DNA of 64,000 bases from Candidatus Omnitrophota bacterium. Its GTDB lineage: Bacteria; Omnitrophota; Gorgyraeia; Aquiviventales; Aquiviventaceae. This document shows positions 1 to 64,000 of this stretch, piece after piece. Numbering within the stretch: the stretch's first letter is position 1; each line of letters begins with the position of its first letter. A model generated the notes under the pieces. The model worked only from the letters and a program-made list of their open reading frames with translations. It made no database searches and was not told the DNA's origin. Both the position numbers and the translations under genes were made by a program. The stretch spans positions 2,692 through 66,691 of the forward strand of contig JACQWM010000029.1 in assembly GCA_016209275.1 (NCBI GenBank). Reading direction: 5' to 3'.

Positions 1-991
1 TCGCGTACAGGGCGACCCCATTCCAAGTCGCATCGCCGCCCCCGGCCTCATCCACGGCGTCTTGCTCAGCGCCATAGTCGAAATTCAGCTTCAACGTCAG
101 CTTATCGATCGGCTGATAGCTAGCGACGAGATCGATGAGGTGGCGCTGATCTCGGCTGTCGCTCGTCTGCTCGGCCCCCAGCATGTAGGTGCTGATGAGC
201 GAAAAACGCTCAAACGGGGTCAGCGTCGCGCTGAACTCCAAGGTCTTGGCCTTGTTGTTGTCATCCACCACATCCCAGCCATTGTTGACGCCGAAGCAGG
301 TGGTCAGCCACTCGGTCCACGGGTAGCTCGCGCGAAGCCCCGTATGGGTAAAGGGAATCGCAAATCCGAAGAGGTAGGAACGCGAAAAGTTCCAGTTATC
401 CTTGGCTTCGATGACTTCCGCGCCATGCAGCGTCACGAACTTGCCGAATTTCAGATCCAGCCCATTGCCGATGGGGGCCAGGTATTCCACATACCCCTGT
501 TGAAGATCAAGCTCATCCGTTTGGGAACCGAGCCCGGTGGTCACCGACCCAACGACTTCGGCGTCCGCCCCGAAATTGAGATCGGTCCGGAATCCAATGG
601 GCGCTTCAGCGGAGACCGGCTTCTCGATGACTAACTCGGCGTTATTGATCATAAAATCCCCTGATCGCGTATCAAAGACGCGAAAGGAATTGGTTCGAGC
701 GGTGGGTTCATTAAAATTATAGGTATAGGAGGTATCGACGAAGCCGCTCATCTGCACGCCGTGGAAGCCGCTGGGCAATTGGACCACGGCGCTGCCAGGC
801 TCAGCGCCCGCTTGCTGCGCGGTCAGCTCGTTTTCCAATTTTGAGAGGCGCTCCTTCAACACTTCAATTTCAGCGCTCAACCCTGCGGTGGCCGGATCAG
901 CGGCGAGCACCACAGCGGAAGCGCTGAAGACCATACTCACCGCGATGATCCCCCCCACGACCAACCGCCAATACCTTGTATTCCCTCGCAT
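1..991 (-). CDS. Porin-like outer-membrane beta-barrel protein; C-terminus lies beyond the window start
   Basis: Minus-strand translation from ATG at 989-991, with RBS AAGGAGGG 5 nt upstream. Gives MRGNTRYWRLVVGGIIAVSMVFSASAVVLAADP (signal peptide), a coiled-coil (EIEVLKERLSKLENELTAQQ), then alternating aromatic/Gly-rich strands (GFVDTSYTYNFNEPTARTNSFRVFDTRSGDFMINNAELV...). The frame stays open to position 2. Confidence 0.5.
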   Translation of the reverse strand, partial: MRGNTRYWRLVVGGIIAVSMVFSASAVVLAADPATAGLSAEIEVLKERLSKLENELTAQQAGAEPGSAVVQLPSGFHGVQMSGFVDTSYTYNFNEPTARTNSFRVFDTRSGDFMINNAELVIEKPVSAEAPIGFRTDLNFGADAEVVGSVTTGLGSQTDELDLQQGYVEYLAPIGNGLDLKFGKFVTLHGAEVIEAKDNWNFSRSYLFGFAIPFTHTGLRASYPWTEWLTTCFGVNNGWDVVDDNNKAKTLEFSATLTPFERFSLISTYMLGAEQTSDSRDQRHLIDLVASYQPIDKLTLKLNFDYGAEQDAVDEAGGGDATWNGVALYA

Positions 992-1132
992 CACTTTCCC
1001 TCCTTGTTAGGTATCGTTTGCGCAATCTGTGTTACCGTGTTTGCCGAAGTTTGCTTCTTGGCTTGCCGCTTCTTGCGGAAGGGTGGATGGCACTGGTGTG
1101 GGGAGAGTTCTGTTGCCCATACGGTCAATGGA

Positions 1133-1162
1133 GCAGATAGCCCATAGCAGATAGCACATAGA
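1133..1162. repeat. Two tandem 14-15 bp direct repeats (sense CTATGKGCTATCTG x2) about 150 bp upstream of the porin-like gene
   Basis: Plus strand reads agcagatagcccatag / cagatagcacatag. Confidence 0.3.
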
Positions 1163-1283
1163 AAAAGCCAGCCGCGAAGATCACGAATCCAGCGTCGATA
1201 CATGCCCTCCCTCCATTGGTCAGGTGCGCTCATCATGCTGTGTAAGTATGGCTCAGCCACGTGACGCGCAGATTTCCGCCATG

Positions 1284-1601
1284 TTAAGTTTGTGTTACAA
1301 ACCGATAGCCCTGATCCCCCACCACGTCAATGCAGTCCCGGCCTTCTCGCTGCAAGACACCCTTCAGGTGGCGCAAATGCTCATCCACCATGCGCAAGCC
1401 GCCGGGGTCATGCCGGCCGAGGCCTTCTTCGAGGAGCCGGCGCTTGCTCACCACCTGCCCGGCACGCCCGGCCAAGTACGCCAGCAACGCGTACTCCCGA
1501 TAGGAGAGGGGCAGCGGCCGGCCTCGCACCAGCACCTGATAGCTGTCGAGGTCGATGACCAGATCGCCGAATGAGAGCGTTTGAGGTATGACCATCTTCA
1601 A
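1284..1601 (-). CDS. Standalone OmpR/PhoB-type winged-helix DNA-binding domain protein with no receiver domain
   Basis: 105 aa: ...LSYREYALLAYLAGRAGQVVSKRRLLEEGLGRH...RMVDEHLRHLKGVL...IDVVGDQGYRFV matches the trans_reg_C winged-helix pattern. Start is TTG at 1601 or ATG at 1595. The 32-bp palindrome lies 9 nt upstream. Confidence 0.65.
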   Translation of the reverse strand: MKMVIPQTLSFGDLVIDLDSYQVLVRGRPLPLSYREYALLAYLAGRAGQVVSKRRLLEEGLGRHDPGGLRMVDEHLRHLKGVLQREGRDCIDVVGDQGYRFVTQT

Positions 1602-1609
1602 GCCAGAGC

Positions 1610-1641
1610 GATATCAGATATCGAATTCGATATCTGATATC
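1610..1641. repeat. Perfect 32-bp palindrome GATATCAGATATCGAATTCGATATCTGATATC (family copy 1)
   Basis: Read directly from the sequence. Identical to the copy at 7176-7207, including the flanking ccagagc. Confidence 0.9.
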
Positions 1642-1698
1642 GCCGTTGTAGTTGAAGGATGTTACCGGCAGATGACGGCTGGGTTAAATCGAGGTAAC

Positions 1699-3546
1699 TT
1701 AGAGGCGCTGCAGCAGGGCGTTTAATTCATTCTGGAGATCAAGGATGGCTTGCTTGCGTTTGAGCCAGAACGGATCTTCAAGAGGAAATTGATCGAGGTA
1801 GGTAAGAAACTCCTGTTCCAGGGCCCGCTGCTCTTTGCCGAGGGCCTCCATCAGCCAGGGGAGCGTGTCCTCCCCGTCGTTCGGCGGCTGCCGGGCGAGA
1901 CGATCGAGATACGTCATGAAGCCGCTGCGATAGCGGACCATGAGAAAATGGGAGAAGGCCCAGCTTTGCGCATACGCATACAGCGCGCTCTGGTTGGCCA
2001 TGCCCGCAAAGCTGCCCATCCGGAAGGCATGGAGAAATTCGAGGGGAAGGATCTGCCCCGCGCCGCGGGCTTTCTGGGCATCCGGCAGACGCAACACATT
2101 GGTGCCGCCAACAGGGCTTGGTTCCATGTACCCGGCCAGCCCTTCGCTGAACCAGGAATTGGCCGCCTGAAGATCGGTGATCTGGTCTTCGTTCTCGGTG
2201 GCAAACATGGCTTCAAGCAGCTTCCGTTTCTCCTCCACGGTCCCCGCCTTCAGAAACTCGCGCTTCTGTTGCGCCTTGGCCTGATCCGCCTCCGACATCT
2301 TTGACAAGACGATATGCTGGAGCTGCCAATCGTGAAACATGGCGTGGGTCATTTCATGCCGGAGGATTTCATTGCCGAGCTGGCCGTAGGCCTGGCGCAC
2401 CATGGCGTGGCCGGACTCCAGCTTGCGCAAAAATTCCGACCACAGCCCCTCCAGCGTGTCTTCGTACTGCGAGCCTTTGTACGCCGCCGTGCTGCGATCG
2501 CGCGCGCGCCGGAAGCGGCCGAGATAAATCTCGGACAGCAGCTCGGAAAATTGCTCGCCGACCATGTTGTAGCAATACAAGACTTCATCCTCCGGCTGAA
2601 AATATCCCACCGCGAACCACCCGGGGACCCCATCCGTCAGCGCGTACTCGATATACGCATCCTGGTTTTCAAAGATCACGATGTACGCTTGGACGGTGGG
2701 AGCGCGATCCTTCACTAGGGGAAAGAACGTGAGGTACCAGTCGGTCGCGACCTCCCGGATCACCTGGCGGTACTTCTTGATATCCGGCGGGGCGGAATCG
2801 CTGACAATCGTGAAAAGCCCTTCATCGTCCCATGACATCTGGGGAAAAATGGTTTGGAGATTCTTCTTGATCGCCGTTGAGCGCTCATTCTGCGCCGGCC
2901 GAAAGAGCAGCGCCTCCACATCCTTCCGGGCGATGGTCTGCTCCATCTGCCCGCCGCCGGGCAGCTCCTGGGCGAGCACGATGTCCGTGTCGGTGACCTG
3001 GGTGATCTTGGCGTCGATCACGGTGCCCTTCATCAATTTCACGACCACCTCGTGCTGGTAATCCCAGGGAATGTTCTCGTGTTCGTGCTCCCAGGGCATG
3101 AGAATGCCATCGCCGCTCAGACTCGCCGCACCTTTTTCCACGCGCTCAATTTCATCGCGTCTGAAGCCGACATCGCCGTAGTCAAACCGCAGAATCACCT
3201 CCTCTGACGTTTCCTTCAGCAGCTCGCCGGTCATGGCCCCGCCATTGGTCAAATACAGCGTCACCTGATTGGTAGTCACGGGCGGGACGAGCGTACTCGA
3301 TGAGGATGCTGGAGTGGATGCTGGAGGCTGGAAGCTGGACGCTGGAGGCTGCGATGGCGTTGCCAGCTCCGGCGTTGTGGAAAACCGCTGTTGGGTTCTC
3401 TGAAGCAAAGCTCGCACCTGATCCGGCAGTTGCACGTGCTGCTGCAACGCATCCAGGGGCGAGTGTTCCGGGTGTGCGCGCAGATACCAGCTAGCACCTC
3501 CGGCCGCCAGCATGACCACGGCAAGGAGCAGCAGAAACGTGCGCAT
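1699..3546 (-). CDS. Secreted or anchored protein with an HExxH-like motif (HEMTHAM) and a Pro/Ser-rich linker; resembles DUF1570 / peptidase-MA-like proteins
   Basis: 615 aa. N-terminal hydrophobic segment MRTFLLLLAVVMLAAGGASW, then a PPASSFQPPASTPASSSS linker. HEMTHAMF and a downstream SWFSEGLAGY/E block are present. Family assignment is from memory only. Confidence 0.4.
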   Translation of the reverse strand: MRTFLLLLAVVMLAAGGASWYLRAHPEHSPLDALQQHVQLPDQVRALLQRTQQRFSTTPELATPSQPPASSFQPPASTPASSSSTLVPPVTTNQVTLYLTNGGAMTGELLKETSEEVILRFDYGDVGFRRDEIERVEKGAASLSGDGILMPWEHEHENIPWDYQHEVVVKLMKGTVIDAKITQVTDTDIVLAQELPGGGQMEQTIARKDVEALLFRPAQNERSTAIKKNLQTIFPQMSWDDEGLFTIVSDSAPPDIKKYRQVIREVATDWYLTFFPLVKDRAPTVQAYIVIFENQDAYIEYALTDGVPGWFAVGYFQPEDEVLYCYNMVGEQFSELLSEIYLGRFRRARDRSTAAYKGSQYEDTLEGLWSEFLRKLESGHAMVRQAYGQLGNEILRHEMTHAMFHDWQLQHIVLSKMSEADQAKAQQKREFLKAGTVEEKRKLLEAMFATENEDQITDLQAANSWFSEGLAGYMEPSPVGGTNVLRLPDAQKARGAGQILPLEFLHAFRMGSFAGMANQSALYAYAQSWAFSHFLMVRYRSGFMTYLDRLARQPPNDGEDTLPWLMEALGKEQRALEQEFLTYLDQFPLEDPFWLKRKQAILDLQNELNALLQRL

Positions 3547-3588
3547 AACCAGTAGTATGCCGAATCACGCCGGAGATTGCAAAGGGCG

Positions 3589-4683
3589 TTACGAGCAGCC
3601 GGAGGGAGGGCAATCTTGCAGCGAGGTGAGCGCTGGACGCTGGATCGACATCGGCAGCACGACACTTTGCCCGGTGTTGCCGCCGCCCATCAGACGGATG
3701 TCATGATTCAAGGTCAGCCTGCCGTTGACGATCATGCCGTCATCCCGCCCGACGAATGACCCGTTGACCATCAAGTTCGTCGGCACCAGCCCGGTGATCG
3801 CATGGTTGGTGTAGAGCACGCCGTCGATCTGCATGGTGCCGGAGGCGGGCACAGCCAGCTTCGATCGGAAGGTGTCATCCGAGAGGGTCGACTCATAGAA
3901 CTTGCGGTCAGAGCCGTCGAGCTTCGTGCCTTCCGCCAGGCCGTCGTTGTCCCGCTGGTCGTAGTTGCCGTCGAACATCGGGCGGCCCTGCGCATCCGTC
4001 ATCTGGCCGCCAGCGCCGGTGTGGTAGCCCAAGTCGGCGTCGGTCGGGTCGATGACATAGGGCTGGGTCTTGGATCCGTCTTCGGCTTTGATCAGCGGAA
4101 GCGCGTTTTCCTCATACGCCTCGCTGGTGTAGTCGCCGATGACGATGTTGCCCTTTGCCGCAAAGCCGACCAGATCAGTCATCGTGGGATCAGGGATCGC
4201 CAGCTTGCCGGCTGCGTCCTTCACCTGCGGAAAACTGTAGTCGGCATCGCCTGGCACCGTGAAGCCATAGCGGTTCCAGGCGCAGGGGACGGCGGGGATC
4301 GTGCAGGCATTGCCGCAGATCTTCCCGCGGCCGGGGGTGGGCTGGCCGCAAACGGCCGGCTGAATCGCCAGGCACGTGTTGCCGCTGAGTGTTTTGGTGC
4401 ACGCGAAGTTGCACGGCGTGGTGGTCCCGTTCGTTGTCAGCGCATCGCAGCTTGGCGCGGGAGCGTTGCAGGTGAGGATGAGCTTCTTGTAACATATGCT
4501 GCCGCAGTTATTCGTTCCCGTCGTGTACGTATACGAGGTGCCGGATCTCGGGCTCGCGCACGTCGGCTCCGGCGCGTCGCATTCGGTCGGCGTGCAGGTG
4601 CCAGCGCCAAAGGCCGCCGCCTGCCACCAGAGCGCTCCCACAACCACCAAGACACGGCACAGCATCGCGACCGCGCGGTTCAT
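3589..4683 (-). CDS. Secreted Cys-rich protein (about 23 Cys in the first 140 aa) with an Asp-rich C-terminal half; fourth gene of pilin cassette 1
   Basis: Signal peptide MNRAVAMLCRVLVVVGALWWQAAAFGAG. Repeated CxxxC-type spacing; DGNYDQRDNDGLAEGTKLDGSD acidic loop. ATG lies 3 nt after the stop of the upstream large pilin-like gene. Confidence 0.6.
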   Translation of the reverse strand: MNRAVAMLCRVLVVVGALWWQAAAFGAGTCTPTECDAPEPTCASPRSGTSYTYTTGTNNCGSICYKKLILTCNAPAPSCDALTTNGTTTPCNFACTKTLSGNTCLAIQPAVCGQPTPGRGKICGNACTIPAVPCAWNRYGFTVPGDADYSFPQVKDAAGKLAIPDPTMTDLVGFAAKGNIVIGDYTSEAYEENALPLIKAEDGSKTQPYVIDPTDADLGYHTGAGGQMTDAQGRPMFDGNYDQRDNDGLAEGTKLDGSDRKFYESTLSDDTFRSKLAVPASGTMQIDGVLYTNHAITGLVPTNLMVNGSFVGRDDGMIVNGRLTLNHDIRLMGGGNTGQSVVLPMSIQRPALTSLQDCPPSGCS

Positions 4684-4686
4684 CGC

Positions 4687-6153
4687 TCAGCATCCCTCCG
4701 GCGCCGCCCCGTTCGGCGCCACATAAGTTCCGTCATTGCAGACCTTGCCAAGATTCGACATGATCCCGCTCGTGGTATTGTATTGGCGCACGACATCGGT
4801 GGCTTCGTACCGCTCTAGCGACGCCCACCCCGACGGATTCTTGTACACGATGGACCCCACGACATGAAGATTGCGGCCGGTGTAGATCGTCCCGCGGCCG
4901 CTCACGTAGCCCCGGATGATCACATCGCCGGGAATCACCACCGGGCCGTCGATCTTGATGGGGTTCGTGGACGTGCCGATGAGCACGATTGGCTGCTTCT
5001 CATCCCCTGTCTCGGCGGCGCCATCAGGCCCCTGATACGTCGCCGTGATCGTCTTCCATTGGCTGTTCTCGTAATATTTCAGGGTGGAGCCTGCCCCGTC
5101 GTTGTGCGACGCGGCCAGGCTTTTGTAGAGGCTCAGGTTTCCCAGATACGGCATGTCCTGCACCGGCTGCTGGCTGAATCTGACCTGCTCCGGCGCGCTC
5201 GCATGCCAGCCATAGCCGGCCCCCAGGGCGGCGGTGGCCCCGCTGATCGCCGGCTGGCCGGCGGCCGTAATCTGCTGGGCCGGGCGGGCTCGCTGGTCCG
5301 ACCGCTTATAGTCCCAGTAGGCGTTCCACGACGCGGTTTGCGTGGGGTTGCCGGTAATGGTCCCGACGGCCGCAAGGCCGGTCTCCGGATTGATGAGCTC
5401 GTCGTTTTCCGACGCATACAGATCGCCGTTGACGTAGATTTTCGTCAGCTGGCCGCCGGAAACCACGTCGCTCGTAAAATCGAGATCGCCGTTGGCGCGC
5501 ACTTCGCCGTTGACGACCACGGACGCTCCACCGCGGATGTCAAACCACCCGTAGTTGTTGACGAAATAGGCGTAGCGGAAAATATCCGACACCCCCAGGG
5601 CGATGTCATACGTCGCCTGCAGCTGCTTCGTGATCCCCCCGACCGTCGCCTGGCCGATCACCGTGATGCGGCGCGGGGAGAGCGTGTCGTCGGGATTCGT
5701 GGTCTCAACCGAGCTGATCCAAGCCTCGCCGGTCCCGCTGCTGAAGGCCACGCTTCGCGGCGAGGCTTGCGTGCCAAGGCCGGCCACGTGGTAGGTGTCA
5801 TCCGCCTCCAGCGCAAACGGCGGGTCGAGGTCTTGCGGCGGCTGCTCATCGAAGGCATCCAGCCACTGCAGGGCAGCCAGCGCATTGCCCTGATAGCGCA
5901 GTTGGTAGACATCCGCCGCCAGGAACTGATAGAAATCTTCGCGCAGCTGCTGCAGCGACGCCTGGGCCAGATCGCGGGCTTGCAGCGCATCGCGCAGATG
6001 CTCAACGCTCAGCCGCTGGGCCGCCGCCCGCTGGCTCAGCGCACCGCTATAGACGAGGAAGACCGTCAGCACCATGAAGCTGCTGATCAGCACAAACCCC
6101 CGCTTTCTCTTTTCCTTAATCACCGTAATCATCTTTACGGATTCTGCACCCAC
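4687..6153 (-). CDS. Large PilX/GspK-like minor pseudopilin (cassette 1); start alternatively at 6132
   Basis: KRKRGFVLISSFMVLTVFLV is a class-III signal-like N-terminus with no Glu at +5. About 480 aa. C-terminal region is paralogous to the 522/523-aa proteins of cassettes 2 and 3. Confidence 0.6.
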   Translation of the reverse strand: MGAESVKMITVIKEKRKRGFVLISSFMVLTVFLVYSGALSQRAAAQRLSVEHLRDALQARDLAQASLQQLREDFYQFLAADVYQLRYQGNALAALQWLDAFDEQPPQDLDPPFALEADDTYHVAGLGTQASPRSVAFSSGTGEAWISSVETTNPDDTLSPRRITVIGQATVGGITKQLQATYDIALGVSDIFRYAYFVNNYGWFDIRGGASVVVNGEVRANGDLDFTSDVVSGGQLTKIYVNGDLYASENDELINPETGLAAVGTITGNPTQTASWNAYWDYKRSDQRARPAQQITAAGQPAISGATAALGAGYGWHASAPEQVRFSQQPVQDMPYLGNLSLYKSLAASHNDGAGSTLKYYENSQWKTITATYQGPDGAAETGDEKQPIVLIGTSTNPIKIDGPVVIPGDVIIRGYVSGRGTIYTGRNLHVVGSIVYKNPSGWASLERYEATDVVRQYNTTSGIMSNLGKVCNDGTYVAPNGAAPEGC

Positions 6154-6608
6154 ACTTGCGATTCCAGCGTTTGGGCCAGCTCTGACCGCATCCCATTGCC
6201 TCGCACGACGAGCTGCACCTTCACGACGTTATCCGCCTGGCAGGTGGGAGTGAAGGCGGTCAGCCCTCCGGCTACCGTCGTCGCCGGGTCGTTGTTGACC
6301 TGCTTGGTCAGCAGCGCTCCGGCGCGCGCGTAGGTGATTTGGTCAGCGCCCACCCTCATCTGCAGCGAATCCGCAGCGCAGGCCAACCCTGCGGTCGCGG
6401 AAGCTCGCCGCAGATCCTCGACGATGCGGTCCATGGCGATCTGGGCCCCGGTCGTGTTGGCGAGCGAGTCATCCGTGTGCTGCCAGATCCGATTGCCGGT
6501 CTGGGTCATGACGAGCAGCGAGCCGCTCATCAGGCTAAAGACCGTCGCCACCACCATGACCTCGACAAAGGTAAACTCCCCTCGGCGATTCCATCGTCTG
6601 CGTCTCAT
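6135..6608 (-). CDS. Prepilin-type N-terminal cleavage/methylation-domain pseudopilin, medium (cassette 1)
   Basis: The ORF track extends to 6749, but ATG at 6606-6608 overlaps the upstream TGA (ATGA) and gives MRRRRWNRRGEFTFVEVMVVATVFSL, a pilin-type N-terminal motif. Confidence 0.6.
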   Translation of the reverse strand: MRRRRWNRRGEFTFVEVMVVATVFSLMSGSLLVMTQTGNRIWQHTDDSLANTTGAQIAMDRIVEDLRRASATAGLACAADSLQMRVGADQITYARAGALLTKQVNNDPATTVAGGLTAFTPTCQADNVVKVQLVVRGNGMRSELAQTLESQVWVQNP

Positions 6609-7141
6609 CACGAGTCTCTCCGTCCCATGCGGGTGGACACCATCACCGGCGATTGCAGCCATCCGTCCGCGTCTACCTGCTCGCCAACATCGAACTGGCC
6701 GTTGCAATTGCGATCGCCGCCGATTTGCCGCCCCCGCTCCCGCCAGCACGCCGCCACATGCAAATCCAGCAGCGACGGATTGCCGGGATTGTGCAGATCT
6801 CCGCTTTTAATTTGGATCGTCAAAACACCTTGAGCACCCGCCGGCAGCCCGGTCAGGGGCGCGCTTTGCCCGTTGCCACGAGCGCCTGCATATGCAGGCC
6901 CGGTCCAGAGGGTGTCCAGCGGGGTGGCGGAGAGCTGATCTAGCTGGCCCTGCGCGGCGTTGAGCGCGGCCTGCGCATGGCTGAAGTAATCGACCTGGAA
7001 GAGCAGCGAGGGCATGCCCATCAGCAAGCCGCCGATGCCGACGACGAGCAAGGCCACACCGACGACCAGCTCAAGCAAGGTCATCCCGGACGCAAAACAT
7101 CCGACCCGCAGACGCGATGGACCTCGGATCGGATTGTGCAT
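6608..7141 (-). CDS. Prepilin-type pseudopilin, small (cassette 1)
   Basis: Start at MHNPIRG (ATG 7139-7141), preceded by AAGGGGG. Leader ...FASG^MTLLELVVGVALLVV has Glu at +5. The track ORF begins 27 nt earlier at 7168. Confidence 0.65.
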   Translation of the reverse strand: MHNPIRGPSRLRVGCFASGMTLLELVVGVALLVVGIGGLLMGMPSLLFQVDYFSHAQAALNAAQGQLDQLSATPLDTLWTGPAYAGARGNGQSAPLTGLPAGAQGVLTIQIKSGDLHNPGNPSLLDLHVAACWRERGRQIGGDRNCNGQFDVGEQVDADGWLQSPVMVSTRMGRRDS

Positions 7142-7175
7142 GACAACCCCCTTTGGCAACCCAGCCATCCAGAGC

Positions 7176-7207
7176 GATATCAGATATCGAATTCGATATC
7201 TGATATC
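7176..7207. repeat. 32-bp GATATCAGATATCGAATTCGATATCTGATATC palindrome (copy 2) in the cassette-1 5' leader
   Basis: Perfect palindrome, 8 nt upstream of the first in-frame ATG (7168). Confidence 0.9.
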
Positions 7208-7232
7208 GTCTTAGGACCTGTGGCTTTGCGAC

Positions 7233-7248
7233 CCACGCTTACGCGTGG
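7233..7248 (-). promoter_or_regulatory. Leader hairpin 1 (sense CCACGC-GUAA-GCGUGG, GNRA loop), cassette 1
   Basis: Plus strand ccacgcttacgcgtgg. The homologous positions in cassettes 2 and 3 are cctggattactccagg: a different 6-bp stem with the identical loop and flanks, i.e. full covariation. Confidence 0.6.
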
Positions 7249-7261
7249 TGTGCCTTTATCA

Positions 7262-7276
7262 GTAGGGTTTACCTAC
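7262..7276 (-). promoter_or_regulatory. Leader hairpin 2 (GTAGG-N5-CCTAC), cassette 1
   Basis: gtagggtttacctac here; the cassette-2 equivalent gtagggcccgcctac (10287-10301) keeps the stem with a different loop. Confidence 0.45.
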
Positions 7277-7290
7277 TTTTTCCTAATTTA

Positions 7291-7319
7291 AGTATACCTA
7301 ATGCGCCGAGACACTGACA
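7291..7319 (-). promoter_or_regulatory. Candidate sigma70 promoter of cassette 1 (sense TTGTCA-18-TATACT)
   Basis: Sense strand ...tTTGTCAgtgtctcggcgcattaggTATACTtaaa; the TAAGTATACCT block is conserved in the cassette-2 leader. Confidence 0.4.
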
Positions 7320-7322
7320 AAC

Positions 7323-8891
7323 CTACGGGCGCTGCTCTGCCCAGGCCACGAAGTCATAACGGCCGGTGTTCGGAAACGAGGGTGGGGCCAGGCGCAGCAG
7401 CCGCGCATCATAGACGTAGTCCTTGTCGAACCCGTCTCCGGCGCCGGTTTTCGCATCGATATTCCATCCCACCAGCCCTCGTTCATCCTGGATAAGCCCC
7501 CCAAAAAGATGCAGCCGCCCCTTGTAGCCAATCCTCGCTCGTTCATCGCTGTCGTCCTTCTTATAGGCGCCTTTGACCGTGAACGTCCGCAGCGCCATCA
7601 CCGAGCCTTGGATCATAATCCCAATAGGCGGTCGCGCAGGGTCCGGCAGGTGGACGCGATCAGGGAATTTGGTTTCATCGGAGGTATCCACGATGATATC
7701 TTTCCGTGAGACCAAGCCAAGCAGGTCACGGCTTTCTCCGTTGTCACAGGCAGGGTTGTTCTGCCGATCCTCGTCTGTGACCGGAGTGCCATCGGCGTTG
7801 ACGCTATCCGGGTTGCAGGCATAGATGATGTGCCCTTGGATCGTCATGTCCTCCTGGCTGGCCAGCGTCACCTGGCCGTGGAGTATGCTATCCTCCACCG
7901 TCAACTCCTCCTTCCCAAGTATGACGAGCTTGCCGGCAATCGTGTATCGAACTTCCAGGATGCTAGGATCCGCCGCGTTCGGGGTAGGGGCAAGTTTGTT
8001 GCCCTTCAATTTCACCTCGTCCACCCCCTTGCCTGTCACCACGAGTTCGTACCTCTGTGGGCCATCTGGTTGCAGTAGATCAATGGGATGCTGCTCGAAT
8101 CGGACCACGGCGTCATCGCCAATCACGATGCCGGAAGCCTTGGCCGCCGGCACGAGGTCCTCGTCGAAGCGTTTCTTCGCCTCGGGCATAGGAATCGGCT
8201 TCTCGAGTTTTTGAGGCAGCTCCGCATACGTCGGGTTGCACGGAGCGCTCGTGCACACAATCGCCCCGGTGTAGGACACCGGCCCGAGAAACGTCGGGCT
8301 CCCCATGATGTACAAATTGTCATTAACGTGCACCGGCCCTCTGAGCACTTCAGCGCCTGTCATGTTGATCGCTTGCCCTTTTTTATACTTATTCCAAAAC
8401 ATCAGATACTTCGAAAAACTCTCTCGTTTGATCGTCATGGCCGCCGTTCGCGTGACGGCAATGCCTGTCGTCGTGCCGCTGGCCGTAATCGTAAAAGCCG
8501 CCTGGGCAGGCTCAGCCTCATTCAGGTCATCCGGATCAACCGTCACCGTGAACGACCCTGAGCCAGGGAAGGTTTGAATGATCCCGCCCAGCTCCGGGGT
8601 AAAGGCGCTGGTCAGGGACGCGCATTGTTGCCCTTCAACAGCAAACTCGTCGGAGCAGACCGGCCGTTCGTCTTCCGCCAGCAGCCATTGCACCCCCGCA
8701 TCAAGCCCGGCTTCGGCCAAGGCTAAGGCGCGCTGCTGGGTGGCGGCACGTCGGGCGATGGCGGTATCGTTCATCGTCCGCAGCAGACCCACGGAGAGGA
8801 GTGTTGAGATCCCAGCGCTGGTCACCAAGGCCAACAGTAACAGCGAGCCTTGCCGCGGTCGTCTCATGAGCCTCCCCCCTTTCCTCATCAT
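7323..8891 (-). CDS. Large PilX/GspK-like minor pseudopilin (cassette 2)
   Basis: 522 aa. N-terminus RRPRQGSLLLLALVTSAGISTLL. Long identical blocks shared with the 523-aa cassette-3 protein (ESFSKYLM, DSVNADGTPVTDEDRQNNP, LHLFGGLIQDERG, GFDKDYVYD). Confidence 0.65.
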   Translation of the reverse strand: MMRKGGRLMRRPRQGSLLLLALVTSAGISTLLSVGLLRTMNDTAIARRAATQQRALALAEAGLDAGVQWLLAEDERPVCSDEFAVEGQQCASLTSAFTPELGGIIQTFPGSGSFTVTVDPDDLNEAEPAQAAFTITASGTTTGIAVTRTAAMTIKRESFSKYLMFWNKYKKGQAINMTGAEVLRGPVHVNDNLYIMGSPTFLGPVSYTGAIVCTSAPCNPTYAELPQKLEKPIPMPEAKKRFDEDLVPAAKASGIVIGDDAVVRFEQHPIDLLQPDGPQRYELVVTGKGVDEVKLKGNKLAPTPNAADPSILEVRYTIAGKLVILGKEELTVEDSILHGQVTLASQEDMTIQGHIIYACNPDSVNADGTPVTDEDRQNNPACDNGESRDLLGLVSRKDIIVDTSDETKFPDRVHLPDPARPPIGIMIQGSVMALRTFTVKGAYKKDDSDERARIGYKGRLHLFGGLIQDERGLVGWNIDAKTGAGDGFDKDYVYDARLLRLAPPSFPNTGRYDFVAWAEQRP

Positions 8892-8895
8892 CGCG

Positions 8896-9534
8896 TCATC
8901 CGATCGTGTTGCGCAGCTTCACCTGGGTCACCAATGGCGCGTCTTGAGGGCTCGCCCCCATCTGCCCCCCAGGCAGCTGAGCCGAAAGCTGCTGAACCGC
9001 GAGCCGTATGACCACAATGTGCGTTTGCGTGTTGTAGGTAAAGTCGAGAAGCCTCGCGTAGTGCGCCAGCACCCGGCCGCTGCCGTCTTTCAGATTGCCG
9101 CCCTCATCCAGAATATCTCGCACGAGCTGAATCGAACCATTCAACCGATAGCGCAGAAACCAGCCCGCCTTATGCGCCCCTTGCTGGTCAGGCGCTCCCC
9201 ACATCATGTTCCCGGTCCCCGAATCGTACTGGCCCACCTGAAACGTGACCGACTCGCTTTGGTCCGGGACGATTTGGGCGATGATGAGATTCGCTGCGCC
9301 CGGCCGCGCTTGCCGCAGCTCGTTGGTCATGTTCGCGAGCGCCTGGCGCGCTTGCTGCTGGACAACCACGTACATCTCCGAAGAGATCGAGGCGCGCTGC
9401 GCGGTCATCATGGCGGTCCCCACCGCCCCCACGACCACCGCCATCACCACCGCGACAAAGAGAGTTTCCACCAGCGTCGCCCCGCAAGCGCTTCCCAGAC
9501 GCGCACGATCATGGTGGATTGTTGTGTCATTCAT
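8896..9534 (-). CDS. Prepilin-type pseudopilin, medium (cassette 2)
   Basis: ...ACG^ATLVETLFVAVVMAVVVG with Glu at +5. ATG 9532-9534 overlaps the upstream TGA (ATGA). The track ORF starts at 9543. Confidence 0.65.
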   Translation of the reverse strand: MNDTTIHHDRARLGSACGATLVETLFVAVVMAVVVGAVGTAMMTAQRASISSEMYVVVQQQARQALANMTNELRQARPGAANLIIAQIVPDQSESVTFQVGQYDSGTGNMMWGAPDQQGAHKAGWFLRYRLNGSIQLVRDILDEGGNLKDGSGRVLAHYARLLDFTYNTQTHIVVIRLAVQQLSAQLPGGQMGASPQDAPLVTQVKLRNTIG

Positions 9535-10166
9535 CGACGGCAACTCACGAGTGTTTGCAGTTGCGCCGGAGAGGTGATGATCCCATCGTTATTGCCGATC
9601 GGCGGCGCATCTTCCGGCACCAATTGCGCGCCGTCCCACCGGCATTCCCCGGTCACGCGGCCGCCCTGCCGCCAGCAGACCGCGATCGTCGCCCTCAGCG
9701 GATTAAAATCCGTATCCCCCGCCTGGACGTTCCATTCGCCTGCCCCAACTTGAGTCGCCGTCCCGCAGGGCGTGGCGATGTTCCTGCTGTCGCGGCACGT
9801 CACAATGATCCGCTCGTTGATGTCCGGCATCGGTTGGATGCTCTTGCCCCCGCCTGCCACCGCCATTCACTCATTCCAACTGGCTCCCCCCGGCGGTTGG
9901 ACGGTGGGCGTAAGGCATGTATCCGAGGTATTTTGCTGTCGGAGCTGCTCGAAGACGCGGCCGGCGTCGTTCATGGCCCAGGTGAGGTTGCGCGAGGACT
10001 CATTCATCGCCGCCTGCTGCACTAGCCACGCCAGCAACCCGGCAATCCCCATCATGAAGATCAGGCTCGCGACGGCCAGCTCGATCATCGTCAACCCGCT
10101 GCTGGCTGAGCAGGCAACAAAAAATCCGATCCTGGAACGTCGCGGACGTCGGATCGGATGGAACAT
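9531..10166 (-). pseudogene. Small pseudopilin of cassette 2 interrupted by an in-frame TGA at 9867-9869
   Basis: Track ORFs 9867-10217 and 9531-9866 are colinear with the single 201-aa cassette-3 paralog. ...PPGGASWNE*WMAVAGGGKSIQP aligns with ...LSWDAWLADLNGGGGKSIRP. N-terminus is MFHPIRRPRRSRIGFFVACSASSG^LTMIELAV. Confidence 0.55.
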
Positions 10167-10200
10167 CGCAACCCCCTTTGGCAACCCAGCCATCCAGAGC

Positions 10201-10232
10201 GATATCAGATATCGCATTCGATATCTGATATC
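10201..10232. repeat. 32-bp palindrome copy 3 (GATATCAGATATCGCATTCGATATCTGATATC, one central mismatch) in the cassette-2 leader
   Basis: Read directly from the sequence; same flank ccagagc as copies 1 and 2. Confidence 0.9.
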
Positions 10233-10257
10233 GTCTTAGGACCTGTAGCTTTCCGAC

Positions 10258-10273
10258 CCTGGATTACTCCAGG
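10258..10273 (-). promoter_or_regulatory. Leader hairpin 1 (sense CCUGGA-GUAA-UCCAGG), cassette 2
   Basis: Covaries with the cassette-1 copy; flanks ...agctttccgacc and gtgtggcttt are conserved. Confidence 0.6.
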
Positions 10274-10457
10274 TGTGGCTTTCTCAGTAGGGCCCGCCTA
10301 CTGCTTCCCGTATCTGCCTAACCTGATAAGTATACCTGGTCTGTTGTAACTCCTTCAAATGGCGATGCGTTATGTTACTGTTGCTCTTCAACTTGCCAAC
10401 TCGTCATCCGCGGCCGCTTCATAACAATGGGGATGACGGGCTCCGATGCAAACCGCG

Positions 10458-12029
10458 CTAGCGCGTATCGTCCCAATAGAGGAACTCGTAGCGGCCCGTG
10501 GTCGGGAACGACGGCGGGGTCATGCGCAGCAACCGGATGTCATACACGTAGTCCTTGTCGAATCCGTCTGCGCCTGGCTGGTTGATATTCCACCCCACAT
10601 AACCACGCCTGTCTTGAATGAGCCCTCCAAATAGATGTAACAGGCCTTTATACCCAAGGTTGTCATTTCGCACATCCCCTGGCACGCTGCCGCCTCCCTT
10701 GACATAGAAGGTCTTGAGGGCCATCACCGAGCCATGAATGGTTAGACCAATGTCCGCTCCCGGACCCCCTGCGACGGGCACGCCTACATTAGGCAGTGCT
10801 GCTGTATCGACAGCGATGTTGTTTCTCGACACCAAGCCCAGGAGATCGAGGCTCTCCCCTTCGTCGCAGTCGGGGTCGTTCTGACGATCTTCGTCTGTGA
10901 CCGGGGTGCCGTCTGGGTTGACGCTATCAGGGTTGCACGCATAGACGATATTCCCCTTGATGGTCATGTCGTCATGGCTCGCTAACGTAACCTTTCCATG
11001 GAGCTCTCCGCCATTGATGATCACCTCATGGTCTCCGACGATAAGCAGGGGTTCGGTTAGATCCACCACGAGGGCGTCTTGGCCCGCCGGCCTTGACACG
11101 GTGATCCCCTTGACCTGGATCTGCCCACCATCGGGAACATCGTCAAGCTCGACCCTAGTCCCTTTGACCGCGATCTCGACGTCGTCATCGTCGGCTGCAA
11201 ATTTCATCTTGTCCCCCAGCATCGTCACGGTGGTGTCATGCTTCAGACGAAGCCCGTCATCACTGGCTCGCTGGACCAGGTTGGGGAAATCTGACAGCCG
11301 GTCTGGCAGGGGGACCTCCTCGACCCTTTTCGGCGGGCTATCTTCATAGCGCGGGGCGCAGGCATCACACTGAATAGCCCCGACATACTCGACCGTGGAC
11401 TTGAATGTTGGGGTCCCCTTCAGATACAGATTGCCCCCTGTGTAAACGGGTCCATCCATGGTTTCATTCGTGGAAAAGTAGATTACCGCATTGTTCGCAT
11501 ATCGTTTGTAATACATGAGAAACTTTGAAAAGCTCTCCCGCTTCAGGGCAACGGTCACCGTCCGCTGAGAAGGAAATGCGCCGACCGTTGTTCCTGTCGC
11601 GCGAATGGTAAAGGTGGCGCTGGAGGGATCGGTGCCATTTTCGTCACCCGGATCCACCGTGACCGTGAAATCGCCAACTCCTGGGAGGCTCAGCGGCGTG
11701 GCCACGTCGGGAGTAAAATCATCGGTTGTCCCGCCTTGACACTCTTGAGCCACTTGGTTGCCTGGAAGCGTAGGTTGGCTGCACTCAGGCAGCCGGTTCT
11801 GGCTCTTCTCGATCACCCACTGGATGCCTGCATCAAGCCCGGCTTCGGCCAGGGCAAAGGCTTGCTGATTGGCGGCTGAACGCTGGGCAATGCTGCTTTC
11901 GTTCATCGCCCGGATCTGGCCAATTGACAGCAGTGTGGCTACTAGCGCGGTGAGCATCAGCGCACTCAGCAGTATCGCCCCTCGTCGTGCCTGTCTCATG
12001 ACGGTCCTCCTTGCGTTGTTCAGAGTCAT
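10458..12029 (-). CDS. Large PilX/GspK-like minor pseudopilin (cassette 3)
   Basis: 523 aa, RRGAILLSALMLTALVATLL. ATGA overlap with the upstream gene. Paralog of 7323-8891. Confidence 0.65.
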   Translation of the reverse strand: MTLNNARRTVMRQARRGAILLSALMLTALVATLLSIGQIRAMNESSIAQRSAANQQAFALAEAGLDAGIQWVIEKSQNRLPECSQPTLPGNQVAQECQGGTTDDFTPDVATPLSLPGVGDFTVTVDPGDENGTDPSSATFTIRATGTTVGAFPSQRTVTVALKRESFSKFLMYYKRYANNAVIYFSTNETMDGPVYTGGNLYLKGTPTFKSTVEYVGAIQCDACAPRYEDSPPKRVEEVPLPDRLSDFPNLVQRASDDGLRLKHDTTVTMLGDKMKFAADDDDVEIAVKGTRVELDDVPDGGQIQVKGITVSRPAGQDALVVDLTEPLLIVGDHEVIINGGELHGKVTLASHDDMTIKGNIVYACNPDSVNPDGTPVTDEDRQNDPDCDEGESLDLLGLVSRNNIAVDTAALPNVGVPVAGGPGADIGLTIHGSVMALKTFYVKGGGSVPGDVRNDNLGYKGLLHLFGGLIQDRRGYVGWNINQPGADGFDKDYVYDIRLLRMTPPSFPTTGRYEFLYWDDTR

Positions 12030-12640
12030 CCTCCACTGGTATTGCGGAGTTTCACCTGGGTTGTCACGATACCCGGACTGACCGCGGCCGGACCGCCGGC
12101 CATTTGACCGGCCGCCTGCCTGATCTGCAAGCGCACCGTGGCCATCCGACTGTCCTGATCGTACGCAAAGTCCAACAGTTGTGCGTCATTGGCAAGCACG
12201 CGTCGACCGCCAGGGACGAGGATGCCACCGGGATTCAAGATCTCTCGGACGAGCTGGGTGCCATTCAATCGGTACTGAAGAAACCAGTTCTCTCGGTGAT
12301 CCCCACTCAGATCCGGCGCCCCCCAAACCATCTCTGTTACCTCGAACCTGCCCACCTGAAATCTGAGTACGTCGTGGGTGTCCGGGTTAATCCCCCCAGT
12401 GGTATCCGTAATCTGCATATGGACATTCGGGGGCCTATTCGGCCTGGCCAGCCGCAGTTCCTCCGCCATGGCATCGAGCGCCTGGCGTGCTTGCTGCTGC
12501 GCGTGCACGTAGGCGGCTGAGGTCACCGACGAGCGTTGGGATGATAACATGATCGTGGTCACCGAACCTATCACGAGCGTAAAGAGTAATGCAACCACCA
12601 GGATTTCGACGAGCGTGGCACCTTTCACTCGTCTCTTCAT
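12026..12640 (-). CDS. Prepilin-type pseudopilin, medium (cassette 3)
   Basis: MKRRVKG^ATLVEILVVALLFTLVIG. ATGA overlap with the upstream TGA. C-terminus ...VTTQVKLRNTSGG parallels ...VTQVKLRNTIG in cassette 2. Confidence 0.65.
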   Translation of the reverse strand: MKRRVKGATLVEILVVALLFTLVIGSVTTIMLSSQRSSVTSAAYVHAQQQARQALDAMAEELRLARPNRPPNVHMQITDTTGGINPDTHDVLRFQVGRFEVTEMVWGAPDLSGDHRENWFLQYRLNGTQLVREILNPGGILVPGGRRVLANDAQLLDFAYDQDSRMATVRLQIRQAAGQMAGGPAAVSPGIVTTQVKLRNTSGG

Positions 12641-13182
12641 CGTCGACAACTCATGACGGTTTGCAACTGCGCAGGCGAGTTCACCACGTTGGGGTCTCCA
12701 CTGGCCCCAGGGTTGTTCTCGATGAGCAAATTGCCATTCCAGGTACAGTCGCCAATGGTCCGGCTGCGATGGCGCCAGCAGACGGCAATGGTAAGATGGA
12801 TCGGATCATCGCCAGCTCCGCAAAAGCCCGAGTTATCAGCTTTTTGGCAAGTTACCGCAATAAGCTCATTAGAATCAGGCCGGATGCTTTTCCCGCCACC
12901 CCCATTGAGATCCGCAAGCCAAGCATCCCAACTCAGATACGCTACAGGGAGTTGCGGGGGTAGCGCGCTTGGTGTTACACACGCATCGGATGTATTTTGC
13001 TGCCGGATGCGCTCCAGCACGCGCCTGGAATCGTTCATGGCCAGCGTGAAGTTGCGGGAGTGCTCATTGAGCACCGTTTGCGAGACGATGGCTCTAAAGA
13101 ATCCGGCGAGACCTATCACGAGGATGAAGACGCCGATCAGCACCTCCATCGCCGTCATGCCTCCCGTGGTTCGATCTGGCAT
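12637..13182 (-). CDS. Prepilin-type pseudopilin, small (cassette 3), intact
   Basis: MPDRTTGG^MTAMEVLIGVFILVIG, a 7-aa leader. RBS AGGGAG 8 nt upstream of ATG 13180-13182. C-terminus SPAQLQTVMSCRR matches the cassette-2 copy. The track ORF starts at 13242. Confidence 0.65.
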   Translation of the reverse strand: MPDRTTGGMTAMEVLIGVFILVIGLAGFFRAIVSQTVLNEHSRNFTLAMNDSRRVLERIRQQNTSDACVTPSALPPQLPVAYLSWDAWLADLNGGGGKSIRPDSNELIAVTCQKADNSGFCGAGDDPIHLTIAVCWRHRSRTIGDCTWNGNLLIENNPGASGDPNVVNSPAQLQTVMSCRR

Positions 13183-13320
13183 GGGACACCACTCCCTAAA
13201 AACAATTTCGCCGGGTTTCCGATTTGGTGCGCTTACGCGCACGCTCTTTCGGCAACCCGGCGATCCTTGTTCTCTTCGGCAGCCTGGCTATCCGTCGAGC
13301 AGGACCCGTGGCTTTCCGAC

Positions 13321-13336
13321 CCTGGATTACTCCAGG
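13321..13336 (-). promoter_or_regulatory. Leader hairpin 1 (sense CCUGGA-GUAA-UCCAGG), cassette 3
   Basis: Identical to the cassette-2 hairpin. This leader has no GATATC palindrome. Confidence 0.55.
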
Positions 13337-13371
13337 TGTGGCTTTATCGTGAGGTACTCGCGTACATATTA

Positions 13372-13399
13372 ACTATATCCCACAACGCTGCGAGTGTCA
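13372..13399 (-). promoter_or_regulatory. Strong candidate sigma70 promoter of cassette 3 (sense TTGACA-17-TATAGT)
   Basis: Sense gtgTTGACActcgcagcgttgtgggaTATAGTtaat. Plus strand tgtcaa 13394-13399, actata 13372-13377. Confidence 0.55.
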
Positions 13400-13418
13400 A
13401 CACAAATCTTAATAAAAG

Positions 13419-14432
13419 TTATTGCGAGACTACTCCCACAGTCCCCACGTCGTAGGTCTGCCCGGCACTCAGATCAGGCACGTCCACCACACGAGCCCGA
13501 AATGTCGTCGCCGACGCACCACTGGGCGCCCCAAATCCGTCAGGATCCTCAAGGATGCGTGTCTCCGGAGGCTCCACCCGAAACTGGTAGCGTCCTGGAG
13601 GAATGCCCGGCAGCTCAAAGCGCCCAGCGGCATCCGAGCGGCGCTGGCGATCCACCAACCCGCTAAATCCGGTGAGGACCGTCTTGTTGGTCGCTCGATC
13701 GATCACGCGCAGGCTCGCCCCGATCAGCGGTGCATCGCCACGCACCACGCGCCCGGTGAGTGTCGCGGTGGCGCGTTCCAATGGAGCCTCGGCGTTGGGA
13801 TACAAGACCGCCAGGCCGACGAGGTCATCGTTGCTGAGCACTGGCAAGTGGCTGACCATCGTCATGACACTCGGGGCCACCGAATGGCCCAGCCCAAGAC
13901 AATGGCCGATCTCGTGCATGATGATGCTCTTGACCTCAGGCAGCGTAAAGGGCGCCCGGGGCTGCACCAGGATATCGCAGTCCGCGGCAAAGACAAATGC
14001 GCGGCCGACGACCAACACCCCCTGACGCGCAGCACCTGGGGCCGGCCAAAAAATCACGTTCTGGCCGTCGGGCTGTGCTGAGGTTTTTTCGGGATCGTTG
14101 ATGATGTCACCGACGCGAAACGACAGCCCGACCGACTCCATCTGCCTCCACACCTTCAGCGCATCCTGCACCATCTGCCGCATCTGCGCCTCGGAGTAGG
14201 CGGCCGGCGCATTGGCCATGTTGATGGTGAAGGCGACCGGCTCCCCCTTCGGCCAGCGGGTGCGCTGTGCCCGCAACCCGAAGGCCTCGCCTCGATGCGG
14301 TGGCAGCACGAAGAAGACGACTAAGACGGTGGTGACCAAGTGGCTGGGTGGCCGGGTGGCCGGGAAAACTCTTTGGCCACTTGGCCACCTGGCCACTTGG
14401 CCACTGCTTAGCGTTTTCGGAGTGCTACTCAT
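13419..14432 (-). CDS. Secreted zinc metalloprotease of the metzincin type (HEIGHCLGLGH) with a C-terminal CarbopepD-regulatory-like beta-sandwich
   Basis: HExxHxxGxxH plus a downstream SVM Met-turn. C-terminal LTGRVVRGDAPLIGASLRV...GRYQFRV motif. ATG 14430-14432 lies 2 nt after the RR stop; an alternative TTG/GTG start is near 14336. The REP-like hairpin falls inside the 5' coding region. Confidence 0.6.
   Translation of the reverse strand: MSSTPKTLSSGQVARWPSGQRVFPATRPPSHLVTTVLVVFFVLPPHRGEAFGLRAQRTRWPKGEPVAFTINMANAPAAYSEAQMRQMVQDALKVWRQMESVGLSFRVGDIINDPEKTSAQPDGQNVIFWPAPGAARQGVLVVGRAFVFAADCDILVQPRAPFTLPEVKSIIMHEIGHCLGLGHSVAPSVMTMVSHLPVLSNDDLVGLAVLYPNAEAPLERATATLTGRVVRGDAPLIGASLRVIDRATNKTVLTGFSGLVDRQRRSDAAGRFELPGIPPGRYQFRVEPPETRILEDPDGFGAPSGASATTFRARVVDVPDLSAGQTYDVGTVGVVSQ
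14338..14400. repeat. REP-like GC-rich hairpin element, copy A ((GTGGCCGG)2 - aaaactcttt - GGCCACTTGGCCACCTGGCCACTTGGCCAC)
   Basis: Two arms complementary with G-U wobble. A near-identical copy is at 15114-15192 and a variant at 24771-24832. Confidence 0.75.
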
Positions 14433-15108
14433 GCGGCGCCAGAAACTTATAGCCGACATTGCGGACGGTGTCGATGTAGGCCGCTCCGCGCAGCTCGATT
14501 TTGGCGCGCAGCCGGCGGATGTGCACATCGACGGTGCGCGTGCCCCCGTAGTAATCATAGCCCCACACCTTATCGAGGAGGACTTCGCGGGTAAAGACCT
14601 TGCCCGGGTGGGTCACGAGAAATTTCAACAGCTCAAACTCTTTGTAGGTCAAATCGGCCGGCTCGCCGTGCACATGCACTTCGTACCGCTCGAAATCGAT
14701 CACCAGGCCTTGATGGGAGAACCCGTTTTTCACTTCGATGCGGTCCGATTTCCAGAGCAAAAATTTCAGGCGCTGCATGAGGCGAGCCGCGCTCACCGGC
14801 AGGGTGAGGTAGTCGTCCATGCCCCACCCCACATCGAGCCGCCCGAGCTGCGCTTCGGTGACCAGTAACATCAGCGGCAGCTCCTTCAGCGGCCGCTCGC
14901 GTTTCAGCGCGCGGCAAAGCTTTGACGGTTCGGTGGCACAGCGCTCCAGATCCACGACCACGACATCCAGCGACGACGGCGGAATCCAGCGCTCCTGCAG
15001 GAACTCCGAGGAGGCCACCGGGTCGAGGGTAAAGCCCTGCTGGAGCAGCTCGGATTTGAGCGGCTTTTTCGTCTTCCAGTCGTCCGTGATCAAAAGGACA
15101 CGATACAT
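14425..15108 (-). CDS. OmpR-family response regulator (receiver plus winged helix)
   Basis: MYRVLLITDD...VVVVDL...MLLVTE...Y(L)TLP receiver, then C-terminal ...TYKEFELLKFLVTHPGKVFTREVLLDKVWGYDYYGGTRTVDVHIRRLRAKI. ATG at 15108 lies 2 nt after the nadE TAA. No cognate kinase is in the window. Confidence 0.85.
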   Translation of the reverse strand: MYRVLLITDDWKTKKPLKSELLQQGFTLDPVASSEFLQERWIPPSSLDVVVVDLERCATEPSKLCRALKRERPLKELPLMLLVTEAQLGRLDVGWGMDDYLTLPVSAARLMQRLKFLLWKSDRIEVKNGFSHQGLVIDFERYEVHVHGEPADLTYKEFELLKFLVTHPGKVFTREVLLDKVWGYDYYGGTRTVDVHIRRLRAKIELRGAAYIDTVRNVGYKFLAPHE

Positions 15109-15110
15109 CG

Positions 15111-16874
15111 TTAGTGGCCGGGTGGCCGGGTGGCCGGGTGGCCGGAAAAACTCTTTGGCCACTTGGCCACCTGGCCACTTGGCCACTCTTCTTGGTAGCG
15201 GTTCGTAATGGGCATGCGCCGATCTTTTCCGAAGGCGCGCGGCGTAATCTTCACCCCGGGCGGCGCTTGGCGCCGCTTGTATTCGGAGCGGTCGACCATC
15301 GCCACCACGCGCCGCACCACAGCGGCGGGGGTGTGGGTGCGGCGAACCGTGGCCTCAAGGCTTCGATCCTCCTCGACGTAGGCTTTCAGAATCCGATCGA
15401 GCGCAGGATAGGGCGGCAGCGTATCCTGATCAGTCTGATGCGGGGCGAGCTCCGCCGTCGGCGGACGGGTAAAGATGCGCCGCGGGATCGGAGCACCTTG
15501 GCGGCGGTTGCGGAACTCCGCCAGCCGGTACACGAGCATCTTCGGCACATCTTTGATCACGGCAAAACCGCCGGCCATGTCGCCGTAAAGCGTGCAGTAG
15601 CCCGTGGCCATCTCGCTTTTATTGCCCGTCGTCAGCACGAGCCAACCGAACTTGTTGGAGAGCGCCATCAGCAGATTCCCGCGGATGCGGGCTTGGATAT
15701 TCTGCTCCGTGACATCAGGGGCGTGCGCGCCAAACACGGGCCGCAACATCTGCAAGTATGCCCGAAACACCGGCTCAATTGACAGATCCATCTGCCGAAT
15801 GCGCAGGGCCTTCGCCAGAGCCCGCGCGTCGGCTTGGGTGCCGCGCGAGGAAAACCGCGAGGGCATCACGACCCCGACGACGCGATCCGCCCCCAGCGCG
15901 TCGACGGCGATGCAAGCGGTGAGGGCGGAGTCAATGCCGCCGGAGAGTCCCAGCGCCAGTGTTGCAAACCGGTTCTTACGCGCATAATCGCGCAGGCCGA
16001 GGGTCAGGGCCTCGTAGACCTCCTCGACCGCTCCGAGCGGATGCGGACGCGGCGCCTGCCGCAGGGGACGCTCGCGCCAGCGGTGCGGCAAGCGCACCGC
16101 GCTGGCACCTCCCCGCAGAGATCCGACCGCTGCGCTCGGCAGCGGCAGGTCCGCCACGAGAAGCTTCTCCCGGAACTGCGCGCCCCGTGCTAGCAGACGG
16201 CCGCGCGCATCGAAGATGAGGCTGCCGCCGTCAAAGACCAATTCGTCCTGGCCGCCGATCAGGTTGCAGTAGGCGACCGCCAGATGATGGCCGGCCGCGC
16301 GCTTCGCAAACAGCCACTCGCGCAGCGCTAATTTGTCGGCGTGATAGGGGCTGGCGGAAATATTGATGACCAGCCGGGCCCCGCGATCCGCCAGCACGGC
16401 GCACGGCTGCGGCTCCCATAGGTCCTCGCAAATCGTCAGGCCGATCCGCACCCCGCCCAATTCCAGCAGGCCCGGGTCGCTGCCTGGCGTAAAGTAGCGT
16501 TTCTCATCAAACACCCCGTAGTTCGGCAGATGCCGCTTGCGATACGTCGCCGCGTGCCGGCCGGAGGCCAGGACGGCCATCGCATTGTACAACCGTCCCT
16601 GGCGATCGCGATCCACGAAACCGACCAAGGCGGCCAGCGACGACGGGACGCGGCGGGCCAGCGCGGCCAAGACCCGCTGATTGGCCGTAATGAACTGGGG
16701 CTTGAGCAGCAGATCCTCCGGCGGGTAGCCGGTCACGGCCAACTCCGGCACCGCCACGATATCGGCTTGCCAGGCCGCCGCCTGGCGGATGGCATCATCG
16801 ATCCGGCGCTGGTTGCCCTCAAGGTCGCCGACGGTCAAGTTGAGTTGGGCTAAGGCTAGCCGCAGCGTGGGCAT
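15111..16874 (-). CDS. nadE: Glutamine-dependent NAD+ synthetase (nitrilase plus NAD-synthase domains) with a roughly 28-aa C-terminal extension encoded by the REP-like element
   Basis: MPTLRLALAQLN...ICEDLW (CN-hydrolase); GLSGGIDS P-loop; ...RMPITNRYQEE then WPSGQVAKWPKSFSGHPATRPPGH* comes from repeat copy B. Confidence 0.9.
   Translation of the reverse strand: MPTLRLALAQLNLTVGDLEGNQRRIDDAIRQAAAWQADIVAVPELAVTGYPPEDLLLKPQFITANQRVLAALARRVPSSLAALVGFVDRDRQGRLYNAMAVLASGRHAATYRKRHLPNYGVFDEKRYFTPGSDPGLLELGGVRIGLTICEDLWEPQPCAVLADRGARLVINISASPYHADKLALREWLFAKRAAGHHLAVAYCNLIGGQDELVFDGGSLIFDARGRLLARGAQFREKLLVADLPLPSAAVGSLRGGASAVRLPHRWRERPLRQAPRPHPLGAVEEVYEALTLGLRDYARKNRFATLALGLSGGIDSALTACIAVDALGADRVVGVVMPSRFSSRGTQADARALAKALRIRQMDLSIEPVFRAYLQMLRPVFGAHAPDVTEQNIQARIRGNLLMALSNKFGWLVLTTGNKSEMATGYCTLYGDMAGGFAVIKDVPKMLVYRLAEFRNRRQGAPIPRRIFTRPPTAELAPHQTDQDTLPPYPALDRILKAYVEEDRSLEATVRRTHTPAAVVRRVVAMVDRSEYKRRQAPPGVKITPRAFGKDRRMPITNRYQEEWPSGQVAKWPKSFSGHPATRPPGH
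15114..15192. repeat. REP-like GC-rich hairpin element, copy B ((GTGGCCGG)3 arm)
   Basis: gtggccgggtggccgggtggccggaaaaactctttggccacttggccacctggccacttggccact. Confidence 0.75.
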
Positions 16875-16892
16875 GTTAGGGGACAAACAATC

Positions 16893-16901
16893 ATTATAGC
16901 A
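16893..16901 (-). promoter_or_regulatory. Extended -10 promoter element (sense TGCTATAAT) about 20 bp upstream of the nadE ATG
   Basis: Plus strand attatagca. Predicts a 5' UTR of only about 12 nt with no SD. Confidence 0.5.
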
Positions 16902-16911
16902 AATCAAGGCC

Positions 16912-16947
16912 ATATCAGATATGAAATGGCCATTTCATATCTGATAT
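16912..16947. repeat. Perfect palindrome ATATCAGATATGAAATGGCCATTTCATATCTGATAT (GATATC family, GGCC centre)
   Basis: Read directly; sits in the -35 region of the nadE promoter. Confidence 0.9.
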
Positions 16948-16964
16948 CGCTCGTGATGGGGCCA

Positions 16965-17000
16965 TATCAGATATCAAATGGCCATTTGATATCTGATATC
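16965..17000. repeat. Perfect palindrome ATATCAGATATCAAATGGCCATTTGATATCTGATAT (second tandem copy)
   Basis: Read directly; 17 bp from the previous copy. Confidence 0.9.
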
Positions 17001-17061
17001 GTAGTTAGGTGGGGAGGGGGAATTCCGCGGATTGGCCGTTATGGAAGGGAGACAGGCCTGA

Positions 17062-17850
17062 TCACTTGCCTGCGCCGATGAGAAGGAAATCCGTGCCCAT
17101 CGCGACGAAGAATCCGATCAGCAGCCCAATGCCCACCACGGCTTCCTCTTTCAGCTGGCGCCCAAGGTGCAGCAGCTCGCCGATGATATAGAGGATCGTT
17201 CCAGACGCGAGGGCAAGGCAGAAGGCTTCAAGAGACTCATTAACCCACCAGCCCCCGATGATCGTCCCGAGGAATGTCGGCCCGCCGGCGATGAGCGCAG
17301 TCAGCGACAGAAACCCCCAGCTGACCTGATGGCCGGAGAGCGGGGCGGCAATGCCGAAGCCTTCGGTGGCGTTATGCAGCGCAAAGCCGATCGCCAGCAG
17401 CCAAGCCAACTGCATGGCTCCGCCGGCATAGCCTTGGCCGATCGCCAGCCCTTCAGAGAAGTTATGCAGCCCTAAACCGATCGCGATCATCATCGCGATT
17501 TGTTTCGCGCGTGTCTTGGAAGCCGCGCCGTTTTTCGCCGCACCCAAAAACCGCCATTCGAAGTAGACCAGCCCCAGCAATCCCAGCGAAAAGCCGACCA
17601 CGAAGAGTCCGCCGTATTGGACAGCACCCGTCAACGCCGTCCCGTGCTCCACCGCCGCCTCGATCAATTCTTCGATCTCTTCGAGGAGATGCCCGGTGAT
17701 CTCCACGAGCAAGAAGATGAGCACGCCGGTGGCGATGGCGTTGAGGAACCCTTTGGTCTTCGCTGAGACGTGTCGCAGACGGGCAATCGGCAGCCCCAGC
17801 ACAATCGTTCCCCCAGCCAACAGACCCAGCAACAGCTGTGTGACGTCCAT
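17062..17850 (-). CDS. zupT: ZIP-family zinc/metal transporter
   Basis: GLHNFSEGLAIG and ALHNATEG motifs; 8 TM segments; 262 aa. Confidence 0.85.
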   Translation of the reverse strand: MDVTQLLLGLLAGGTIVLGLPIARLRHVSAKTKGFLNAIATGVLIFLLVEITGHLLEEIEELIEAAVEHGTALTGAVQYGGLFVVGFSLGLLGLVYFEWRFLGAAKNGAASKTRAKQIAMMIAIGLGLHNFSEGLAIGQGYAGGAMQLAWLLAIGFALHNATEGFGIAAPLSGHQVSWGFLSLTALIAGGPTFLGTIIGGWWVNESLEAFCLALASGTILYIIGELLHLGRQLKEEAVVGIGLLIGFFVAMGTDFLLIGAGK

Positions 17851-18413
17851 TACGATCCTCCCGAAATTAGCTGAAAGGTGATCGGAATCTCCACCCAGAC
17901 GGCCACTGAGCTCATGCCCCGCTTCGCTGGCTTAAACTGCCACTGCCGCACCGCCTTCAGGGCGGCGGCATCGAGGAGGGACGAGCCTGAAGAGGAGAGC
18001 ACGTCCAGCTGACCGCAACGGCCCGTGGACAGCACCTCCGTCCTCAAGATGACGGTGCCTTCGTCGCCTCGTTGACGCGCCAGCCAGGGATAGACCGGTG
18101 CCGGGTTGCGCAGATAGCCTGGCAAGATCTCGCTGAGCGCTCCGTGCGATTCCGGTGTCACAAGACTCTGCGGCGCTGGCTCAGGCGGCGGCATGGCATC
18201 CAGCGGCAACTCCGATGGCGGTTCCGTCGCTTGGGGGACGACCACCACCTGAGGAGTGCTCGGTGCCGGCCGTGGCGCCAGTAGGCGAATCTCAAGACTC
18301 GTCGGCGCTCGCTCCACATCGAAGGCCACCGGGCTGGTGGTCGGCCATCCGAACAACGCGCCCGCATGGAGCCCCACCGAGAGGCCCAACGCCGTCCTCA
18401 GCACGCCGTTCAT
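17850..18413 (-). CDS. tonB: TonB energy-transducer protein
   Basis: N-terminal anchor, Pro-rich spacer (PRPAPSTPQVVVVP...PPPEPAPQ), and C-terminal TonB domain (...YPWLARQRGDEGTVILRTEV...LLDAAALKAVRQWQFKPA). Confidence 0.8.
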   Translation of the reverse strand: MNGVLRTALGLSVGLHAGALFGWPTTSPVAFDVERAPTSLEIRLLAPRPAPSTPQVVVVPQATEPPSELPLDAMPPPEPAPQSLVTPESHGALSEILPGYLRNPAPVYPWLARQRGDEGTVILRTEVLSTGRCGQLDVLSSSGSSLLDAAALKAVRQWQFKPAKRGMSSVAVWVEIPITFQLISGGS

Positions 18414-18820
18414 GATTCATCCTGCGCGATTTGGAACGACACCCGCTGCAAGCCGGCGGTGCGTACGGCATCCAAGACGGCCATCACCGTGCCGTGCGCC
18501 ACCTGGCGGTCCGCATTGATGGTCACGAGAGGATCAGCCATCTGCTGCGGCCGCTGCCGCAGCGCATCAGGAAGACTCGGCACCGTAACCGGCTCCTGAT
18601 TCAGAAACACCGCGCCCTCGGCGGTCACGGTGATGGTCAGCGGCTCATCGTTGGGCGCGCTCACCGCCGTCTCCGCCGTGGGCAGAGCCACCAGCAACCC
18701 TTGCTGCATCGTCATCGAGAAGACCCCGAAGATGAAAAAGACCAGCAGCAGGAAAAACATGTCGATCAGCGGGATCATCTCGACCCGCGGACGTTTAGAC
18801 ACGAATGGCTTCACCAGCAT
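18410..18820 (-). CDS. exbD: ExbD/TolR biopolymer transport protein
   Basis: EMIPLIDMFFLLLVFFIFG; 136 aa. Confidence 0.85.
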   Translation of the reverse strand: MLVKPFVSKRPRVEMIPLIDMFFLLLVFFIFGVFSMTMQQGLLVALPTAETAVSAPNDEPLTITVTAEGAVFLNQEPVTVPSLPDALRQRPQQMADPLVTINADRQVAHGTVMAVLDAVRTAGLQRVSFQIAQDES

Positions 18821-19421
18821 GTTTCGATCTGCCCTTCTGGTAGAGGATCTGGAAATTCGTCACGTGCGTGGAAATCTGGCTGGCCGCATCTTCCACCTTG
18901 GCGCAAAAATAGTTGTATGCAACAACCGTGGGAATCGCGATGGCGAGCCCTACCACGGTCGTGATGACCGCCTGCGCGATGCCTGAGGCGACGATTTTTG
19001 GATCCGGGATCCGGCCCTCCAGCGCTCCAAAGGCCACAAGGATGCCGGTGACTGTCCCAAAAATCCCTAACAGCGGGGCCACGGTGATGATCGTATCCAG
19101 GACACCTAGATAGCGTTTCATCCGCTTCAGCTCCGCCTGCACCGCCACCTCCAAAGCTCCCTCCAAGGAGAAGTGATGATGGCTCAGTCCGTTGACGAGG
19201 ATTCGCGCGACCGCATCCTGAGACCCTTGGGCTGCTGCGCTCGCCTCATCAAAAAGTCCCCCTTCGGCGAAATGCAGCAGCTTGTGAATGAGCGCCGTAT
19301 CTTGCGCTTGGCGCTCCATGACCCAGAAGACCATGCGCTCGATGACCACGCCAAGCGCAATGATGGAACACAAGAGGAGGGGCCACATGACCGGCCCGCC
19401 CTTCACGAACCAATGCCACAT
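18795..19421 (-). CDS. exbB: MotA/TolQ/ExbB proton channel
   Basis: MWPLLLCSIIALGVVIERMVFW...3 TM; 208 aa. Confidence 0.85.
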   Translation of the reverse strand: MWHWFVKGGPVMWPLLLCSIIALGVVIERMVFWVMERQAQDTALIHKLLHFAEGGLFDEASAAAQGSQDAVARILVNGLSHHHFSLEGALEVAVQAELKRMKRYLGVLDTIITVAPLLGIFGTVTGILVAFGALEGRIPDPKIVASGIAQAVITTVVGLAIAIPTVVAYNYFCAKVEDAASQISTHVTNFQILYQKGRSKHAGEAIRV

Positions 19422-19433
19422 CGCCTTCTCCTG

Positions 19434-21503
19434 TTAGAACGCAAAGCCGACCCGCACGCCGCCGTAGATGTTCCGCTCGTAGGCCGGATCAATCCCCCCG
19501 CTGGTCACGCGAGCGTAGTACCGCTCATCAAAAAGGTTGTTGATCCCGCCAACAAGGCTCACATATTCTTTGTAGAGCCGGATCTCGCCGGTGAGATCCC
19601 ACACCTTGTACGAGGGAATGGTTTGGTTGGCGGTGTTGCCGTCATCGCCGAAGTGATCGTCCACAAACGCGCTGCCCAGGCGCGCCTTCACGCGATCCTT
19701 GAAGGCGTACTCCACGCCGAAGCGCATCGTGTACTGGGGCGCATACTGCGGCGTCTTCCCCTGTTGCGGCCCCTTGGTGAACTTGGCATCCAGCAGCATG
19801 AGGTTGAAGAAGGGGCGCAGCGTGCCATACCAGCCGATGAGATCGGCGTCGACGGCCAACTCCACGCCTTGATGGAGGGCATTCCCGACATTCGCCACCG
19901 TGTTGCCGGAGGTGCCAATCTGATCATTGAATCGCAACAGAAAATAGCTCATATCCCAGGTGAGGGCTTGCGCATACCGGCCCCGCATCCCGACATCGAA
20001 AGTCCAACTCTTCCCCTCCGCCAGGTCGCCGCTCACCACTTGGGTCGCTCCGGTCGGGACCGCCTGAGTAAAGAGCTTCGGCCGATACCCTTGGGAGAAA
20101 TTGCTATACAGCCGCGTTTCAGGTGTGAGATCGTAGCCCGCCCCAACGCCAAACAGCGGCACGAAATCAAACTCATCCGCATCGCCCAGCGCCACATGTG
20201 TCTTGCTCGTATTCGCCTGCTCTTTCACATGCTGCCAGATATGCTCCAGCCGCACCCCCGGGGTGACCGACAGCGATCCTAGACGGAAGAGGTGCTCGGC
20301 AAAGAGCGACAGGTACTGCATCTGCCGATCGCTTTTGTTGGTCAACGCGCCGGTTTCTGCCGCCGGGGTCGCGCCAGTTTGATCTTCGCGTGGCGAGTCA
20401 GAAAAATACGACAGCAGCCCCACGGTGAAGGCGTGTCCCAGCTGCCCAAAGGCGTCGTAGCTGTGCCGGAATCGCGGCTCCATGCCAAACGTGTAGAAAT
20501 CTTGCTCTTGGATGGCGTTGGTGGTCCCTGTCGGCGCCGTGCCAAACCCGCCGCCGTTCTGGCGTTTGCTCCAGCGTCGATAATGCCCGCCGAAGATCCG
20601 AAGATCCAGCTCGGTGCGCTCTCCCATCGATCGCTCATAGCGCAAGGTGCCATAGGCGCGTTCAAGACGAAATCGGTCATTGAATCGCGTGGTCCGGTCG
20701 CGCCCTTCGCTATCCGCCACGGTTTTCGTCAGCCCCCCCGGCTCGCCATGCTCTTCGCGATACTCGTCAAAAGAGAGGGCGAGCCTGGAGTCCGTCGTCT
20801 GTCCGTAGGTCGCCGTCACACCGCCGCCCAAGACCTCCACGTCGCTGTTCGTTTCGCGAAAGCCGTTCGTTTCTCGTTCATGGACATAGCCGCGGAAGCC
20901 TAGCGGCTTGACCATGCCGGTCAGCGTGGTGTAGTGCGAAAACAACTCATCGGTCCCAAAGCTGTTTTCGCTGTAGATAGCCAACGGGGTATCGGCCGCC
21001 GGCGGCTTGGTGATAAAATTCAGCGCTCCGCCTGGTTGCGGCCCGTACAGCAATGAGGCCCCCCCCTGGATGAACTCGATCCGGTCGATACTCTGAAAAG
21101 GCGGGGTGTAATACACTTCAGGGTAGCCGAAGATTTCCGCCTGAATCGGCATCCCGTCTTTGAGTACTTGCATAAACTGCACCCGATCCGGGGCCAGGCC
21201 GCGATAGCCGATGCTCAGCAGCGGGGTGGTTTCTTCACTCAGCAGCAATCCAGGCGTTTTCTCCAAGGCCTGCCGGTAGTTGTTGTTGATGATCGTCGGC
21301 TGAGCCTTCAAGTCGATCACCGCGGTTTTCTTTCCAGCGTAGAGGGAAGTGCCGGCGACGTCGGGCAAGAAGGGTTGGCTGCTCTGAAGTTCCTCGGCTT
21401 GGACTCTCACCTCTTCCAGGCGAGGCGTCTTTTCCGCAGCGGATTCCGACGCCCACCACCAGGGCAATACCAGCGCCAACCAAACAACTCTTCGACATTC
21501 CAT
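19434..21503 (-). CDS. TonB-dependent outer-membrane receptor
   Basis: 689 aa. Signal peptide, plug, barrel with C-terminal ...GGVRVGFAF. TonB box-like region near the N-terminus. Confidence 0.85.
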   Translation of the reverse strand: MECRRVVWLALVLPWWWASESAAEKTPRLEEVRVQAEELQSSQPFLPDVAGTSLYAGKKTAVIDLKAQPTIINNNYRQALEKTPGLLLSEETTPLLSIGYRGLAPDRVQFMQVLKDGMPIQAEIFGYPEVYYTPPFQSIDRIEFIQGGASLLYGPQPGGALNFITKPPAADTPLAIYSENSFGTDELFSHYTTLTGMVKPLGFRGYVHERETNGFRETNSDVEVLGGGVTATYGQTTDSRLALSFDEYREEHGEPGGLTKTVADSEGRDRTTRFNDRFRLERAYGTLRYERSMGERTELDLRIFGGHYRRWSKRQNGGGFGTAPTGTTNAIQEQDFYTFGMEPRFRHSYDAFGQLGHAFTVGLLSYFSDSPREDQTGATPAAETGALTNKSDRQMQYLSLFAEHLFRLGSLSVTPGVRLEHIWQHVKEQANTSKTHVALGDADEFDFVPLFGVGAGYDLTPETRLYSNFSQGYRPKLFTQAVPTGATQVVSGDLAEGKSWTFDVGMRGRYAQALTWDMSYFLLRFNDQIGTSGNTVANVGNALHQGVELAVDADLIGWYGTLRPFFNLMLLDAKFTKGPQQGKTPQYAPQYTMRFGVEYAFKDRVKARLGSAFVDDHFGDDGNTANQTIPSYKVWDLTGEIRLYKEYVSLVGGINNLFDERYYARVTSGGIDPAYERNIYGGVRVGFAF

Positions 21504-21520
21504 GGGATTCCTCTCGGCGC

Positions 21521-21766
21521 TCAGCGGCCGAATGCTGGTCCATGGCTTCCGGTCGTCCGGTCAGCCTGCGACGATGTCTCATGAGAGCCTCCTGCGGGCA
21601 GGTCGGCGTGCGGCGAGACGAGTCGAATCTTCTCTGCCTTTTCAATTTGCACCACATGAGAATCGTGAATGGTAATTTGGACACAGCCATACTGAATGCT
21701 GCTGATGGCCCGCGCAATCTGTGCTAAGACATCGGGCGAGAGCGCGCGAGGCGAGGCGGTCATTAC
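21521..21766 (-). CDS. DUF2292/YezD-like small protein
   Basis: ...ISSIQYGCVQITIHDSHVVQIEKAEKIRL resembles YezD. TAATG overlap with fur. Confidence 0.5.
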   Translation of the reverse strand, partial: VMTASPRALSPDVLAQIARAISSIQYGCVQITIHDSHVVQIEKAEKIRLVSPHADLPAGGSHETSSQADRTTGSHGPAFGR

Positions 21767-22251
21767 GCCACCACCTCTTCCACATGCAAGTGCGGCGGAT
21801 GGAGTCTTGCCAACGAGGCCGGAGCGATCCGCTGGCAGCGTTGGCACAGCCCGTAGAGCTTATGCGTATGGGACAAGAGCTGATACTTGAACCGCTTGAC
21901 CACCGCGTCTTGCAGATCTTCGATCCGCGGCTCCTGGAATTCGATGATTTCCCCGCACCGCACGCACATCAGATGATCATGGTGCGCTTTGCCGAAGGTG
22001 ACTTCGTAGTTTGGCGGGCCGTAGCGGAAATCGTGCTTCTCCACCGCCCCCGCCTGATGCAGCAGGGCCAGGGTGCGATAGACCGTCCCTCGCGCCACGG
22101 ATGCATCGATGCGGCGCACATCGTTGACCAGGCCTTCAGCCGTAAAATGAAGAAATTTGACCGCCCGGCGAGTGATCAGTCGGCGCTCCGCGGTCAACCG
22201 TATCCCATGGCCCTTCAGCAGCTGTTCAACCTTCTCGAGTCGTTGGCTCAT
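21763..22251 (-). CDS. Fur-family metalloregulator (Fur/Zur/PerR; subtype undetermined)
   Basis: ...GIRLTAERRLI...HDHLMCVRCGEIIEF...C..C pattern; 162 aa. Confidence 0.85.
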   Translation of the reverse strand: MSQRLEKVEQLLKGHGIRLTAERRLITRRAVKFLHFTAEGLVNDVRRIDASVARGTVYRTLALLHQAGAVEKHDFRYGPPNYEVTFGKAHHDHLMCVRCGEIIEFQEPRIEDLQDAVVKRFKYQLLSHTHKLYGLCQRCQRIAPASLARLHPPHLHVEEVVA

Positions 22252-22253
22252 AT

Positions 22254-22270
22254 TTGAGACTTAGTCTCAA
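22254..22270. promoter_or_regulatory. 17-bp perfect palindrome TTGAGACTAAGTCTCAA abutting the fur start codon; candidate auto-operator
   Basis: Lies between the predicted -10 (sense TATTCT, plus 22273-22278; -35 TTGACA, plus 22304-22309; 17-nt spacer) and the ATG. Confidence 0.5.
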
Positions 22271-22302
22271 CTAGAATACTCAAACATGACACTTGTGTCA
22301 AC

Positions 22303-22341
22303 TTTTATTTTAAAAAAATCGCCTGGGGTATTCCCCAGGCG
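22303..22341 (-). terminator. Intrinsic terminator downstream of nfu (hairpin GCCTGGGG-tatt-CCCCAGGC followed on the minus strand by GAUUUUUUUAAAAUAAAA)
   Basis: 8-bp GC stem plus U-tract, read from the sequence. The U-tract overlaps the fur -35. Confidence 0.7.
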
Positions 22342-22351
22342 CTGCGTGCCT

Positions 22352-22383
22352 CAATCACCCAATCACTGAATCACTCAATCACT
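22352..22383. repeat. Four tandem octamers (sense GTGATTGA GTGATTCA GTGATTGG GTGATTGA) overlapping the nfu stop
   Basis: Read directly from the sequence. Confidence 0.6.
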
Positions 22384-22603
22384 GATCAATCGCTTCCACC
22401 CCCGTAATTTCCGGCACCTCAGCGCGGATCGCGCGCTCGATGCCCATCTTCAAGGTCATCGTCGACGACGGGCAGCCGACGCAGGCCCCGATGAGGCGGA
22501 CCTTGACCACGCCGTCCACCACGTCGACGAGCTGGATGTCGCCGCCATCCATCTGGACGGCCGGACGAATGCGATTGATCACCTGTTCTACACGGTCTTT
22601 CAT
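22379..22603 (-). CDS. NifU-C/Nfu-type Fe-S cluster scaffold protein (74 aa)
   Basis: [28 protein letters not shown]...GACVGCPSS CxxC motif. ATGA overlap with the sucD stop. The track ORF is extended upstream without support. Confidence 0.75.
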
Positions 22604-23511
22604 CCTGGTCTCCTTGATGAACTTCCCGTCGCTGGTTTTAAGCTTAGCACATCTTTGACCGCTTGGCCAATGGCGGCGGGGCTTTCCACGATGGTCACAC
22701 CGGCGGCGCGCAGCGTGGCCATCTTCTCCACCGCGGTGCCATGAGCTCCAGCGATGATCGCCCCGGCATGGCCCATCCGCTTTTCTTTCGGTGCCATCCG
22801 CCCCGCGACAAATGCAAAGACCGGTTTCGTCACGTGGGCTTTGATATAGGCGGCGGCCTCCTCTTCTTCCGTGCCACCGATTTCGCCGATCATGACGATA
22901 GCCTCGGTCTGCGGATCCTGTTGCAGCAGCGGCAGCAGATGAACGAAGCTCGTACCTAGCACCGGATCGCCGCCGATCCCAATGCAGGTGGATTGGCCCA
23001 AACCGGCTTGTGTGAGTTGATAGACCGCATCGTACGTCAGCGTCCCGCTGCGCGAGAGGACGGCGACTGATCCCGGCCGGTGGATATAGCCTGGCATGAT
23101 GCCGACCTTGCACGCCCCCGGCGTGATCAACCCTGGGCAATTCGGGCCGATGATGCGAATGGATGTTCCCGCTATTCGGCGACGGATCTTGAGCATGTCG
23201 ATGGTCGGAATGCCCTCGGTAATAATGACGATGAGTCGAAGCCCGGCTTCGATCGCCTCGACCATGGCGTCATAGGCAAATTTCGCCGGCACAAAAATGA
23301 CCGAGGTGTTCGCACCGGTAGCTTGCACGGCTTCCTTGACCGTGTTGAACACTGGGACATTGTGGATTTTCTCGCCGCCCTTCTTTGGCGTGACCCCGGC
23401 CACGACGGAGCCTGGCGCGTATTCCACCATTTTCTCGGTGTGAAAGGCGCCCGCCTGGCCGGTGATGCCCTGCACGACCACCCGTGTATCCTTACCAACT
23501 AAAATGCTCAT
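22600..23511 (-). CDS. sucD: Succinyl-CoA synthetase alpha subunit
   Basis: [24 protein letters not shown]...SRSGTLTYE-like (SRSGTLTYD)...catalytic His region GHAGAII. Confidence 0.9.
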
Positions 23512-23576
23512 ATCAATTTCGTTCCAGGTTCCAGGTTCCAGGTTTGCCGCCAACGTGAAACTTGAAACCTGAAACG

Positions 23577-24758
23577 TTATTTGGCAAGTTCCACGACTTT
23601 GCGGGCGGCGGCTTCGAGCTCATCGACGCTGATCAGGTTCAACCGTTTGGCCTGGGTGAGCAGGCGGCGGCCTTCCTCAACATTCGTCCCCTGCAAGCGG
23701 ACAACGATGGGAACTTTCACGTCGAGTTGCTCGGTCGCATTGAGCAGCCCTTGCGCGATCCAGTCGCAGCGCATGATGCCGCCGAAAATGTTCACCAACA
23801 CGGCTTTCGCCTTCGGATCGGCGAGGATGATCGAAAAGGCGTTGGCCACCTGCTCGACATTCGCTCCGCCGCCCACGTCGAGAAAATTGGCCGGCTCCCC
23901 GCCGCAGAGTTTGATGATGTCGTTCGTCGCCATCGCCAATCCGGCCCCGTTGACCAGGCAGCCGATGTTTCCGTCCAGGCCGACATAGGAAATGCCGATC
24001 TTCGCGGCGTTCAGCTCCAGCGGATGCTCTTGGCTTTCATCGCGCAGGGCCGCGAGCTGCGGATGGCGAAACAGCGCGTTATCATCGAGGGTGACTTTGG
24101 CATCCAGGGCGAGCAACCGCTGATCGCTCGTAATGATCAGCGGGTTGATTTCAATCAAGGAGGTGTCGGCGGAAAGAAACACGTTCCACATGCCGCGGAC
24201 CACGCTCGCACAGGATTCCGTCAGCGCTCCGGCGCACCCTAACGCTGCCGCGAGGCGATCGACCATGGGGTCCTGCACGCCGCCAATGATATCCACCGGC
24301 TCGCGGAGAATCGCCGCAGGCGTCGTCGCCGCGACCTCTTCGATATCCACACCGCCTCGCTGGCTGGCCAGGAACATCGGACGCGCGTTGAAGCGGTCAA
24401 TGGTCAGGGCCAGGTACAACTCCTTGGCCGGCTCAATGCGCTCATCAATGAGAACGGCGGAAACGGGCAGCCCTTGGGGGCCGGTTTGCTTTGTCACGAG
24501 CCGCCGCCCCAGCAAGCCGGCGGATTTCTCAGCGGCTTCTGCCGCGCTGCCGGCCACCAGCACCCCGCCGGCCTTGCCCCGGCCGCCAGCGTGAAGCTGG
24601 GCTTTGATGTTCGCGGCGCACGGCGTGGGATGGCCAAGCTCTCGTCGGAGGGTCTCGTACGCGGCGGAGGCTTCTTGAGGGGTCTTGGCGACATGCCCTC
24701 GCTGGATGGGAATGCCGGCCGAGGCAAAGAGCTGCTTCGCCTGATACTCGTGGAGCTT
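23577..24758 (-). CDS. sucC: Succinyl-CoA synthetase beta subunit
   Basis: [12 protein letters not shown]... ATP-grasp fold; GGRGK. RBS GGAG 8 nt upstream of ATG 24758. The track ORF starts inside REP-like copy C. Confidence 0.9.
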
Positions 24759-24770
24759 CATGCGCGACTC

Positions 24771-24832
24771 CGGCCACTTGGCCACTTGCCTGCCCGCCGA
24801 AGCCTTGGCGGAGGCGGGGCCACTTGGCCACG
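24771..24832. repeat. REP-like element copy C (GGCCACTTGGCCAC ... palindromic core ... GGCCACTTGGCCAC) in the sucC 5' UTR
   Basis: Read directly; a variant of the 14.3 kb and 15.1 kb copies. Confidence 0.6.
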
Positions 24833-24837
24833 CGTCG

Positions 24838-26943
24838 TCATTTGCGTTGAGCGAGGGGTGTCACTTTCAAATCGCGGGGGCCGATGTAGGCGGCGAGCGG
24901 GCGGATGAGGCGGTTGTCGGCGGCCTGCTCAATGATGTGCGCGGACCACCCAGCACTCCGCGCGACCGCAAACATGGTCGTAAACAGCTCGGTGGGAATG
25001 CCCAGGTAGTGCAGCAGCGAGGCGGAATAAAAATCCACGTTGATATAGAGCCCCTTGGCCTTGAAGACCGCTTCCTGCAGCCGCTCGGAAATCTCATACC
25101 ACTTCAACTCGTTGGCGGCCTGGCCCAGCGGCCTGGTGAACGCTTTCAAGTGCTTGGCGCGGGGGTCTTCCCCCTTGTAGACGCGGTGGCCGAAGCCCAT
25201 GAAGCGCTTGTGATCCGCCAGCGTTTTGTGCACGTACGTTTCCACCTGATCCGCGCCGCCGATTTCCAGCAGCATCTCCATCGCCTTGCGGTTCGCCGCG
25301 CCATGCAGCGAGCCCTTCAGCGCCCCGATCGCGCCGGCGACGGCGGAATAGTAGTCGGCGCGCGTGGAGACGATGACGCGCGCGGCAAAGGTGGAGGCAT
25401 TGTAGCTGTGGTCGGCCAAGAGGATGAAATAGGCATCGAGCGCTCGGGCTTGCGGCTCGCTCGGCTCTTCGCCGTGCAGCATATAGAGGAAGTTGGCCGC
25501 ATGAGCCAGGCCGGATTTTGGGGGCACGAGGGGAGCGCCGCTGCGGATGCGGGCGATGGCGGCGACGAGGCTCGACATCTTGGCGATCGTGCGGACGGCC
25601 TGGCGCTGCATCACCTCCGCGGACTCGGCATCGGCTTCCGGATCATCGAGCCCGAGGAATGAGACCGCCGTGCGCAGCAGCCCCATGGGGTCGGCCCGGT
25701 ACGGCAGGCTCTGCAGGCACGCCAGGACTTGCGGCTCCAGAGCGCGCGAAGAGTCAAGCTGCTTGGTCCAATCGGCCAGCTGGCTGCGTGTCGGCAAGGC
25801 GCCAAAGAGGAGCAAATAGCTGACCTCTTCGTATGTGGTCTTGCCGATCAACTCATCGATGTTGTAGCCGCGGTACACCAATTGGCAGCGCTGGCCGTCG
25901 ACATCGGAAATGGCGGTCTCGCCGGCGACGACGCCTTCAAGGCCTTTGGCGATGATCGGCGCAGCCGTCGGCGCGGGCGCGGGCGCGGCCGCGGGAGCCG
26001 CCGGTTTCGCTTGCAGCGCGGCAAGCGCTTGCATCCCCTCGCTGACTTGCCGGGCGGAGGCGGCGAGGGCGGCGTGCTCGGCCTCGCTGAGCGGCAGCTC
26101 GACGACGCGCTCAATGCCATGAGCGCCGAGCTGCACCGGCACGCCGATGCACACATCGCGCAATCCGTATTCACCGTGCAGCAGCGCGCAGGCCGGCAGC
26201 ACCTCATGCGTATCGTTCAGGATCGCCTGCGCCATCAGCACAGCGCTGCTGGCCGGCGCGTAAAAGGCGCTGCCCTGCTTGAGCAGATTGACAATCTCCG
26301 CGCCGCCGTTTTTCGTCCGCTCCAGCATCGCGGCGAGCTCCGCCTCCGGCAGGCGCGAATCAATCGGCTGATGATCCACCTGAATAGAGTGCGGCAGCGG
26401 GACCATGAGATCGCCGTGCGAGCCGAGGACCATCGCTTCGACACTGCGCGGAGCGACTTGCAGCCGCTCCGCGACAAACGCCCGCAGGCGCGCGCTATCC
26501 AAAACCCCGGCCATGCCCATGACGCGCTCGCGGGGAAACTTCGTCTTCTCAATGGCGAGGGCCACCATCATGTCGAGGGGATTCGTCACGACGATGACGA
26601 CGGCCTCCGGGGCCAGCTGCGCGATGCGCTCCGCGATGGGCCCGACGATATTGGCGTTGGCGAGGAGCAGGTCATCCCGCGACATGCCGGGCTTGCGGGC
26701 CAACCCTGCGGTGATGATGGCCAGGCGGCTGCCGGCGAGGGCGGCAAGATCCGTCGTGCCGCGAATCGACACGGAGAACCCCTCGACCGGGGCTGACTCA
26801 AACATGTCAAGGGCTTTGCCCTTGGCTAGCCCATCGACGACGTCAATGAGGGTGATATCCGCGAGGCCTTTGAGGGCGAGCAGGTGGGCCGTGGTGGCCC
26901 CGACTTGTCCAGCGCCAATCACGGTGACACGAGGAAGCGACAT
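24838..26943 (-). CDS. Natural fusion: NAD-dependent malate(/lactate) dehydrogenase (N-terminal, about 310 aa), AP-rich linker, citrate synthase (C-terminal, about 370 aa)
   Basis: One 701-aa ORF. N-terminal GAGQVGATTA, VTNPLD and GSHGDLMVP (LDH/MDH). Linker AKPAAPAAAPAPAPTAAPIIAKG. C-terminal GLEGVVAGETAIS..., SLHGAANRKAMEML and GFGHRVYKGEDPRA (citrate synthase signature). Confidence 0.8.
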   Translation of the reverse strand: MSLPRVTVIGAGQVGATTAHLLALKGLADITLIDVVDGLAKGKALDMFESAPVEGFSVSIRGTTDLAALAGSRLAIITAGLARKPGMSRDDLLLANANIVGPIAERIAQLAPEAVVIVVTNPLDMMVALAIEKTKFPRERVMGMAGVLDSARLRAFVAERLQVAPRSVEAMVLGSHGDLMVPLPHSIQVDHQPIDSRLPEAELAAMLERTKNGGAEIVNLLKQGSAFYAPASSAVLMAQAILNDTHEVLPACALLHGEYGLRDVCIGVPVQLGAHGIERVVELPLSEAEHAALAASARQVSEGMQALAALQAKPAAPAAAPAPAPTAAPIIAKGLEGVVAGETAISDVDGQRCQLVYRGYNIDELIGKTTYEEVSYLLLFGALPTRSQLADWTKQLDSSRALEPQVLACLQSLPYRADPMGLLRTAVSFLGLDDPEADAESAEVMQRQAVRTIAKMSSLVAAIARIRSGAPLVPPKSGLAHAANFLYMLHGEEPSEPQARALDAYFILLADHSYNASTFAARVIVSTRADYYSAVAGAIGALKGSLHGAANRKAMEMLLEIGGADQVETYVHKTLADHKRFMGFGHRVYKGEDPRAKHLKAFTRPLGQAANELKWYEISERLQEAVFKAKGLYINVDFYSASLLHYLGIPTELFTTMFAVARSAGWSAHIIEQAADNRLIRPLAAYIGPRDLKVTPLAQRK

Positions 26944-26949
26944 GCGGAC

Positions 26950-27276
26950 TTACAATTTCGTTAGGACGTGAACTCCCAGCCCGATACAGGACATGCCCAC
27001 GAGGGTCCACCCGAACCATGCGGCGGCGGCCCACAACCATGAGCAGCCCATCGCCAGCTGGGCAAATCCTCCCACAAACCGCGCATCCCAGCCTTCCAGA
27101 ACACCGGTGGATCTTGAGAGGATCCGCCCATGGACGCGCTGAGCGTCATGCACCATGTGCCGGGCCAGCAGCACCCCAATCCCGACCGACAACACGCCGA
27201 TCGTCACAATGAGGCCGCTAACCACGTAGGTAGGCATCGCTGAAAGATATTGCCAGTGTAGCAAAGCCGCTTCCAA
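26950..27276 (-). CDS. Small membrane protein (3 TM)
   Basis: 108-aa hydrophobic ORF with a consistent minus-strand context. Confidence 0.4.
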   Translation of the reverse strand: MEAALLHWQYLSAMPTYVVSGLIVTIGVLSVGIGVLLARHMVHDAQRVHGRILSRSTGVLEGWDARFVGGFAQLAMGCSWLWAAAAWFGWTLVGMSCIGLGVHVLTKL

Positions 27277-27342
27277 GCGTCAACCTGTCGTGGACGATAG
27301 ATGGGCGCTGGTCCTGGACACATGCAGCCTAAGATGTGCAGA

Positions 27343-27433
27343 CTAAGGTAGCGCAGGTTTAAACCTGCGCTACCTTAGCTGCGGTTTTTGCTGACAGCTG
27401 ATCGCTGAGGGCTAGCTGTCAGTTATTTTTCTT
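27343..27433 (+). terminator. Two tandem perfect stem-loops, each followed by a T-run on the plus strand (CTAAGGTAGCGCAGG-TTTAAA-CCTGCGCTACCTTAG ctgcggttttt; CTGACAGCT-N14-AGCTGTCAG ttattttt)
   Basis: Read from the sequence. Located between two minus-strand genes. Function (bidirectional terminator or sRNA 3' end) unresolved. Confidence 0.4.
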
Positions 27434-27881
27434 GCCACAACGAGGACAGCTTCTGACGCAGCGTGGCTTTCGCGCCAGCCTGGGCGAGCATCGACTGCCA
27501 CTGCACCCCCATCGCTTCCAGCACGGCGTCGGCGGCCTTGTCCATCTTGGGTCCCCACGCCTTCTGAAGCTTTTGCTTCAAGATATCAACCTGGACTTCT
27601 TTCATCGCGGTGAAAAACGCGCAGGACCACATGCCGGTTGCACAGTCGATCGGATCGCCGCTGCACCCTGGCGTGCCGCAAGGGCAGCCCTTGCCTGATG
27701 TTGGGCAGCAATCCTGCGATGAAGTTTCCACGTCACACGACCCTGAGTCACATCGTCCAGACATTGTTTCGCTCCTTTGGCTTCCCGTGGAGACAGTCCC
27801 CACGGGGACTGTCTCCATTACGCGCCGATGACGCCATCTCCCATGACACCCACCTCCTTTCTGCGCTGGTTGTAATACCAA
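27423..27881 (-). CDS. Small Cys-rich protein (11 Cys in about 45 aa) with a helical C-terminal half; likely starts at MSGRCDSGSCD (about 27762)
   Basis: ...CDSGSCDVETSSQDCCPTSGKGCPCGTPGCSGDPIDC...; adjacent to TetR. Confidence 0.4.
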   Translation of the reverse strand: MVLQPAQKGGGCHGRWRHRRVMETVPVGTVSTGSQRSETMSGRCDSGSCDVETSSQDCCPTSGKGCPCGTPGCSGDPIDCATGMWSCAFFTAMKEVQVDILKQKLQKAWGPKMDKAADAVLEAMGVQWQSMLAQAGAKATLRQKLSSLWQEK

Positions 27882-27921
27882 CTAGTTGGTTTTTAACGAA
27901 CGATTAAAAAGCCTCCCCTGA

Positions 27922-28539
27922 TTATCGCGGCGTCCTCTCAAACAACGACTGCACATACCGCCGAAGGTGGCCCAAGCTCTGCTCTTCAATAGACGGATCG
28001 CGCTTGGCCTTCGCCAAGATCTTCGCCCCTTCCATAATGGCAATAAAGTGGTCGGCCAGGCTTTGCGTATCAATGGCCGCTTTCGGGGCGTGCTTCGCCT
28101 TGGCCGCATCCAAATCCTGCTTGAGCCACTGCGCCCAGCGCGCAAACGCTTTCGCGCACTGATCCCGCATGGCCGGGTTCGTTTCCGAGAGCTCCTGCGC
28201 AAACGTGCCCAACAAACACCCTTGCTCTGTCCCGCACTGTGCGGCCATCTTGATGCCGAAATCAATGAAGGCGTACACGCGCCGCAGCGGATCGACGTCA
28301 ACCCCGCCAACCGCCGAGCGCATCTGTTCGCCGGCATGACGGCAGAACCGCTCGAGCAATTCCCTGCCAAGATGCTCCTTGCTCTCAAAATAGTGGAAGA
28401 AGCTGCCCTTCGTCAGTTTGGCGGCTTCGCAGATTTCATCCACGGTCGTGGCGGCATAGCCTTGGGCGAGCATCAGCTTCTCGGCGGCCTCGAGGAGGCG
28501 ATCCTTGGTCGGCGAATCAGTCAGCGCGGCTTTAGCCAT
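27922..28539 (-). CDS. TetR-family transcriptional regulator
   Basis: LLEAAEKLMLAQGYAATTVDEICEAAKLTKGSFFHYFESKE HTH. Confidence 0.85.
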   Translation of the reverse strand: MAKAALTDSPTKDRLLEAAEKLMLAQGYAATTVDEICEAAKLTKGSFFHYFESKEHLGRELLERFCRHAGEQMRSAVGGVDVDPLRRVYAFIDFGIKMAAQCGTEQGCLLGTFAQELSETNPAMRDQCAKAFARWAQWLKQDLDAAKAKHAPKAAIDTQSLADHFIAIMEGAKILAKAKRDPSIEEQSLGHLRRYVQSLFERTPR

Positions 28540-28611
28540 GGCACATACCAGTTAGTATGTTTATACGCTATCGGGGCGCGCCCTGTCAAGAGGCGTTTTC
28601 CCTGGCCTGCA

Positions 28612-29640
28612 TCAATAGCTGGTCGGTTCCAATCGCACCTTGCCCCGGAAGATCCAGTAAATGCTCACCGTATACGCCAGCACCATCGGCATGCCCAGCA
28701 GCGCGATGGCCAGCATGATGCGCAACGTCTTCGGCGAGGAGGCGGCATTATAAATCGTGAGGCTGTGCTCAGGCAACGGGTTGGAGAGCACGATATTCGG
28801 ATAGATCCCGACCCCGAAGAGGGCCAGCAGCGCGGCGATGGCGGCACAGGAAGACAGAAACGCTCGGAACTCCCTGCCGAAATAGATTTCCCTGGGGATA
28901 TTGGCGATCGCGAGCATATTCAATACCGGCAGCGCAAACAGCCAGGGGTGTTCCCGGATGTTCACCGGCATATGCGGCATGTAGACCAGTGTGGCCATGG
29001 TCGTGGCGGCATAGCAGATGATGAAGAAAATCATCGCGCGCTGCACCCAGCTTTTGGCCCGGCGCTGCAGTTTGCCTTCGGTTTTCATGACGAGATAAAT
29101 GGCGCCGTGCATCTGAAAAAGTGCGAGGGTCGTGATACCAACCAGCAGCGCGTACGGATTGAGCAAGCCGAGAAATGAGCCGGCGAATTCATGCTCGGCG
29201 GTCAGCGGCACACCGCGCGCGATATTCCCCAAGGCGATCCCAATGAGCAGGCTGCACAGGATGCTGCTTGCGCTAAAACTCATATCCCACATCGCGCGCC
29301 ACCATCGCATGGGCTGCTTGCTGCGAAACTCAATCGCCACCGCGCGGAAGATCAGCGCGGCGAGCAGCAGCATGAGCGCCGTGTAAAATCCTGAGAAGAC
29401 CGTCGCGTACACCATGGGAAAGGCAGCGAAGAGCGCACCGCCCCCGGTCACGAGCCACACTTCATTGCCGTCCCAGACCGGGCCGATGGCATTGAGCATG
29501 AGCCGCCGCTCCTCATCGGTCTTGCTGAACAGATGCAGCGACCCGACCCCCAAATCAAAGCCATCCAGCATGGCATAGCCGGTCAGCAACGCGCCGACGA
29601 GCCAGAACCAGAGGGTGGGAAGATCGAAACTAAAAGGCAT
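28612..29640 (-). CDS. cydB: Cytochrome bd ubiquinol oxidase subunit II
   Basis: 342-aa polytopic protein; [33 protein letters not shown]. Confidence 0.85.
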   Translation of the reverse strand: MPFSFDLPTLWFWLVGALLTGYAMLDGFDLGVGSLHLFSKTDEERRLMLNAIGPVWDGNEVWLVTGGGALFAAFPMVYATVFSGFYTALMLLLAALIFRAVAIEFRSKQPMRWWRAMWDMSFSASSILCSLLIGIALGNIARGVPLTAEHEFAGSFLGLLNPYALLVGITTLALFQMHGAIYLVMKTEGKLQRRAKSWVQRAMIFFIICYAATTMATLVYMPHMPVNIREHPWLFALPVLNMLAIANIPREIYFGREFRAFLSSCAAIAALLALFGVGIYPNIVLSNPLPEHSLTIYNAASSPKTLRIMLAIALLGMPMVLAYTVSIYWIFRGKVRLEPTSY

Positions 29641-30982
29641 GGCGGGTGTAGACGCCGGAGGCTTCGTCTTCCGCCGGTCCCCGGCGGATTTTCTGATCCA
29701 AGAGAAAAATAAACAGCGCGAAGAGCAGGACGTAGATCACGGTAAACATGATCAGCGACGACAATACCGCCGAGGCGCTCACGACTTTCGAAACCCCCTC
29801 GCTCGTGCGCATCAGTCCATAGACGATCCACGGCTGCCGGCCGATTTCCGCCGCGGCCCAGCCGAGCTGATTGGCGATCTGCGGCCCGAGCACCGAGAAG
29901 ACAAAGCACCATAAGAGCCAGCGTCGATCGAACAGGCTGCCGCGCCACAGATGCCACCATCCTAAGACGCTCAAGCCCAACAAGGCGCCCCCAATGATCA
30001 CCATCCCGTGAAACGCTTGAAAGGTGACATTCACCGGCGGCCAGTCGCCAGGCGGCGCGGACTCCAGACCGGTGAGAGGATGCGTCGGATCCCCGGAGAC
30101 GAGCCAGCTCAACAACCCCGGCACCGCTATGCCGTGCACGCGCCGCTGCGTTTCATCCACCCAGCCGATCAAGTGCAGCGGAGCCGGCGCTGAGGCTGAA
30201 TAATGGCCCTCAAACGCCGCCAACTTCAGCGGTTGATGGCGAGCCACCACCACACCGCTCGCATGCCCGGTCAGCACCTGCAAGATGGAAGCGACGAGTG
30301 CCGCGGTCAACCCGATGCGCATTGAGGATTTGGCGAAGGCCAGATGTCGGCGCTTCAACAAATAATACGCGCTGACACTCAGCACGAGAAACGCCCCGGC
30401 CTGCCACGCCCCCATCAGCACGTGAGCCAGGCGCTGCATCGATGAAGGATTAAACACCATCGCCCAAAAATCAGTGATCTCTGCTCGGGCCATTCCACCA
30501 TGGTCCACAATATGAAATCCCGCTGGGGTTTGCATCCAGGAGTTGGCGACGACGATCCACACCGCGCTGAACATCGAGCCGAGGGCGACCATGACGGTGG
30601 AGAAAAAATGCATCCGGGGGCTGACGCGATTCCACCCGAAGATCAGCACCGCGAGAAACCCTGACTCGAGAAAAAAGGCGAAAATCCCCTCGGCCGCCAG
30701 CGCACTGCCAAACACATCGCCTACGTAGCGCGAATACGTCGCCCAATTGGTGCCGAACTCAAACTCCATCACGATGCCCGTCGCCACCCCCATGGCAAAG
30801 GTCAGCGCAAAAATATTCACCCAAAACTTGGCCATCTGATGATAGAGCGGCTTGCGCGTTTTCAGCCACAACCCTTCCATGATCACGAGGATGACGCCGA
30901 GGCCGATGGAGAGCGGCGGGTAGAGATAGTGGAAGCCGATCGTCAGCGCAAACTGCAGCCTGGACAGCCACACGACATCCAT
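29630..30982 (-). CDS. cydA: Cytochrome bd ubiquinol oxidase subunit I
   Basis: 450 aa; ...[12 protein letters not shown]...MEFEFGTNW...Q-loop. Confidence 0.9.
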
Positions 30983-31058
30983 GGGAGTATCCTAGCAAAA
31001 AACAGCCTTCATCTCATCTACAGGCTATGTGCATTGTTCCGGCTGGAATAACTTTTTG

Positions 31059-31088
31059 TTGACTCCGTCTCAAGAAAATACTATTATC
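31059..31088 (+). promoter_or_regulatory. sigma70-like promoter of lexA (TTGACT-18-TATTAT), followed by a 10-bp palindrome CTACCGGTAG (31106-31115)
   Basis: Read from the sequence, 44 bp upstream of the ATG. Confidence 0.5.
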
Positions 31089-31131
31089 GAAAGTAAATAG
31101 AAAACTCTACCGGTAGGGAAACAACCGCAAA

Positions 31132-31731
31132 ATGACGCTCACCAAGAGACAAAAGCAAGTCCTCGATTTCATCAAGAGCTTCATCAAGAAGTACGACTAC
31201 GCGCCCTCCCTGGAAGAAGTCAAAAAGCATCTGGGGCTTGCCTCTGTCTCGACCGCTCATTTCCACGTTCAAACCCTGCAGCAGAAGGGTTTTCTTCGAA
31301 AGGACGACAATCGGCCACGGGCCATTGAAATCAGCAAGAACGGCGGAGCCAACGTCCGAGAAATCCAGTTGGCAGGCACCATCGCGGCCGGCCAGCCCAT
31401 CGAAGCAATCGAGGGCCACGACACCATTCAGGTTCCCGCGCTCTTGGTGCCAAACAAAGGCCGCAAGTATTTTGCGCTCAAGGTCAAGGGCGACAGCTTG
31501 ATTGAGGATGGCATTCTGGACGGCGACGTCGTCATCGCGGAGCAAACCAGCACCGCCAAAAATGGCGACCTGGTCGTCGCGCTGACTGAAAATCACGAGG
31601 CGACCTTGAAGTATTTCTACAAAGAGAAAAGCCGCATTCGGCTTGAGCCGCGCAACCGCGCCCTCAAGCCGTTGTTTCTAAAAACCTGTATGGTCCGAGG
31701 AAGGTTTGTTTCGCTCCTCAGAGGGATATGA
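31132..31731 (+). CDS. lexA: LexA repressor (HTH plus S24 peptidase)
   Basis: MTLTKRQKQVLDFI...; AAGQPIEA cleavage region; KVKGDSL (Ser) ...K dyad; 199 aa. Confidence 0.85.
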   Translation: MTLTKRQKQVLDFIKSFIKKYDYAPSLEEVKKHLGLASVSTAHFHVQTLQQKGFLRKDDNRPRAIEISKNGGANVREIQLAGTIAAGQPIEAIEGHDTIQVPALLVPNKGRKYFALKVKGDSLIEDGILDGDVVIAEQTSTAKNGDLVVALTENHEATLKYFYKEKSRIRLEPRNRALKPLFLKTCMVRGRFVSLLRGI

Positions 31732-31783
31732 AATAGTCTGTGCCCGCTGGTGTTGTCCTTCGGTATGATGGAGTAAGAATTGT

Positions 31784-32698
31784 ATGAGTGTTCCGCACCC
31801 AATTCCATATCAAGGTAGCAAACGCGCTCTTGCCGCCGCCATTCTCTCCTACTTTCCACCCAACACAAACAGGCTTGTAGAACCTTTTGCCGGATCAGCT
31901 GCCATTTCACTCGCCGCTGCCTATCACAGAAAAGCAAGCCGTTTTCTTCTGAATGATACGAATCCTGCTCTGATGAGTTTGTGGCGAGGAATCATTAACC
32001 AGCCGGAGTCAATTGCTCGGGAGTACCGGAAGCTTTGGGAGGCTCAGCTAGGACAAGAGAGAGGGTACTACGACCTGATTAGACAGCGGTTCAATACGAT
32101 GCAACGGCCAGACCATTTCTTATATTTACTTGCACGGTGCGTCAAGGCTTCGGTTCGCTACAATTCCTATGGGGAGTTCAATCAAAGCCCAGATAATCGC
32201 AGGAAGGGCACTAACCCAGTAACGATGCGGGCACACGTCGTAAGGGCATCTCGGCTCCTCGCCGACAAGACACAAATTACGTGCAGGGACTACTTAGATG
32301 TACTTCGAGACGTTAAACGGGATGATGTTATCTATATGGATCCTCCATATCAAGGGGTTTGTGGTGAGAGGGATCAGAGATACATTAGCAAAGTTGCGTT
32401 TGATTTTTTTGTCAAAGCTCTTCAGAACCTTAACGACAGGAAGATCTTTTATATTTTGAGTTACGATGGACGGACTGGTTCGAAAAAATACGGGCGTCCC
32501 CTTCCGAAGAATCTTACTCTAACGCACATCGAAGTCGATGCCGGAAGATCAACTCAATCAACTTTGCTCGGGCGAAACGCAAGAACTTATGAATCCATCT
32601 ATTTGTCTCCTTCATTGGTCGCCGTGCTTGAGAAGTTAACTCCGACAACTCAGCCTCTTGAGCCTCAAGAACAGCTGATCTTCGCAGAGGCCTTATGA
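31784..32698 (+). CDS. Dam-type N6-adenine DNA methyltransferase (D12 class)
   Basis: YQGSKR, EPFAGSAA (motif I), DPPY (motif IV). Lower GC than the surroundings. Confidence 0.8.
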   Translation: MSVPHPIPYQGSKRALAAAILSYFPPNTNRLVEPFAGSAAISLAAAYHRKASRFLLNDTNPALMSLWRGIINQPESIAREYRKLWEAQLGQERGYYDLIRQRFNTMQRPDHFLYLLARCVKASVRYNSYGEFNQSPDNRRKGTNPVTMRAHVVRASRLLADKTQITCRDYLDVLRDVKRDDVIYMDPPYQGVCGERDQRYISKVAFDFFVKALQNLNDRKIFYILSYDGRTGSKKYGRPLPKNLTLTHIEVDAGRSTQSTLLGRNARTYESIYLSPSLVAVLEKLTPTTQPLEPQEQLIFAEAL

Positions 32699-33426
32699 GG
32701 AAAGGACAGAAACTTCCTGCGAAATTCTTAGAGGCGCTAAAAGCCGTTACGAACAAGCGCCCAAGAATCGTTATTGAGCATATCCTCAAACATGGCTTTA
32801 TAACCACAGAAGAGCTTGAGTCAAAATATGGATATAGCCATCCTCCGAGAGCCGCGCGCGACGTACGGGAACAAGGAATTCCGCTTGAGACCGTTCGAGT
32901 CAAGAGTAAGGGGGGTCGGAGCATCGCAGCTTACAGGTTTGCCGATTTCAGTAAAGTTCGAGAAGACCGAATAGACGGCAGGCAAGTATTTTCGAAGCTA
33001 TTTAAGAAAAAGCTGGTCAAGGAATCCAGTTGCCGCTGTTATATCTGTCTGGAGAAGTACGAAGAAAGATACCTCCAGGTAGATCATCGAATTCCGTATG
33101 AAGTATCTGGGGATGCGGCATCCGAAATGCGACATCCTCGTGAGTACATGCTGATCTGTGGTTCCTGTAATAGAGCGAAATCGTGGTCGTGTGAGCATTG
33201 TTCAAATTGGCTGGAACAAAAATCTCCCCAAGTCTGTCTCTCTTGCTACTGGGCCAGCCCAGAGTCTTATAAACACATAGCCCTGAGACGCATCAGAAGA
33301 CTTGATGTGATCTGGACTGACCATGAAGTGGAGGTTTACGAGCGCCTTAAGAGGCGCACCGAAATTGTTCAACAACATATGCCAGACTACGTCAAGGCTG
33401 TGATCAAGAAACACTTGGACGCATAA
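32695..33426 (+). CDS. HNH-family endonuclease (probable restriction partner)
   Basis: CRCYICLEKY...LQVDHRIPY...CGSCNRAKS (HNH/zinc-finger); ATGA overlap with the MTase. Confidence 0.65.
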   Translation: MRKGQKLPAKFLEALKAVTNKRPRIVIEHILKHGFITTEELESKYGYSHPPRAARDVREQGIPLETVRVKSKGGRSIAAYRFADFSKVREDRIDGRQVFSKLFKKKLVKESSCRCYICLEKYEERYLQVDHRIPYEVSGDAASEMRHPREYMLICGSCNRAKSWSCEHCSNWLEQKSPQVCLSCYWASPESYKHIALRRIRRLDVIWTDHEVEVYERLKRRTEIVQQHMPDYVKAVIKKHLDA

Positions 33427-33501
33427 GAAGCAGGGTTTGGTTAGGTTAGTAGGCAACCGCTGGATGATTGGGCCCAAGTGATTTTCGAGGAGGTATCGGG
33501 A

Positions 33502-33711
33502 ATGAGCGGCGGGCAAATCCGAAATCGATGTCATGCTTGCGGCGGGAGTGGAGTGCTGGCCCCTGCCATGCCCTCGTGTAAGATTCTGGCGCGGAAGGAG
33601 CCGTGGATCGTGGTCGAGAAATGCGACGCTTGCGATCGATACGTTGATGATTTGACCGCAGCCTCATCTACCTTTTCTTTGCCTCACAAAAGCCCGTTGC
33701 GAAGACCATAG
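33502..33711 (+). CDS. Small zinc-ribbon protein (CxxC...C...CxxC)
   Basis: MSGGQIRNRCHACGGSG...CKIL...VEKCDACDRY; strong RBS GAGGAGG 8 nt upstream. Confidence 0.45.
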   Translation: MSGGQIRNRCHACGGSGVLAPAMPSCKILARKEPWIVVEKCDACDRYVDDLTAASSTFSLPHKSPLRRP

Positions 33712-33751
33712 TTGATCATATCTTCCGAAAGTATAAGAACAAGGGAAAGTA

Positions 33752-34540
33752 ATGGCAGAATATTCATCAATTGAATGGACGGATGCGACCTGGAATCCTG
33801 TAACCGGTTGCACAAAGGTTAGCCCGGGGTGCAAGCACTGCTATGCGGAGGCATTCGCGGAGCGATGGCGGGGTATCAAGGGGCATCCCTACGAGCAGGG
33901 GTTTAATCTAAGACTTTGGCCGGAGAGACTAGAGTTGCCGCTTCGCTGGAAGGAGCGGCGAAAGATTTTCGTCAACTCTATGTCTGATCTGTTTCACAAG
34001 GATGTGCCAGACGAGTTTATCGGTAAGGTCTTCGATGTCATGCGACAGGCGAACTGGCACATTTTTCAGCTTTTGACAAAGCGTCCTGAGCGGATGAGAG
34101 CGTGGTCAAACACATACTTCTGCTCGAGCGATTATCCCCCGAACGGCAAACACGTCTGGCCGGAGCACGTCTGGGCAGGCGTATCTGTGGAAACGCAGGC
34201 CTACGTCTCACGCATTCGTGATCTGCAACACGTTCCGGCGAAGATTCGCTTTCTCTCAATAGAGCCGATGCTTGGGCCAGTGGAGCTCGATAGCTCGCTG
34301 CTTGAAGGGATACATTGGGTCATCGTCGGTGGCGAGAGCGGTCCTTCTGCGCGTCCTATGAATCCTGAATGGGTCTACGCAATCCTGAAACAATGCAGAC
34401 AGCATTGCGTTAAGTTTTTCTTCAAGCAATGGGGTGCCCACACGCCCGACGGACGACGGGTAGGCAAAAAAGCTGCCGGAAGACTCCTCAAGGGACGGAC
34501 ATGGGACGAGATGCCAGTGGAGCTAACGTTAGTGAGCTAA
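33752..34540 (+). CDS. Phage Gp37/Gp68-family (PF07505-like) three-Cys-motif protein
   Basis: [33 protein letters not shown]... N-terminal signature and ...VIVGGESGP. Assignment from memory. Confidence 0.55.
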
Positions 34541-34548
34541 TAATCCCA

Positions 34549-35151
34549 CTAAATGAAACCACCTCTGGCGATCTCGGAATGGCGGAAGCAGGAGATGACA
34601 TGGTCGTTGACCATGCCGGTCGCTTGCATGTGCGCGTAGCAGATGGTCGAGCCGACGAAGCGAAAGCCAAGACGCTTCAATTTCTTGCTCATCGCCTCCG
34701 ATGCTTTCGTCGTCACTGGCAGATCCTTGATCCGCCGCCAGCGATTGACAATCGGCTTGCCGTCGACGAATTGCCACATGAGACGGCTAAAACTGCCCTG
34801 CGCTTCTTGAACCTCGAGGAAGGCGCGGGCATTGGCGATCGCCCCTTCGATCTTCAGCCGGTTGCGGATAATGCCGGCATCGCGCAGGAGTGCCTGGATC
34901 TTCGGCCGGCCATAGCGGGCGATCTTCGTCGGGTCAAATTGATCGAAGGCGGCTCGAAACGCTTCGCGCTTTTTCAGGACAGTGACCCAACTTAAACCCG
35001 CCTGCATGCCTTCAAGAATCAGGAACTCAAAGAGCTTGCGATCCTCATGCAGCGGCACCCCCCACTCGGTGTCATGATAGCTCATCATGATCTCGGGCTG
35101 GCGGCTCCAATCACCCCACTCGCAGCGCTGTCGCACCGCCCTCATCAGCAA
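34549..35151 (-). CDS. tag: DNA-3-methyladenine glycosylase I
   Basis: ...HDTEWGVP...[19 protein letters not shown]...; start may be 35145. Confidence 0.8.
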
Positions 35152-36200
35152 ATCCTCGGGAGCTGCTCGCCGCTGAACAAATCGAGCATCCGTTGAGAGC
35201 CAATGGCGTTGTGAACTGTCACCTGCGATGGGGCGGCATCCGCCACATACCCGATGAGGGTGGCATCGCGCCCCAATGGATGCGAGCGCATCAGCTCCAA
35301 CGCCCGCGAGGCGTCATCGGCGGCGACAAAGGCCACGCACCGTCCTTCATTCGCCACATACAGCGGATCCAGCCCTAACAACTCGCACGCGCCGCGGACT
35401 TCTTCTTGGATCGGCAGCACGGTTTCATCGATGTCGATAGAGACCTTGGCAGCGTGCGCGATTTCAATCAGGCCGCTGGCCAGCCCGCCGCGCGTCAAAT
35501 CGCGCAGGCAATGCACCTGCATCTTCGCCGCCAGCAGCCGTGCGACCAGATCGGCCAGGGGTGCTGTGTCGCTTTCGATGGTCGTCTCGAAATTCAATCC
35601 CTCGCGCACCGCCATGATCGCAATCCCATGACGCCCCAGATCACCCGAGAGCAGCACTGCATCCCCTGCCCGCACTTGACTCGGAGCAATCACCACACCG
35701 GCAGGCACGACTCCGACACCTGAGGTGTTAATGAACAACCCGTCGCCCTTGCCCTTCTCGACCACTTTGGTGTCACCGGTGACGACCGAGACGTTGGCCG
35801 ACTTCGCCGCGTGCTGAATCGACTGAATCACGCGCCAGAGGGTCTCCATCGGCAGCCCTTCTTCTAGAATAAACCCAAGACTCAGCCAGAGTGGGCAAGC
35901 CCCGCACATCGCCAAATCATTCACCGTGCCGTTGACCGCAAGCCGGCCAATGTCGCCACCGGGAAAGATCAACGGCTGGACGACGTACGAGTCGGTGGTG
36001 AAGGCCAGCCGAACCCCCTGAAGATCCATCACGGCTCCATCATGCCGCATCCCAAGCCAGGGATTATTGAACGCAGGCAGCATGAGGCGCTCAATCAATT
36101 GTTGCGTGAGCTTGCCGCCGCCGCCATGGCCCAAGAGCACAGTTGGGTAGTCTGTCAGCGGAATGGGGCAGGCCAGCGGAAATCCTGTCGTGAGGCTCAT
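35145..36200 (-). CDS. hypE: Hydrogenase maturation protein HypE
   Basis: AIR-synthase-like fold; C-terminal ...PRIC. ATGA overlap with the hypD stop. The track ORF extends to 36374. Confidence 0.8.
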
Positions 36201-37309
36201 GCGACGGCTTCCGATGGTGCGGCGGCCGGCCGCCGATACCGATAGTACGCCGCGCAGGCTCCCTCCGATGAGACCATGGTGGCTCCCAGGGGACGCTCCG
36301 GCGTGCATCGTGTTCCGAACGCCGGACATTCGATCGGCTTCTTGATGCCTTGCAGGATCAGGCCGCTGATGCACTCAGAGGATTCCTCCGCGCTCAGCGT
36401 TGCGACGTCGAACCGCAGCGCCGCATCAAACGCGTCGTAGGGCGCTCGCAATCCGAGCCCGCTGCGGGCAATCGGGCCGATGCCTCGCCATTTGCGCGGC
36501 ACGATCTCGAAGACTTCGCGGATCGCCCACATCGCCTGCGCATTGCCCTCGCGCCGCACCGCGCGCGTGTATTGGTTTTCGACCTCGGCCCGGCCCTCTT
36601 CAAGCTGCGCAACACACATCAGCACGCCGTGCAGGATATCCAACGGCTCAAACCCGGTGACGACGATTGGCACGCGATACCTGGCGGCGATCGGCTCATA
36701 CTCGGTGTACCCCATGATGGCGCAGACATGGCCGGCCGCCAGAAATCCTTGGACGGTGTTGTGAGGCGAGGAGAGCACGGCCTCCATCGCCGGTGGAACC
36801 AGCACATGCGAAACGAGCATCGAAAAATTCGTCAGATGCTGCTGCGAAGCCAACACCACCGCCATCGCGGTTGAGGGCGCGGTGGTTTCAAATCCCACGG
36901 CGAAAAAGACCACTTCGCGATCCGGATGCTCTCGGGCAAGGGCGACCGCATCCACCGGGGAATAGACGATGCGCACCTCCGCCCCGGCAGCTTTCGCCGC
37001 AAACAGATCCTGGGACGTGCCCGGCACGCGCAGCATGTCGCCGAAGCTGCAGAAGATCACCTCGGGCCGCTGCGCAATGGCGATGGCTTGATCGACGAGC
37101 TCAACCGACGTCACGCACACCGGGCAGCCCGGCCCGTGCACCAATGTGATGAGCTTCGGCAGCAACTCATCGATACCGAAGCGCACGATGGCATGGGTCT
37201 GGCCGCCGCAGACTTCCATGAGCGTCCAAGGGCGTTTGGTGATCTTCGTAATCGCCGAAGCGATGCCACGGATGGCTTTCGCATCGCGATACTCGTCAAG
37301 AAATCGCAT
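36197..37309 (-). CDS. hypD: Hydrogenase maturation protein HypD
   Basis: MRFLDEYRD...CGGQTH...GPGCPVC motifs. Confidence 0.9.
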
Positions 37310-37556
37310 CGCGCGGTGCGAGCTCCTTCAGTTCATCGATCTGCTGCAAATAGTCAAATACGCGGGTGGCTTCTGCCTCATTCACCTTGCTGATGGCGAA
37401 TCCCACATGCACGATGACAAAGTCGCCCACGTGGGCGTCTGGCACAAACGACAGGTTCACCTGTTTCGTGATCCCGCCGAAACTCACGACACCGGCGCGA
37501 GCCACCCCTGCTGATTCCGTAATCTGAAGAATTTTCCCAGGAACGCCAAGGCACAT
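37296..37556 (-). CDS. hypC: Hydrogenase assembly chaperone HypC
   Basis: [10 protein letters not shown]-terminus; about 86 aa. Confidence 0.8.
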
Positions 37557-39934
37557 CACGACACCGATCGGCTTCGTGCGACCGCGGCCAACTGCCCAAG
37601 CGCAATACCACCATCGTTGGGAGGTACCTGACGGTGCCAAAATGGTTCAAGGTCTTCGCGGCGCAAGCGAAGAATGGCGCGCTCAGTCAGCACGCGATTT
37701 TGGAAACAGCCGCCGCTGAGCACAACGCGCGGCAATCCAAGATGATGCGCGACCGTGACGATCGTTTCTGCCAACGCATTGTGGAACTTCGCGGCGATGA
37801 TGGCGGGCGGCACAAGCATTTTAAGATCCGAAAGAATCCCTCTGACCAGCGGCTCCCAATCCAGCTGCTGATGGAAATTCGCCTCGTGGAATATCGTGCA
37901 AGGGATCAATGGCATGGAATAGCTGTCGTCTGTCTCAGCGCGCTCGGCGGCATGCTCAAGCGCCATCGCGGCTTGGCCTTCGAATTGACGTCCGTGGTGC
38001 AGATTGAGCAGCGACGCGACCGCGTCAAACAGGCGGCCGATGCTCGTGGTCCACGGCGATTGCACACCGCGCGAAAGCATGGCGGCCAGTACCGCGCGCT
38101 CGCGATCGGTAAGGCTTGCGATGGGTGCCAGCCGCGGGAATAGCGTTAGCGTATCAGGCTCCATCGCGATGAGCAATCCTAACGCGCTGCGGCGCGGCTC
38201 GCGGATCGCCTGCTCCCCGCCCGGCAGCCGAAACGGCCGAAGGTGCGCTACCCGCTCAACTTTCCTGTCATCGACGGCAAAATATTCTCCGCCCCAGATC
38301 ATGCCGTCAGAACCCAATCCTGTGCCGTCCCAAGCTACGCCAAGCACAGCGTCGGAGAGCTCATTATCCGCCATGCACGAGAGCACATGCGCCACGTGAT
38401 GCTGGATCGGCACAACCGGCCGCGCCTGCCGCTTCGCCCACCGGCTGGACTCGTAGTCTGGATGCAGATCACACGCGATCATCGTTGGCATCGTGGCATA
38501 AAAGGTTTGCAACGATTCGATGGCGCGCGTGAAGCCGTCAATCGCCTGCGGCGTTTCCAAATCCCCAAGATGCTGGCTCAGCACCGCCTGGTCTCCGACG
38601 GCGATGGCCACGGTATTTTTCAGATGCGCGCCGACCGCAAGACATGGTGGTGGCTCACCAGCAAGATTCACCGGCAGCGGCGCGTAGCCGCGCGCTCGGC
38701 GCAACAGCAGCGGCCGATTGGCCACGATACGCACCACCGAATCATCCACATGGCGCGCAATCGGCCGGTCATGCACCAGCCAGACATCCGCCACCGAGGC
38801 TAATCGCTGCAAGGCCTCGCGCTCATCGGTGCAGATCGGCTCTTCCGACAGATTGCCGCTAGTCGCCACGACTGCGAATTCTAGCTCGCGCAGCAGCAGA
38901 TGATGGAGTGCTGTCATCGGCAGCATCACGCCAAGCCATGGATTCTTGGGTGCTACCGCCTCAGCGATCTGGATGTGTTCTCTTCGGCGACGGACCAAGA
39001 CGATCGGAGCCACGGTCGACTGGAGCACGTACCGTTCATCTTTTGTGACCTCGGCATGCGCTTCAATCATCTCCATTGACGGATACATGAGCGCAAACGG
39101 CTTGGCCTCCCGGCCTTTGCGCAAGCGCAACCGCTGCACCGCCTTTTCATTTCGCGCATCCGCCATCAGATGAAAACCGCCAAGCCCTTTGACCGCCACG
39201 ATGCGGCCGTCGCGAATCGCCTGCGCTGCGCGGATGAGCGCCTCATCGCGCGATGCGATCACTCCGCCGGCCGCATCCCAAAGCTGAAGCTGCGGGCCGC
39301 ATGCCGGGCACGCATTCGGCTCGGCATGGAACCGGCGATTCATCGGATCGTCGTATTCCGCGCGGCAATCATTGCACATGGCAAACCGCCGCATGGTGGT
39401 CTTCGCCCGGTCATACGGCAATTGCTCAATGATCGAAAAGCGCGGCCCGCAATGCGTGCAGTTAATGAACGGATAGCGAAACCGGCGATTGGACGGATCA
39501 CAACATTCGACGAGGCACGCCTCGCACGTCGCCAGATCCGGCAGCACGACCGCTGTCGGTGCGCCTTGGTCATCGCTTGGCCGAATAACAAACTGCGCCC
39601 CGCCCTCTGCGCCAATGGATTGCGCCTCGATGGTCTCAATCGCCGCCGGGGCTGGCAGCTCAGCGCCTAGCCGCTGTTGAAATGTTTCCAACTGCTCAGG
39701 CGAGCCTTCAATTTCAAGCGATATGCCGTGGCGGGTATTGACGACCCATCCGGAGAGCCGCAACTGCGTCGCTAACGTGTAGACAAACGGACGGAATCCC
39801 ACCCCCTGCACCGCACCGGTAATGGTCAGTCGCCGGCGCTGGAGCCCCACGTGCTTGCCCGTGGGGCGGAACCGCTCCGAAGCCTCCGGCGAAGGAGGGT
39901 GAATCGCAGGCTGTGTCAACGTGGTTGAAGTCAT
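37556..39934 (-). CDS. hypF: Carbamoyltransferase HypF
   Basis: Acylphosphatase domain, two CxxC zinc fingers (CEACLVEC...CTHCGPRF, CNDC...CPACGP), YrdC and Kae1-like domains. Track ORF start 39982; M17 at 39934 preferred. Confidence 0.9.
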   Translation of the reverse strand: MTSTTLTQPAIHPPSPEASERFRPTGKHVGLQRRRLTITGAVQGVGFRPFVYTLATQLRLSGWVVNTRHGISLEIEGSPEQLETFQQRLGAELPAPAAIETIEAQSIGAEGGAQFVIRPSDDQGAPTAVVLPDLATCEACLVECCDPSNRRFRYPFINCTHCGPRFSIIEQLPYDRAKTTMRRFAMCNDCRAEYDDPMNRRFHAEPNACPACGPQLQLWDAAGGVIASRDEALIRAAQAIRDGRIVAVKGLGGFHLMADARNEKAVQRLRLRKGREAKPFALMYPSMEMIEAHAEVTKDERYVLQSTVAPIVLVRRRREHIQIAEAVAPKNPWLGVMLPMTALHHLLLRELEFAVVATSGNLSEEPICTDEREALQRLASVADVWLVHDRPIARHVDDSVVRIVANRPLLLRRARGYAPLPVNLAGEPPPCLAVGAHLKNTVAIAVGDQAVLSQHLGDLETPQAIDGFTRAIESLQTFYATMPTMIACDLHPDYESSRWAKRQARPVVPIQHHVAHVLSCMADNELSDAVLGVAWDGTGLGSDGMIWGGEYFAVDDRKVERVAHLRPFRLPGGEQAIREPRRSALGLLIAMEPDTLTLFPRLAPIASLTDRERAVLAAMLSRGVQSPWTTSIGRLFDAVASLLNLHHGRQFEGQAAMALEHAAERAETDDSYSMPLIPCTIFHEANFHQQLDWEPLVRGILSDLKMLVPPAIIAAKFHNALAETIVTVAHHLGLPRVVLSGGCFQNRVLTERAILRLRREDLEPFWHRQVPPNDGGIALGQLAAVARSRSVS

Positions 39935-39938
39935 GAGC

Positions 39939-40634
39939 CTACCTCCGAAGAAGCCTGCGCGCCAGTTCGTGGACTTCCTCATTGGCGAGTGCTTTCAGGC
40001 GCTTGCTGACCGTTCTGTAGAAATACGTTTTCTCCGTATTGGTCATCTCTGCGCCCTCCGCTCGCTTTCGTAACAACTCTTTTTGACGAGGCGTGAAGAG
40101 CTCGGAGAGCAAGAGTTCAAATTCCAAGGCATGCGTCTTCTCCCTGTCCTCCACTCCCTCCCGCGCGTTAACATAATACGTCCGGAAGGTATTTTTCAGT
40201 CGTTCCGTGGACAGCTCAAAACCGTTCATGGCCAGCGGCTCTGATTTCAGGAAGTGTGATTCGACATTCCGAAGGGTGTCCTCTCCATTCTTGCACTTGA
40301 AGAGCAGCGTCCGCGCACGCTCTTGCAAACTCTTCTCCAGGCCAAACAACCGAAAGAGGACGTAACTGAGCGCTAATAAACGGGCGAGACGCTGTGACCT
40401 CATCACCCCCAGCGCTTTCTCTGGGTTCCAATTGGGTGACTCCCATCGCAGATTCGTCTTTTCACGCAGGGCGTTCAGGAGAACGACTGCGAAGCCCTCT
40501 ACGATGCGGCTTTCCCGCTGTCGCAACAGGCGTTCGAGCACCGTTTCAGGATCGCTGCGACGCACGGGCCTCATGAGGGGGTAACCATACGCAGCCAATT
40601 GTTCTACGAGCGCGTGTGTATCATGCGGCGTCAT
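39939..40634 (-). CDS. Hypothetical 231-aa protein with a C-terminal HTH-like segment (LFTPRQKELLRKRAEGAEMTNTEKTYFYRTVSKRLKAL); lower GC
   Basis: No recognisable family. ATGA-coupled to an upstream 57-aa ORF. Confidence 0.4.
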   Translation of the reverse strand: MTPHDTHALVEQLAAYGYPLMRPVRRSDPETVLERLLRQRESRIVEGFAVVLLNALREKTNLRWESPNWNPEKALGVMRSQRLARLLALSYVLFRLFGLEKSLQERARTLLFKCKNGEDTLRNVESHFLKSEPLAMNGFELSTERLKNTFRTYYVNAREGVEDREKTHALEFELLLSELFTPRQKELLRKRAEGAEMTNTEKTYFYRTVSKRLKALANEEVHELARRLLRR

Positions 40635-40804
40635 TTCGAAACACCCCTCGCCTTGGTCAGGAAGTGCTTGAGATTCTTGATGACACGCTCCTCGCTGACC
40701 TCATAGCGTGCGGTTTCTCGATATCGTTCCTCGAGCGCTCGAAGACTGACAGCTTCGTGCTCGAGCAATGTAAGACACGGGCATGTATATTTTTTGGCAC
40801 TCAT
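40631..40804 (-). CDS. Hypothetical 57-aa protein (MSAKKYTCPCLTLLEHEAVSLRALEERYRETARYEV...)
   Basis: By-eye minus-strand translation (not in the ORF track). Its TGA overlaps the ATG of the 231-aa gene. Confidence 0.35.
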   Translation of the reverse strand: MSAKKYTCPCLTLLEHEAVSLRALEERYRETARYEVSEERVIKNLKHFLTKARGVSK

Positions 40805-40954
40805 CTGTTCGCTCGACGTGCAATGACCTCCAGATGTTGCTGTGGTGTCTGGTAGTCCAGCGATTCATGGATACGCTCAGTTTTTGGAAAATCCTGGACG
40901 GTGCTCATGTTACAGATAGCTCAGGCGGAGTCAGGAGTTTCAAGGCGGCGGTCA

Positions 40955-42160
40955 CTACTTTTCTCCGCCAGAGCCGAGAAGCGTGCCCTGCGCGAGCGGG
41001 GCTTCGAGAAACTGCTGCACGCTCAACGCTGAGCCGCCGACCGTGATGGTCTTGGCGACGGGGTAGCGCTTGATGAACGCCGTCAGGCCTGGGTGCGCCA
41101 TCCGTCGCGATCCGCTTTTGACCTCAATCGCCGTCACACCAGCACCCTTGCGCGCCACGAAATCCACCTCCTCGTTCCCTTCCCGCCAATAAAACACCTC
41201 GACCCCTTCGCTCGCACCGCGATTGACCAGATGCGCGCCGACCGTCACTTCGACCAACCGTCCCCATCGCTGCGGATCCGCCCGCCACTCTGCAAAGGAT
41301 TGGTTGCTCAGGGCGGTCATCAATCCCGTGCTCAGCGGCAGCCATTTCGGGCTTGAGCCTCGTCGGCGGACAGCAGACCCCGACCACTTGGGCAGACCGC
41401 GCAGCAGGAACGCCGATTCCAACAGGCGCTGATACGACGCCAATGTTTCGGTATGCCCGGCATCAGCCAATTGGCCCAGGATTTTTTGATACGACAGGAC
41501 TTGCCCGCCGTACTCGCAGGCGAGCACGAAGAGCTGGCGCAGCAGGGCAGGTTTGTCGACGCGGTTGAGCAGCAGGATGTCTTTCGAGATGGCGGTCTCG
41601 ATCAGCGAATCCTGCACATACTGGCGCCACCGCAGCTCATCAGCGATCAGCGCGGCAGCGCCCGGGTAGCCGCCGAAGTACACGTACTGATCCAGGGACC
41701 AGCCGAAGGCGTCACGGCATTCGGTCCAGGACCACTGAGGGCACCGGATGACCTCGAAGCGTCCGGCCAGACTTTCCTCCAACCCGCGCTGGACCAACAA
41801 CGACGAGGAGCCAAGAATCACGACGTGTAATTGACGCTTCAGACGCGCATCTTCATCCCAGAGCCGCTTGACCTCGATCGACCAGTGGGATACGCGCTGC
41901 ACCTCATCGAGCACCAAGACCGCCGGGGCTCCGGCGTGGCATTGCATCCGCGCGCGGTCCCACTGTTGCGCAATCCATTCAGTCGCGGGCGGAGCCGGCA
42001 GATCGGCGGCGGCATAATGCGACGGCATCGTAAGCTCACTGAGCACCTGCTGGATGGCAGTCGTCTTGCCCACCTGGCGCGGCCCGGTGATCACCTGCAC
42101 AAAACGCCGCGGTTCACCCAACCGATGGCTGATGATCTTTGTAATATCTCGTTTATACAT
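40955..42160 (-). CDS. AAA-family ATPase with a DUF4143-type C-terminal domain
   Basis: Walker A GPRQVGKTT; ...VLVLDEVQ Walker B; 401 aa. Confidence 0.7.
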   Translation of the reverse strand: MYKRDITKIISHRLGEPRRFVQVITGPRQVGKTTAIQQVLSELTMPSHYAAADLPAPPATEWIAQQWDRARMQCHAGAPAVLVLDEVQRVSHWSIEVKRLWDEDARLKRQLHVVILGSSSLLVQRGLEESLAGRFEVIRCPQWSWTECRDAFGWSLDQYVYFGGYPGAAALIADELRWRQYVQDSLIETAISKDILLLNRVDKPALLRQLFVLACEYGGQVLSYQKILGQLADAGHTETLASYQRLLESAFLLRGLPKWSGSAVRRRGSSPKWLPLSTGLMTALSNQSFAEWRADPQRWGRLVEVTVGAHLVNRGASEGVEVFYWREGNEEVDFVARKGAGVTAIEVKSGSRRMAHPGLTAFIKRYPVAKTITVGGSALSVQQFLEAPLAQGTLLGSGGEK

Positions 42161-42214
42161 AGATAGTTAGCTCTATGAGTAATTTTACTCAATTGTGTGA
42201 GAAATATCAAGCTG

Positions 42215-42673
42215 CTACAGGACTTCGCGCGCGATCGATGTGACGACGCGGTCAATGGCCTGGGTAACCGATGGGCTGATGGTCGTACCGGCGTCGAACC
42301 GTTCGCCTTCGATGCCGTAGACAATCAGCTCGGCCGGCAGCCGGCCCATCGCCCGCGCCAGCTCCACCGCCTCAGCCACTCCAATGGCATGTGTCGACGA
42401 GGACCCGAAGACCTGAACCGGCAGCGGCTGATCATGCGCGGTAAAGCGATGCACGGTGCCGGCGGCCGAGCCTGATCGCACCGCGTCAATCAGAATGACG
42501 CGCGCTGTCTTGGGCCACTGCGCCATGAGGCTGATCCCTTCGCCGCCGGCTTCCTGAATGATGGCCGCTTTCCCCACCAGCGGCTGCAGCCGCCGCGCAG
42601 CCAGCAGACCTGCGGCGTCATCGCCGGCATACGCGTTGCCGATCCCAATAATGACCGTGTGTTTAGCGTTCAA
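42215..42673 (-). CDS. Hydrogenase maturation endopeptidase (HyaD/HybD/HoxW family)
   Basis: [16 protein letters not shown]... 152 aa. Confidence 0.8.
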
Positions 42674-43946
42674 CGGTGAGTTTCAGGAAATGGGTCGCGC
42701 AGGAAATGCACGGATCATAGTTGCGGATCGCCTGCTCGCACTGCCACTGCAGCTGATCGTCGGGAAGGTCAATGCGCGGGGGGATGAATGTTCGCAAATC
42801 TTCTTCAATCATGCGCTGATTCTGCGAGGTGGGCGGCACGATCTTCGCCTCCACGATGTGCCCCTCGGCATCCAATTGATACCGATGGTACAGGATGCCG
42901 CGCGGAGCTTCGCTGCAGCCGAATCCTGTCGCTGCGCGGGGTTCAACCGGCACGAATGGCTTCGGCGGCGGCTCATACGCATCGATGATCCGCAGCGCTT
43001 CATCGCAGGCATACAGGACTTCCACCGCCCGGACGATGATGCTTTGAAATGGATTATTGCATGTCAGACCAAGCCCAGCACTCCGCGCCGCCTCCTGGGC
43101 GATCGGGGACAGCTTATCAAAGTTGAGACTGTAGCGGGCCATCGGACCCACATGATACGACCCCCGGGCTTGTAATTTCGCATGCAGCGCATTCGAGTGC
43201 GGTACCTGCTCTTCGACGACATGCTGCTCAAAGTCGCTGACAGCAATATCCAGTCCTTTGTTCGAGACGAGGCGGCCCTCGTTGAACGGATACTCATCGG
43301 GATGCCTCAGGGCGACGTATTCATACGGCTGGGAAAATTCTGGAAACGAAAGCTTCGCGACCCATGCCACCGTCTCGCGGGCGGCATCGCGAGCCCATTT
43401 CAGCTCCTCGGCCAGCGGGCCGAGCTCCGCTTGTGTCGGCACCCGGTAAAATCCTCCGACGCGAACGTTGATGGGATGGATTTCCCGGCCGCCGATGAGC
43501 GACATGATCGCGTTACCGGCCTTTTTCAAACGGAGGGCTCGCTCCACGATCTGCGGATGCGCCTTCGCCATCTGAATGGCATCCTCGCACCCTAGAAAAT
43601 CCGGGGCGTGCAAAAAAAAGATGTGCAGCGCGTGGCTTTCGATCCACTCGCCGCAGTAGATCAGCCGCCGGAGCGCTCGCAATTGTCCATCCACCGTCAC
43701 CCCGCAGGCATCCTCCATCGCATGCGTAGCACTCATCTGATACGCGATCGGACAAATGCCGCAGATGCGCGCGGTGATGTCCGGGGCCTCGGTAAAATCC
43801 CGGCCGCGCAGAAACGCCTCAAAGAACCGCGGCGGCTCATAGATCTTCAATTGCACGTCGGTGACCGCGCGGTCTTTGATTTTGATCAGCAAAGCCCCTT
43901 CGCCCTCGACCCTGGCTAAGGCCCCCACCGAAATTGTCTTATGCAT
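42663..43946 (-). CDS. [NiFe] hydrogenase large subunit (group 3b-like)
   Basis: N-terminal RICGICP (RxCGxC) and C-terminal DPCISCATH followed by a cleavable FLKLTVER tail; 427 aa. Confidence 0.85.
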
Positions 43947-44718
43947 GGGCGCTTTCGGTTCGAAACGGCTCGGCGTTGGCGTTAAAGGTCCGATACAGGC
44001 GCTGCCGTTGCTCCTCGCTCACACCGAGCACCGTCAACTGGCGGCTGAGCGAGGCGGTGTTCGCGGCCTCTTTCGGTCCGAAGCATCCGTAGCAGCCGCG
44101 ATGGTACGCGGGACAGATCGCCCCGCAGCCGGCATGCGTCACCGGCCCAAGGCACGGAATGCCCTGGGCCACCATCACGCAGACGGTGCCGCGCCGCTTG
44201 CATTCGATGCACACGCTGGCCGACGACACATTTGGTTTGCGCCCTTTCAAGAATGCGCTGAGCACTTCCACGAGCTGCTGCTTGTTGATCGGGCAGCCGC
44301 GCAGCTCAAAGTCCACCTTCACATGTTCGGCGATCGCCGTCGATGTCGCCAGCGTTTCGATGTATTCCGGCTTGGCATAGACGACCGAGAGAAACTCGCG
44401 CACGTGGCCGAAGTTGCGCAGCGCTTGGATCCCGCCGGCGGTGGCACACGCCCCGATCGTCACCAGGAATTTGGACGCCTTGCGCACCTGCGTGATGCGC
44501 TGGGCGTCATGCGGAGTCGTAATCGAGCCTTCCACCAAGGACAGGTCATACGGCCCTTTGACCACCGCGCGCGAGGCTTCAAGAAAATTGGCGATCTCGA
44601 CTTTTCCAGCGATGGCGAGCAGCTCATCTTCGCAATCGAGCAGGCTGAGCTGGCAGCCGTCGCATGAGGCGAATTTCCAGACGGCCAGTTTCGGCCGTTT
44701 CGGCGTACGCGCGCGCAT
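43939..44718 (-). CDS. [NiFe] hydrogenase small subunit (no Tat signal; cytoplasmic type)
   Basis: ...[12 protein letters not shown]...GACATAGG...[14 protein letters not shown] Fe-S ligands. Confidence 0.8.
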
Positions 44719-44719
44719 A

Positions 44720-45589
44720 TTAAATTTCCCGCCATTCAATCCACGAATGCAACGCCGAATACGGCAGCACCGGGCCGTTTTTGCAGATGAACATCGGGCC
44801 GAATTGGCAATGGCCGCACGTGCCGATGGCGCATTTCATGTTCCGCTCCATCGAGGCGAAGATGCGATCAACCGTCGCTCCCCGCTTGATCAGTTCGCGG
44901 GCGGAGAAACGCATCATGACTTCCGGCCCGCACATCATCGCCATGGTGTTGGACGGGTCGAACGTGGCGCGATGGAACAGCGCGGTCACCACGCCCACAT
45001 GCCCGCGCCACTCGGCCGTGGCCCGATCCACGGTGACATGCACCTCCAGATCGAATCGCCCGCGCCACCGTTCCAGCTCTTTGCGGAAGAGCATGTCCTC
45101 GGGGCTGCGCGTGCCGTAGAGCAGCGCAATGCGCCCATAGCGATCGCGATGGGCCATCAGCTCCAGCACCGCCGGCCGCAGCGGGGCCAGCCCGATGCCG
45201 CCGGCGACGATCACGACATCATGGCCTTCGGCTTCGCGCAGCGGCCACGCGCTGCCGAAGGGCCCGCGCACGCCGACCGCGGCCCCTCGCTTTAACCCGC
45301 ACAACGCCTTCGTCACCGCCCCCACGACCCGGGTCGTATGGATGAAATGCTGCGGCTGCCGAGGGCTGCCGCTGATCGAAATCGGGATCTCCCCCACGCC
45401 GAAGACGTACACCATGTTGAACTGCCCCGGCGAAAACGCGCAGGAAGCGGCGCCATCAGACGGCCCCGGCCCGACCCGTGCCGCCCGCCCCGACACGTGG
45501 CGGGCCGGGGGGACGGGCTGCAACGCCAGTGTTGAGGTATCAGCGGTTTCCCGGCGTACCGACTGGACCTTGAACACGCGCGGCACCAT
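44720..45589 (-). CDS. Hydrogenase gamma-type subunit (FAD/NAD(P)-binding oxidoreductase with a C-terminal 2Fe-2[10 protein letters not shown])
   Basis: [20 protein letters not shown], ...[12 protein letters not shown]..., C-terminal Cys cluster. Contains a low-complexity roughly 20-aa insert ([20 protein letters not shown]). Confidence 0.75.
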
Positions 45590-45617
45590 CGGATCCTCGC
45601 GCGTTGCGATCGTGGGA

Positions 45618-46085
45618 TTAGGCGCTACTTGTGTAGACATCCAAGAGTTGCAACCTCGTGGCTTGCAAACGCTGGCCAAGGAGCTGGGTGAAGCGTTTCA
45701 TCAACTCAAAGCCGAGTTTGGGATCGTGCTCGCATTTGCCGCGCAGACAGGTGGCGTCGAAGGCCAGCGCTCGCGTCAACTCAACTGCCCGGGCGTCAAA
45801 CTGCTTGGTGTGCGGCGGGACGATCCACGACCAGCCAAGGACATCACCATCATCCAACGTTTCGATGGTAATCGCGACGCGGCCAGGCACGGCGATCTCA
45901 AGCGCAACCTTCCCTTGGCGAATCGCGAAGAATCGATTCGCTTGATCGCCTTCGCGAAACAGGTATTGTCCCGGCTGAAACACGACGTTCGACGCGCAGC
46001 CGGCCAGCAAATGCAGATACGCCTGGTCCAACTCTTTGAAAAACGGATGTGCGGCGAGAAAGGCGTCAAGCGGTTGTTCCTGCAT
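45618..46085 (-). CDS. Standalone cyclic-nucleotide-binding (cNMP/Crp-type effector) domain protein
   Basis: ...[22 protein letters not shown]...GDVLGWS...[15 protein letters not shown]..., a beta-roll cNMP fold pattern with no HTH. Confidence 0.6.
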
Positions 46086-47217
46086 GGCCGGTGTCCTCCT
46101 GTGAATTGGCGCGAAGCGCTTTGACTTCTTCGGTCAGGTCGATGCCCACCGGGCACCAGGTGATGCACCGGCCGCAGCCGACACAGCCTGACGTGCCGAA
46201 CTGATCGATCCACGTCGCGAGCTTATGCGTCAGCCATTGGCGGTAGCGGGAGCGGATCGATGAGCGCACGCTGCCGCCGTGGAGATAGGAAAAATCCGCG
46301 GTGAAGCACGAATCCCACTTGCGCACGCGCTCGGCCTGCTTGCCGGAGAGATCCGAGACATCCTCCACCGTCGTGCAAAAGCAGGTCGGGCAGACCATCG
46401 TGCAGTTCGCGCAAGCCAGGCAGCGCGAGGCGACATCATCCCATCGCGGGTGCTCATAATTTTTATAGAAGAGCTCTTTCATGCCGGTGGTATCCATCTG
46501 CCGCCCCATCTGCTTGGCGGCCTGCTCAGAGCCGCGCTGAGCCTGGGCCAGGTCCTCGGCGCTGGCGGCTGGGAGGGCGAGCTCGCGCACCAACTCTTCT
46601 CCGCGCGGACTGCCGACCTCGAGTACAAAATAGTGCTGGTCTGTGGTGAGAATTTCCGTCAGGGCGAGATCAAAGCCTGTGGTGGCTTTGGGGCCGGTCT
46701 TCATTGAGACGCAAAAACACGTCCCGCCGGCCTGGGTGCAGTTGACGGCGATGATGAAGAGCTGCTCGCGGCGCGCGGCATAGACCGGATCGACCGCCGG
46801 CCCTTGGAGAAACACCCGATCCTGCACCGCAATGGCTGCGATTTCGCAGGCGCGCACGCCGAGGAGCGCTTGGCGCGGAGCCTCCGGGGGTTCAGGAATC
46901 ACGCGAAAGCCGTCAGGCTCGCTCACTGCGCTCCAGAGCCGATGGACCGGCGGCAGCAAAAATTTCTTCCAGCTCTGCGGCCCGACGACAAAACCGAACA
47001 CCGCCTGGTCATGGCGGCGTTTGAGGCGATACGTCCCGGCCTCCTGCTCTTCGGTCCAGCCGATGGGCAGCTCATCCACCGAGGAGAGCCGGTCATAGAC
47101 GATGGCGCTCTCGCGCACGGTGGGGCCGATAATCTGGTAGCCGCGGCGCGTTAAGGCATCGAATAATCGCGGCAGGTCGGTCCGACTGAGGGCTGCCGTA
47201 GCGGGTTGAGAAGGCAT
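46066..47217 (-). CDS. Hydrogenase beta-type Fe-S subunit (sulfhydrogenase HydB-like)
   Basis: [16 protein letters not shown] and [12 protein letters not shown] 4Fe-4S motifs; 383 aa. Confidence 0.75.
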
Positions 47218-47247
47218 GGGGGTTCGCCTGTTCGCGCTCGACTCACC

Positions 47248-47973
47248 TCAGCTGCCGAACGTAAAATCCGCGGTAGACGACTGGCCGGCCTGCACCGTGA
47301 TCGGTGCCTGCCGAGTGCCGAGCTTCTCGTGCCAGGCTTCGAGCGTGTAGGTGCCTGGCGGCAGATCCTTGATGGTGAATGCGCCGTCATCGCCGGTGAC
47401 GGCGAAGAACGGATGGGCAAGCACGTGCAGGTAGGCGACCATCCAATAGTGCACGTCGCATTTCAGCGGAATGCCGATTTCTTGCTGCTGCATCACCTTC
47501 GTGGTCTTCATGCCCTTCGTCGGCTGGGCGATGTTGAACCGCTGGCCGAGCTTGGATTGCGCGCGCACGTTGTGCAGCACATCGTCGTTGTTGATCACTT
47601 CGATCGGCTGGCCGGCCATGGCGGCCGCCACGTGCGGGAGGAACACGCAGCCAGTCTGCGCATAGGTCACCGGGGTCGCCGGCGGCGCGTACGTGCCGGG
47701 CACGGTGCTAGTGACGTAGACCAACACGTTCTTCAAGGTGCCGTTGCCATTGACGACGATTTCTTCGCCCATCGGCATCTGGTCTCCATGCGCGATCGCG
47801 CACTGCTTTTCCGCGCCGAAGTTCAGCGGCTTACGGGTCGGCGGCGTCCCCGCAAACGCCACGTTGCCGCTGACCGTGGCCCCGTCAGCCGCCCAGACCA
47901 TCGGTCCTCGAGCCCCTGCCAGCAGCGCGGTGATGAGCATGATCATCCACCATCGTCCCTGCGTGCGTGTCAT
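47248..47973 (-). CDS. Periplasmic protein of unknown function (signal peptide; possible metal-binding beta-sandwich) co-translated with nosL
   Basis: MTRTQGRWWMIMLITALLAGARGPMVWA signal. Cys/His scattered (CAIAHGD, HNVRA, CDVHYWMVAYLHV), C-terminal GTYTLEAWHEKLG. ATGA overlap with nosL and RBS GGAGGAG. Confidence 0.5.
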   Translation of the reverse strand: MTRTQGRWWMIMLITALLAGARGPMVWAADGATVSGNVAFAGTPPTRKPLNFGAEKQCAIAHGDQMPMGEEIVVNGNGTLKNVLVYVTSTVPGTYAPPATPVTYAQTGCVFLPHVAAAMAGQPIEVINNDDVLHNVRAQSKLGQRFNIAQPTKGMKTTKVMQQQEIGIPLKCDVHYWMVAYLHVLAHPFFAVTGDDGAFTIKDLPPGTYTLEAWHEKLGTRQAPITVQAGQSSTADFTFGS

Positions 47974-48425
47974 CGCTTCTCCTCCTTGTGTGCGTTGAGC
48001 AGCTCCTGAAAGGTCCGGACGCGTCCATGGGTGGCCGAGGCGAGTTGTTGCGCCTCCTCGAGGGTCGAGAGCGCGACGATCCCTCCACCCATGGGTGTCG
48101 CCATCTCTCGACTCTCGACGAAGACCGCGGCGTGCGCCGGCAGCCACTGCTGCGCCTGATACGCATGCACCCAGATGCGCATCGGGATCTGCTGACGCTG
48201 CGGCAGGCCGCGCGTCAGGCAGCCGATGTCGTCAAAGTGCGCTCTGGTCCCGTCAGCCAGCGTCACTGAGGCTGAAAACCTCGCTTCGCTGATGATCATG
48301 TGGCATGTGGCGCACGCATCCTCTCCAATACGAATGCGCGGGGGCGCATCGAGCGCGGGGCCCCCGCAGCCGAGTACCATGACGCTCAGCCCCGCAGCAA
48401 TCGACCGCGCCGCAGCGCCGCTCAT
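47970..48425 (-). CDS. nosL: NosL copper-chaperone lipoprotein
   Basis: Lipobox LGCGG; ...GEDACATCHMII...FDDIGC. ATGA overlap with the nosY stop. Confidence 0.75.
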   Translation of the reverse strand: MSGAAARSIAAGLSVMVLGCGGPALDAPPRIRIGEDACATCHMIISEARFSASVTLADGTRAHFDDIGCLTRGLPQRQQIPMRIWVHAYQAQQWLPAHAAVFVESREMATPMGGGIVALSTLEEAQQLASATHGRVRTFQELLNAHKEEKR

Positions 48426-49258
48426 AAGGCGCCTCGACGCTGAAAGCCTGCCCATGCCAGGCCGACGGTCAACGCCATCCACCCGCAAAGCAGACTGATG
48501 AGCAGCGGCAGCAGCCATCCCCCCAGCACCGAGGCGGCGTAGAGCCCTGAGGATCCTAATCCCTCCAGATGGCCTTGCAGCGCTTGCGTCGCCGCCAGCT
48601 TGAAGACCTGTGCTGGGTTGCCGAGTGAGAGCCATAAGAGTTGCCCGGCACTCAGGCGCAGCACGATCGCCGTGCCCATCATCCCAAGATCGCTCAGCAG
48701 CACAACGCCCAGCCACACCACGATCGCCAGGCTCATCGCCGTGTTGGTGCGCCCGGTGAGCACGGAGATCAGCAGACCTAACCCAAGGTGAACGCACCCC
48801 AACAGCAGGGTCAGGCTGATCACGGCCAGATACGCGCCCATCTCGCTAAGGCCCGCGGCACGCGCGATCAACACCCCGCTCACACTGCATCCGAGCAGCA
48901 CCACCGCGCCGAGGGCTGCGGCCGCACCAAAAAATTTTCCCAGCAGCACCTCGCCGATCGTCACCGGCTGGGCTAGCAGCGTCAACAAGGTGCCGCGCTC
49001 GCGCTCACCGGCCACGCTGACGGCGCCGATCAGTAGCCCCATCAGCGGCACAATCAGCACGATCAGATTGACCAGGCTCGCCGCCGTGCGGCCGAACCCG
49101 GCGATGCCTAACCCGCCCAGCCCGGAAAGGCCCAACCCGCTGAGGCCCAACGAGAGGACGGTAAACAACGCCGTAAACAGCGCAAACCACCGATGCCGGC
49201 GCGCTTCCCGCAGCTCCTTGCGCATGATGATGAACACCGTCGATGCATCCATGACCAC
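48422..49258 (-). CDS. nosY: ABC-2 type permease NosY
   Basis: 278 aa, 6 TM; follows nosF. Confidence 0.75.
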   Translation of the reverse strand: MVMDASTVFIIMRKELREARRHRWFALFTALFTVLSLGLSGLGLSGLGGLGIAGFGRTAASLVNLIVLIVPLMGLLIGAVSVAGERERGTLLTLLAQPVTIGEVLLGKFFGAAAALGAVVLLGCSVSGVLIARAAGLSEMGAYLAVISLTLLLGCVHLGLGLLISVLTGRTNTAMSLAIVVWLGVVLLSDLGMMGTAIVLRLSAGQLLWLSLGNPAQVFKLAATQALQGHLEGLGSSGLYAASVLGGWLLPLLISLLCGWMALTVGLAWAGFQRRGAL

Positions 49259-49267
49259 ATCCTTGAA

Positions 49268-50095
49268 TTAGCTTCGCTGGGCTTGGCCGGATTCGATCTC
49301 AATATCCAGCACGTGGACATCAAGACCCTGGCGCTTCAGCGCGTCGACCGCTGCGGCGTGTTGCTCAGGCGGCACCATGATGCCCAGCAGCGCTTCGCGG
49401 TTGATGGCGCCGCGCACTTCCTCCGGTGTGCCGCAGCGCACCGCCCGCCCGCGCTCCAGCACGATCACGCGGTCTGCCAGCTTCATCGCTTCGCTCATGC
49501 GATGGGAGCACAGCACTAAGGTTTTGCCTTCGCCCTGCAAGCGCTTTAGCAGCGCGGTGAACTCTCCGCGGCTGCGCACATCCAGGTGGCTCGTCGGCTC
49601 ATCCAGCAGCAAGATCGGCGGATCAGACAACAGCGCGATCGCCACGGCGAGCTTCTGCTTCATCCCGCCTGAGAGCGTGCGCACGAGCTGCCGTGCTGCG
49701 CCGCCCAACTGCCACGCGTGCAGCACATCCGTCGCGCGCGAGGCGGGCACTCGGCGCAGCTGCGCATACAGCATCGCGGCTTCCCAGACGGTGGCATCCC
49801 CTGGCAGCCCGAGCTCCTGCGGCACGTAGCCCAGCATCCATCGCACGGCCTTGCCCTCGCGCGCCGCGTCATGGCCGAAGACGCGAATCGATCCCTCAAA
49901 CGGCAGCACGCCCAGCACGCAGCGCAGCACGGTGGTCTTGCCCGCCCCGTTGGCGCCCCAAAGCACGACAGTCTCGCCGCGCGCCACCTCGAAACTGAGC
50001 TGATCCACCGCCGGCTGCGCGCCGAACCGTTTCGTCAATCGCTCAACACGGATGGCGGCCGCCGGTGCTGCGGCGGGTGAGTCGGTAGTGCTCAT
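49268..50095 (-). CDS. nosF: ABC transporter ATPase NosF
   Basis: Walker A GANGAGKTT, signature LSGGMKQK, Walker B LLLDEPT. Confidence 0.85.
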   Translation of the reverse strand: MSTTDSPAAAPAAAIRVERLTKRFGAQPAVDQLSFEVARGETVVLWGANGAGKTTVLRCVLGVLPFEGSIRVFGHDAAREGKAVRWMLGYVPQELGLPGDATVWEAAMLYAQLRRVPASRATDVLHAWQLGGAARQLVRTLSGGMKQKLAVAIALLSDPPILLLDEPTSHLDVRSRGEFTALLKRLQGEGKTLVLCSHRMSEAMKLADRVIVLERGRAVRCGTPEEVRGAINREALLGIMVPPEQHAAAVDALKRQGLDVHVLDIEIESGQAQRS

Positions 50096-51933
50096 GGGGC
50101 GGGCGCCGCCGGCATCGGGCGCATGCGCGGATGCAGGTCGGCCAGCATCGGGCGCGGCGCAAAAATCGGAAACAGAGCCGCGGCCGCGTCGATCGCGGTC
50201 GCCGCCGGGCTGCCGGCATAGAGCCGCAAGGCCGGGTGCGCATCGGCCAGCCGCTCAAAGAGCCGCAGATGACGGTACGGCACGTCGCCGATCCCGTCGC
50301 CGTCGGCATCAAAGCCGCGGTAATCGCTCCAGAAATTTCCGTCCCAGCGATTCAGCGCTGCGTCGGATTCCCCGTCGACCGAGACCTGCTCGCCGTTGTC
50401 CATGAAGCTGTTGCCGGAAAATCCGCTGGCGACCCCGGAGGGAACCAGCCGCAGGCCGATGTCGTTCGCCCCGATCACATTACGCGTAAACTGTACAGCG
50501 GCATGCTCCAGAAACACCCCGACGCGGTTGTCGGCGATGAGATTGCGGTCGATCCGCGTGTCCTCCATGTCTTTCAGGCCGAGCCCGAATCCTGAGGGGC
50601 CGCGGTTGCGCGTGATCCGATTATCGGACAGCCGCAGCCCGCGGCTGTACATCAGATAGACGCCGACCGAGTTGTCTTCCAAGCGATTCTGCCGCACGTC
50701 GGCGTCGTTGCAATACATGAAATGCAAGCCGTAGCGGCCGCGGCGCACGTTGTTGCGCAGCACTCGAATCCGCCGGGAATACCACAGCACCAAATCCCGC
50801 CCGCCGTCAATGCGATTGTCGGCGATGGTCACGTCATCGCTGTACCAGGTCTTGATGAGATCCCCGCGCCGTGCCACCGCCAGCCGATGGCTGCGCAGCT
50901 GGTTGCGGCGGATGACCGCGCCGGGCGCTCGGCGCAGCGAAATGCCGAAGAGCACGTCATCGAGCTGATTGTCTTCCACCACCGCCTCCGGCGCCCTCAC
51001 CAGGATGCCGGTATCGCCCTGTGCGAGCAGATCGCCGCTGCGGCGGATGGTAAATCCGCTGAGGCGGATCTTGGGAGCGGCCAACTCCACCACCGTGCCA
51101 GCGCCACCGCCGTCGATCACCGGCTGGTGACGGCCGATCAACGTCACCGAACGCTGCACGATCACCGGGCCGGCGTGCACGCCGCCCTCGACCACAATCG
51201 TGTCGCCATCCTCGGCAGCGTCCAGCGCTGCCGCAAGTGTTGGCGCGCTGGAAGCCGACACCGTCAGCGTCTTGGCCCAGGCCTCGGAGCCGCCCAGGAT
51301 CAGGGCAAGACTTACGCCGGCGGAGATCATCGTGCGCCGCGAGCTCCCGCCGCGCGCCCAGGTCAGCCACAACGCCGCCAGGACCAACCCGGCAGCGCCC
51401 GCGGCCAGCCAAAACCCGAGGTCGAACCCGGCGGATGAGTGGAATTGCGCGATCGTGCCTTCACCGACGATCTTCGGGACGAACGGCTTGACGGCGCGGT
51501 TCAGCGGCGCTTTCGGATCAAGATTCAATCCGTAGTCGCGCATCCAGAGGAGCAAATCCGCCGCGAAGACCGGGGGCAGCAGCAGGGTGGGCAGCGCGCC
51601 AAGCCTTCCCCACCGGCGGCGAACGGCGGCCGCCAGCAGCAGCCCGAGCACCGCAAGGATCAGCCCTGGGATGGCGATGGCTCGCTCCACTTTCGCGCCA
51701 TGGGCGAGCGCTCGCATGCCGATATAGTGGTTAAGCGAATCGATTTCCCGGACATCGCCTTCGAGCCGATTGACATAGATAATGAGATGGAGGCCTTTGG
51801 GATACTGGGGGGCGGACACGCGCATCCGCCAGTAGGGATGAAAGGCGGAGGCGATGAGCAGCGCTGCAGCGAGCAGAAACACACCGCGACCCCATCCCCC
51901 AGCGCGCGGGATGGGGCGCTGATCAATCGGCAT
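50092..51933 (-). CDS. nosD: NosD periplasmic beta-helix protein fused in-frame to a roughly 200-aa N-terminal polytopic membrane domain
   Basis: Residues about 202-613: signal-like MISAGVSLALILGG, then a right-handed beta-helix repeat pattern (NRIDGG..., NNVRRG..., NRLEDN..., NRITRN..., NLIADN...). Residues 1-200 hold about 4 TM with no stop between them. Confidence 0.65.
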   Translation of the reverse strand: MPIDQRPIPRAGGWGRGVFLLAAALLIASAFHPYWRMRVSAPQYPKGLHLIIYVNRLEGDVREIDSLNHYIGMRALAHGAKVERAIAIPGLILAVLGLLLAAAVRRRWGRLGALPTLLLPPVFAADLLLWMRDYGLNLDPKAPLNRAVKPFVPKIVGEGTIAQFHSSAGFDLGFWLAAGAAGLVLAALWLTWARGGSSRRTMISAGVSLALILGGSEAWAKTLTVSASSAPTLAAALDAAEDGDTIVVEGGVHAGPVIVQRSVTLIGRHQPVIDGGGAGTVVELAAPKIRLSGFTIRRSGDLLAQGDTGILVRAPEAVVEDNQLDDVLFGISLRRAPGAVIRRNQLRSHRLAVARRGDLIKTWYSDDVTIADNRIDGGRDLVLWYSRRIRVLRNNVRRGRYGLHFMYCNDADVRQNRLEDNSVGVYLMYSRGLRLSDNRITRNRGPSGFGLGLKDMEDTRIDRNLIADNRVGVFLEHAAVQFTRNVIGANDIGLRLVPSGVASGFSGNSFMDNGEQVSVDGESDAALNRWDGNFWSDYRGFDADGDGIGDVPYRHLRLFERLADAHPALRLYAGSPAATAIDAAAALFPIFAPRPMLADLHPRMRPMPAAPAP

Positions 51934-51962
51934 GGCGCCTCACGCGAACCGGATGGCGAGTA

Positions 51963-54056
51963 TCAGGAACTTGGCGCGGCGGAGGACTCGGCGGCAACCT
52001 CGGCCTCTGGGGGTTTCACGAGGAAGTAGCCGGCCATTTCCAGGTGAAGCGCCGAGCAGAACTCCAAGCAGTAAAAAGGAAAGACCCCTTCTTTGGCGGC
52101 GATGAACTCCACCGTCGCGGTCTCGCCAGGCTCGATGCTGGCCGCGATATTATACCCCGGCACCGTGAAGCCGTGCGTGGCATCGCGCGTCCGCTCCAAA
52201 TTCGTGATATGCCAAATCACGTGCTGGCCCTTGGTCACCTCGACATGCTCCGGATCAAAATGGCTGCGGATCGAGGCGGTGTAGACCTCGACGGTGTCGC
52301 CGTGGCGCTCGATCTTGCCTTCCAGCGACGCGTCCGCGCTCTTGGCCTGCTCCAGCGGATTCCAGCCGACCTCAGGATACACCTCCCAGGCTTTCAGCTT
52401 ATCCGCCTTGATGATCTGGGCATAGTGCGGCTCGCCCATCCCGATGGGCATGTCATACAGCACCTGCATAGTATCGCCGGACTTCGACACATCGACGAGC
52501 TGCAGGTTTTGGGGCAGCAGCGGCCCCACGTTGAGAAATCGGTCGACCGACCATTTGTTCAGCGAGACGAGATACTTGCCGTCCGGACTGACCGTGTCGC
52601 CCTCGGCCGCGGCGATGTGCCCCACGTTAAAGTGCACCGGGACTTTGCTCACCAGGCTCCACGGTTTCTCCGGCGCTGTGTACTTGCAGTCGCCCATGGT
52701 CCAACGAGCCACGGCGCTCTCCAGAAAGAGGCTCGTGTACGCATAGCCCTGGTTGTCGAACTGCGTGTGCAAGGGCCCCAAGCCCAGCTCCACCTGGGCT
52801 TCCTTCACCGAATCGAATCGGATGATCGGCACCCCGTAGGAGTCTTTGCCTTCGAAATCTTGCTTGGCGATGGCGTCTTGAATCTTGTTGAAGTTGTAGA
52901 TCGTCACGTGCGGATCGAGCTTGCCGGCGACGACGATGTGCGTCCCCTCAGGGCAGATATCGACCCCGTGAGGGCTTTTCGGCTCGGGGATGAAATACAG
53001 CAGCCCTTCCGCAATCGCCACCGGCAGGCGGATCACCTTGAAGCCGTTGATCATGTCGACCTTGCCCGCGGCGACGACCTGTGCGGCTTTCTTCCAATTG
53101 ATCACGTGCATGTAGTCCATGTCGCGCTCGGAGGCCCCGGCTTCAAACGGCGGATTGCCGCTTTCCACACCGCCGGTCGCCATCTCGGTGTTGAACGAGT
53201 TGAAAAACACCCAGCCGTCGCTGACCAGCTTGCCGGCATCGGCCAGATCCTGCCAATACGGCGGCAGCTCGATAGCGAAGGATTCATCGACCATGATGCG
53301 CCCTTTGTCGCGGTTGAATTTCCAGAAGGCGGCGAAGCCGCGGTACTCCTGCTGGTATTGGCTGATCGGCGCGTACTTGCCGCCGAGGGGGGCAGCGTAT
53401 TGGGAGGATTCGAACACGTAGTCGGTGTTGGGGGTCACGAACGCGGCGCCATGGTTGTTGACGAACACGGGGTTGGCGACGATTTGCTTCGTCTCGAAAT
53501 CGCGCAGGTCGATCACCCCCATGCGGCCGTTGGCCTTATCTCCGATAAAGAGGTACTGGCCGTCATACTCGCCGTTGGTTTCGCTCAAGCCCGGATGATG
53601 CGTATCGGCCCATCGCAGCGGCGGAAGCCCGGCGCGGCTGTCATCGGCCCCATGGCCCATCGGGCTTTCTTTGACCCCATAGCCATAGCCCTGCCACGGC
53701 TCCGGCGTAAAGACGGCGATGGTGCGCAACAGCCGCATCGAGGGCAGCCCGATCGCGAACATCTGGCCGCTGTGGCCGCCGGAGGCGAACATCACATACT
53801 CATCTAGCTTGCCCGTCGGCATGAACGTGGCGACCGCGGCGGAGACATCGGCCGGGCTTAAGCCCCGCTCCTTGACGATGTCCATCGCGTCCTGCGGCAA
53901 TCGGGCTGCCTGGATGGACGGCTGGCCGCCGCCGCCAGGAGCCGATGTCGTGGATTGGAGCGTCGCCTTGTGGTTGGCCGAGCCCTGCCATAACCCGATC
54001 ACAAGACCAACCGCAAGACCAGCGCTTAAGATAATCCACAGCCGAGACGAACGCAT
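51963..54056 (-). CDS. nosZ: Nitrous-oxide reductase, Sec-type (clade II-like) NosZ
   Basis: 697 aa. N-terminus MRSSRLWIILSAGLAVGLVIGL with no twin-arginine. C-terminal CuA domain ...HGFTVPGYNIAASIEPGETATVEF...FYCLEFCSALHLEMAGYF. Confidence 0.85.
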   Translation of the reverse strand: MRSSRLWIILSAGLAVGLVIGLWQGSANHKATLQSTTSAPGGGGQPSIQAARLPQDAMDIVKERGLSPADVSAAVATFMPTGKLDEYVMFASGGHSGQMFAIGLPSMRLLRTIAVFTPEPWQGYGYGVKESPMGHGADDSRAGLPPLRWADTHHPGLSETNGEYDGQYLFIGDKANGRMGVIDLRDFETKQIVANPVFVNNHGAAFVTPNTDYVFESSQYAAPLGGKYAPISQYQQEYRGFAAFWKFNRDKGRIMVDESFAIELPPYWQDLADAGKLVSDGWVFFNSFNTEMATGGVESGNPPFEAGASERDMDYMHVINWKKAAQVVAAGKVDMINGFKVIRLPVAIAEGLLYFIPEPKSPHGVDICPEGTHIVVAGKLDPHVTIYNFNKIQDAIAKQDFEGKDSYGVPIIRFDSVKEAQVELGLGPLHTQFDNQGYAYTSLFLESAVARWTMGDCKYTAPEKPWSLVSKVPVHFNVGHIAAAEGDTVSPDGKYLVSLNKWSVDRFLNVGPLLPQNLQLVDVSKSGDTMQVLYDMPIGMGEPHYAQIIKADKLKAWEVYPEVGWNPLEQAKSADASLEGKIERHGDTVEVYTASIRSHFDPEHVEVTKGQHVIWHITNLERTRDATHGFTVPGYNIAASIEPGETATVEFIAAKEGVFPFYCLEFCSALHLEMAGYFLVKPPEAEVAAESSAAPSS

Positions 54057-54113
54057 CCTATTCTCCCTCGGTTAAGCGTACGAGCCTGCCTGTCCGTTAA
54101 GCTGGCGGAGACG

Positions 54114-54716
54114 TTACCAACGGCGCGACTTCTTCTTGTCCTTCACCTTGGCAGGCTGGGTGGCAACCGGCTGCTGCTCGCTTGCCGCGGCAGGCGGCGC
54201 TTCGATCGCCGGCGCTTCGATGATCGCCGGCGCTTCGGGCTCTGTTGCCGCAACCGGGGCAGGTTCAGGGACGGGGATAGCCGCGCTCTCCGGCTGTTGC
54301 GGCTCGGTTGATGACGTCACCGGCGGCTCTTGAACTTGGGCCGGTGCCGGCTCTGCACCCGGTTTTGAGGCCGGATCGCCGGGGTTGGTGCCGGCCTTCA
54401 GCTCATCGCCGTTGTAGACGCCGTCGCCGTCGTCGTCGTATTCCTCCATCCGCTTGAAATGCTCCGGGGTCATCGCCTTGATTGAAACAGCCGCCATGAA
54501 TTTTTGCATCGCGCGGCCGTAATAATTCAGATTCTTCGCGCTGCCGGCCGCGGATTCATGGCAGGTCTTGCAGGAAAACTCCGACGCCTTGGCTGGATAC
54601 GATTTCTTCAAGCTCTGCAGCTCTTGCGGCGAAGCCCAGACCGCCGCCGCGGTGGCGGCCATGACACTCCCGATGATCAGCCCGATGAGAAGATGACGCC
54701 GCTGCGCATGATGCAT
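54114..54716 (-). CDS. Monohaem c-type cytochrome with an EF-hand-like DDDGDGVYNGDE loop and a long Pro/Ala/Glu-rich tail ending KVKDKKKSRRW
   Basis: CKTCHE haem motif. RBS GGAGGAGG 6 nt upstream of ATG 54714-54716. First gene of the nos transcription unit. Confidence 0.7.
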   Translation of the reverse strand: MHHAQRRHLLIGLIIGSVMAATAAAVWASPQELQSLKKSYPAKASEFSCKTCHESAAGSAKNLNYYGRAMQKFMAAVSIKAMTPEHFKRMEEYDDDGDGVYNGDELKAGTNPGDPASKPGAEPAPAQVQEPPVTSSTEPQQPESAAIPVPEPAPVAATEPEAPAIIEAPAIEAPPAAASEQQPVATQPAKVKDKKKSRRW

Positions 54717-54755
54717 GAGAAACCTCCTCCGGTGTGGGGTGCGGTTGTTGCGCCT

Positions 54756-54783
54756 ATTATACCGCACCGCGCGCGGGTGTCCA
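54756..54783 (-). promoter_or_regulatory. Candidate promoter of the cyt c-nosZ operon (sense TGGACA-16-TATAAT)
   Basis: Plus strand tgtcca 54778-54783 and attata 54756-54761. Confidence 0.5.
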
Positions 54784-54914
54784 GGGCGGTGTTGCGCTAT
54801 CTACTGCGCCGTGCTGAAGGGGCTAGCTCAAGCCCGAGTGGGCGATTGTGCTACACTTTCCGGCTCAACTGTAGCAGAACTTCACATAACTCATTGTAAC
54901 ACAATAAGTTACGT

Positions 54915-54943
54915 TTGACAAAATCCCGCGAATATGGTACGAT
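54915..54943 (+). promoter_or_regulatory. Candidate promoter of the GAF gene (TTGACA-17-TACGAT), overlapped upstream by the inverted repeat GTAAC-N7-GTTAC (54896-54912)
   Basis: Read from the sequence; RBS AGGAGA before ATG 54971. Confidence 0.5.
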
Positions 54944-54970
54944 GGTCTCGTAAAGCAACGAGGAGATCAG

Positions 54971-55681
54971 ATGAGCCCTCACAGCCCTCAGGATCGCGCC
55001 ACCGAGACTCGCGAACCTTCCGTTTTCGCGAACGTCTCCCCGCAAGACGCAGACTCCGGACGAGCGCCGGAGAGGCTCGTGCAGCTGACCGCCTGCTTTT
55101 TGCGTTTCGGCTCAGACGGCATCGAAAATATCCGGCAGCTGACCGCGCTCGCCGGCCAACTGCTCGGCGGGGCCTACGCGGTCTATTTCCGGATGGAGGG
55201 CGACCGGCTCTACGCCCTGGCCCAATGGCAAGTGCCGCCCGGGTTTCCGTGGAGCATTGAGGCCGAGGGGCGCGTGGGCACGGAAGAAATCCTCAACGGC
55301 TGCCAGGAATTGCACGTCGTGCGCCACCTGCCGGCGACGTCGTACGCGACCACCGACCCGCACGTTTCACTCTATCATCTGAAAACCGCCGTCAGCCAGG
55401 CGGTGAAATGCGGGGAGGCATGCGTAGGATCGCTGTGCGTGATGTTCCGGGAGGACATGCTTCCCAACGACGAGGATCGCGCGCTCTTCGCCATCCTGGC
55501 CTCCGCGATCCGCATCGAGGAGCAGCGGCGGGCCGCCGAGCAGATTTTAGCACGGGAGCAAGCGCTGGTCGCACAGCTCAATCAGATCACGATGGACCGC
55601 GAGGATCGTGTGATTGAATTAAAGCGGGAGGTCAATCAATTGCGCGAGCAGCTGGGGCTGGAGAAACCCTACCGAGTTTAG
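54971..55681 (+). CDS. GAF-domain protein with a C-terminal coiled-coil, divergent from the nos operon
   Basis: ...LRFGSDGIENIRQLTALAGQLLGGAYAVYFRMEGDRLYALAQW...GSLCVMF... then heptad-like EQRRAAEQILAREQALVAQLNQI... Confidence 0.55.
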   Translation: MSPHSPQDRATETREPSVFANVSPQDADSGRAPERLVQLTACFLRFGSDGIENIRQLTALAGQLLGGAYAVYFRMEGDRLYALAQWQVPPGFPWSIEAEGRVGTEEILNGCQELHVVRHLPATSYATTDPHVSLYHLKTAVSQAVKCGEACVGSLCVMFREDMLPNDEDRALFAILASAIRIEEQRRAAEQILAREQALVAQLNQITMDREDRVIELKREVNQLREQLGLEKPYRV

Positions 55682-56223
55682 ACCGCCACGCCGAGCTTTT
55701 TCATCCACCGCATCAGGCAAAACCGGCTCACCCCGAGCAGCTCCGACGCTTTCACTTGGTTCCAATTCGTTTTCGTCAGCGCGGCCAGAATCAATTTCCG
55801 ATAGACCTGGTCCCGCCCCTGCCGAAGCGAGAGACTCCGCAGCTCGACTGGAATGCGTTCCTGGTGGTCGAGGGCGCGGCCAATCGCATCGACAAGCGCC
55901 TCGTGGCTGAACGGTTTGCCAAGGCTTTCAAACGCGCCCAGCGACTGATAGTGCTTGGCATCCTTGGGATCGCAGTAGGCCGAGACGAGGATGACCGGCA
56001 GATCCGGGCGCAGCCGCTTCATCATCGGCAGCAGATCGGTCCCTTCAATGCCGGGCATGCGAATGTCGAGCAAGACGATATCGAACGTTTCGGCTCTCAG
56101 GAGGGGGAGGGCTTGGGAACTCTCGGAGCACGCTGTCACGGCAAAGTGATGGCAGGTGAGCAGCTCGCGGTAACTGCTGACGATGTTCTCCTCATCATCA
56201 ATCACCAGGATGCGCCGCTCCAT
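55678..56223 (-). CDS. Response regulator (receiver plus Fis-type HTH; no AAA+ domain)
   Basis: ILVIDDEENIV...IVLLDIRMPG...; C-terminal NWNQVKASELLGVSRFCLMRWMKKLG. Confidence 0.8.
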   Translation of the reverse strand: MERRILVIDDEENIVSSYRELLTCHHFAVTACSESSQALPLLRAETFDIVLLDIRMPGIEGTDLLPMMKRLRPDLPVILVSAYCDPKDAKHYQSLGAFESLGKPFSHEALVDAIGRALDHQERIPVELRSLSLRQGRDQVYRKLILAALTKTNWNQVKASELLGVSRFCLMRWMKKLGVAV

Positions 56224-56334
56224 CGAATCCTCCTGTGCAAAAGTATACCTGATCTGTGCGAAAAATTACCAGTGGGCGCACACAATCGCACGGAGATGTT
56301 GCACAATCGCACGGAAGGGATGAGCCGGACGGGC

Positions 56335-57309
56335 TTACAAGCCGGTGGCGGGGTCGAAGAGGCCTTCGAACAACACGCTGGAGAGATACCGTTCGCCGGA
56401 ATCCGGCAGGATCACGACGAAGGTTTTCCCGGCACATTCCGGCAGCTTGGCCAACCGCACCGCAACCGCGACGGCCGCCCCGCAGGAAATGCCGGAGAGA
56501 ATGCCTTCTTCTTTATTCAAGCGTTTGGCGTACTCGATGGCTTCATCATTGGTCACTTGCTCGACCCGGTCGACCATTGATAGATCCAGCGTGCCGGGGA
56601 TGAAGCCCGCCCCGATGCCTTGAATCTTGTGCGGGCCAGGCTGCAGGGGCGCTCCGGAGAGCCGCTGCGTGATCACCGGGCTGTGCGTCGGCTCCACCGC
56701 CACCGAGAGGATCTTCTTGTTTTTCTGGAGCTTGATGTAGCGCGACACCCCGGTGATGGTGCCGCCGGTGCCCACACCGGAGATAAGCACATCAATGGCC
56801 CCGCCGGTGTCCTCCCAAATTTCCGGGCCGGTCGTCGTTTCATGGATCTTCGGATTGGCCGGGTTCTCAAATTGCTGCAGTAGCACGTAGCGGGCAGGGT
56901 CGCTGCGCTGAATCTCCAGAGCCTTATCAATCGCGCCCTTCATGCCCTTCGGCCCTTCGGTAAGAACGAGTGTTGCGCCGAAGGCCTTGAGGATCTTGCG
57001 CCGCTCGATGCTCATCGTCTCCGGCATGGTCAGCGTCAGCGGATAGCCGCGGGCCGCGGCCACAAACGCCAGGGCAATGCCGGTGTTGCCGCTCGTCGGC
57101 TCGATCAGCGCCTTGCCAGGGGAGAGCGCGCCGCGCTGCTCGGCATCCCACACCATGGCCGCTCCGATGCGGCACTTGACCGAGTAGGAGGGATTGCGGC
57201 CCTCGATCTTCGCCAACACCGTCGCCCCCGACGGCGCAATGCGATTGAGCTTGACCAGCGGGGTGCGGCCGATCGAGAGCGAATTATCGTCAAACACGCG
57301 CGGCGCCAT
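56335..57309 (-). CDS. cysK: Cysteine synthase A (O-acetylserine sulfhydrylase)
   Basis: ...[12 protein letters not shown]...[11 protein letters not shown] (PLP Lys)...GTGGTITG... Confidence 0.9.
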
Positions 57310-57369
57310 GGCAGTAGGACCTATTATATCGCATCGGCTAACACGAGGGGTATTCTCCGAAAAAATCCC

Positions 57370-57588
57370 TCAACCCTGCCCCACCCACTGAATGCGCCGA
57401 TGCGACTGCACGCAGTCCCTGAGGTAGAGATTAATCAAATTCTGATACGGCACTTCCATCTGATTCCCCATGGTCTTGAAATACTCCACCACATCCGCTC
57501 CCAGCCGAATCGTCACGGGCTTCTTGAGCAGCCTGGCATACGGATTTCGGCGGCCCTTCATCTTGGAAAACTCGTATTCTGCTCTCAT
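57370..57588 (-). CDS. brnA: BrnA-type antitoxin
   Basis: MRAEYEFSKMKGRRNPYARLLKKPVTIRLGADVVEYFK...; ATGA overlap with brnT. Confidence 0.5.
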   Translation of the reverse strand: MRAEYEFSKMKGRRNPYARLLKKPVTIRLGADVVEYFKTMGNQMEVPYQNLINLYLRDCVQSHRRIQWVGQG

Positions 57589-57881
57589 GGGGTTTCCCTC
57601 CGGTAATGTTTCGCTTCGTGGCGCGTGGCTCGTCTTGCCGAAATAATTCTGATCACTGACTGCGCCTCTCTGACGCAATGACACACCACCAAGAGCCGCA
57701 ACGTGAAACTCAACCCCAACATGATAAAACGATCCTCCCGCTCCGAATGATCGGGATCGAAGAACTCAATGGCGTTCTCATCGTAAAACACCGTCTGCGC
57801 TTCTTCGAAGGACACGCCGTGCTTCCGTCGATTCAACGCGGCCTTGGTTCTGTTCCACTCGAAGCGAATGTCATGCATATG
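57585..57881 (-). CDS. brnT: BrnT-type toxin (DUF497 ribonuclease)
   Basis: MHDIRFEWNRTKAALNRRKHGVSFEEAQTVFYDENAIEFFDPDHSEREDRFIMLG matches the FEWDxxKxxxNxxKHGVSFEEA pattern. Confidence 0.6.
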   Translation of the reverse strand, partial: HMHDIRFEWNRTKAALNRRKHGVSFEEAQTVFYDENAIEFFDPDHSEREDRFIMLGLSFTLRLLVVCHCVREAQSVIRIISARRATRHEAKHYRRETP

Positions 57882-57935
57882 TACAATGTAAATATACCAC
57901 TCCTGCGGGATGCTTTCAAGGATTTTCACGGGCGG

Positions 57936-59792
57936 CTAAAAGTCGGAGAGGGATTTCGGGGGGATCGAGGCGCGCAGGGCGTTGAGGATCGCCAGCAAAT
58001 CGATGGCCTCTTGGGCGAGTGCTCCGGCCACAGGCACGATATACCCGGCGGCGGCGAAGCCCATGCCGATGAGGCTCAGCCCCATGCCGCCCACCGCGCT
58101 TTGCAAGGCGATGCGGCGCATGCGCTCGCTGATGTGAAAGAACTGATCGATCTTGATCAGCGAGGAATCCATGATGACCACCCCGGCGGCTTCGGTGGTG
58201 ATGTCGCTGCGCTGGCCCATGGCAATGCCAACGGTGGCGGCCAGCAGGGCCGGCGCATCGTTGATGCCGTCGCCGACCATGAGGGTCTTGGCCGCAGCGG
58301 TTTCTCGGCGCACCAGCTCCACCTTCTGCTCCGGGCTTTGCTCCGCATACACCTCGGCAATACCCACGCGCTCGGCCAGATGCCGCACCTCGGATTCGCG
58401 GTCCCCGGAGACGACCAGAATGCGGTGCAGCGCGTGTCGCGGCCCAAGATGCGTGATGAATGACCGGCCCTCGGTGCGCGGCTGATCGCGGAACCGCAAG
58501 AGCGCGGCGAACTGGTCGCCGAGAAACACCAGGCATTCCATCCCGGCCGGCGGCGGCAGCGCGCCGGCCGCCGCGCGCTGCTCGGCGGTCAAGCTGCCGC
58601 GATTCATGATGCGCACGTGATGGCCGGCCACAACACCTGAGGGGCCCAGACCCGGCACCTCTTCAATGCGAGAGGCTTCCTGCAGGGCCAGGCGCTCTTT
58701 CGTGGCCGCCGCCAACACCGCGCGCGCCAAGGGATGCTTGGAATACCGCTCGATGCTCGCCGCCCATTGCAGCACCTCCTGCCGCAAGGCCCCGGGCGCG
58801 CACATGATATCCTCGAGCACCGGCGTGCCGTAGGTGAGCGTTCCGGTTTTATCGAAGATGGCGGTTTCGCACGTCGCGACTTGCTCCAAGACCACGGGCT
58901 TTTTCACGATGATCGCGTGCCGCGCGCACAGCGAAACGGCGCCGATGATCGCCACGGGAATGGCGATGAGCAGCGGGCACGGGGTGGCGATCACCAGCAC
59001 CGCCAAAAAGCGGCTCGACTCGCCGCTGAGCGCCCAGGCGGCGATGGCGATCCCCAGCGCCACCGGGGTATAGAAGGCCCCAAGCTGATCGCCCAAACGC
59101 CGCAGGCGCGGCTGATGCTGCGCTGAGGCGCGCATCACCTGCATGATCTTGGCGTAGCGGGAGTCTTCCGCGCGCTTGGTGGCACGGATCGTCAGGGCGG
59201 CCTCGCCGTTAATCGCGCCGGAGATGACCGTGGCTCCGGGCGCTTTCGACATCTCAAACGGCTCGCCGGTTAAGTACGACTCATCCATGACGCTGTGGCC
59301 TTCGATGACAACACCGTCCACCGGGGTGATTTCATGCGGAAAAATGACCAGCGTATCGCCCGGGGCGATGTCGGCGAGGGCCACATCGAGCAGCTGCGCG
59401 TTGTGCTTGCGATGCGCCACCGACGGCAGGCGCTTCGACAGCGCGCGCAAGACCGAGGAGGCGCGCGTCACCGCGTAGCCCTCCAAGGCGGTGCCGCCGG
59501 AGTACATCAGCACGATAATCGCCCCGGCCACGTATTCGCCCAGGATCACCGCGGTCAGGATGGAGAGTGCGGCTAAGACATCGGATCCCCACTCGCGGCG
59601 CAGCAATCCGCCGGCAATGTCGTAGAGCAACGGCGCGCCTCCGAGCAGAAGGATGCCTAGCAACGGGGCGTCATAGAGGGCGGCTGAGCTGCGGAGGATC
59701 CATCGCAGGATAACGTAGGCGGCCAGGGCCGCCAACGTGGCGATGGCGATCGCGGTGTGCTTGCGATCTAGCGAGGCGTCTTTGGCGTCCAT
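57936..59792 (-). CDS. Heavy-metal translocating P1B-type ATPase lacking an N-terminal metal-binding domain
   Basis: DKTGTLT, TGEP, VIATPCPLL (CPx-like), MVGDGINDAPAL; 618 aa. Confidence 0.85.
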   Translation of the reverse strand: MDAKDASLDRKHTAIAIATLAALAAYVILRWILRSSAALYDAPLLGILLLGGAPLLYDIAGGLLRREWGSDVLAALSILTAVILGEYVAGAIIVLMYSGGTALEGYAVTRASSVLRALSKRLPSVAHRKHNAQLLDVALADIAPGDTLVIFPHEITPVDGVVIEGHSVMDESYLTGEPFEMSKAPGATVISGAINGEAALTIRATKRAEDSRYAKIMQVMRASAQHQPRLRRLGDQLGAFYTPVALGIAIAAWALSGESSRFLAVLVIATPCPLLIAIPVAIIGAVSLCARHAIIVKKPVVLEQVATCETAIFDKTGTLTYGTPVLEDIMCAPGALRQEVLQWAASIERYSKHPLARAVLAAATKERLALQEASRIEEVPGLGPSGVVAGHHVRIMNRGSLTAEQRAAAGALPPPAGMECLVFLGDQFAALLRFRDQPRTEGRSFITHLGPRHALHRILVVSGDRESEVRHLAERVGIAEVYAEQSPEQKVELVRRETAAAKTLMVGDGINDAPALLAATVGIAMGQRSDITTEAAGVVIMDSSLIKIDQFFHISERMRRIALQSAVGGMGLSLIGMGFAAAGYIVPVAGALAQEAIDLLAILNALRASIPPKSLSDF

Positions 59793-60583
59793 GCGTGGCG
59801 CGCCTTATCGATCAGCGCATAGGCGATCGGCGGCACCCACGGGCTGACATAGCGGCGGATGAATCCGTCGGTGGGCAGCACCCGGTAGAGGGTGGAGTGG
59901 CGCGCGGTGTGCTCCTGGGCCGGCCGCCCGTTGGAATAGTAGTAGAGGGCGAGGGATTTCCGCGTCACACCCTCGGGAGAGGCCAGCGGATGCGGATGGC
60001 CGTGGTACGACGTGCTGGTCGTCGAGAAGATGGCCATACGGTTGAAGCGCGGCGCAATCTTCTGTTGGCATGTGGTCATGGTCCGATCCCAGAGCTCTAA
60101 CTGGCCGCCCCATGCGTCCTGCCAGTCTTTATTCAGATAGACCAGCAGATTCAGGCGGCGGTCGAGCCCCCACTGCGGATGCTTGTTGAAATCGGCGTGG
60201 ATGGCCAGCTGGCCGCCCCGGACGGATTGGTGCATGCCCCCGCCGACGAAGTGCGGATCAGGGATCAGGTTGGGGATGCCGGTGAGCTGCTCGAGAAACC
60301 GCAGGAAAGTCGAGGAGTTGAGCTGATACAAAAACTGCCGAATGGGCAGCGGAAGTTGCGCCTCGTGTGTTGAACCGAGTTTCTGCTCGGTGGCGCTGCG
60401 GAACTGGTGCCACTCGATGTCGTTCGGGCCAGGAAAGACCGCGAGCAGCTGCTCCAAACGCTGCGGGTTGAAGAAGTCATCGATGGCGATGTGCGGAAAC
60501 GGCTGCGCGGTGTGATACGCCTGCGCGGAGGTTTTCGCCACCTCATCTAGCTGGAGGCGGGGATGCAGGATGGTCACATCCAT
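59768..60583 (-). CDS. 2OG-Fe(II) oxygenase superfamily protein
   Basis: HxD...H arrangement (IHADFNKH ... SYHGH); 271 aa. Confidence 0.5.
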   Translation of the reverse strand: MDVTILHPRLQLDEVAKTSAQAYHTAQPFPHIAIDDFFNPQRLEQLLAVFPGPNDIEWHQFRSATEQKLGSTHEAQLPLPIRQFLYQLNSSTFLRFLEQLTGIPNLIPDPHFVGGGMHQSVRGGQLAIHADFNKHPQWGLDRRLNLLVYLNKDWQDAWGGQLELWDRTMTTCQQKIAPRFNRMAIFSTTSTSYHGHPHPLASPEGVTRKSLALYYYSNGRPAQEHTARHSTLYRVLPTDGFIRRYVSPWVPPIAYALIDKARHAWTPKTPR

Positions 60584-60599
60584 GGCGGCACGAACGTGG

Positions 60600-61169
60600 T
60601 TAGTTGGCGGGAGAGATCTTCACAACCTTCACGGCAAAGTGCAGCGTTTTGCCGGCCAACGGATGATTTAAATTGAGGATCACCGTATCCTTATCCACTT
60701 TCGAGATGGTCGCGCGAAAGGGCTGGCCGTTCTTGCTCGTTCCCTGCAGCGCGAGACCGACGGCTGGCGTCATCTCCGGCGGCAGCTGGGTCTTTGGGAC
60801 CTCGACATACGCTTGCGGATCCACCGCGCCATACCCTTCCTCAGGAGCCACCGTCACATCACGCGCATCCCCCACTTTCAGCCCCGCGAGTTGTTTTTCC
60901 AAGCCCGGAATAATTTCTCCTTGGCCCTGCACGTAGCTCAAGGGGCTGCGGCCCTGGCTGGAATCCACGACCGCGCCATCGACGGTCAACGTGTAGTCGA
61001 TTTGCACCATCATGCCGTTTTGAATCCCGGCCGGCGCGGGAGCCGTTGCCGCGGGGGCGGCGGCTGGGGTTGCCGAGGCTTGCGGCTCCTCGGCGCGCGC
61101 ATGCGCCGCCACCAGGAGGCTGCCGACGGCGAAACCAAGACCGATGAAGACATCGGGACGAAGCACCAT
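60600..61169 (-). CDS. Periplasmic FKBP-type peptidyl-prolyl isomerase
   Basis: Signal peptide MVLRPDVFIGLGFAVGSLLVAAHA; ...MVQIDYTLTVDGAVVDSS...PLSYVQGQGEIIPGLEKQLAGLKVGD... Confidence 0.75.
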   Translation of the reverse strand: MVLRPDVFIGLGFAVGSLLVAAHARAEEPQASATPAAAPAATAPAPAGIQNGMMVQIDYTLTVDGAVVDSSQGRSPLSYVQGQGEIIPGLEKQLAGLKVGDARDVTVAPEEGYGAVDPQAYVEVPKTQLPPEMTPAVGLALQGTSKNGQPFRATISKVDKDTVILNLNHPLAGKTLHFAVKVVKISPAN

Positions 61170-61248
61170 CCAACCCTCCTCTGAACAACAGCCCCTATGT
61201 TTGCGTTCTGCGGCACTATAGCACAAACGCGCGCCGCTTCCTACTACG

Positions 61249-62070
61249 CTAAGACCTCCACTGCTGCGCGAGCAGCTCGCCGATGCGGCGGCTCACGCGC
61301 CGGTCGCTGAAATACCAACTATGTGATTCAAGCGAGCGCAGCAAGGGAACCTGCGCGATGGCCAAGCGCGTGATCCCGCGCCAGAGGCCGGCCGAGGCCC
61401 AGGCCGGGGCCAGGCGCAGATCTTCGTCGACGGCCTGGTGATAGGCGGCGTTGAGGGGCTTGAGCGGATAGCCCACCAGGTCTTCCGGGTAGAAAAAGTT
61501 CACCCAGATCTTCGGGCGGATCGGCTTCGTGAAATGCTCCAACCCGTAGCGCAGCCCGAAGAGCGCGATCGGCGAGCCCATCGTGAAGAAATTCACGAGG
61601 GCAAGCTGCGTAGGAAACTGGCCGGATTGCTGCAGCTCATAGACGCCGTCCGAGGCGATAACGGATCCCAGGCTGTGGCTGATGATGGTCAGCCGCGTGG
61701 GGGTCGTCGCACGGGCGGCGGCCTCCTCGGCGATGGCGCGCATGGCCTCGGCGAAGCGGCGTTGAATCTGGCCGTATTTATCCGGCGGATACGGCAGCTT
61801 CGCGTAGGCCACCACATCGCCGAGCGAGCTGACCATGAACTCGCGCAGCTTGCCGCGCACATCCAGCCGGCGCTTCAACGCATTCTGATCCGGCTGCACC
61901 ACGTCGGCCCAGGGCGCTTCGCGCCACGCCAGCGCCTCCGCCGGGGGCGCTCGGTGGCCGGCCTCGCGCACGCCGCGCGCAAACGCCTCGGTAATGCCGC
62001 GCTGAAACGCCGCCGGCAGCGTGTAGGGTTTCGTCCCCATTCCGTGCACGAACAGGATCACATGGCGCAT
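61249..62070 (-). CDS. alpha/beta-hydrolase (lipase/esterase-like; GxSxG = HSLGS)
   Basis: MRHVILFVHGMGTK...ISHSLGSVI. Confidence 0.55.
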   Translation of the reverse strand: MRHVILFVHGMGTKPYTLPAAFQRGITEAFARGVREAGHRAPPAEALAWREAPWADVVQPDQNALKRRLDVRGKLREFMVSSLGDVVAYAKLPYPPDKYGQIQRRFAEAMRAIAEEAAARATTPTRLTIISHSLGSVIASDGVYELQQSGQFPTQLALVNFFTMGSPIALFGLRYGLEHFTKPIRPKIWVNFFYPEDLVGYPLKPLNAAYHQAVDEDLRLAPAWASAGLWRGITRLAIAQVPLLRSLESHSWYFSDRRVSRRIGELLAQQWRS

Positions 62071-62101
62071 GCGCTGTTGCGTCCCATGCTACACCACATC
62101 G

Positions 62102-63355
62102 TCACCGGCGTTCAAGCGTGCGCGGATCAAAGCGCAGGCGGCGCAGCTGCGGCGCGAGCAGCGCCGTGCCGGCCACGATGCCGAGCGTGGCCACGCCGCC
62201 GACGGCGACACACGGGACGACGCCGATCAGCGAGGCTAGCATGCCGCTTTCAAACGCGCCCAGCTCGTTGGAGGCGCTGATGAACACCCAGCTGGCCGCC
62301 GCGATGCGGCCGCGCAAATGATCCGGGGACAGCAGCCGCACCGTCGAGCGGCGGATCACGACGCTGATCCCGTCGAAGATCCCGCTGAAAAACAGGGCGG
62401 CCATCGACAGCCAAAAGTGCCGGGACAGCGCGAAGACGATGATGCTCAGGCCGAAGCCCGCCACCCCCAGCAGCAGGTTGCGGCCGGCGCGCGCGATCGG
62501 GGGCCGGTGCGTGGCCATCAGCGTGATCACGAGCGCGCCCACCGCCGGGGCGGCGTTGAGCAGCCCCAGCCCTCGCGCGCCGACGCGCAGGATGTCATCC
62601 GCGTAGATCGGAAACAGCGCCACCGCCCCGCCGAAGAGGACGGCGAAGAGATCCAGCGCCATCGCGCCGACCAGCGGCTGATGAGAGAACACGAACCGCC
62701 ACCCGACGATCATGCGCTCCAGCAGCGGCTCGCCGGCGGTCGGCGGCGGCTGCGGCTTCGGGGCGATCAGCGCCGTGCACAGCCACGAGCCGACGAAGGC
62801 GGCGGCGATCAGCAGATACGAGCCGACCGCGCCCCACCATTCGAACGCGAAGCCGATGATCGCCGGCCCGGCGGCGGCGCACGTCAGCCACGTGCTGGTG
62901 ATCCACGAGGAGGCATTGACGGTGAGCGTTTTGGGCACCACCTGGGCCTCAAAGGCCGTATGGGCCGGATCGGCGAATCCGCGCGCAATGCCGGCGATGA
63001 AAATCACGACGTACAAGCCGATGAGCGAGGCGGCGTGCTGGGTGAGCGACAGCAGGGCCAGCGCGATGGCGCAGAGGCAGGACACCGACCGCGTGATCAG
63101 GAGGATCCGGCGCCGGTTGCAATGGTCGGCGACATAGCCGCCGATCAGAAAAAGCGAGATGGCGGGGATCGCCTCGACGAGCCCCAGCAATCCCAACGCC
63201 GCCGGTTGGCGGGTCAGCCGATAAATCTGAAAGCCGATGACCACCAGCAGCGAGCGGCCGGCGAGGGTAAAGCACGCGACCGCGGCGAGCAGCAGGCGCA
63301 CCTCGGCGACCTTCAGCGCATCGGCGAAGTGGCGGGGGGCTGGCTGATCAAGCAT
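62102..63355 (-). CDS. MFS transporter
   Basis: 417 aa, about 12 TM, MFS-type loops. Confidence 0.75.
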   Translation of the reverse strand: MLDQPAPRHFADALKVAEVRLLLAAVACFTLAGRSLLVVIGFQIYRLTRQPAALGLLGLVEAIPAISLFLIGGYVADHCNRRRILLITRSVSCLCAIALALLSLTQHAASLIGLYVVIFIAGIARGFADPAHTAFEAQVVPKTLTVNASSWITSTWLTCAAAGPAIIGFAFEWWGAVGSYLLIAAAFVGSWLCTALIAPKPQPPPTAGEPLLERMIVGWRFVFSHQPLVGAMALDLFAVLFGGAVALFPIYADDILRVGARGLGLLNAAPAVGALVITLMATHRPPIARAGRNLLLGVAGFGLSIIVFALSRHFWLSMAALFFSGIFDGISVVIRRSTVRLLSPDHLRGRIAAASWVFISASNELGAFESGMLASLIGVVPCVAVGGVATLGIVAGTALLAPQLRRLRFDPRTLERR

Positions 63356-63423
63356 GCGCAGAAACCATCAATTGTTGCGAGGAGGCGTGAGAGCCGTCTA
63401 GAGAGACGAAAACGGATATGTCC

Positions 63424-64000
63424 TCAACCTGAAATCAGCTCGTCTGTCGACTGCCACGGCACCGCGGTGATCCGCCGGCTGAGTTGCATGTTGCGTGGCA
63501 CGCGGCACACCAGATAGCCTTGCTTCGATGACGCGTATTCCTGGAGAAAAATCTCCAGTCCGCGAACATCGCCGAGTTGCGGTCGATCCGTCCATTTGAC
63601 TTCTACCGGGGTGTACGCGCCGTCATGGTCAATTACCCAATCGACTTCAGGGCCGTCCGGGTCGCGCCAAAAACGAATTTTCATCGCCGGGTGCTGGATA
63701 TGCGCGCAGCGCACGAGCTCCAGGCCCACGAACTGCTCAAATAACCGCCCGAAGGTCTCGCGGGACGGCCGGGAACCTTCGCGCGCGGCCAGACGCCGAA
63801 CCCCCAGGTCAAAGAATAGGTATTTCTCCGATTTCGTCAGCTTCTTGCGGGTTGCGCTGTGAGTCAGCGGTTCGATGCGCTCGGCAATCAGGCAGTCTTC
63901 GAGGATGTGGTAGTAGCCGGCGATCGTCGTGTGCGCCACGCCGATTTCCTGGGAGAGCTTGCGCGTATTAACAATGTTGCCGGATTCCGACGCCGCCAGC
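63424..64000 (-). CDS. AAA ATPase, DUF4143-type C-terminal domain (N-terminus beyond the window)
   Basis: C-terminal region paralogous to 40955-42160 (...EVDWVIDHDGAYTPVEVKW...). Frame open through 64000. Confidence 0.55.
   Translation of the reverse strand, partial: LAASESGNIVNTRKLSQEIGVAHTTIAGYYHILEDCLIAERIEPLTHSATRKKLTKSEKYLFFDLGVRRLAAREGSRPSRETFGRLFEQFVGLELVRCAHIQHPAMKIRFWRDPDGPEVDWVIDHDGAYTPVEVKWTDRPQLGDVRGLEIFLQEYASSKQGYLVCRVPRNMQLSRRITAVPWQSTDELISG

Follow-up and report, generated by a model that had tools for sequence, protein, structure and literature searches.

Exchangeable defence genes directly downstream of lexA in an Omnitrophota lineage

In the sampled Omnitrophota-type genomes carrying related lexA genes, lexA is nearly always followed directly, and on the same strand, by DNA methyltransferase or nuclease genes whose identity changes from locus to locus. 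The lexA block described here lies in a window of 64,000 nucleotides (the whole stretch of DNA analysed). We favor reading it, with a probability of roughly 65%, as the local state of a variable, same-direction array of defence genes that starts at the lexA stop codon in this lineage. In the window this array would have four parts: a restriction-modification (R-M) pair, an approximately 50-nt leftover of a PLD gene, a truncated small Cys-rich gene, and an intact DUF5131 gene. What is new here is the comparative pattern of defence genes directly after lexA; a literature search found no description of defence cargo in a lexA operon or of a LexA-methyltransferase fusion.

Gene layout and composition

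All five plus-strand genes named in an earlier, sequence-only reading are confirmed as open reading frames, and their identifications agree with profile matches (TIGR00498, PF02086, PADLOC REase_II, and PF07505). The features of the block and its flanks are as follows.

29630 to 30982, minus strand: cydA (cytochrome bd subunit I), left flank, divergent from lexA; named from reading the translation
31059 to 31087, plus strand: lexA promoter, with -35 box TTGACT at 31059-31064 and -10 box TATTAT at 31082-31087
31086 to 31103, plus strand: candidate LexA operator, a direct repeat ATCGAAA-N4-ATCGAAA overlapping the -10 box
31132 to 31731, plus strand: lexA, with an N-terminal LexA DNA-binding domain and an S24 self-cleaving peptidase domain
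31784 to 32698, plus strand: D12-class (Dam family) N6-adenine DNA methyltransferase (MTase; PF02086, 1.5e-36)
32695 to 33426, plus strand: HNH-type Type II restriction endonuclease (PADLOC REase_II PDLC03566, 1.4e-51, residues 19-220)
33425 to 33481, plus strand: 3' remnant of a PLD-family nuclease gene, still encoding GLVRLVGNRWMIGPK followed by a stop
33502 to 33711, plus strand: truncated Cys-rich small gene, 69 aa, recognized by homology to relatives; ribosome-binding site (RBS) GAGGAGG
33669 to 33769, plus strand: junction segment without a homologue in any related locus
33752 to 34540, plus strand: DUF5131 / phage Gp37-Gp68 family gene (PF07505, 2.4e-103)
34549 to 35151, minus strand: tag (DNA-3-methyladenine glycosylase I), right flank (PF03352, 8.6e-81)

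The block had been called a low-GC islet, and the drop is real, with GC of 0.51, 0.48, and 0.50 in consecutive 1-kb bins over 31001-34000 versus 0.61 for the window. It is uneven by gene, however, as GC3 is 0.47-0.49 in the MTase (0.47) and HNH genes, 0.59-0.60 in the small gene and DUF5131, and 0.705 in lexA. The lexA value is near the 0.71-0.79 of adjacent genes, and that of the R-M pair contrasts with 0.71-0.90 in the flanking genes. Integrase, transposase, and tRNA genes and flanking repeats were looked for around the block, and none was found. An identical gene arrangement is present in two independent metagenome assemblies.

Comparison of related lexA loci

Loci were collected by pattern-based scans with up to 600 candidates, giving a sample and not an exhaustive census. 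Among them are 23 related loci from Omnitrophota-type MAGs, with LexA proteins 77-92% identical. Across these loci lexA is linked to nuclease and methylase genes: the gene directly after it encodes a DNA methyltransferase or nuclease in 22 of 23, whereas 0 of 67 same-strand genes downstream of distant lexA, taken as a control, match DNA methylase or restriction families. The next gene lies on the same strand; for loci in which the coordinates of both genes are usable, the distance is -4 to 74 nt. The sample contains eight or more kinds of cassette directly behind lexA, including a D12 MTase with HNH, two D12 MTases with or without a PLD REase, a PLD nuclease, an N4/N6 MTase with MTaX1-HNH, DpnI-like and Eco57I-like genes, and a DUF1156 MTase. 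Farther along the arrays are TIR, ThsB-TIR, PifA-like, DUF3800, SIR2-like, and AbiEi genes. The proposal of a defence-type island is thereby upheld, as the same place in relatives holds other R-M genes, PLD nucleases, TIR and PifA-like genes, and TcmP-DUF5131.

Variability starts within the last 1-6 codons of lexA. Locus L005 shares homology with the window only across lexA (86%), the small gene together with the 77 nt preceding it (81%), and DUF5131 (92%), while L083 is collinear with 31052-33668 (90.7%) and divergent beyond. The same small gene stands behind five different first cassettes, and the same DUF5131 (90-92% nucleotide identity) behind TIR plus TcmP, DpnI-like plus TcmP, or a PifA-like gene. 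A search for an empty site found none. The cassettes were most likely swapped by homologous recombination, for which lexA, the small gene, and DUF5131 would supply the conserved arms. In a sister clade, an R-M methyltransferase is joined to complete LexA in one protein (loci L006, L099, and L100, plus eight protein clusters), and the fused proteins keep the Ala-Gly site and the Ser/Lys dyad motifs.

The sequence-only reading had treated the five genes as one composite module. That they form a single co-adapted defence or DNA-modification system, in which, for example, DUF5131 and the small protein modify DNA beside the R-M pair, is very improbable. The genes are indeed tightly packed on one strand, members of the DUF5131 family are often near R-M genes (Type III in L166, Eco57I-like in L163), and the PADLOC candidate systems PDC-M30 and PDC-M41 are TcmP-DUF5131 pairs. 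Yet DUF5131 and the small gene turn up in relatives independently of the other parts; in the window, TcmP is missing and the small gene truncated; and the R-M pair stands alone on a plasmid.

The R-M pair and the sequence behind it

The MTase carries the catalytic motif DPPY (at YMDPPYQG) and also matches TIGR00571 (2.9e-37) and PADLOC MTase_II (PDLC03341, 3.4e-81). The HNH nuclease has a winged-helix-like region at its N terminus and matches PF01844 weakly (5e-4, below the Pfam cut-off). Both frames are full length with their motifs kept, and the claimed ATGA coupling is read directly in the sequence, the HNH start overlapping the MTase stop. The suggested PADLOC search matched Type II MTase and REase models, along with PDC-M41B and PDC-M30B for DUF5131. 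These matches support the earlier designation of a Type II R-M-like pair, as does a plasmid copy: a 52%-identical HNH homologue lies just after a Dam-family MTase on the 7-kb Hymenobacter plasmid pHsw3. The nuclease also matches an Aeromonas plasmid. Because GC3 is lower than in neighboring genes and the same pair occurs on the Hymenobacter plasmid, MTase and HNH evidently form a Type II R-M pair whose composition is foreign and which was gained horizontally. The two genes would be translationally coupled, the D12-class enzyme methylating adenine at its target in host DNA and the HNH enzyme cleaving unmethylated incoming DNA. Palindrome avoidance in the window (GATC ratio, 0.93; CATG, 0.99) is uninformative on R-M specificity.

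Like known Type II systems that combine a D12 m6A MTase with an HNH beta-beta-alpha-metal nuclease, the pair is an M-then-R unit with a stop/start overlap and PADLOC matches, conserved as a unit on the Hymenobacter plasmid. Unlike them, it has no C (controller) gene and sits directly behind lexA with no recognizable promoter of its own.

Behind the HNH stop codon, about 50 nt of the end of a PLD gene are left. This remnant can be aligned to the 3' termini of PLD genes in L005, L096, and L113, L083 has it too, and it marks where the R-M pair replaced a PLD-family nuclease gene. The next gene had been read as a 69-aa zinc-ribbon protein with a strong RBS. The RBS is good, but the protein is a truncated family member and not a complete zinc ribbon: it lacks the C-terminal W-F-x-C-x2-G-G-x-H-A-L motif, and homology to every relative ends at 33668. 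Relatives of the protein have 82-97 aa, and the family (82 representative clusters) typically 80-120 aa; no cluster aligns past query residue 62, except for a weak outlier, P0419, that extends to residue 67. The 101-nt junction gives the small gene its new tail and DUF5131 its RBS and first six codons. A search for a TcmP remnant in the junction gave nothing significant.

DUF5131 and its missing partner

DUF5131 had been described as a PF07505-like three-Cys protein, and the profile match and an invariant Cx6CxxC (C20, C27, and C30, followed by Tyr) agree. It also matches PADLOC PDC-M41B (PDLC04639, 1.6e-102) and PDC-M30B (PDLC04569, 4.7e-99). The frame is full length with all family-invariant residues kept; identity to the L005 copy is 92%, and dN/dS is 0.11-0.15. 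The DUF5131/TcmP family is very large and highly conserved (65-70% identity among top database matches, the few source labels of which span several phyla), and DUF5131 is also found on >590 viral contigs.

TcmP lies directly upstream of DUF5131 in six other contexts (L005, L087, L088, L163, L164/5, and L166/7). In the window, no protein matches PDC-M41A, PDC-M30A, or TIGR04474, and tblastn with TcmP detects the gene in other loci but gives no match in L001 and L002, which are copies of the window locus. The window DUF5131 is thus intact but, to judge from its relatives, has lost its usual upstream partner. PDC-M41 and PDC-M30 pair TcmP (TIGR04474) with DUF5131 (PF07505); the window has the B component (E ~1e-100) and, because the A component is absent, the system is incomplete here, with the full pair present in relatives L005, L087, and L088. 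We found no tested function for PDC-M41 or PDC-M30 in the searchable literature.

DUF5131 is probably a radical-SAM-superfamily-like Fe-S protein. Similarities to radical SAM enzymes are the three invariant Cys followed by an aromatic residue and a predicted alpha/beta barrel-like core (AF2 model of moderate quality; pLDDT 72, pTM 0.73); the motif differs, being Cx6CxxC and not CxxxCxxC. Foldseek with this model gives no match at E <= 0.001, and the weak matches (E > 6e-3) to spore photoproduct lyase 4rh0 (probability 0.87, TM 0.36), viperin, and RlmN are intermixed with unrelated TIM barrels. The PDB contains no sequence relative. DUF5131 is classified as an SFLD/RadicalSAM.org radical SAM subgroup, in megacluster 5-2, beside spore photoproduct lyase (PMC9477430).

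The truncated small gene, missing TcmP, PLD scar, and unexplained 101-nt junction, together with a mutated operator repeat (see below), could mark the block as a decaying remnant, functionless beyond lexA, from which the R-M pair, small gene, and orphan DUF5131 are being lost and whose adjacency to lexA is neutral. We regard this as improbable given the full-length MTase, HNH, and DUF5131 frames with their motifs and family-invariant residues, the low DUF5131 dN/dS, and the shared arrangement in two independent assemblies. The contrast between related and control loci also argues against neutral adjacency.

lexA, its promoter, and control of the array

The lexA product matches TIGR00498 (E 8.5e-54; 182 bits, cut-off 111) and, in profile searches, PF01726 (7.3e-20) and PF00717 (1.4e-25). 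Its translation contains the Ala-Gly cleavage site (IAAGQP) and the Ser (KGDSL) and Lys (TLKYF) of the dyad, and dN/dS versus relatives is 0.08-0.13. The promoter reported as TTGACT-18-TATTAT has both boxes, with 10 of 12 consensus matches, and about 20 related loci share this promoter block; the spacer is 17 nt, not 18.

Each of 21 related loci contains a single exact ATCGAAA-N4-ATCGAAA, in every case immediately ahead of lexA; this is the element that LexA would bind. The window has a single copy of the repeat, at the lexA promoter, ATCGAAAGTAAATAGAAA, with one mismatch, C -> A, in the second repeat. As this position is invariant in the 21 relatives, LexA control in the window may be weakened. 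LexA-box-like motifs, which the sequence-only reading proposed to seek ahead of the MTase and Gp37 genes, are absent there and ahead of the small gene; a second operator repeat occurs nowhere in the window array or in related loci.

No terminator is predicted after lexA (intergenic fold z = -0.03), and this, the gene spacing, and the shared orientation fit co-transcription from the lexA promoter. As neither a promoter nor a terminator nor a second operator is recognizable for the cassettes, their transcription probably starts at the LexA-repressed lexA promoter and would be low with intact LexA and up after DNA damage. With the sole LexA-box-like element at that promoter, SOS control of the array is plausible via read-through, and only through such co-transcription. 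A weak internal promoter may lie ahead of the MTase. Tentatively, and at odds well short of even, LexA could have been recruited as controller of a swap-in defence operon: R-M and defence genes inserted in the lexA transcription unit would be kept down by LexA and induced once RecA detects DNA damage or phage replication, the sister clade would have hard-wired this link by fusing an entire, self-cleavable LexA to the MTase of a BsoBI-like R-M system, and ATCGAAA-N4-ATCGAAA would be the LexA box of the lineage.

It is also possible that lexA, rather than being the resident SOS repressor, opens a mobile defence island as its dedicated controller, like R-M C proteins, the unit from the lexA promoter to DUF5131 moving as a whole. 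The loci become homologous shortly before the -35 box (31048-31052 in the window), and in the window this homology runs as far as the DUF5131 stop. The upstream neighbors of lexA differ: cydA in the window, smpB in its closest relative, L083, and suf genes in L005, L088, and L094. In the five related loci examined, lexA GC3 (0.60-0.74) is consistently under that of flanking core genes (0.75-0.88), and the complete LexA-MTase fusions point the same way. Thus lexA itself may travel with the array instead of being a fixed chromosomal anchor. We nevertheless consider the mobile unit unlikely. Three loci share the same suf-operon flank, synteny is poor in the phylum in any case, none of the mobility features sought was found, and LexA scores far over the NCBIfam equivalog cut-off. 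Moreover, lexA dS (0.48-1.11) exceeds DUF5131 dS (0.30-0.41), which fits lexA as the older resident and the distal genes as the exchanged ones.

Relation to known systems

E. coli, Pseudomonas, Vibrio, and P2/P4 elements all provide examples of defence-island hotspots between conserved genes. The lexA array resembles these hotspots in its conserved framing genes and highly variable defence cargo at one position. It differs in that the left frame is lexA itself, with cargo from its last codons onward on the same strand and at operon-like spacing, in its internal conserved "punctuation" genes (the small Cys-rich gene and DUF5131), and in that no integrase or tRNA was found.

SOS-type control is known for colicins, integron integrases, and tisB/symE toxins, and a related case is CapH/CapP control of CBASS. 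The common element is a DNA-damage-sensing repressor ahead of accessory or toxic genes; here, in contrast, the lexA operon itself would house R-M and other defence genes as cargo, and LexA of the sister clade is joined to a methyltransferase. SOS regulation of accessory functions by LexA and similar repressors has been described (PMC3874152).

By itself, the window is modest, with a Type II R-M pair of the usual kind and two leftovers; it is the comparative pattern that matters. In two dozen independent loci from metagenomes, a damage-sensing repressor heads an exchangeable defence set; in related loci it forms a fusion with an MTase. If expression follows LexA, nature would here provide an example of restriction and defence induced by damage, and the regulation of defence systems is an open question in the field. 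The comparison also yields a candidate LexA (SOS) box for a phylum without a cultured model and places DUF5131/TcmP in a defined, testable context.

Flanking genes and other features of the window

The block had been called the only plus-strand one in the window, which is probably wrong, as a plus-strand ORF at 54971-55681 is gene-like (GC3 0.78, gene-like codon composition, no overlap with a minus-strand gene, and a weak GAF match). Synteny is poor in the phylum. On the right, tag (GC3 0.74) is the final gene of the hyp operon and convergent with DUF5131, the two stops lying 8 nt apart; a protein identical to its product carries an NCBI name in a Candidatus Omnitrophica MAG. On the left, cydA has a core-like composition (GC3 0.77), and a 40%-identical match adjoins a cydB-like gene in L041.

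A restriction-modification pair, a truncated gene and an incomplete pair behind lexA

Five genes make up the block:

31132-31731 (+), lexA (TIGR00498, 182 bits against a cut-off of 111)
31784-32698 (+), D12-class N6-adenine methyltransferase (MTase; PF02086, 1.5e-36; PADLOC MTase_II, 3.4e-81)
32695-33426 (+), HNH-type Type II restriction enzyme (PADLOC REase_II, 1.4e-51; PF01844, 5e-4)
33502-33711 (+), small gene of 69 aa from an ATG behind GAGGAGG (no family by profile search)
33752-34540 (+), DUF5131/PF07505 (2.4e-103; PADLOC PDC-M41B and PDC-M30B, ~1e-100)

ORFs, profile searches and GC bins confirm the five plus-strand genes and the low GC described in the sequence-only reading, with a GC of 0.48-0.51 over 31001-34000 versus 0.61 for the whole window. 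The drop is uneven across the genes: GC3 is 0.47-0.49 in the MTase and HNH genes, 0.59-0.60 in the small gene and DUF5131, 0.705 in lexA, and 0.71-0.79 in the flanking cydAB, tag and hypDE. As a further probable plus-strand gene lies at 54971-55681 (236 aa, GC3 0.78, weak GAF-domain match), the islet is not strictly the only plus-strand block of the window, as had been claimed. The interpretation as a composite defence or DNA-modification island is in part supported. The Type II restriction-modification (R-M) pair stands and is of a known kind, the small gene is truncated, and the DUF5131 gene belongs to an incomplete PDC-M41-type pair.

Two independent public assemblies, L001 and L002, show the identical arrangement, which is therefore no assembly artefact of this record. 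NCBI places a protein identical to the product of the flanking tag gene (DNA-3-methyladenine glycosylase I) in a Candidatus Omnitrophica MAG; in the contig index, no record matched the LexA protein exactly. The tag gene, 34549-35151 (-), overlaps the end of hypE, 35145-36374 (-), and seems to close the hypF-C-D-E hydrogenase-maturation operon, where it is an unusual partner; hyp genes are not adjacent to tag in relatives at 69-75% identity.

A lexA-headed array of exchangeable defence cassettes

What sets the window apart is its context: roughly two dozen loci show a lexA-headed, cassette-swapping defence array, and a sister clade has LexA fused to a methyltransferase. Loci were gathered by a LexA-protein scan of species-representative genomes and JGI metagenomes, their ORFs were called and clustered, and the cluster representatives were annotated. 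Among the matches listed, about 25 loci have LexA proteins of 77-92% identity, and a further group shares 51-60%. The gene after lexA lies on the same strand in every locus having downstream sequence, with a gap of -4 to 74 nt where both coordinates are usable, and it encodes a DNA methyltransferase or nuclease in 22 of 23 loci. A control set of 67 distant lexA genes, with 29-44% identity and mostly from Chloroflexota, has no same-strand downstream neighbor that matches a DNA methylase or restriction family. The linkage thus belongs specifically to this LexA clade and far exceeds chance.

Cassettes directly behind lexA, by locus
D12 MTase and HNH: window, L083
Two D12 MTases: L086, L091, L092, L095, L101 (in L101 followed by a PLD/NgoFVII-like enzyme)
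PLD (DrmC-like) nuclease: L003, L005, L096, L113, L094
N4/N6 MTase and MTaX1-HNH: L085, L119
DpnI-like methyl-directed enzyme: L087, L088
Large N6 MTase, with or without an Eco57I-like enzyme or PLD REase: L089, L090, L004, L084, L103
DUF1156 MTase: L097

Farther down, the arrays carry TIR, ThsB-TIR, PifA-like, DUF3800, SIR2-like, AbiEi and TcmP-DUF5131 genes. Past the small Cys-rich gene of L090, a tandem duplication (6029-8293, order c24-c25-c24-c25) repeats a ThsB-like TIR gene (PF08937, 3.9e-20) with an unannotated partner gene of ~190-230 aa. In the two loci whose first cassette is DpnI-like, the position of the small Cys-rich gene, immediately ahead of TcmP-DUF5131, is occupied by a gene for a 96-aa CarS-SH3-like protein (PF18354, 5e-8; L087 1571-1861, L088 9450-9740).

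Variability starts in the last 1-6 codons of lexA, with a lexA tail and an intergenic region particular to each cassette type, a pattern that fits exchange through homologous recombination within lexA. It also accounts for the left ends of the Logan contigs L001 and L002 (SRR12113390 and SRR12113385), both of which end 70-90 nt short of the lexA stop codon, at the very point where cassettes begin to vary; these break points suggest that several cassette variants coexist behind one lexA in those samples.

Replacement of a nuclease gene by the R-M pair

The window is a mosaic at the DNA level. Homology with L005, a locus with a PLD nuclease cassette, is limited to three segments:

31137-31725, lexA (86%)
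33425-33668, small gene and 77 nt upstream (81%)
33770-34541, DUF5131 (92%)

L083, the closest relative, is collinear with the window over 31052-33668 (90.7%) and diverges beyond. A stretch of 50-odd nt directly behind the HNH stop codon retains the coding for GLVRLVGNRWMIGPK and a stop, and aligns with the 3' ends of PLD genes in three loci (L005, L096 and L113). The R-M pair has therefore taken the place, almost exactly, of a PLD nuclease gene. This pair is also mobile in its own right; compare the 7-kb Hymenobacter plasmid pHsw3, on which a Dam-family MTase is followed by an HNH protein 52% identical to that of the window. A sequence search of the PDB found no meaningful relatives of the HNH protein, and prediction of the R-M target from palindrome avoidance gave no signal.

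LexA-methyltransferase fusions

In three loci, the reading frame of a complete LexA passes uninterrupted into that of an N4/N6 DNA methyltransferase, and the fused proteins are 636-713 aa long (L006 2037-3947, L099 7773-9914 and L100 2600-4516), and a probable further fusion runs off its contig (L102 1183-2166). The fused LexA keeps its DNA-binding domain, S24 domain, Ala-Gly site and the Ser and Lys residues, and a BsoBI-family endonuclease gene is convergent to the fusion gene. Since a large protein database holds eight fusion clusters at 90% identity (P0121-P0128), 65-70% identical to the query fusion and one of them on a 178-kb contig, the fusion is real and maintained. This strengthens the case for a LexA-R-M link in the wider lineage that is functional beyond mere position.

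The lexA promoter and a candidate operator

About 20 loci conserve the lexA promoter, TTGACT-17-TATTAT, whose spacer measures 17 nt, not 18 as first read. A direct repeat overlapping it, ATCGAAA-N4-ATCGAAA (31086-31103 in the window), is a candidate LexA operator. Its exact form occurs once per locus in 21 related loci, always before lexA. The window carries the variant ...AATAGAAA, reading ATCGAAAGTAAATAGAAA, with a C to A change in the second repeat that may weaken repression; its operator-to-ATG leader is also longer than in most relatives. The LexA box of Alphaproteobacteria is the direct repeat GTTC-N7-GTTC, which the 11-bp period of the ATCGAAA repeat recalls. The fused-LexA locus L099 literally carries GTTCTAAAAATGTTC between the -35 and -10 boxes.

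The proposed check for LexA-box-like motifs in front of the MTase and DUF5131 (Gp37) genes was negative, the sole fixed-spacer match in the window being the copy at the lexA promoter. No second operator copy was found before the small gene, and a free-spacer search of the window gave four extra relaxed matches against 4.3 expected, which is chance level. No terminator is predicted between lexA and the MTase gene, the intergenic RNA forms no stable structure and folds no better than shuffles, and no Rfam family matches. From the sequence, SOS control of the cassettes is plausible and would be conceivable only via read-through from the lexA promoter. The literature searched held nothing on lexA-linked R-M or on Omnitrophota LexA. 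The lexA-headed array is a variant of the defence hotspot, and one that yields a testable regulatory hypothesis.

Resident or travelling lexA

It may be that lexA is a resident anchor gene. A nifU/Fe-S-assembly flank common to three loci, a strong equivalog score, a lack of mobility genes and a lexA dS (0.48-1.11) above that of DUF5131 (0.30-0.41) all favor residence. Against L005, L087, L088 and L097, where lexA dS is 0.54-1.11, this difference hints that exchange of the distal array between lineages may be more recent than the divergence of lexA. Alternatively, lexA may be a regulator travelling with the island, as the upstream neighbor differs even from that of the closest relative (cydA in the window, smpB in L083), homology among loci starts right at the promoter, and in each of five related loci examined the GC3 of lexA falls 0.1-0.2 short of the value for flanking core genes. 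In the window, flanking repeats do not exceed chance, and neither a tRNA nor an integrase is present. A search for an empty site through the Tag flank returned nearest Tag relatives of at most 75% identity, none syntenic.

The truncated small gene and DUF5131 without TcmP

Homology of the small gene ends at 33668 in every relative, and the tail A-G-W-F-x-C-x2-G-x-E-H-A-L-A, kept in all relatives, is missing from the window copy, which is therefore truncated and re-tailed. Among 1.84 billion representative proteins this family has only 82 clusters, typically of 80-120 aa; none aligns past query residue 62, save a weak match (P0419, E 5e-6) to residue 67, and the W-F-x-C...H-A-L motif is present in all sampled members.

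In each of the five other loci with a DUF5131 gene, homology to the window copy sets in at 33770, six codons past its start. DUF5131 is immediately preceded by TcmP (TIGR04474, 1.5e-41; PADLOC PDC-M41A) in L005, L087 and L088, and also in unrelated contexts (L163, L164/5 and L166/7); the window has no TcmP. A TcmP remnant in the 101-nt junction 33669-33769, to which MAFFT gave a resemblance, was rejected on inconsistent, non-significant Smith-Waterman comparisons with shuffles. The window DUF5131 keeps every family-invariant residue, with a dN/dS of 0.11-0.15.

The family is very large, with at least 8000 candidates scored, all at E <= 1e-10. The best 120 matches are 63-92% identical to the window protein, and the few with NCBI source names are MAGs of different phyla (Bacteroidota, Thermodesulfobacteriota). 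DUF5131 also occurs in 181 phage records, mostly of Mycobacterium and Gordonia phages, and in at least 591 IMG/VR contigs, where a TcmP-like neighbor in 28 of 80 sampled implies that solo copies are common. In the temperate Gordonia phage Fairfaxidum (L168, NC_048185.1 32933-34874) it sits in the integrase/repressor region, between integrase/metalloprotease genes and a convergent 398-aa 'methyltransferase' adjoining the immunity repressor. This region is the usual place of prophage-expressed genes in temperate phages.

DUF5131 has an invariant Cx6CxxC-Tyr motif, and its AlphaFold model (pLDDT 72) gives weak fold matches that include spore photoproduct lyase, viperin and RlmN. Sequence searches of the PDB found no meaningful relatives of TcmP or of DUF5131, the latter as a single sequence or a 30-sequence profile. 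In the SFLD/RadicalSAM.org classification, DUF5131 is a subgroup of the radical SAM enzymes, placed beside spore photoproduct lyase (PMC9477430). In the literature searched, DUF5131, PF07505, TcmP and PDC-M30/M41 appear only in lists, and no test of DUF5131 function was found. We tentatively suggest an Fe-S enzyme that uses SAM and modifies or otherwise acts on nucleic acid, as a rule together with TcmP. In L097 and L098, a 274-aa gene lies directly upstream of DUF5131 (L097 14591-15415); it has no TcmP relationship detectable by BLAST, Pfam or PADLOC and may represent a different DUF5131 partner family.
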